Positions 1 to 24,000 of a stretch of 24,000 bases of DNA are shown here, in pieces. The position numbers and the translations under genes are program-made. How positions within the stretch are numbered: position 1 is the first letter of the stretch; every line of letters starts with the position of its first letter. Source of the DNA: Candidatus Electrothrix yaqonensis. Its GTDB lineage: Bacteria > Desulfobacterota > Desulfobulbia > Desulfobulbales > Desulfobulbaceae. Under the pieces are notes generated by a model that saw only the letters and a list, made by a program, of their open reading frames with translations, was not told the DNA's origin and did no database searches. The stretch is taken from NCBI GenBank assembly GCA_047651235.1, contig CP178758.1:102774-126773 (forward strand), in the 5' to 3' direction.

Positions 1-1218
1 CCATTTTTCCGGGGCAATGCCGGGAGCAACCGTACAGCCGCAGCCGATTCGCATGCCATCGGGGACATTGTTGTTCCAGCCCACCACTGTAACGCGCTTT
101 GCTTTGCCTGCACCGGAACCGCCGACCTGCACATTGCGGCCAAAGGTCGTGTTGACATCGCTGACCACCTGCACCAGCTGGCTGTCAGCCCCTACCGTTG
201 TATTGAAAAAGAGGACGGAGTCGCTGACTTCCGCGCCTTTTTCCACCCGCACACCGGGAAACAGAATGGAATTTTTCACTGTACCATCAATGATACAGCC
301 GTTATAGGCCAGCGAATTGTCAAGTACTCCGCTGCTGCCGACCTTCAGGGGCTGACAGTCACGGATATCCCGGTGTTCAAGATTTGTCCGCAGCCCCCAT
401 TGTTCCAGGTCAATCAGCGGGTTGTCGCCCAGCAGGTCCATAGAGGTCTGCCAATATTCGTTCACCGTACGGGTGTATCCCCAGTATCCCTTAAATTTAT
501 AACCGTATACCTTCATGCCCTGCTGCATCATCATGGGAATGATATCGCGGCCGAATTCATATGAGGCAGCTGACTGATTTTCCCGGAGTACGCTGTACAG
601 AACCTCCGGTTTAAAACAGAGCACGGTCAGTGAGGCCCACTCTCCCTTGGGATGTTCCGGTTTTTCTTCATAGGAAAGCAGAGGACCGCCTTCGGGATGC
701 CCGTCACCGATCTCCGCCACGCCGAAGCGCCGGGCAGCATCCTCTTTTTTCACCCGGATAAAGGCGGCAGTCAGGTCGGCGTCCTGTTCATTATGAAACC
801 GGATCATCTCCCGATAATCCATAGTATAAACATGGTCACCGGAAAGAATCAGGATTTCGGCGGGATTGTGATACCGGACAAAGTCCATATTTTGGTGCAC
901 AGCATCTGCCGATCCTCTGTACCAATGCGGATTTTCATAGTCTTTGAACGGCGGCAGAATGGAAATCCCCCGGTGCCGGCCGATCATGTCCCAGGCGGCT
1001 CCGGTGCCGATATGGTTAATCAGGGAATAAGACCGGTACTGACTGAGGATGGCGATGCGTTCAATACCTGAACGCATCAGATTGGTCAGAGGGAAATCAA
1101 TCACTCGGGCAAACCCGCCGAAAGGAACAGCCGACTTCGGACGATAATGGGTCAGCACACCCAGTTCATCAACACGGCCTCCGGCCAGGATCATTGCCAA
1201 GGTGGAAGGCATTCTCAT
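1..1218 (-). CDS. glgC: glucose-1-phosphate adenylyltransferase family protein (GlgC-like); C-terminus lies beyond the window
   Basis: Absent from the ORF track because no stop lies in the window. My translation from ATG 1218 (AGGAG at 1224-1228, 5-nt spacer) is open for all 406 codons down to position 1: MRMPSTLAMILAGGRVDELGVLTHYRPKSAVPFGGFARVIDFPLTNLMRSGIERIAILSQYRSYSL...SGDHVYTMDY...YEEKPEHPK, followed by a left-handed beta-helix-like tail. The layout matches ADP-glucose pyrophosphorylases from memory. Confidence 0.8.
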   Translation of the reverse strand, partial: MRMPSTLAMILAGGRVDELGVLTHYRPKSAVPFGGFARVIDFPLTNLMRSGIERIAILSQYRSYSLINHIGTGAAWDMIGRHRGISILPPFKDYENPHWYRGSADAVHQNMDFVRYHNPAEILILSGDHVYTMDYREMIRFHNEQDADLTAAFIRVKKEDAARRFGVAEIGDGHPEGGPLLSYEEKPEHPKGEWASLTVLCFKPEVLYSVLRENQSAASYEFGRDIIPMMMQQGMKVYGYKFKGYWGYTRTVNEYWQTSMDLLGDNPLIDLEQWGLRTNLEHRDIRDCQPLKVGSSGVLDNSLAYNGCIIDGTVKNSILFPGVRVEKGAEVSDSVLFFNTTVGADSQLVQVVSDVNTTFGRNVQVGGSGAGKAKRVTVVGWNNNVPDGMRIGCGCTVAPGIAPEKW

Positions 1219-1270
1219 AAAAACTCCTGCTCTTCATCGCTTCTTTTCTTCTTTTGTTTTGTATTGCAGA

Positions 1271-1286
1271 GCAGCAGAGCTGCTGC
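1271..1286 (-). other. GC hairpin (GCAGCAG-AG-CTGCTGC) between the DHH gene stop and the glgC start; possible processing or weak terminator element
   Basis: Perfect 7-bp stem seen directly in the sequence. No U-tract follows on the minus strand, so it is not a canonical terminator. Confidence 0.25.
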
Positions 1287-1369
1287 CTGCGGCGTATTGT
1301 TATTATTAAAAATCACTCCAGGTTGATGCCCATGCCCGTGGGGCGGAGGTCCGTTGTTTCAGGGGGCAG

Positions 1370-2440
1370 TCACATATGCCGGGTGGCTATGCGCATCAGG
1401 GTGCTGGTGGTGAACTCCTGCCCTTCCCGCAGCGGCAGGTTTTTTAACGGCAGTTCAGCCCGTGCCGCTTCCCGGTGTCCTCCGGCTGAACCGTATTCGG
1501 CAAAGGTTTTCCGGGCGAAATTACCGGCATTTTTTCGGTATCCGTCACAGCGCAGAATAACAATCAGTTTGTCGCCGGAGATTCCTGATACCAGAACCCA
1601 ATCGAATTTGTCAACATGATTCAGGAAGTCTGCAATAATGACAAGGATATCCGGTGTCCCGACTCTGCCGATATGGGCATAGGCCCTGCCTTTGCTGGAT
1701 TTGACTTCATTCAGGGCAATTTTAAAATATTTTAATTCCGAACGGCGCAGTTCAGTGAGATCAAATTTGCGGACCAGGTTGCGGTTGGCAAGACTGAAGA
1801 CGTAACGGAAGGAAATGCCGTCCGCCAGCTGCATATTTTTTTTCTCAAAGTTCTGTGTGTCAACTTTTATGCCGTAATAAAGGGCAGTAGCAAGAGAAAC
1901 TGATGGTTTAATATTGGCTGCCCGGAGATATTCCACCATCATGGAGGCGACTGCGCCGTATTCCGGACGGATATCAATAAATTTGGCATCCCATCCTTGA
2001 GTAACCGGATGATGGTCAATGACGGCATCGAATGTAAGTTTCTCAAAACAGGGCTGATGCGTCGGTTGAGAGTCCAGCATCACCAGCTTGGAATAGTCAT
2101 TAACCGGCAGGGTATGGAGGCGCTCAATGGGGATCTTCAGACGTTCGACCATGGTGAGGTTATTCAGCCGCCGTATCTCATTAGGATAACCGATTGTCAC
2201 GCTGCCTACCCGGTAGCTGAGCAGACGCTTCACAGCCATAGCGCTGGCCAGTGAATCCGGATCAGCCGTAATCACTATCAGTACTTCATCCTCGCGTTCA
2301 AACAGTTCGTAAAAACCGTTCAGGCGGTTCAGGGCCGAATTACGGCTGGCACTGCGGGTCACCACATCAGCTATCTTTTCCAGTCGTTTCTGCTTCAAAA
2401 AAACACCTGCACAAACTGTCTGTTGCGGAGGAGACTGCAC
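1370..2440 (-). CDS. DHH/DHHA1 family phosphoesterase (NrnA-like)
   Basis: 356-aa ORF with a DHH motif (AVIDHHPV), an upstream Asp-rich motif (ITADPDSLASAMA) and a DHHA1-type GGH motif (GSAGGHREAA). The start is a GTG at 2440; the exact start is uncertain. Confidence 0.75.
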   Translation of the reverse strand: MQSPPQQTVCAGVFLKQKRLEKIADVVTRSASRNSALNRLNGFYELFEREDEVLIVITADPDSLASAMAVKRLLSYRVGSVTIGYPNEIRRLNNLTMVERLKIPIERLHTLPVNDYSKLVMLDSQPTHQPCFEKLTFDAVIDHHPVTQGWDAKFIDIRPEYGAVASMMVEYLRAANIKPSVSLATALYYGIKVDTQNFEKKNMQLADGISFRYVFSLANRNLVRKFDLTELRRSELKYFKIALNEVKSSKGRAYAHIGRVGTPDILVIIADFLNHVDKFDWVLVSGISGDKLIVILRCDGYRKNAGNFARKTFAEYGSAGGHREAARAELPLKNLPLREGQEFTTSTLMRIATRHM

Positions 2441-2616
2441 TGTTCAGCAGAGACCCTTTGCGTTCCCTATATAAGAAAACTTGCGGGATATTTATGCTAT
2501 AATGCAAAGTAGCATAATGGGTTCTGTGCAATATTGCCTGGTTAGACTTAACTGATACTACCATAGGGCTGCGGAAAAATGCAAGCAGGCTTTTTGGTGA
2601 AGCAGATCAGGGAGCG

Positions 2617-3477
2617 TCAGCCTCTCGGATGGAAGCGCTGATGCATGGTCTTGAGCCGACTTTTATCCACATGGGTATAAATCTGGGTTGTCGCAATATC
2701 CGCATGACCGAGCATCATCTGCACGGCGCGGAGGTCAGCACCGCCTGCCAGCAGATGGGTGGCAAAGGAGTGACGCATGGTTTTCGGACTGACGTTTTTC
2801 CGCACACCGCCCAGCACAGTCAGGTCTCTGATAATCTGCCAGAAACGGTTGCGGGTCATTTTGTCAGCCCGACCGGTAACAAAGAGAAACGGACTGGTCC
2901 GTTTTTTCAGCAGAGCAGGGCGGCCCAAATCAAGATATTTCTGAATCCGTTGTCCGGCCGTTTCGTTGAACGGCACCATCCGTTCTTTCTGCCCTTTCCC
3001 TAAGATACGGACATGGCCGCTGCCGATGCTGCAGTTCCGCACAGGCAGAGCCACCAGCTCGGAGACCCGGATGCCGGTTGCATACAGCAGGTGCAGCATG
3101 GCATAGTTCCGCAGGATAAGGGGAGTACGTTTTACCGGAACTGCGGGAACCGTCAGCAGCTGATCTACCTCGTCAACCGTCAGAATTCCGGGGAGACTGC
3201 TGCCGATTTTCGGCAGATCGACTTCAGCAGCCGGATTGTCCGATCTGATCTGCCGGGCAATAAGGAAGTCAAAAAAAACCCGCAGAGCGGAGAGGCGTCT
3301 GGCATTGCTGCGGGCGTTGACATTACGCTGAAAGCAGGCTTTTAAAAAAGAACGCACCTGCTCTTCCGTGATTTGTCCTGGATCAGTGATCTCCTGCCTC
3401 CGGAGGAACCGGACAAAGAAACGCAGATCAGAGCCGTAACTGTCAACGGTATTCCGGGACAACCTGCGCTGAACCAC
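2617..3477 (-). CDS. xerD: site-specific tyrosine recombinase XerD
   Basis: Shows ATGIRVSELV, GKGQKERMVP, HSFATHLL and LGHADIATTQIYTHV...RLKTMHQRFHPRG, the R-H-R-Y catalytic layout with a XerD-type C-terminus. The listed start is a GTG at 3477. Recombinase-like N-terminal sequence continues upstream in frame (see findings). Confidence 0.85.
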   Translation of the reverse strand: MVQRRLSRNTVDSYGSDLRFFVRFLRRQEITDPGQITEEQVRSFLKACFQRNVNARSNARRLSALRVFFDFLIARQIRSDNPAAEVDLPKIGSSLPGILTVDEVDQLLTVPAVPVKRTPLILRNYAMLHLLYATGIRVSELVALPVRNCSIGSGHVRILGKGQKERMVPFNETAGQRIQKYLDLGRPALLKKRTSPFLFVTGRADKMTRNRFWQIIRDLTVLGGVRKNVSPKTMRHSFATHLLAGGADLRAVQMMLGHADIATTQIYTHVDKSRLKTMHQRFHPRG

Positions 3478-3624
3478 GAGATATCGCAGAAACAGATCAA
3501 TACTATCAGTCAGAGAAAAGGCGTTCAGGAGAGAAACCGTTTCAGTTTCAGGATGAGCATGAGAAGAAAACAGAAAACCCTGCAGCTCGGTGAGCAGACA
3601 GGGCCTGAAAAACTGCCGTCTATA

Positions 3625-3819
3625 TCAGAACCGGTTTTTCATCCGGTTGTACTTGCGAAGTTTCCGCAGTGCCTCGGCAGACTTGCGACGTTTTTTAATG
3701 CTCGGTTTTTCGTAGTATTCACGCCGTTTGAGTTCCCGCTTCACACCGTCAATCTGCAGTTTCTTCTTGAGCTGACGGATTGCGTACTCCAAGTCGCCTT
3801 TTACTTCTACTTCAATCAT
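3625..3819 (-). CDS. rpsU: 30S ribosomal protein S21
   Basis: 64-aa basic protein MIEVEVKGDLEYAIRQLKKKLQIDGVKRELKRREYYEKPSIKKRRKSAEALRKLRKY, a typical bS21 sequence and size. Confidence 0.9.
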   Translation of the reverse strand: MIEVEVKGDLEYAIRQLKKKLQIDGVKRELKRREYYEKPSIKKRRKSAEALRKLRKYNRMKNRF

Positions 3820-3898
3820 GAAAATATCACATCCTTTGTATTAATGGCATGTCCCATCTGCGTGTTCATCTTATCATCTTGATTAAGTTGAGCCGCAA

Positions 3899-3927
3899 AC
3901 ATTACGTTATACACCGGATTATGTCAA
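3899..3927 (-). promoter_or_regulatory. candidate sigma70-type promoter for rpsU
   Basis: The minus strand reads TTGACA (3927-3922), a 17-nt spacer, then TAATGT (3904-3899), about 75 nt upstream of the rpsU ATG. Pattern match only. Confidence 0.3.
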
Positions 3928-4138
3928 GGGGAAATCCATATCAAATTACTCATTCCCGAAACGAAGTATACTTTATAGCTGGAGCAGTATAAACTGAATA
4001 CAGGATCAGCTATCTGAAAGGCGTGAAGGCAAAATTTATGCCTCTTGTGGGCATATTCAAATTATGTTGCTCCAGCTATATCCATATCAAAGGCAGCAAT
4101 TATAAGCTTAACAAAATACTATTTTATTTAACGAATAT

Positions 4139-4381
4139 GTGTTATTGAAAGGCATGATCAATATCACACGAGTCCCTCCGCTTATGCCTTCAGCTACCAA
4201 CGAATTAACATTCGATACGTTTGTCGCCAAGCTCCATAATATATTTGATGAGCTCCAGGATTACCGGAAAGTCAGCCCGAACCTCACATATTCACTGATG
4301 TTACGCAGCCGAAACGCAAAATCGGCAGATTCCACGTTTTGGGTGTCTCGTAACTTACTGATCTTTTATTTGCGTGCGTAA
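4139..4381 (+). pseudogene. possible N-terminal remnant of an IS4-like transposase (weak)
   Basis: 80-aa ORF in a ~25-40% GC patch. The segment FDTFVAKLHNIFDELQDYRKVSPNLTYSL resembles, from memory, the N-terminal xxDxRxxxxxxYSL region of IS4-family transposases. No DDE domain follows. Confidence 0.2.
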
Positions 4382-4406
4382 CATCAGATCTTCAATTTGT
4401 CCGACC

Positions 4407-5711
4407 CTACTCTGTACGCACCGCCACCGAATTGGCATGGGCACCGAGTCCTTCTAAATTAGCGAGCCGCTGGATATGTTCGGCATCGTTGAGCAGGGCC
4501 TGGCGGGAATAGGAGATAACCGAACTCTTTTTGAGGAAGGTCTCGACGCCGAGGGCAGAGGAGATACGGGCTGTGCCCATCGTGGGCAGGACATGGTTGG
4601 GCCCGGCAACGTAATCTCCGGCAGCCTCCGGGGTGTGCGGGCCGAGAAAGATGGCGCCTGCGTGGTTGATCTTCGGCAGCCAGAGCCAGGGTTCCTCCAC
4701 CTGCAGTTCCAAGTGCTCAATGGCAATCTCATTGGCCAGGGCAATGCCCTCGTCCACGCTGTCCACCACCATGATCAGGCCGCGCTGCTGCAAAGAGGTC
4801 CGGGCGATATCGGCACGCTGCAGGCGGAGGAGCTGCTGTTCCAGTTGAATTTTTACAGCCTCGGCCAGAGTGGTTTCGGTGATGAGCAGCACGGCCAGGG
4901 CCTGGGGATCATGCTCGGCCTGGGCCAGCATGTCAGCAGCAATATAGGCAGGATTTGCCGAGTGATCCGCCACGATGAGCACTTCGCTCGGTCCGGCAAT
5001 CATATCAATGCGCACCCTGCCCATAACCTGCCGTTTGGCCTCGGTGACAAATTGATTCCCCGGCCCGACAATGACATCCACCGGCGCCACAGTCTCGGTA
5101 CCGAAGGCCAGAGCTGCCACAGCCCAAGCAGAACCCGCCTTGTACACCTCGCTGATTCCCGCTTCCTTGGCCGCCATGAGCAAAGCCGGAGCAACCCTCC
5201 CCTCCTTGTCCGGGGGCGTCATCATGACCCGCCGCTGCACCCCGGCAATGGCAGCTGGTACGCCGTTCATCAGTACGGAAGAAACCAGCGGAGTGGAGCC
5301 GCCCCGTCCGCCCGGCACATACAGCCCGGCCGAGTCCACCGGCCGGACCAGCCGCCCGACAATGGTGCCGTCCTCGCGGGTCAGCATCCAGGAATCCTCC
5401 ATTTCCCGCTCATGAAAGGTACGGATCCGTTCGGCGGCAAAAGCAAGGGTTGCCATGAACTCCTCGTCCACGGCCTCGGCCGCCTGATCAAACTCCTCCT
5501 CACGCACCCGCAGCTGCTCTGTGGTCATCTCCGGCGCATCAAACTGACGGGTATATTCTACAACGGCTTTATCACCACGGGTGCGGACCTGTTCCAGAAT
5601 ATCCGTAACGACTTCTATACAGTTGTCGTCTGCCAGGGCAAAACGGTCCCGCAGCGTGGCTATGATTTTTTTTCCCCGCCCGCTTGCGTAGTTTTCTATC
5701 AGAATAGTCAT
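4407..5711 (-). CDS. hisD: histidinol dehydrogenase
   Basis: 434 aa with IAGPSEVLIVAD, LAQAEHDPQA and GDYVAGPNHVLPT, which are typical HisD motifs and length. Confidence 0.9.
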   Translation of the reverse strand: MTILIENYASGRGKKIIATLRDRFALADDNCIEVVTDILEQVRTRGDKAVVEYTRQFDAPEMTTEQLRVREEEFDQAAEAVDEEFMATLAFAAERIRTFHEREMEDSWMLTREDGTIVGRLVRPVDSAGLYVPGGRGGSTPLVSSVLMNGVPAAIAGVQRRVMMTPPDKEGRVAPALLMAAKEAGISEVYKAGSAWAVAALAFGTETVAPVDVIVGPGNQFVTEAKRQVMGRVRIDMIAGPSEVLIVADHSANPAYIAADMLAQAEHDPQALAVLLITETTLAEAVKIQLEQQLLRLQRADIARTSLQQRGLIMVVDSVDEGIALANEIAIEHLELQVEEPWLWLPKINHAGAIFLGPHTPEAAGDYVAGPNHVLPTMGTARISSALGVETFLKKSSVISYSRQALLNDAEHIQRLANLEGLGAHANSVAVRTE

Positions 5712-5744
5712 GTGTACCCCAATCTTTTTTGTTCACAAAATTGA

Positions 5745-6203
5745 TTATGCAGTGCGGAGGACAACTACGGCTTCTTTGTCCCGTTCCGCAATCTGCCGGG
5801 CCGCCTTGGCAGGCACTACTTCAAAAATATCGTTGAACCGGACCACAGCCAATCGACCTTTACTGAGCTGATCAATCATTTCCTCTGCAGCAAAAATCCG
5901 GTGAATTTTCTTGTCCACAGCAAAATGATAGGGAGAACCGTTCCCGTCCAGTTCCAGCCGGTTCTGTTCAATCAGCTGTTTAATCTGGGCCTGCTGTTCA
6001 CGTCGCCGCTGTTCCTCTGCCCGTTTTTGATTGATCTCCCGGTTCCGCTGCGCCTCCGCAGCCCGCGCCGCCGCTGCTGTGTTGACTGCTTTGTCCTTTT
6101 TTTTCTTTTTCTGGTTCTGATACTGCTCCTGTTTTGCCTTGTTCGCCTGTTTTTTGCTGACCAGTCCTGCCTTGAGCAGCTGATCCTGCAGTGGATTGCC
6201 CAT
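5745..6203 (-). CDS. DUF2058 (YaiL-like) lysine/glutamate-rich protein
   Basis: The N-terminus MGNPLQDQLLKAGLV is followed by a highly charged K/E/Q/R coil and a folded C-terminal part. Strong RBS AAAGGAGGAGTC precedes the ATG at 6203. Confidence 0.65.
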   Translation of the reverse strand: MGNPLQDQLLKAGLVSKKQANKAKQEQYQNQKKKKKDKAVNTAAAARAAEAQRNREINQKRAEEQRRREQQAQIKQLIEQNRLELDGNGSPYHFAVDKKIHRIFAAEEMIDQLSKGRLAVVRFNDIFEVVPAKAARQIAERDKEAVVVLRTA

Positions 6204-6239
6204 GACTCCTCCTTTGTTTTTTTTCGCCGCAGCGGTCGG

Positions 6240-7286
6240 TTATGAACGTCTGTCCGCTTTATCTGCGGAACAGGACCGTTTTTCCCGGGCCAGAGCGCGC
6301 ATATCCTTTGCCCTGTCCGATTCATCCACAATCTCCCGTCCGATAATCTCTTCGAGAATATCCTCCAGGCTGATGACGCCGGTCACGCTGCCGTATTCAT
6401 CCACCACCACAAAAAGATGCTGATGTTTCTCAAAAAACTCCAGCATGACCTTATTCAGCGGGGCAATCTCCGGCACAAAATGAGCTGGCTGCATGATCTC
6501 CGCAAGCCGGCATTCATGCCTGCCTCCCGCCACCGCCTGCATGACCTCGTAACTGAGGACAATACCGACCACATCATTGCTGTCCCTGCCGTACACCGGC
6601 ACTCTGCTGTGCACACTCCACTGCTCTGTCAGATGTGCCGCTTCTGTCACCTTCATCTCTTTATCCAGGGTGAAGGTCACTGTTCTCGGCGTCATGACCT
6701 GACGCACGGTCTTTTCGCGCAGGTCGATGATATTGGTGATCACCTTTTCCTGATCCCTTTCGATTTCTCCGGCTCTCCGGCTCATCCGGGCAACAGCGGT
6801 CACCTCTTCTGCAGAGATTGATGCGCCTGATCTTTTGGGAATAAGGTGCGTCATAGCCTGACAGACCAGGATAATCGGTTTGAGGACAAACACCATCAGC
6901 TGCAGAGGACGGGCAATGTACGGAGCCAGCGGCCCGTTGAACTCCACCCCGATGGTTTTGGGCAGAATTTCTGACAGCAGCAGGATCACCAGGGTAAAAA
7001 AGACGGAAAACCAGATCAGGTTGCTTTCCCCCAGGACAGATGCGGCAGCAGCACCGGCCACTGAGGCGCCCATGGTATGGGCAATGGTATTCAGGGTGAG
7101 AATGGCGGTGATGGGCTGATCAATATTATTTTTCAGTTTTTTGAGAATCGCCGTGGTGTTCGGCCGCGTTTCCGCCAGCAGCTCAATGCGGCTCATGGGC
7201 AGGGAATAGAGCACAGCCTCCAGCACGCTGCAGAGCGCTGAAACGCACACAGCCAGAATAACGGCAACAGTAAGCTCCAGAAGCAC
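6240..7286 (-). CDS. CNNM/DUF21 transmembrane domain + tandem CBS protein (hemolysin/CorC-family transporter, no CorC_HlyC tail)
   Basis: Four hydrophobic helices (LELTVAVILAV..., ITAILTLNTIAHT..., LIWFSVFFTLVILLLSEILPK...) are followed by a CBS pair (VRQVMTPR...VPVY...IVGIV; HLFVVVDEYGSVTGVISLEDILEEIIG). The track ORF runs to 7367. I prefer the GTG at 7286, which is preceded by GGAGGG (7293-7298). Confidence 0.8.
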   Translation of the reverse strand: MLLELTVAVILAVCVSALCSVLEAVLYSLPMSRIELLAETRPNTTAILKKLKNNIDQPITAILTLNTIAHTMGASVAGAAAASVLGESNLIWFSVFFTLVILLLSEILPKTIGVEFNGPLAPYIARPLQLMVFVLKPIILVCQAMTHLIPKRSGASISAEEVTAVARMSRRAGEIERDQEKVITNIIDLREKTVRQVMTPRTVTFTLDKEMKVTEAAHLTEQWSVHSRVPVYGRDSNDVVGIVLSYEVMQAVAGGRHECRLAEIMQPAHFVPEIAPLNKVMLEFFEKHQHLFVVVDEYGSVTGVISLEDILEEIIGREIVDESDRAKDMRALAREKRSCSADKADRRS

Positions 7287-7393
7287 GAGGTACCCTCCGG
7301 CAATTTTATATGATATATGTGATGTCCTGCCCGACAACCGGTCGGACTCCCTGCCGGGATACGGCATCTATCCGAAATTCATTGCTGCTCATT

Positions 7394-9130
7394 CTACATA
7401 AGTTCATGACGGTAGGCCCGCTCGTACACCGCGATAACATCTGCCAATGAAGGCTGTCTGGGATTATTTTCCACCGGCCGGGCCACGGTCAGGGCAATTT
7501 CCGCCATCTTCGGGATCTGATCAAAGGGGATATCCAGCTCTTTGAGGGTGGCAGGAATCCCCACATCAGCATTCAGATCATACAGGGCCTCGACACAGAG
7601 CGTTGCAGCGTCGCGCCGGGACAAACCGTCTGTCTGCTGCCCGAGGAATTCGGCCAGCAGGGCAAACTTTTCAAAATTACCGGGCAGGTTGAACTGCACC
7701 ACATAGGGCAGAAGCACAGCATTGGCCAGCCCGTGCGGGATGCCGAACATGCCGCCCATGGGGTAGGCCATCGCATGGACCAGTCCGACTCCGGCTGTGG
7801 CCAGGGCCTTACCGCCCAGCAGGGAACCCATGAGCATGGCGGTTCTGGCCTGGAGATTACGGCCGTCAGCGCAGGCTGCAGGAAGATTGCGGGCAATCAG
7901 GTCAATAGCCTCCAAGGAATACATTTCTGAAATAGCATGGGCCTGAGTGGAAGTGTAGGCCTCCAAGGCATGAGTCAGGGCATCAATCCCGGTATAGGCC
8001 GTAACTTTGGCAGGCAGACTGAGGGTCAGCTCCGGGTCAAGAATGGCCGCATCCGGGTAAAGCGGGTCGCCGTTCATGCCGCCCTTGGAACCGGTCTCCT
8101 CGTTGATGAATACGGCGGTGAAGGTGACTTCCGCGCCAGTTCCGGCTGAGGTAGGAATCATAATCTTGGGCACGCCCGGCTTTTTGATCAGTCCTAGCCC
8201 CAGATAATCCACCGCCTTGCTGCCATTAGTCAGGAGAATGGAGACGGCCTTGGCCACATCCATTGCCGAGCCGCCCCCTGCCCCGACCACACAGTCACAA
8301 CCTGCTTCTTTCGCGATGTCATATCCCTTATCCGCCAGCTTCAGACCCGGTTCAGGATCAATTTTATCGTATACGGAGAACGGAATATGTTCTTTTTCCA
8401 GAGGCGCTGTGAAGCGGTCGAGCAGACCGGCCTTGACCAGCCCCGGATCGACCACCAGCAGCACGTTGGTGCCGTTGAAGTCTTTGACTGTCCTGCCCAG
8501 ATCGTTGACCATGCCTGCGCCGAACTGAATCCTGGTGGGCTGGGTCACGGTGAATGCCTGTGTACTGTTCATAGTCCTTCCTTTTTTTTCTTTTCGTCTC
8601 GAAAAAATATAATGTCGTTGCCCGCAAGGTGCGGCAATGATTTTCTGTTCAAGAAAATCTGCAATTTTTTTTGCCTCATCAAGGTGAAAGATCAGCTCTC
8701 CAGCTTCTCCGGTTCTTTCGCCCCTGTCCTGGTCCGTGGCCAGAGCAATAACCCCGGCGACCTGATCCCGCAGCGGGGGGCCTCCTCTGGAGACTTCAAT
8801 CTTGGCAATATCTTCCGCCTCCTTGAATCCCTCTCCAATGACGATATCCGCATCAGCAAAAAAACGGCAGGCCAGCGCAGAGAGATTTTTCTCCGGTGCA
8901 TCCACAGTCAGGACCAGCTGATCCGGGGCAACCAAGGTCACCGCATCCGCCCCGGCTGCTTTATAGTAACCGGTATCTGTTCCCTGCTGATCCGGCAACA
9001 GTCCGGTCTCCTTGCTGGATTTGATCACCGCTACGGAATATCCCCGTTCCTTGAGCTGCCGGACAACCTGTACAGCCAGGGTGGTTTTACCGGAATCGTG
9101 CCAGCCTATGAAGGTGATGACAGGAGGCAT
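7394..9130 (-). CDS. single open frame joining a MobB-like P-loop domain (residues 1-~165) to a complete iron-containing alcohol dehydrogenase (residues 187-578)
   Basis: The N-terminus ITFIGWHDSGKTTLAVQVVRQLKERGYSVAVIK is MobB-type. From MNSTQAFTVTQPTRIQFGAGMVNDLG...GGGSAMDVAKA...THALEAY...GLVHAMAYPMGG...HG the sequence is group III Fe-ADH. No stop separates the two parts. Confidence 0.75.
   Translation of the reverse strand: MPPVITFIGWHDSGKTTLAVQVVRQLKERGYSVAVIKSSKETGLLPDQQGTDTGYYKAAGADAVTLVAPDQLVLTVDAPEKNLSALACRFFADADIVIGEGFKEAEDIAKIEVSRGGPPLRDQVAGVIALATDQDRGERTGEAGELIFHLDEAKKIADFLEQKIIAAPCGQRHYIFSRRKEKKGRTMNSTQAFTVTQPTRIQFGAGMVNDLGRTVKDFNGTNVLLVVDPGLVKAGLLDRFTAPLEKEHIPFSVYDKIDPEPGLKLADKGYDIAKEAGCDCVVGAGGGSAMDVAKAVSILLTNGSKAVDYLGLGLIKKPGVPKIMIPTSAGTGAEVTFTAVFINEETGSKGGMNGDPLYPDAAILDPELTLSLPAKVTAYTGIDALTHALEAYTSTQAHAISEMYSLEAIDLIARNLPAACADGRNLQARTAMLMGSLLGGKALATAGVGLVHAMAYPMGGMFGIPHGLANAVLLPYVVQFNLPGNFEKFALLAEFLGQQTDGLSRRDAATLCVEALYDLNADVGIPATLKELDIPFDQIPKMAEIALTVARPVENNPRQPSLADVIAVYERAYRHELM
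8570..8589 (-). promoter_or_regulatory. internal ribosome-binding site and ATG (8572) of the Fe-ADH moiety, preceded by an A8 homopolymer (T8 on plus, 8582-8589)
   Basis: The minus strand reads GAAAAGAAAAAAAAGGAAGGACTATGAAC, with AAGGAAGG immediately upstream of the ATG that opens the ADH domain. ADH alone would be 7394..8572 (392 aa). Confidence 0.5.
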
Positions 9131-9185
9131 GGAGCAGATGAATTCTGTTCAGAATTTTAGGATGGTCGGATATTTCTCCTCAGAC

Positions 9186-9803
9186 TCACATGGAAAAAAT
9201 AGTCTCCAGCGCAACAGAAAATCCGGCAAGCGTTACAGACTGCACCTCGCCTTCCCCTTCGACCTCCTGATGCAACTGAAATTTTTCCCCGCTGCTGGTG
9301 AAGACCTCCACGCTCTTCCGGCCCGGATCGACAATCCAGTATTCTTGCACTCCGGCCCGTGCATAGGCCCGGAACTTTGTCCGCAGGTCATGATAGGCGG
9401 ATGACGGGGACAGCACTTCAACGACCAGATCCGGCGCCCCCTTAATCATCTTTTCCCCGATAATGGAGAGATGATCTTTGCTGATAAAAAAGATGTCGGG
9501 CTGAAAGATGTTGTTTTCATCCAGCGCTACATCAAGCGGGGCGATAAAGACTTGGCCCCTTTCTTTGGACTTGACGAATCGGAGCATCTGAAAGGCCAAT
9601 TCCATAATCACAGCCTGATGCAATGGGATGGGCGAGGGACTCATAATAAGTTCTCCGGCGATAAGTTGGCAGGGAGTGCCTTCGGGCAGATTCAAAAACT
9701 GCTCACGCACGCTCTGCTGTTTTTCCGGATGCCGAATATAATGACGGGCAGCAACAGCCTCCGGCGGGGGATTGCTGATTGTTCTTCCGGGTTCTGTCTG
9801 CAT
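9186..9803 (-). CDS. Uma2 family (DUF820) PD-(D/E)xK endonuclease
   Basis: Shows QPDIFFISKD...GAPDLVVEVLSPSS...D...K...YARAGVQEYWIVDP, the Uma2 signature from memory. RBS AGGAGAAGAAAC precedes the ATG at 9803. Confidence 0.8.
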   Translation of the reverse strand: MQTEPGRTISNPPPEAVAARHYIRHPEKQQSVREQFLNLPEGTPCQLIAGELIMSPSPIPLHQAVIMELAFQMLRFVKSKERGQVFIAPLDVALDENNIFQPDIFFISKDHLSIIGEKMIKGAPDLVVEVLSPSSAYHDLRTKFRAYARAGVQEYWIVDPGRKSVEVFTSSGEKFQLHQEVEGEGEVQSVTLAGFSVALETIFSM

Positions 9804-10325
9804 GTTTCTTCTCCTGCTGGCTGGAACTGTTCATGCCTGCAACGGGATATCGGCTTTCCCATACAATCGAAGCATCATAGCAGGGACAGTACAGTATGAA
9901 AACCGAAAAAAAACACTCAACGCAGCTTATTTGCCAGGAAAATAAACTTGCTGCCTGTCGCTTCCGTTGTGCTCTTTTATGATTGCGGGGGTACTTTCTG
10001 CCTGATCGTATGGGTTCGACAGCCAGCGCAAATGTTTCCGGCACATCGGTAAAAATTGACTCTATTTCGTGGATAGGGCTTTGAAAAAAGAGTACAATAG
10101 TATTTCTCATCGTTGAGAGAGCCTGAGTGAAATTTATCTGATAGCGATACGGTCTCCTGCTCGTCTCGCTATCTACCTTTTTCCGGGCGGCAAAGGCTGG
10201 CATGGAGGTCACATTTTTTGAAAATACCCGGACATGGAGGTCATAGTAGACCACGGGCTATTCCCGTATCGTCCCTAGCGGGACGGTTTCCCATTGCTGA
10301 CAGAAATAACGTCCCGGATGGACAG

Positions 10326-10356
10326 TTGAAAATAGCCCCGTGATTTATCGCGGGGC
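10326..10356 (-). terminator. rho-independent terminator of argS
   Basis: The minus strand reads GCCCCGCGA-TAAA-TCACGGGGC followed by TATTTTC, starting 10 nt after the argS stop. Confidence 0.55.
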
Positions 10357-10365
10357 ATACTTCTT

Positions 10366-12021
10366 CTACATCCTCTCCGGCGCAGTCAGGCCGACCAGCG
10401 CAAGCCCGTTGGCCAGCACCCTCTTCACACCCTGACAGAGACAGAGACGGGCAGCGGTGAGCTGCTGATCCTCTGTAACCACCTTGTGCTTATTGTAGAA
10501 GGAATGGAAATTGGCCGCCAAGTCCATGAGGAAAAAAATAATCCTGTGCGGTGCAAGGTCAGCGGCGGCATTAGCCACCAGCGCAGGATAGGAACCCAGC
10601 GTTTTGAGGAGCTGATACTCTTCCTGCTCCTGGAGAAGATTCAGATCGGCATCAGCAAGCTGCGGCAGACAGACCCCCTTTTCCACGGCCATGCGTTCGA
10701 TGGAACAGAGCCGGGCATGGGCATACTGGACGTAATATACCGGGTTCTCCTGGCTCTGGGCTGTGGCCAGCTCCAGATCAAATTCCAGCTGGGAATCCGG
10801 CTTGCGCATGAGGAAAAAGAAGCGGAGTGCATCAACGCCTACCTCATCCACCAGTTCATCCACCGTAACAAAGGTGGCCTTGCGGGTGGACATCTTAACC
10901 TGTTTACCGTCCCGCAGCAGGGTGACAAACTGGTGCAGAATCACCTCCACCTTGGATTTATTATAGCCTAGGGCCTCGATTCCGGCCATGACATCGGGTA
11001 CGGTAGCGATATGGTCGGCCCCGAAGATATCAATCATCCAGTCAAAGCCGCGCCGGAATTTCTCCCGGTGGTAGGCAATGTCGGGCAGGCGGTAGGTGGG
11101 CTCGCCGGTCTTCTTGATGATCACCCGATCCTGCTGCTGGCCGAACTCAGTAGTTTTAAACCAGGTGGCCTCATCCTGCTCATACACCAGCCCTCTGCCC
11201 CGCAGCTTGTTGACCACGTCGTCGATCCGGCCTTCCTCGTACAGGGTGTGCTCGTTGTAGTAGGAATCAAAGGTAATGCCGATCCGCTTGAGGGTGGCAT
11301 CAATATCGGCAAAGATGGCCTCCTCGGCCCGTTTACGGAAAACATCCTGATCCGCATCCCGGAACTCATCACCGGCCTCGTCAATCATGGCCTGGGCGAT
11401 GTCATAGATATAATCGCCCTGATAGCCGTCTTCCGGGAACTCGTTTTCTAGGCCCAGCTTTTCCAGATAGCGCGCCCGCAGGGAATCGGCCAGTACCCGC
11501 ATCTGCCGGCCTGCATCATTAAAATAATACTCACGGGTGACCTTGTGGCCGGTGGCCTTGAGCAGGCGTGCAATGCTGTCGCCGAGGATGGCATTGCGGC
11601 CGTGCCCCACGCTCAGCGGCCCGGTGGGGTTGGCGCTGACAAACTCCACCATGACCTTTTTTCCCTTGCCGATATCGGACAGGCCGAACTGCTCCCCCTG
11701 CTCGGCAATGGGGGCAAGCACGGTGCTCCAGACCGAGGGCTTGAGGAACAGGTTAACAAACCCCGGTCCGGCAATCTCCACCTTGTCCAGCAGGGTGCTG
11801 TCTTCCTTGAGCAGCTCAACCAGCTGCCCGGCGATCTCACGGGGGTTGCGTTTTTCCTTGCCTGCCAGCACCATGGCAAAGTTGGTGGCAAAATCGCCCT
11901 GGCCCTCGTGGCGGGGTACTTCCACATTGTACAGACCGGCACCGGCCTCGGACCAGAGGCCCTGGTCCACGCCCCGGCTGAAGCACTGATCAACCAGGTC
12001 TTTCAGTTGTGATCGTATCAT
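10366..12021 (-). CDS. argS: arginine--tRNA ligase
   Basis: Shows SANPTGPLSVGHGR (HIGH-type), GADH, a MSTRK (KMSKS-type) loop and a DALR-type C-terminal anticodon-binding domain. The track ORF starts at 12177. I prefer the ATG at 12021 (MIRSQLKDLV...), which has GGAGAA 7 nt upstream and gives a normal ~551-aa ArgS. Confidence 0.9.
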   Translation of the reverse strand: MIRSQLKDLVDQCFSRGVDQGLWSEAGAGLYNVEVPRHEGQGDFATNFAMVLAGKEKRNPREIAGQLVELLKEDSTLLDKVEIAGPGFVNLFLKPSVWSTVLAPIAEQGEQFGLSDIGKGKKVMVEFVSANPTGPLSVGHGRNAILGDSIARLLKATGHKVTREYYFNDAGRQMRVLADSLRARYLEKLGLENEFPEDGYQGDYIYDIAQAMIDEAGDEFRDADQDVFRKRAEEAIFADIDATLKRIGITFDSYYNEHTLYEEGRIDDVVNKLRGRGLVYEQDEATWFKTTEFGQQQDRVIIKKTGEPTYRLPDIAYHREKFRRGFDWMIDIFGADHIATVPDVMAGIEALGYNKSKVEVILHQFVTLLRDGKQVKMSTRKATFVTVDELVDEVGVDALRFFFLMRKPDSQLEFDLELATAQSQENPVYYVQYAHARLCSIERMAVEKGVCLPQLADADLNLLQEQEEYQLLKTLGSYPALVANAAADLAPHRIIFFLMDLAANFHSFYNKHKVVTEDQQLTAARLCLCQGVKRVLANGLALVGLTAPERM

Positions 12022-12036
12022 AGAAATTCTCCAGAG

Positions 12037-12064
12037 ATTCAGAGAGTAAAATTCAGAAAGTAAA
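12037..12064. repeat. 14-nt tandem direct repeat (ATTCAGAGAGTAAA / ATTCAGAAAGTAAA) in the argS leader
   Basis: 13 of 14 positions are identical. The repeat lies 16-43 nt upstream of the argS ATG. Confidence 0.7.
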
Positions 12065-12347
12065 ACATATATATTCACGAAACCGGCCTGAATATACATC
12101 ATCTGCGTCTCCGCTGCACCGAAGATTTTCAGCTTCGGGTTCTGGCGACGTTTTTGTTTACTTTTTCCGTATTCCATGTTAGCCGCTGCGATAAGAGGAA
12201 AAGTCTTTCTGTTTTTCGCCTCAATGTCGGTATAAAATTTTACGGAAAACTATTCAATGCTATGAGCGGAAGCGACAGGCTTGATACGCAGCAACTAGGC
12301 TTCCGCCGTCGAACAGCTCACATAGATCAAAGAGGAGGAATTGAGAG

Positions 12348-13472
12348 ATGGCCAAGTTGTCAGTAAGCGTAAGCAGCCGTAAAAGAGATTTGATCGAATG
12401 GGATTTTACTCAGTTGCCGTGTCGAAAAGAGGATACTCCCTCTAAGGGCGGAGGAATCATTATGATGGCCGGTTCCACCTTCTTTATCGGTATGCCGACT
12501 TTGGCCGTGATCATGTCCATCCGTGATGGAACGTTCGAGCCCGCCATGCTGATGGCGCTGATTTTAACGGTGAGCGGTATCGGTCTTTTCCTATTCGGCC
12601 TCTACTTGTTCTCTGCACGCACAGTGACGGAGTTCGACGGCAAGACATTCCGTTATCGGAGCAAATCGCTCTTTGGCAGCAAGGCATGGGATGAGCCGTT
12701 GTCTAAGTACGAAGGAGTGCTGGCACGTAGTAAATACCACTCGGGCGGCAGGAACAGTTCGTCCTATACCGACTATATCGTCGAGCTGATACATCCTGAC
12801 GAGCAACGCCGGATCACACTGTGGCAGAGCCGCAACAGTTCGTCCGGCCATCGCGCAAACTGGGAAAAGTACTGCCGACAATTCGGACTGCCCGCCCTCA
12901 AGGAGGACGGTGAAGGGTACACGCGGCGCGCCCCTGATGACCTTGACAAGTCTGTGCGTGAACTTGCAGCAGAAGGCAAGTTGGAGATCCCGTTCGATCC
13001 TGCTGCTGCCGTGCCCGAGGTGCTAAAACTCAATATCCAAGGAGATCAACTGGAAATGGTAATCGGTACTCCTAAGACACCACTCTGGAAGTGGCTGATC
13101 GGGATGGTGATCACATTTGCCATCCCCGCTCTTTTTATCTGGATTGGAGGTGGACACGCTGTTTTCGGAGCACTATTCGGTGTGCTCATGGTGGGGGCAT
13201 TCATCTGGACATTAATTGCGACACCTCTCGTGCGGATCAACCGGAAAGGTCTTCACGTCCTGTACCGCACCCCTTGGGGAGAAACGCGGGGGAAACGTAT
13301 TTCTGCCGAGGCTATCAGGAATGTGCGTGTGGGTAAGGCAAGGCCAAGGCAAAGCTCGCCATCCGTTGTTGTGGAGACGGCTGCCACCAACCATGCCATC
13401 GGACAGGGACTTGAAGAGGATGCTCTGGAGTGGCTGAAGAACTGCATTCTCAGCAAGGTCGCGGACGGGTAA
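12348..13472 (+). CDS. hypothetical four-TM membrane protein, paralog A (two 2TM-hairpin + beta-rich soluble modules)
   Basis: 374 aa, with RBS GAGGAGG at 12332-12338. Hydrophobic hairpins lie at about residues 36-88 and 245-295. Each is followed by a soluble segment (TVTEFDGKTFRYR...IVELIHPDEQRRITLWQS; LVRINRKGLHVLYRTPWGETRGKRI...VVVETAATNHAIG...ALEWLKNCI). I recognise no family. Confidence 0.7.
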   Translation: MAKLSVSVSSRKRDLIEWDFTQLPCRKEDTPSKGGGIIMMAGSTFFIGMPTLAVIMSIRDGTFEPAMLMALILTVSGIGLFLFGLYLFSARTVTEFDGKTFRYRSKSLFGSKAWDEPLSKYEGVLARSKYHSGGRNSSSYTDYIVELIHPDEQRRITLWQSRNSSSGHRANWEKYCRQFGLPALKEDGEGYTRRAPDDLDKSVRELAAEGKLEIPFDPAAAVPEVLKLNIQGDQLEMVIGTPKTPLWKWLIGMVITFAIPALFIWIGGGHAVFGALFGVLMVGAFIWTLIATPLVRINRKGLHVLYRTPWGETRGKRISAEAIRNVRVGKARPRQSSPSVVVETAATNHAIGQGLEEDALEWLKNCILSKVADG

Positions 13473-13495
13473 GGATTTTAGCCGAGGAGAATACC

Positions 13496-14602
13496 ATGAA
13501 TAATGGCAACGTATCGATAGAATGGGACTTTAGCAAGTTACCGTGCAGGCATGAGGAGCCTCCCTCTCAGGGCTCAGGGGTCATCATGATGACCCTCGCT
13601 GCTTTTTTCGGCGGCACACCGACCTTGATCTTGATTTACTTCCTCCTCAAGGGAAAATTCGAACCTGACATGCTGTTCTTGTTATTTTTCACGGTGGTTG
13701 GCACCGGTCTTTTTCTGTTGGGCCTCGACATGTTCTCCATGCACACGGTGACGGAGTTTGACGGCAAAATATTCCGTTATAAACAAACATCATTTATTAT
13801 CAGCAGTGCTTGGGATGAGCCGCTGACCAACTACGAAGGAGTCTTAGCACGCAGTGAGTATCACAGAAGCGACAGCAACAGCCCGTCCTGCACTCTCTAT
13901 ATTGTCGAGCTGCTGCATCCTGATGAGCAACGCCGGATTACACTGTGGCAGAGCCGTAACAGTTCGTCCGGTCATCGCGTAAGCTGGAAAACATACAGCC
14001 AACAACTCGGATTGCCTGCTTTCTGGCAGGACGAGAACTGCCAAGAATACACGCAACATGATCCCAAAGATCTTGACAAATCTGTGCGTGAACTTGCAGC
14101 CGAAGGCAAGCTGGAGATCACGTTTGATCTTAAAGCTGCTGTGCCCGAGGAGCTGGACCTCAACGTCCAAGGTGACCAATTAGAAGTGATGATCGACGGT
14201 CCCACAGTGTCGCTCCGGGCAATGCCGATTGTGCTCGGCATCATTGCTCTTGTTCTCTGGTATGCTATCCGGCATGGAGGAAACTGCTTTCAATTTTTTG
14301 GATTATTTGTATTGTTAATGGGATGCTCAACTATCTGGACATCAATTATGACTCCTTTGGTGCGGATCAAACGGGAAGGTATTCACATTCTGCACCGCAC
14401 TCCTTGGGGAGAAACACGGGGGAATCGTATTCGTGCTGACTCCATTGAAAATGTACGCGTGAGCAAAGAAAAGAATATGCAGGGCCGACCCGCCGTTATG
14501 GTGGAGACGGATACTGGCAGCCACGCCATCGGGCTGGGACTTGACAGGGAGGCTCTTGAGTGGCTGAAGAACTGCATTCTCAAGAAGGTCGTGGACGGGT
14601 AA
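13496..14602 (+). CDS. hypothetical four-TM membrane protein, paralog B
   Basis: Collinear with paralog A over its full length, at very roughly 55-60% identity by eye. The track ORF starts at 13430 inside paralog A. I prefer the ATG at 13496, which has GAGGAG at 13484-13489. Confidence 0.7.
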   Translation: MNNGNVSIEWDFSKLPCRHEEPPSQGSGVIMMTLAAFFGGTPTLILIYFLLKGKFEPDMLFLLFFTVVGTGLFLLGLDMFSMHTVTEFDGKIFRYKQTSFIISSAWDEPLTNYEGVLARSEYHRSDSNSPSCTLYIVELLHPDEQRRITLWQSRNSSSGHRVSWKTYSQQLGLPAFWQDENCQEYTQHDPKDLDKSVRELAAEGKLEITFDLKAAVPEELDLNVQGDQLEVMIDGPTVSLRAMPIVLGIIALVLWYAIRHGGNCFQFFGLFVLLMGCSTIWTSIMTPLVRIKREGIHILHRTPWGETRGNRIRADSIENVRVSKEKNMQGRPAVMVETDTGSHAIGLGLDREALEWLKNCILKKVVDG

Positions 14603-14653
14603 GGACCGAGTTTGCCGGGGCGGCGGAAAGGGAAAAGCAGGGCGCCGTTTTAA

Positions 14654-14974
14654 CGCCGAAAAAAGTTCATTTTATCCGGTCAGGCAGTATCATTTAGAGC
14701 CGGTGCCTGCCGGAAAAAACAACGCGGTGGGTTCGCCTATGGACTGTATGATATATACAGTAATATCGGTTATATCACATTAGGGACAAGCGGTGACACC
14801 TCCGAGTTCGGGTGCGCCTGTATTCGGAACTGATGGACGACACATGGAAAATCTGAATTCCTCTTCGAGACAGGCCGCAAAACGGCTGACGGTTTTAAAG
14901 AAAATATGAAAATTCAATTCGACGAGTTTCTGCCGAAGTGGAATTATGCCGCTGTTCCGTCAGGACGGCTTTGA
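14654..14974 (+). pseudogene. degraded ISAzo13-like (Rhodopirellula-type DDE) transposase remnant
   Basis: My translation gives ...FAYGLYDIYSNIGYITLGTSGDTSEFGCACIRN*WTTHGK...KIQFDEFLPKWNYAAVP. This resembles the conserved PYG[IV]YD...N.G.V.VG..HDT..FAV..IR.WW block and the ...WNY...P C-terminus of this family, from memory. There is an in-frame TGA at 14831-14833 where W is expected, and the whole catalytic core is missing. Confidence 0.5.
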
Positions 14975-15117
14975 ATCCCGTAGTTATTTAATTCCCGTTC
15001 CTAAGTGCTTCGCCCGTCGCCGCACACCCGATCTCATTGACGGCATCCAATATGCTATTTTCCATTTCAAATATATCGCCTTTAAGAATGAGAGTCACGG
15101 ACACTGTGATACTGCCG

Positions 15118-15303
15118 TCAGTATTTCGAATAACAGTTGACATAATTTTCTTTAGCGGAAGGAATGGAAATCAATTTTGAAAATAAGCATGTTATACTGT
15201 ATTTACAAAATACATCATATTTAAGCCTCAATCTGTCGAACTGTTTCTGTGTAACGCCGGTCAATGAACGAAGATGACGGTCATCACGTATTGTTATACT
15301 CAT
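15118..15303 (-). pseudogene. possible N-terminal HTH fragment of a second transposase
   Basis: 61-aa ORF in AT-rich DNA. LRSLTGVTQKQFDRL resembles the HTH_Tnp_4-type N-terminus of IS5/HARBI-like transposases. Nothing transposase-like follows. Confidence 0.2.
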
Positions 15304-15364
15304 CAGGTTGCTCCGTTTTTTTCGTGGAGTTTACCCGATTTTTAAAAACGAACAAGTCTATTAT

Positions 15365-16747
15365 TCAAACCGCACTGTTAATCGCACCCTTCAGCACCAT
15401 TTCCTTCCATAACGCTAAAAAATTTTTCGCTGATTCCCTGCTCAGGTGAGCTTCCGTGCAGGCAAGATGAAGAGTTGCCGTATTCTTGTAGGTTGAAATG
15501 GTATATATACATCCGCCAGGTAATATCGGGGCAAGCAGGGAAAGGCTTCCGGATTTTGTATGTCCGAAATCACCTGCCTTCTCATCTATAATGCCGATAT
15601 TGGTCATGGCGTGATTCTGCTGTACAAATGCAATCAGTTTTTTTTTGGCGCGTAAAGACAATCGGCGGACAAGAACATAAGGGATACATTTTATGAGCAG
15701 CATAACGAAAAAGGCATGTAAGCCGATTGTTTCTTTTACCTTGTCAACTTTTGCTTTTGTGCTGGCCAAGGCAATGGATGGTGTCTGTAAATTTTCATAG
15801 ATTTCTTCATGCGGTAAAACTATGCTGAAATTCCCGAAGGTTCCTTCCGGTTCTCCCCACCAGCGACGCAGGTTTGCTGTATAGAAGAATTTCAGCCAGT
15901 CACGCTCGTCGCCAAGTTTCTTGTTCCACGTCATTGCTGCTAGGGAAAATGATGTCATCAGAATGTCATTCACCGTCACATGCTTGCGTTCTGCAAATGC
16001 CTTTACCTCTGTCATCAATTCGTTTTCAATCGTAATACTTTCAAAGTAGGGTAGTTCATGGATGCCTTCTTGTGTGTCAACGACGGTGTCAGCAGCGTTA
16101 TCATTGATCAGCTGATAGCCTGTTCTCTTTTGGCGGATGGAGGTAATTGTTCCGTACACATCCACAAGGTATGCTTTGACGACCAGAAACAAATGAGCCA
16201 GGCTGAATTTTTTTCCTATTTGCCACCAGCTTCTGCATGGATCAGATATTTCTGCAGGTCGCCAGCCTTTCTCCCTGTATAATGCCCTATAAATTTCAGT
16301 AAACCGGATACATATTCGTTTCAGTCCTTCGCCGTCAACCACAAGATGATGCACTTGGATCACAAAGTAATGTTCTGTTGGCCCGTCAATTGAACTGACT
16401 CGAATCATAGAACATTCTCTTGCATTAATGGGGTTTGAAAAGGTTTTCTGCAGTTGTTTTCTGGCCTCCTCGTCGGTACTGGCGTGGATACTTACAATCA
16501 GATCATCGACATTCTTTTTTTCGATAAATTGCCAGGTTCCATAGAACCAGTTTGTGACAGGTCTGGTGCATAGAATCGGAACAGTTTGCATAAGGTATTT
16601 CAGAGCGTTGTTAATGAGATTATCTTTAAGCGGCTCGTCAAGTGAGGCAATCGCCCAAATGCAGAACAGATCCTGATCGTTGACTAAATTCCAGACAACC
16701 TGATCCATTCCGGTCATCCGTGTGGAGTTTTGCTTCCTCGGTACCAT
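15365..16747 (-). CDS. stand-alone condensation-domain / WS-DGAT / PapA5-superfamily acyltransferase (HHxxxDG)
   Basis: Catalytic HHLVVDG lies at 16331-16351, about 150 residues from the N-terminus. The ~460-aa size is typical of this superfamily. The track start is a TTG at 16795. I prefer the ATG at 16747, preceded by GAGG. GC is ~40%, against ~57% in the adjacent ABC genes. Confidence 0.65.
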   Translation of the reverse strand: MVPRKQNSTRMTGMDQVVWNLVNDQDLFCIWAIASLDEPLKDNLINNALKYLMQTVPILCTRPVTNWFYGTWQFIEKKNVDDLIVSIHASTDEEARKQLQKTFSNPINARECSMIRVSSIDGPTEHYFVIQVHHLVVDGEGLKRICIRFTEIYRALYREKGWRPAEISDPCRSWWQIGKKFSLAHLFLVVKAYLVDVYGTITSIRQKRTGYQLINDNAADTVVDTQEGIHELPYFESITIENELMTEVKAFAERKHVTVNDILMTSFSLAAMTWNKKLGDERDWLKFFYTANLRRWWGEPEGTFGNFSIVLPHEEIYENLQTPSIALASTKAKVDKVKETIGLHAFFVMLLIKCIPYVLVRRLSLRAKKKLIAFVQQNHAMTNIGIIDEKAGDFGHTKSGSLSLLAPILPGGCIYTISTYKNTATLHLACTEAHLSRESAKNFLALWKEMVLKGAINSAV

Positions 16748-16813
16748 GATTATACCTCGCTGTATTCGATTGCTCCCGCTGTGACGGATAGACAACCCTT
16801 GATCTCTCTTGGA

Positions 16814-17611
16814 TTATTCAATATTGCGCCTGAACTGCACCGTGGCAATGATGAGCATGAGGGCGGCAAAGAGCAGGGGCACAGCCAGTCCCTGCGCAGC
16901 ACTGCCCAGAACCCAGCCTTCAACGGTCAGGGTACGGATGGGGGAAACGGCATGGGAGAGCGGGTTCCAGTCTGCGATAATCTGCATCCAGTCCGGCATG
17001 GCAGCCTTGGGGAAGATGGCGTTGCTGGTGAACATCAGCGGCATGGTCAGGAAGTTGAGGATAGGGTGCAGGCCGTCAAAGGAGTTGAACCGCACGGCAA
17101 TGGAGAGCGACACCCCGGCCATGGCCGCGCCGAACAGTCCGGCAATCAGGGCGATGAGCAGAAAGCCGCTCACTCCGGCGGCAAACCTGACTCCGAGGGC
17201 CAGAGCGATCAGACCGATAAGACAGGCCTGGAACATGACTTGGAGACAGATTGCCGCCATCTTGCCTGCCGGAATCGCGGAACGGCTGAGCGGCGCAGCC
17301 AGCATCCGGTTGAGAAAGCCGATGCGCCGGTCCCAGACCAGAGAAAAGCCGGAAAAGCTGCCGCTGAACAGAGCGGTCATGATGATGATGCCCGGGGTCA
17401 TGAAGTCAAGGTAGCGGTCCACGCCGAGCATGGCCGCACCGTGGGGATTGCGGGTCATTCCGGACATCACGTTGCCCATGAACACCAGCCAGATCAGGGG
17501 CTGGACCAGGGCCATGGTGATCCTGGACTTCTGGGAAAAGAAGCGCAGCATGTCCCGGCGGCAGATAAAGTAGAGGTCGTGCAGCCAGGTTCTGACGGTG
17601 TCAGCGGTCAT
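16814..17611 (-). CDS. ABC-2 type transporter permease (DrrB-like)
   Basis: Six hydrophobic segments with a typical ABC-2 layout. The track ORF starts at 17722 and overlaps the ATPase gene by 95 nt. The ATG at 17611, preceded by GGGAGCAAGGAGA, leaves a 16-nt gap after the ATPase stop. Confidence 0.8.
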   Translation of the reverse strand: MTADTVRTWLHDLYFICRRDMLRFFSQKSRITMALVQPLIWLVFMGNVMSGMTRNPHGAAMLGVDRYLDFMTPGIIIMTALFSGSFSGFSLVWDRRIGFLNRMLAAPLSRSAIPAGKMAAICLQVMFQACLIGLIALALGVRFAAGVSGFLLIALIAGLFGAAMAGVSLSIAVRFNSFDGLHPILNFLTMPLMFTSNAIFPKAAMPDWMQIIADWNPLSHAVSPIRTLTVEGWVLGSAAQGLAVPLLFAALMLIIATVQFRRNIE

Positions 17612-17627
17612 TCTCCTTGCTCCCTGC

Positions 17628-18641
17628 TTATTTCCGCAGCATAGGATGCTGCCTTTCCGGTTTTTTCCCGTTCCCGCTGCTGTCCCGCAGATGCTTCCCG
17701 GTATGGGAAAGATAGACATCATCCAGGGAGGGCGTTTTCAGGGCAACCGACCTGACCGCAATGCCCAAACTCTGGACGCAGCCGAACATTTCCGGCACAG
17801 CATTCCCGCTGTTGCTGACCGCCGCCACGCAGGTGTCCTCACTGACGCTGACATGCCGGACAATGGGCAGGGCGGCAATACACTCCCTGAGCTGCGTCAT
17901 CTGCTCCGCCCCGATCCGGTCATACTGCATGGTCACAATCTCGCCGCCTAGCTCCTGCTTGAGTGCTTCCGGCGTATCCAGCGCTTTGATACGGCCGTTG
18001 TCGATAATCGCGATCCGGTCGCAGAGCGAGTCAGCCTCCTCCATGTAATGAGTGCTCAGAAACAGGGTCATCTGTTCGGTTTCCCGCAGCGTACGCACGT
18101 ACTGCCAGATCTGCTGTCTGGTCTGAATGTCCAGCCCCAGGGTCGGTTCATCCAGCAACAGAACCTGGGGCCGGTGGAGCAGAGCGCAGGCAATGTCCAG
18201 CCGTTTGCGCATGCCGCCGGAATAAGTCTCCACCGGATCATCGGCCCGTTCAGTCAGGCCGACCAGCTCCAGCAGCTCGGTCTTTCTGCGGCGGAATTCC
18301 TTTTTCGGGATGTGATAGAAGCCGGACTGCAGGTAGAGGTTCTCGGTGCCGCTGAGATAATCATCCGCAGACAGCTCCTGCGGGATATAACCGAGGCTCT
18401 GGCGCACCGCGTCCGGTTCCTGCCGCACCTCATGTCCCGCTACTGCGGCCCGGCCCGAGGTCGGCCGGAGCAGGGTGGTCAGCATCATGATGGTGGTGGA
18501 CTTGCCTGCTCCGTTCGGCCCCAGAAACCCGAAGATCTCGCCCCGGGCTACGGAAAAGGAGATCCCATCCACCGCCCTGATGCCGCCCCGGAAGACCTTG
18601 CTCAGGTTATCGACTTCTATAGCCGGATTGCTGCTGCTCAT
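17628..18641 (-). CDS. ABC transporter ATP-binding protein (DrrA/NatA-like, with C-terminal accessory domain)
   Basis: Shows Walker A GPNGAGKST, the signature YSGGMRKRL, Walker B LLLDEPTLGLD, an H-loop (STHYMEEA) and a C-terminal ...LDDVYLSHTG motif. Confidence 0.9.
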   Translation of the reverse strand: MSSSNPAIEVDNLSKVFRGGIRAVDGISFSVARGEIFGFLGPNGAGKSTTIMMLTTLLRPTSGRAAVAGHEVRQEPDAVRQSLGYIPQELSADDYLSGTENLYLQSGFYHIPKKEFRRRKTELLELVGLTERADDPVETYSGGMRKRLDIACALLHRPQVLLLDEPTLGLDIQTRQQIWQYVRTLRETEQMTLFLSTHYMEEADSLCDRIAIIDNGRIKALDTPEALKQELGGEIVTMQYDRIGAEQMTQLRECIAALPIVRHVSVSEDTCVAAVSNSGNAVPEMFGCVQSLGIAVRSVALKTPSLDDVYLSHTGKHLRDSSGNGKKPERQHPMLRK

Positions 18642-18831
18642 CTGTTCCCCTCTGCTCTGTGCGCCTGCCGTGCATTGTTGGGGGCGGGCCTCTGATTCTC
18701 CAGGTACAGTCGATTATAAACAAGGCGCTGCGGAATGTCTATCTTCCTGAGCTTTTCCGTGGTGGAGACTGTCCTGTTCGGGTATACTTGGGAGCATTAC
18801 TGATTAAATTCAAGCCAATGGAGGGAAGGGT

Positions 18832-19191
18832 ATGGACTTTGTCACTTCCGCGATTGCGTCTGCGGTAGGCAGCCTGGGGCTGGAGGGCGTAAAGCATGGA
18901 TACACCAGGTTAAAGGAGCTGTTACAGGGTAAGTTCGGCGAACAGAGCGCGCTGGCTGATGCAGTGGAGCAGTTGGAGAAGAACCCGGACTCTGCTGGGC
19001 GGAAGGCCGTGGTGGCAGAGGAGCTGGCAAAGGTCGGGGCGGATAAGGATGAGGAGGTGCTGGCTGCGGCCAGGCAGTTGCAGGACAAGCTCGACGGAGG
19101 GCAGCCGCAGGTGGATGCCCGAAAAGCCAAGATAGGGGTGATAGGGGATCATGCCAAGGTGAAAGGCGGCATTCATTTCGACGGGAAATAA
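18832..19191 (+). CDS. small helical effector candidate (Bell-like) with a C-terminal amyloid-signalling-type motif
   Basis: 119 aa, with RBS GGAGGGAAGGGT before the ATG. It has an N-terminal Gly/Ala-rich hydrophobic helix (MDFVTSAIASAVGSLGLEGV), then amphipathic helices, then the C-terminal IGVIGDHAKVKGGIHF (nt 19132-19179). That motif is repeated at the N-terminus of the next gene product. Confidence 0.65.
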   Translation: MDFVTSAIASAVGSLGLEGVKHGYTRLKELLQGKFGEQSALADAVEQLEKNPDSAGRKAVVAEELAKVGADKDEEVLAAARQLQDKLDGGQPQVDARKAKIGVIGDHAKVKGGIHFDGK

Positions 19192-19206
19192 CCGACAGAG
19201 GATAAT

Positions 19207-19234
19207 GTAGGGTCACGGCGCGCCGTGCCCCTAC
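19207..19234. repeat. 28-nt near-perfect GC-rich palindrome between the effector and NLR genes
   Basis: GTAGGG-T-CACGGCG|CGCCGTG-C-CCCTAC, with 13 of 14 positions pairing. It covers the alternative GTG start at 19225. Confidence 0.8.
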
Positions 19235-19251
19235 GGTATGGTGATTTACAA

Positions 19252-21192
19252 ATGAGCGATCAGATTGGAATCATTGGCGACAAGGCCAAGGTGGAAGGCG
19301 GTATTCATTTCCATAGTCACTCTGCCCCGGCCAAACTTCCCCATCTTCTTCCTCCGCAAGACACTGTTTTCCTGTACCGGGAGGACGAACTGGCTTGGCT
19401 GGATCAGCACCTGCACCCTGACAAGGTGGTTGCTGTGTGCGGACCCGGCGGCATGGGCAAGACCTCTCTGGCTGCCCGCGCCGTGCGTAGCCTGCCTCCT
19501 GACCGCTTCCCGGACGGCATTATCTTTCACACCTTTTACCATCAGGCCGAGACCACCAAGGCCCTCCAGACCATTGCCCATGCCCTGGGCCTCAAGGCTG
19601 AGGCCGATCTGGAGCAGCAGGTAGCTGCGGCCCTGGGCAGCAGGCAGGCCCTGCTGATTCTGGACGGGGCTGAGGAGGCGGAAGACCTCCAGGCGGTGCT
19701 GCCTCTGCGGGGGCGATGCGGGGTGTTGATCACCACCCGGAAGAAGAGCGATTGCGGGCCGCTGCGCCTGGACCTGCAAGCCCTGCCGGATGAGCAGTCT
19801 GAGGATGTGCTGCGGGCCTGGGGCGGGGAGGCCGGGGATCAGGACGCCATAGAGGAGATTGCCGAGCTGCTGGGTGGCTGGCCCGTGGCCCTGCGTCTGG
19901 CCGGGCATTATCTGCACAGCACCGGAGAGCCTGCAACAGACTACCTGCGCTGGTTGGAGGAGGAGCCGTTCAAGGAGCTGGGGGAGAGTGAGGAGCACCA
20001 GCGGGATAATGCGGCCCTACTGCTCAGGCGGAGCACGGCCCAGGTGGGAGAGGATGCCCGCCTTGTGCTGGGACTGGCAGGGTGTCTGGCCTTTGACCTG
20101 CTGTCTGCTGCGCCCATGACTGCCCTGCTGGAGGACGATACCCGCCGCTGCCGCAAGGCTGTGAACGAGCTGGTCAATTACGGCCTGCTGGAACGCCGGG
20201 GCGACCGCCTGCACATAGGTCATGCCTTGATCCATGAGTACGCAGCCCGGAACCTGCCCCTGAGCACAGAGGCTCTGGAGCGGGTGGCTGCTTATTATAT
20301 TGATTGGTGCAAGGAACAGAGTGCTGCCGGTGTGCCGGGTTATGCCCGTATGGATGATGAACGGGCGCATTGCCTGCGGTTGATAAAGAGCTGTTTGGAC
20401 AGGGAGCTGTGGGAGGCGGTGAAAGGGTTGGTCTGGGCAATCGACATCTACTTAGACCGACAGGGCTGGTGGACAGAGGAACTGGCTGCCTGGGAGATGG
20501 GGCTGACTGCGGCCCGGCAGGCTGGCGACCGCAAGGGTGAACGCTGGTGCCTGACCAACCTAGGGTACACCAGTCGACAACGCGGAGACGATGATAAGGG
20601 CTTGGACTACTATCAGCAGAGTCTGACTATAGCCCGTGAGCTGGGAGATAGAGAGGCTGAAGGAGAACTTTTGAACAACATGGGTGTAATCTTTCGGCAA
20701 CAGGGCAAGTATGAGCTGGCCTGGGAGCAGTATCATCAAAGCCTCAGTATCAAGCGGAAGATCGGTGACCGTGAGGGGGAAGGAGTGACCCTGAATAATA
20801 TCGGTGAGTTTTACCGAAACCAAGGCGAGTATGAACAAGCCCTGCAGTATTATAAGCAATGCTTACCTATCAGAAGGGAAACTGGAAGCAGTAGAGGAGA
20901 AAGTATAACTCTGACTAACATTGCCGCGATATACCGTGCACAAGGTAATCCTATCAAGGCATTGGAGTATCACGAACAAGCCTTGGCAATACGGCAGGAG
21001 CTTGGTGATAGGGCCAGAGAATCGCAGAGCCTCTATAACATCGGCCGCACCTATGAAGATATGGGCGACCTTACCCAAGCCGAGGAATACATTGCCCTGG
21101 CCGTGGAGATTGCAGAGGCTATGGGGCATCCTTCCTTAGAGAAATACCGCAACTACCTGGAGCAGCTGCGGGCCAAGCGGCAGGCAGGGTAG
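19252..21192 (+). CDS. STAND/NLR-type NTPase: N-terminal amyloid-type motif + NB-ARC domain + five 40-residue TPR repeats
   Basis: The N-terminus is MSDQIGIIGDKAKVEGGIHF (motif nt 19264-19311). It carries Walker A GPGGMGKTS (19441-19467), Walker B ALLILDGAEE, VLITTRKK and a GGWPVALRLAG (GxP/GLPL-type) motif. TPR units span 20536-21135 (e.g. GEGVTLNNIGEFYRNQGEYEQALQYYKQCLPIRRETG). The track start is the GTG at 19225, which sits inside the palindrome, so I prefer the ATG at 19252. Confidence 0.85.
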   Translation: MSDQIGIIGDKAKVEGGIHFHSHSAPAKLPHLLPPQDTVFLYREDELAWLDQHLHPDKVVAVCGPGGMGKTSLAARAVRSLPPDRFPDGIIFHTFYHQAETTKALQTIAHALGLKAEADLEQQVAAALGSRQALLILDGAEEAEDLQAVLPLRGRCGVLITTRKKSDCGPLRLDLQALPDEQSEDVLRAWGGEAGDQDAIEEIAELLGGWPVALRLAGHYLHSTGEPATDYLRWLEEEPFKELGESEEHQRDNAALLLRRSTAQVGEDARLVLGLAGCLAFDLLSAAPMTALLEDDTRRCRKAVNELVNYGLLERRGDRLHIGHALIHEYAARNLPLSTEALERVAAYYIDWCKEQSAAGVPGYARMDDERAHCLRLIKSCLDRELWEAVKGLVWAIDIYLDRQGWWTEELAAWEMGLTAARQAGDRKGERWCLTNLGYTSRQRGDDDKGLDYYQQSLTIARELGDREAEGELLNNMGVIFRQQGKYELAWEQYHQSLSIKRKIGDREGEGVTLNNIGEFYRNQGEYEQALQYYKQCLPIRRETGSSRGESITLTNIAAIYRAQGNPIKALEYHEQALAIRQELGDRARESQSLYNIGRTYEDMGDLTQAEEYIALAVEIAEAMGHPSLEKYRNYLEQLRAKRQAG

Positions 21193-22379
21193 GGGGGTAT
21201 GCAGCTCCTCATGGATGACCGCCTTATCGCGGGGCGCAGCTTAACCGGACTGCGCAATGTTATCAGGGCAATCTCACTGCGCTGCCAGAGGCGCATTCGC
21301 GGCCCCCAAGTTCCGGTGCCCCGGCAGACAAACAGGCTCATGCCCTTAACCAGATACTGACCGCTGAGAAAAGGATAGCGGCTGCGGACCAGATAACTGA
21401 ACGGCCAGATCTGGCCGTTATGCGTATGGCCGGAGAGCATGAGGCCGACGCCGTCAGCAGCGGCCTGTTCAACCAGCCAGGGCGTATGGGAAAGCAGAAT
21501 GGTCGCTCCGGCAGGCCGATCAGTCAGGGCGCGGGTGAGGTCGGCTTTTCCCTGTCCGCTCCGGCGGCGGGATGAGGTCAGATCATCAATCCCGGCCAGC
21601 ACCAGCCCGGGGGCAAGCTCTGTCCATTCATTACTCAGCAGGCGGATGCCGGAAGCAGCCAGGATGCTTCCGGCGCGATCAGGGCGGCCGGGCCGAAAGC
21701 GGTCATGATTGCCCCGCACCGCGAACACGCCCAGCGGAGCGGAGAGCTGCTGCAGGACCGGAGCCAGTGCCGCCGCATCGCTGCCCCGCTCAAACAGGTC
21801 GCCGACCAGAACGATGCAGTCCGGCTGCAGATTCTGTACCTGTCGGACGCGGGCCTTGAGCCAGTCCGCATTGATGAACATCTTACCGAGATGGAGGTCC
21901 GAAAGCACTACCACTGTGGTTCCGTCCAGATTCGCAGGCAGCCCGCTGACCGTGGTTGCATACTGCTCAACAACCGGTGGCTGCAGGCCCTGCACATGGG
22001 CGATCAGCACCAGGCCGATACCGCAGGCCAGGGTAGCTGAGCGGATGCGGAGCACAACCGCTTTAGGTAGAAGCAGCCCGAAACCTGTGAGCAGGTCGGC
22101 AGCGAATAAGGTCATTGCAAGCAGGAACAGGCTGCCCATCCACTGTATTCCCGCAACTCCCGCAACTCCCGCAACTTCGAGCAGCTCTGTCAACAGACTG
22201 CCCTTCTGTCTACGAAACATCCGGCCCAGCACAAAGACCAGCCAGAGCAGCACGCCGATCCCCCATAACATCCTGCGCCTGATCCGGCTGCGGCACAGGG
22301 GCAGAGAAGCCAGCCGGACAAAAACATACAGGTGCATCACGGTCGTCAGAAAAGTCAGGACTGTACCGAAAAATGACAT
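21153..22379 (-). CDS. membrane-anchored calcineurin-like metallophosphoesterase (YkuE-like)
   Basis: About 140 N-terminal residues form hydrophobic helices. They are followed by VVLSDLHLG, LVGDLFERG, RGNHD and SGHTHNGQ phosphoesterase motifs. Confidence 0.8.
   Translation of the reverse strand: MSFFGTVLTFLTTVMHLYVFVRLASLPLCRSRIRRRMLWGIGVLLWLVFVLGRMFRRQKGSLLTELLEVAGVAGVAGIQWMGSLFLLAMTLFAADLLTGFGLLLPKAVVLRIRSATLACGIGLVLIAHVQGLQPPVVEQYATTVSGLPANLDGTTVVVLSDLHLGKMFINADWLKARVRQVQNLQPDCIVLVGDLFERGSDAAALAPVLQQLSAPLGVFAVRGNHDRFRPGRPDRAGSILAASGIRLLSNEWTELAPGLVLAGIDDLTSSRRRSGQGKADLTRALTDRPAGATILLSHTPWLVEQAAADGVGLMLSGHTHNGQIWPFSYLVRSRYPFLSGQYLVKGMSLFVCRGTGTWGPRMRLWQRSEIALITLRSPVKLRPAIRRSSMRSCIPPYPACRLARSCSR
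22150..22176. repeat. 9-bp tandem repeat x3 (CCCGCAACT) inside the metallophosphoesterase gene
   Basis: Three perfect copies, encoding VAG-VAG-VAG in a predicted membrane/loop segment. Confidence 0.8.
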
Positions 22380-22791
22380 GGTAGCTCGTATTTGTTTTAA
22401 TTATTTCAGGCTGTGCAGTGCATTTTCGCTCTGCGGAAGGGAGGGTCAAACTGTCAGGCTCATGAAATTTCGTGCCACATCCCTGCGGAAAAAGCAACAG
22501 GAAACACCGTTGCAGGATAAACCGTTGCTGTTCTTTATGTTGAATTTTTTGTACCGACTGGCTCTGCGGAGCAGCGGGAGAACATTCCCTGATGGCGTCA
22601 AAAAAATATTTTTCAGGCAGCCTGCAAAAAAGTACGGCTTATCTTGGCTGCGGAACAGGATATTATATTTTATTGAAGAAAAATGAAGACATTCTTACAA
22701 ACATGAGTTTTTTTTCTGCTTGACAATTGCCCGATTATGCTCTTCATTGTGCAATGAACAAAAAGACAAACAGGTCTAACTGAAAAGGTTA

Positions 22792-23295
22792 TTGACAGAG
22801 GAGCACCCAGGCCGCCCTGTCAGAAATTCTGAATACGTAAAGCGTGTAAGTGAATCTGTGGAAGCAACCGGATACGAAAAGGATTTTTATTCATGGGCGA
22901 TGCAGAATGCTGCTTTGCTCCGCGAACGGAGGCTGCAGGAAATTGATACGGAGAATATAGCAGAAGAGCTTGAGGCGATGGGTAAAAAAGAAAGGAGAGA
23001 ACTCATCAGCCGTCTGAGCGTCCTGATTGCCCATCTGCTGAAATGGCCGTATCAGGCTGTAAGAAGATCGAGAAGCTGGAAAAATACTGTCTCAACGCAG
23101 CGTATCGATATCAACGAACTCTTTGAAGACAGTCCGAGCCTTCGGCATGGCCTCGGAGAGACAATAAAAAAGGCGTATAAAAAAGCGGTGCTGAAGGCGG
23201 AGGATGAAACCGGTATCGCCAAGGAGCAGTTTCCCGGAAATTGTCCGTTTTCAGCTGAAGAAATACTCAATGAAGATTTTTTCCCGCAGGAATAG
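22792..23295 (+). CDS. DUF29 family protein
   Basis: Shows YEKDFYSWAMQNAALLRERRLQEIDTENIAEELEAMGKKERRELISRLSVLIAHLLKWPYQ, the DUF29 signature from memory. The real start may be the in-frame GTG at 22858. Confidence 0.7.
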   Translation: MTEEHPGRPVRNSEYVKRVSESVEATGYEKDFYSWAMQNAALLRERRLQEIDTENIAEELEAMGKKERRELISRLSVLIAHLLKWPYQAVRRSRSWKNTVSTQRIDINELFEDSPSLRHGLGETIKKAYKKAVLKAEDETGIAKEQFPGNCPFSAEEILNEDFFPQE

Positions 23296-23306
23296 CAGGG
23301 GGCAGG

Positions 23307-23330
23307 GGAGAAAAAAGGAGCCTTTTCTCC
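23307..23330 (+). other. hairpin GGAGAAAA-(8 nt)-TTTTCTCC between the DUF29 gene and nuoD
   Basis: 8-bp stem seen directly in the sequence. No U-tract follows, so its role (weak terminator or leader structure) is undetermined. Confidence 0.25.
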
Positions 23331-23357
23331 TGACGGTAACCTATCTAACGTATCGAC

Positions 23358-24000
23358 ATGCAATCACTTGAAAAGTACAGAGCGGACAACGCCCTCCCGG
23401 AAGGATTCAGGCTGCCCCTTTCAGAGGAAAAGGATGCCGAAGATTTTTTTGTCAATATCGGGCCGCAGCATCCCAGCACCCACGGCGTGCTGCGGGTGGT
23501 TGTCCGGCTGAACGGCGAGACCATTGTGGAGGCGGTGCCGCATCTCGGTTATATTCATCGCGGCATTGAAAAAATGGCCGAGAACCAGACCTATATCCAG
23601 AATATCCACCTGACGGACCGGCTTGACTATGTCTCTGCCTTTTTCAACAACCTCTGTTTCTGCCTGGTTGTGGAACAGGCTCTGGATATCGGCGTGCCTG
23701 AGCGCGGCGAGTACATCCGGGTGATGATCTGCGAGCTGCAGCGGCTGCAGTCGCATCTGCTCTGGTGGGGCGTCATGGGCATGGATCTGGGCGGTTTTAC
23801 CCCGTTTCTCTACGGCTTCCGGGAACGGGAGATGATTACGGATATTTTTGAAGAACTCTGCGGCGCCCGCCTGACCATGAATTTCTTCCGGCCCGGCGGT
23901 TCTTCCTTTGACGCTCCGGACACCTTTATTCCTAGGGTGAAAAACGTGATCAAGGTGATGTACAAAGCTCTTGATGAATATAACACCCTGCTCAGCGGCA
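23358..24000 (+). CDS. nuoD: NADH-quinone oxidoreductase subunit D (49-kDa subunit), 3' end beyond the window
   Basis: Not in the ORF track because there is no stop in the window. My translation from ATG 23358 gives MQSLEKYRADNALPEGFRLPLSEEKDAEDFFVNIGPQHPSTHGVLRVVVRLNGETIVEAVPHLGYIHRGIEKMAENQTY...ELQRLQSHLLWWG...GARLTMNFFRPGG. The GPQHPSTHGVLR block marks NuoD rather than a NiFe-hydrogenase large subunit. Confidence 0.85.
   Translation, partial: MQSLEKYRADNALPEGFRLPLSEEKDAEDFFVNIGPQHPSTHGVLRVVVRLNGETIVEAVPHLGYIHRGIEKMAENQTYIQNIHLTDRLDYVSAFFNNLCFCLVVEQALDIGVPERGEYIRVMICELQRLQSHLLWWGVMGMDLGGFTPFLYGFREREMITDIFEELCGARLTMNFFRPGGSSFDAPDTFIPRVKNVIKVMYKALDEYNTLLSG

Follow-up and report, generated by a model that had tools for sequence, protein, structure and literature searches.

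Two neighbouring genes of the filamentous multicellular cable bacterium Candidatus Electrothrix sp. YB6 (Desulfobulbaceae; PMC12093952) encode proteins that resemble each other in one short segment only, which lies near the end of the first protein and at the start of the second. What does this shared segment do? In this study, we believe that the two genes make up a module for regulated cell death of the Bell/BASS/NLR type, and we give this reading a probability of about three in four. The window mentioned below is the whole stretch of DNA that was analysed, 24,000 nt in length; strain YB6 exists as a clonal enrichment culture, and its genome has been closed. The two genes lie on the same strand, collinear and 60 nt apart. 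The features of the first gene are as follows:

18820..18825, + strand: Shine-Dalgarno sequence GGAGGG of the effector gene, read from the sequence; the ATG at 18832 lies 6 nt downstream.
18832..19191, + strand: effector gene, 119 aa, assigned to the Bell-domain proteins by Pfam PF20701 and by phmmer to published Bell proteins.
18832..19101, + strand: predicted globular Bell domain, aa 1-90, with hydrophobic helix 1 (aa 3-13, MDFVTSAIASAVG) and four more helices in the AF2 model.
19108..19179, + strand: effector-side motif QVDARKAKIGVIGDHAKVKGGIHF, aa 93-116, with pLDDT < 50 in the monomer model and conserved in the type-A relatives.
19132-19179, + strand: core of the effector motif IGVIGDHAKVKGGIHF, aa 101-116, in the C-terminal end region of the 119-aa protein.

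By homology, the small protein is a Bell-domain protein. Its match to the Pfam family PF20701 (HetE-N) was 28.3 bits, with the cut-off at 25. In a test of this Pfam model, truncated published Bell fragments were not matched because the model leans on the N-terminal helix; therefore, the Bell homology was shown with phmmer instead. Against 18 published Bell C-terminal fragments, the effector reached 35.5 bits with PLS85526.1, 34.6 with AFR28659.1 and 30.0 with CCI22909.1, and weaker matches were obtained with KZB79293.1 (20.1 bits) and PIB05176.1 (19.6 bits). A profile of 23 effector relatives found 1473 cluster representatives, mostly of 115-150 aa. In the AF2 model, the helices occupied residues 3-13, 18-35, 40-50, 55-68 and 74-87, with pLDDT of 80-89; the five predicted helices within aa 3-87 and the length of 119 aa agree with Bell proteins, in which a helical bundle of about 100 aa sits in a protein of 120-140 aa. 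The protein begins with M-D-F-V-T-S-A-I-A-S-A-V-G-S-L-G-L, in which an acidic D at position 2 is followed by hydrophobic helix 1, as in Bell proteins with their acidic residue at position 2 or 3, and the effectors of relatives begin with MDPIT, MEPIS or MDFIT. Studies have described a 'MEPIS'-type start for Bell, Hell and Bab, to which M-D-F-V-T is similar (bioRxiv 10.1101/2024.11.07.622273). Foldseek gave no match of the AF2 model to solved structures, including Bab 9H9V, and there was no sequence match to 9H9V either. The effector has no NCBIfam model, and the identical protein is annotated as hypothetical in YB6. Its tail is disordered, 24-29 residues long, and carries a Gly/Ile/Val-rich motif.

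The second gene and its parts are the following:

19252..21192, + strand: NLR-like gene, 646 aa, with tag, NB-ARC, winged helix and TPR (Pfam, AF2, Foldseek).
19261..19311, + strand: NLR-side motif QIGIIGDKAKVEGGIHF, aa 4-20 (BLASTP, sequence reading).
19264-19311, + strand: core of the NLR motif IGIIGDKAKVEGGIHF, aa 5-20, directly after MSDQ.
19396..19998, + strand: NB-ARC nucleotide-binding domain, aa 49-249 (Pfam and motifs).
19441-19467, + strand: Walker A, GPGGMGKTS, read in the NLR.
19651-19677, + strand: Walker B, LLILDGAEE, read in the NLR.
19726-19746, + strand: sensor-1 TTR, LITTRKK, read in the NLR.
19873-19905, + strand: GxP, GGWPVALRLAG, read in the NLR.
20266..21189, + strand: helical-repeat/TPR sensor, aa 339-646 (AF2 helix pairs from 339 to 645; Pfam TPR_12/TPR_10 at 429-627).

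In BASS-type pairs, the partner is an NB-ARC or NACHT STAND with TPR or WD repeats, and the large protein is of this kind, an NB-ARC STAND NTPase that carries a TPR sensor and, at its N-terminus, a disordered tag. The initial annotation had described it as an NB-ARC STAND with five TPR units, and this was confirmed by the four motifs listed above, by Pfam matches to NB-ARC (E = 2.6e-12) and TPR_12 (E = 1.8e-42), and by five TPR_1/TPR_10 stretches. Residues G69, K70, D138 and P211 were invariant across 40 NLR homologues. The AF2 model had a pLDDT of 91 and a pTM of 0.85, and its best Foldseek matches were the STAND-TPR protein 6MFV (E = 3e-17), Apaf-1 1Z6T, plant NRC/ZAR1, CED-4 and Avs3. TRF found no DNA-level tandem repeat in the TPR region. 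The pLDDT of residues 1-25 was about 31; therefore, we regard them as a flexible extension ahead of the NOD. A longer version of the protein starting at GTG 19225 was rejected, and the conserved start is ATG 19252 (MSDQ...).

The tag was the sole significant similarity between the effector and the NLR (BLASTP, E = 1e-6; all other segments, E > 0.6). The two cores are identical at 13 of 16 positions, or 13 of 17 when the K/Q in front is counted. The initial annotation had given these reading frames, motif positions and this identity for two otherwise unrelated proteins, and the sequence and BLASTP bear it out. The Smith-Waterman score was 73; 20,000 shuffled versions of the tail gave 21.8 ± 4.5 and at most 50 (z = 11.5). 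The back-translated pattern GGNGGNATHCAYTTY occurred exactly twice in the 24 kb, both times at the tag sites, with 0.02 occurrences expected. The motif is composed of 20 % G, 14 % I, 9 % V, 1 % L, 0 % P, 8 % K and 1 % N, and measures 24 aa in the effector and 17 aa in the window NLR, while a typical BASS has about 25. BASS motifs have been reported to be biased towards G, V and I and against L and P (bioRxiv 10.1101/2020.01.06.895854). The tag agrees with this bias in G, I, V, L and P but disagrees in K and N, since BASS are enriched in N and Q and depleted in K; the NLR-side motif is Lys-rich and has no Asn, unlike most BASS.

The strongest support for the pair reading is comparative, in that tail and tag change together among relatives. 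The co-variation set consisted of 13 pairs from Electrothrix-type loci with motif types A-F, gathered one by one from the encoding contigs; two scans of genome contigs for relatives yielded nothing confirmed by tblastn, and a metagenome scan yielded four loci only. Across the 13 related loci, a near-identical Bell domain bears at least 5 different tail motifs, and in 12 of them the downstream partner has an N-terminus that matches the tail. The sum of the cognate scores was 988, the permutation mean was 479, and 0 of 100,000 permutations reached the cognate sum. Combinations of tail and tag of the same type scored about 71-76, and those of different types about 25. Within type A there was no pair-specific co-variation (permutation fraction 0.62); therefore, specificity is visible only at the class level, and it is at this level that the co-variation suggested as a check by the initial annotation was found. 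In locus L002, the full 24-aa effector-side motif is matched on the NLR side. In L023, a far more divergent Bell/TPR pair, effector and NLR again both carry motif A. NLR homologues whose NOD is closely related bear exchanged N-terminal motifs, and on one contig, two pairs with different tags are separated by 3 kb. The view that a Bell-type effector and an NLR are joined by their C- and N-terminal motifs, which was also taken in the initial annotation, is upheld by homology, the five-helix model, the NB-ARC/TPR partner with its disordered tag, adjacency and co-variation.

The class of the tag is less familiar. The initial annotation had likened its GG[IV]HF ending to BASS1, which proved mistaken: among the published sequence sets, GGIHF and GGVHF are confined to the BASS2 files. 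For BASS1 (G.GR[IV][YF]QA.GDQHI.EHHHH type), an HMM was made from 17 NLR-side sequences that have been published; the members had a median of 57.8 bits, the effector scored -1.3 and the NLR 4.5, and BASS1 was rejected. With motif-only BASS2 HMMs, type-A motifs scored 5-15 bits, which is far under the members (median 23-35) and above shuffles and all other classes. A 60-aa NLR-side BASS2 HMM including the linker gave 28.8 bits for the window NLR (members: minimum 25.5, median 51.4) and 5.4 for the effector, so that the lower end of the BASS2 members is reached only with the linker. With the BASS2 pattern N.[IV]SG.V.G.VVQARD[IV].GG[IV].F, the tag has only the V.GG[IV]HF[HG] half in common, and its IG.IGDH half is similar to the published pair AFR28659.1/AFR28658.1, which is assigned to no class. 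In a comparison of the ten classes BASS1-10, the tag thus looks weakly BASS2-like and is no clear member of any class. The widespread tag defined here, ...Q[IV]G[VI].GD.A.[VI].GG[IV]HF, has no clear place in any of BASS1-10, and it is also present on Bell proteins that are far more divergent.

By analogy with HET-S/NWD2, with BASS pairs assayed in Podospora and with Bab/Agp of E. coli, we infer that the pair would form amyloid and kill the cell. In the resting cell, the NLR would be an auto-inhibited monomer with bound ADP, while the effector would be soluble with helix 1 buried. The TPR sensor would bind a trigger, most likely a phage-derived protein or alternatively a filament cue that signals damage or non-self, and binding would lead to nucleotide exchange and oligomerisation. 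Several N-terminal tags would be gathered in this way and could fold into a cross-beta (beta-arch) template, with the strands IGII, AKV and IHF divided by GD and GG turns. This template would convert the matching tails of many effector molecules, and the converted effector would free helix 1 for insertion into the membrane and killing of the cell. The outcome would be abortive infection in one cell of a multicellular filament.

Two elements lie between the genes:

19207..19234, + strand: intergenic hairpin GUAGGGUCACGGCG-CGCCGUGCCCCUAC, with no U-tract after it, present in 5 of 5 type-A loci.
19240..19245, + strand: Shine-Dalgarno-like GGTGAT of the NLR gene; ATGG[TG]GAT is conserved 6-10 nt 5' of the ATG in 4 of 5 type-A loci.

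The hairpin stem has a wholly different sequence in L010 and L002. Of 12 predicted pairs, 5 are changed on both sides, and the folding energy was -15 to -21 kcal/mol. The hairpin occurs once in the window, and Rfam gave no match anywhere in the window. The Shine-Dalgarno-like element is kept in the window, L010, L012 and L014, and L002 carries GGGAAACA at the same place; a GGTGAT-type Shine-Dalgarno sequence is complementary to the 3' end of 16S rRNA. The promoter and terminator scan gave weak consensus matches only and no convincing promoter for the pair. We speculate that the hairpin, the strong effector Shine-Dalgarno sequence and the weaker one of the NLR probably keep the effector in excess over the sensor, and the structurally conserved hairpin may tune this stoichiometry.

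The Bell and NLR genes each have 59.2 % GC (GC3 71 % and 67 %), similar to the flanking ABC transporter genes at 59.6-60.3 % (GC3 76-78 %), the metallophosphoesterase gene at 61.9 % and hisD at 60.3 %. Import from a high-GC donor, which had been proposed in the initial annotation from a GC content of ~65-72%, was rejected on these values. The only compositional outliers nearby are low in GC, namely a condensation-domain gene (44 %) and a DUF29 gene (48 %). The neighbours of the pair in the window are housekeeping genes, with no defence island. In other Electrothrix genomes, such pairs adjoin toxin-antitoxin genes of the HipA/HTH, PIN and Gp49 types, UvrA-like genes and a transposase, a set of genes typical of variable islands. 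The gene pair is not represented among the PADLOC models, tblastn found no homologue in phage genomes, and in the literature on cable bacteria we found no report of NLRs, amyloid signalling or such pairs. Bell/NLR pairs have been reported to be restricted to multicellular prokaryotes (bioRxiv 10.1101/2024.11.07.622273), and the filamentous multicellular host fits this restriction.

Several other explanations of the shared segment were weighed. The tag might be a homotypic docking peptide, acting by beta-strand augmentation or as a small oligomeric zipper, by which the activated NLR oligomer would bind the effector in stoichiometric amounts, with no self-propagating amyloid templating. A short (17 aa), Lys-rich and Asn-poor motif on the NLR side, weak BASS profile scores, the absence of structure for the tag in AF2 and the missing pair-specific co-variation in type A would suit such a peptide. 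Cross-seeding tolerates 43-56 % identity, and missing fine co-variation is therefore expected. We consider docking unlikely, since the tag has the composition and Gly-turn spacing of a beta-arch motif, the effector-side motif reaches 24 aa and is fully matched on the L002 NLR, and all tested Bell/NLR motifs of the same layout formed fibrils and prions (bioRxiv 10.1101/2020.01.06.895854). The similarity could also be a relic with no signalling role, left by fission of an all-in-one Bell-NB-ARC protein or by local gene conversion with duplication of a linker. Bell-NLR proteins of the all-in-one type are known (bioRxiv 10.1101/2020.01.06.895854), and several of the related NLR genes occur in split or truncated form. 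However, a relic would be expected to decay on one side, whereas in many genomes both partners retain their common motif, for at least 5 unrelated motif classes, beside a near-identical Bell domain, and motif A stands on both partners even with a much more divergent one; this origin is highly improbable.

Rather than the mechanism, the role may be different, and the pair would then serve developmental or non-self death in the filament, such as controlled severing or strain discrimination. Bell/NLR pairs are tied to multicellular prokaryotes, where their role has been described as unsettled (bioRxiv 10.1101/2024.11.07.622273), and the window with no defence-island context and the phage records with no homologue point the same way. 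The sole functionally tested Bell/BASS system is, however, an anti-phage abortive infection system, the neighbours in other Electrothrix genomes belong to variable islands, and many paralogues with swapped tags and varied sensors resemble an immune repertoire, so we regard a non-antiviral role as unlikely. A last reading starts from partial NCBIfam matches of 139 bits to FxSxx_TPR and 138 bits to HaaA_phane_TPR. The pair would then be of the FxSxx-COOH/HaaT kind, with the small protein as a precursor of RiPP type and the large one as a TPR protein for maturation or regulation. The curated cut-offs, 300 and 1125, lie far above the two scores, which generic NB-ARC/TPR similarity explains. No gene for a radical-SAM enzyme or another maturase lies nearby, and in AF2 the small protein folds into a helical domain of 90 aa and is not a leader peptide; this reading has next to no credibility and was rejected.

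With the Bell/BASS/NLR reading, the range of paired amyloid-type signalling comes to include the cable bacteria (Desulfobulbaceae), a striking case of bacterial multicellularity in which the death of one cell affects the whole conducting filament. The almost invariant killer domain with at least 5 swapped tags, each mirrored on the partner, is a natural experiment on tag specificity. As a tentative extension, which is possible but well short of probable, these unrelated tags on one nearly invariant Bell domain may serve cable bacteria as orthogonal amyloid 'address codes' matched to the sensors. Different sensors would fire separate effector pools with no cross-talk, the deliberate death of a single cell in the electrically coupled filament would cut the wire and isolate the infected segment, and the self-propagating switch would stay silent at an effector-to-sensor ratio determined by the conserved hairpin.

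The basic idea is not new because the paradigm of a Bell effector, a shared amyloid tag and an NLR has already been published and one E. coli relative is a proven anti-phage abortive infection system. In this relative, Bab/Agp (BASS11, E. coli ECOR25), abortive infection is amyloid-dependent and the helix-1 mutation Bab G11K abolishes defence (bioRxiv 10.1101/2024.11.07.622273). Bab/Agp shares with the window pair a small helical killer, a hydrophobic helix 1 with an acidic start, a C-terminal tag and a neighbouring TPR sensor with an N-terminal tag. Bab has a shorter 'Babybell' domain than the window effector, and Bab/Agp is the only member of such systems with a demonstrated function. HET-S/NWD2 of Podospora anserina (HRAM motif) follows the same logic, in which the NLR, through its N-terminal motif, acts as the template for the C-terminal motif of a pore-forming effector next to it, but it is fungal, has a HeLo domain and a NACHT-WD40 receptor, and its effector motif is a two-repeat beta-solenoid and not a single motif as here. 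The all-in-one antiviral STANDs (Avs, bNACHT) similarly combine a STAND NTPase with a repeat sensor, and Avs3 was a Foldseek match; in them, effector and sensor are fused and work with no amyloid relay, whereas here separate proteins are linked only by the tag. Some all-in-one STANDs have a Bell-like N-terminal helix (Ibarlosa et al. 2024, bioRxiv 10.1101/2024.11.07.622273). The Bell/BASS/NB-ARC-TPR pairs of Actinobacteria and Cyanobacteria, like the window pair, consist of a ~120-aa Bell protein with a C-terminal motif and a collinear adjacent partner with an N-terminal motif (Dyrka, Saupe et al. 2020, bioRxiv 10.1101/2020.01.06.895854), and they also share the G/V/I-rich, L/P-poor motif and the multicellular host. 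The window NOD is homologous to Methanothrix and Chloroflexi NLRs of the type in that study. Unlike those pairs, in which the genes usually overlap or are separated by <=10 bp, the window pair has 60 nt and a conserved hairpin between its genes, and its host belongs to Thermodesulfobacteriota (cable bacteria), a phylum from which paired motifs had not been reported before.

The genes and the spacer element considered here were as follows.

18832-19191, plus strand: effector ORF (small Bell-domain protein), 119 aa; Shine-Dalgarno GGAGGG
19207-19234: G+C-rich hairpin inside the 60-nt spacer from the Bell gene to the NLR gene
ATG 19252-21192, collinear with the effector ORF: NLR ORF (NB-ARC/TPR protein); Shine-Dalgarno GGTGAT
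21153-22379, minus strand: membrane-anchored metallophosphoesterase gene, convergent with the NLR gene

The effector C-terminal segment (...QVDARKAKIGVIGDHAKVKGGIHFDGK) and the NLR N-terminal sequence from ATG 19252 (MSDQIGIIGDKAKVEGGIHFHSHS) carried a common Gly-rich tag. The nucleotide ranges claimed for the two motifs in the initial annotation, 19132-19179 in the effector and 19264-19311 in the NLR, were exact when checked on the sequence. The two proteins were, as it had also claimed, alike in the tag alone, and BLASTP of the effector against the NLR gave 13/17 (E = 1e-6) and otherwise nothing noteworthy. The local score of the tag match was 73, compared with 21.8 +/- 4.5 when the effector tail was shuffled 20,000 times, and the back-translated GGIHF pattern occurred at both tag sites and nowhere else in 24 kb (0.02 expected). 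Judged by conservation, the NLR start is ATG 19252 and not the longer GTG 19225, because the MS[DN]Q start is kept in relatives and an in-frame stop lies just upstream in the related locus L014.

In the alignment of effector relatives (A1), the 85-residue domain (aa 1-85) was almost invariant, and the tails fell into unrelated classes. Genomic context was retrieved for eleven effector relatives, and a same-strand gene for an NB-ARC, NACHT or TPR protein lay 3' of the effector relative in every case. Of the 13 pairs compared, 12 had an effector tail that matched the start of the cognate partner protein.

Tag types of the pairs in the window and in loci from other contigs (L numbers).
Type A (window, L002, L010, L012, L014): tail QVDAR.AQIGV.GD.A.VKGGIHF; partner (IDARKAD)IGI.GDKA.V.GGIHFH
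Type B (L009, L011, L004): tail V[ST]G..NIFSG[ST]G.V.V; partner V[KS]G..NI[FV][ST]..G.V.[VI]
Type C (L017, L021): tail SGSGAI.QNGGV..GAGG.AIGGNV.GGINM; corresponding sequence on the NLR
Type D (L006): 36-residue tail match; partner GG V.VGGDV.G.VY.HSGNGD.NIA.GEGAIGKQVN
Type E (L009, second pair): further tail type; weaker partner match, score 48
Type F (L019): further tail type; partner match score 21, equal to background

The co-variation of tail and N-terminus, which had been proposed as a check on the pair, was confirmed in a 13 x 13 matrix: the cognate sum was 988, the permutation mean was 479, and none of 100,000 permutations reached 988. The mean scores were 71-76 for the same type and 25 for different types. 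Type A taken alone showed no advantage of cognate over non-cognate sequences (fraction 0.62), as expected if an identity of approximately 50% suffices for templating, the level reported to be tolerated in tested BASS pairs. Among the NLR homologues, related nucleotide-binding parts (NODs) bore swapped N-terminal tags, the mirror image of the effector side. Motif A was not confined to these close relatives: at least 13 of 165 collected proteins were far more divergent Bell proteins that carried it, and at L023, the sole retrieved locus of such a protein, the partner bore it too (GKFNVQVSGGQVGNIGDQANIQGGIHFG vs TNIDISGGQFGVVGDHATIQGGVHFY). The presence of at least five unrelated tags on one near-invariant Electrothrix Bell domain, mirrored on the partner in all but one of the 13 pairs, amounts to modular tag swapping.

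One contig (L009) carried two Bell/NLR pairs, of types B and E, 3 kb apart (1024-2701 and 4001-6539), and the first pair had an NLR that was truncated or split (266 + 184 aa) and without TPR. In Electrothrix sp. GW3-4 (CP147990.1, L006 4479-6617), the type-D partner had no P-loop and no NB-ARC match and was built of the 36-residue tag, a charged helical stretch and TPR repeats, which makes it a non-NTPase sensor reminiscent of Agp. In the fusion protein at L004 227-1108 (293 aa; also L005 and P0125), a TIR_2 domain preceded the type-B-tagged Bell domain, and the paired NACHT protein (L004 1137-3569) carried the same tag. In other genomes (L010 2648-3811, L012/L006 73-3239, L019 3434-5163), the pairs adjoined a transposase-associated gene and UvrA-like, HipA/HTH, PIN and Gp49/HTH toxin-antitoxin genes, so that its surroundings differ and vary from genome to genome and are not syntenic with the window.

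HMMs were built by us from the BASS1-10 sequence sets in the supplement of PMC8086366. The proposed assignment of the tag to BASS1 was not upheld: the BASS1 model scored the effector at -1.3 and the NLR at 4.5 bits, whereas its members had a median of 57.8, and GGIHF/GGVHF endings occurred in the BASS2 files, not in BASS1. Motif-only BASS2 models gave type-A motifs 5-15 bits, more than the shuffle means and every other class but well short of the members, whose median was 23-35; with the linker 3' of the tag included, the window NLR reached 28.8 bits, the lower edge of members. The motif half [IV]G.[IV]GDH..V resembled AFR28659.1/AFR28658.1, a pair left unassigned by its authors. Because of these weak scores and this resemblance, the tag, compared against the BASS1-10 sets, is best described as a sequence that they do not appear to accommodate, with a BASS2-like end. 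The composition of the tags fitted the published bias except for lysine: they were rich in G, I and V, with 1% L and 0% P, and the globular part had 12% L.

The effector scored above the Pfam threshold for PF20701, which precomputed annotation placed in 22 of its 23 relatives, and phmmer matched it at 20-35 bits to the published Bell proteins PLS85526.1, AFR28659.1, CCI22909.1, KZB79293.1 and PIB05176.1 (sequences from the supplement of PMC8086366). The AlphaFold2 model, built on 23 relatives, had five helices inside residues 3-87 (pLDDT 80-89) and a disordered tail (residues 91-119). As is characteristic of Bell, Hell and Bab, the protein began M-D and continued into a hydrophobic helix of small residues. 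The family profile retrieved 1473 cluster representatives, most of 115-150 aa. An identical sequence, annotated as hypothetical protein, was present in Candidatus Electrothrix sp. YB6, a cable bacterium of the Desulfobulbaceae for which a clonal enrichment culture and a closed genome are available (PMC12093952).

The large protein was correctly read as NB-ARC plus TPR: Pfam placed NB-ARC at aa 49-249, with TPR_12/TPR_10 repeats, and the Walker A, Walker B, TTR and GxP motifs were all intact. In its AlphaFold2 model, which was of high confidence (pLDDT 91), the first 25 residues were disordered, and the closest solved folds were the STAND-TPR protein 6MFV, Apaf-1, plant NRC/ZAR1, CED-4 and Avs3. 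Many genomes of Electrothrix and Electronema, and that of Desulfobulbus sp. TB, encoded NOD homologues, with more distant ones in filamentous Chloroflexi and Methanothrix; the YB6 genome had a paralogous NLR at another site (59% identity). Some NLR homologues (P0185, P0204, P0216, P0281 and the P0167-P0193 set) showed one or two hydrophobic segments, predicted to be membrane-like, ahead of the tag, and many NLR homologues had two unlike tags in tandem, GDQNIAQGDGAIGKQVN and then V.G.GNI.SGTG.V.

A hairpin occupied the spacer position in 5/5 type-A loci (also L012 3499-3518, L014 4374-4391 and the L010 and L002 spacers), with single-sequence energies of -15 to -21 kcal/mol. The stem was wholly different in L010 and L002 (GGACAATTC/GAATTGTCC and GGGCGGTTC/GAACCGCCC), and RNAalifold gave 12 pairs, 5 with both sides changed. 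No U-tract followed 3' of 19207-19234, and no dispersed copies were found, the element occurring once in the window. Pairing was thus kept while the sequence changed, which favours an element that acts through its structure, as RNA or as DNA, over a binding site for a sequence-specific protein. We speculated that the hairpin and the two Shine-Dalgarno sequences, GGAGGG vs GGTGAT, may uncouple expression of the two genes, so that there is more effector than sensor.

The initial annotation had put the pair at 65-72% GC against 52-58% in neighbours; in fact, both genes had 59.2% GC, the same as flanking genes (ABC-transporter genes approximately 60%, metallophosphoesterase gene 61.9%, hisD 60.3%). 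The gene that does stand apart in composition in this region is the condensation-domain (NRPS-type C domain) gene at 15365-16795, adjoining ABC exporter genes (44% GC, GC3 47%). The 3' ends of the NLR and the convergent gene overlapped by 40 nt (21153-21192), with a terminator-like hairpin on the minus strand at 21171-21147. A DUF29 gene (22792-23295, 48% GC) lay downstream of the pair. Elsewhere in the window were a XerC/D-type tyrosine recombinase gene (2617-3477) followed by a low-GC stretch (3600-4400, 41% GC), a pair of overlapping ORFs (12348-14602; 374 and 390 aa) without Pfam match, and a tRNA-Ser(GGA) called by ARAGORN within the hisD coding sequence (5280-5369, minus strand), which is probably a false positive.

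These results show that the effector has a folded helical killer-type domain with the buried-helix signature and a disordered tag, and that the NLR is a STAND NTPase sensor with the same tag disordered at its N-terminus; at the sequence level, the tag pairs are co-inherited. By analogy with HET-S/NWD2, the Podospora assays of BASS1 and BASS3 (bioRxiv 10.1101/2020.01.06.895854) and Bab/Agp, we infer that the TPR domain would bind a ligand and NB-ARC would oligomerise, the clustered tags would form a cross-beta template, the template would convert effector tails, and helix 1 would be set free to damage the membrane. We favour a phage cue as the probable trigger, because the one tested relative, Bab/Agp, is an abortive-infection system (bioRxiv 10.1101/2024.11.07.622273) and in other Electrothrix genomes the pairs lie amid HipA/HTH, PIN and Gp49-type genes and a transposase. 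We consider a role in development or non-self recognition less likely; the housekeeping context of the pair in the window lends it some weight.

Our literature search on cable bacteria with NLRs or amyloid signalling found no linking paper. A specialist would see in the pair a confirmation of the link with multicellularity more than a surprise; it is valuable mainly as a natural series of tag swaps on a single killer domain and as a way into regulated cell death of cable bacteria. We place the window pair among the Bell/BASS/NB-ARC-TPR pairs of Dyrka et al., from which it differs in host lineage, tag class and spacer hairpin. These differences leave the kind of system unchanged, and by analogy the pair would work like Bab/Agp and HET-S/NWD2.
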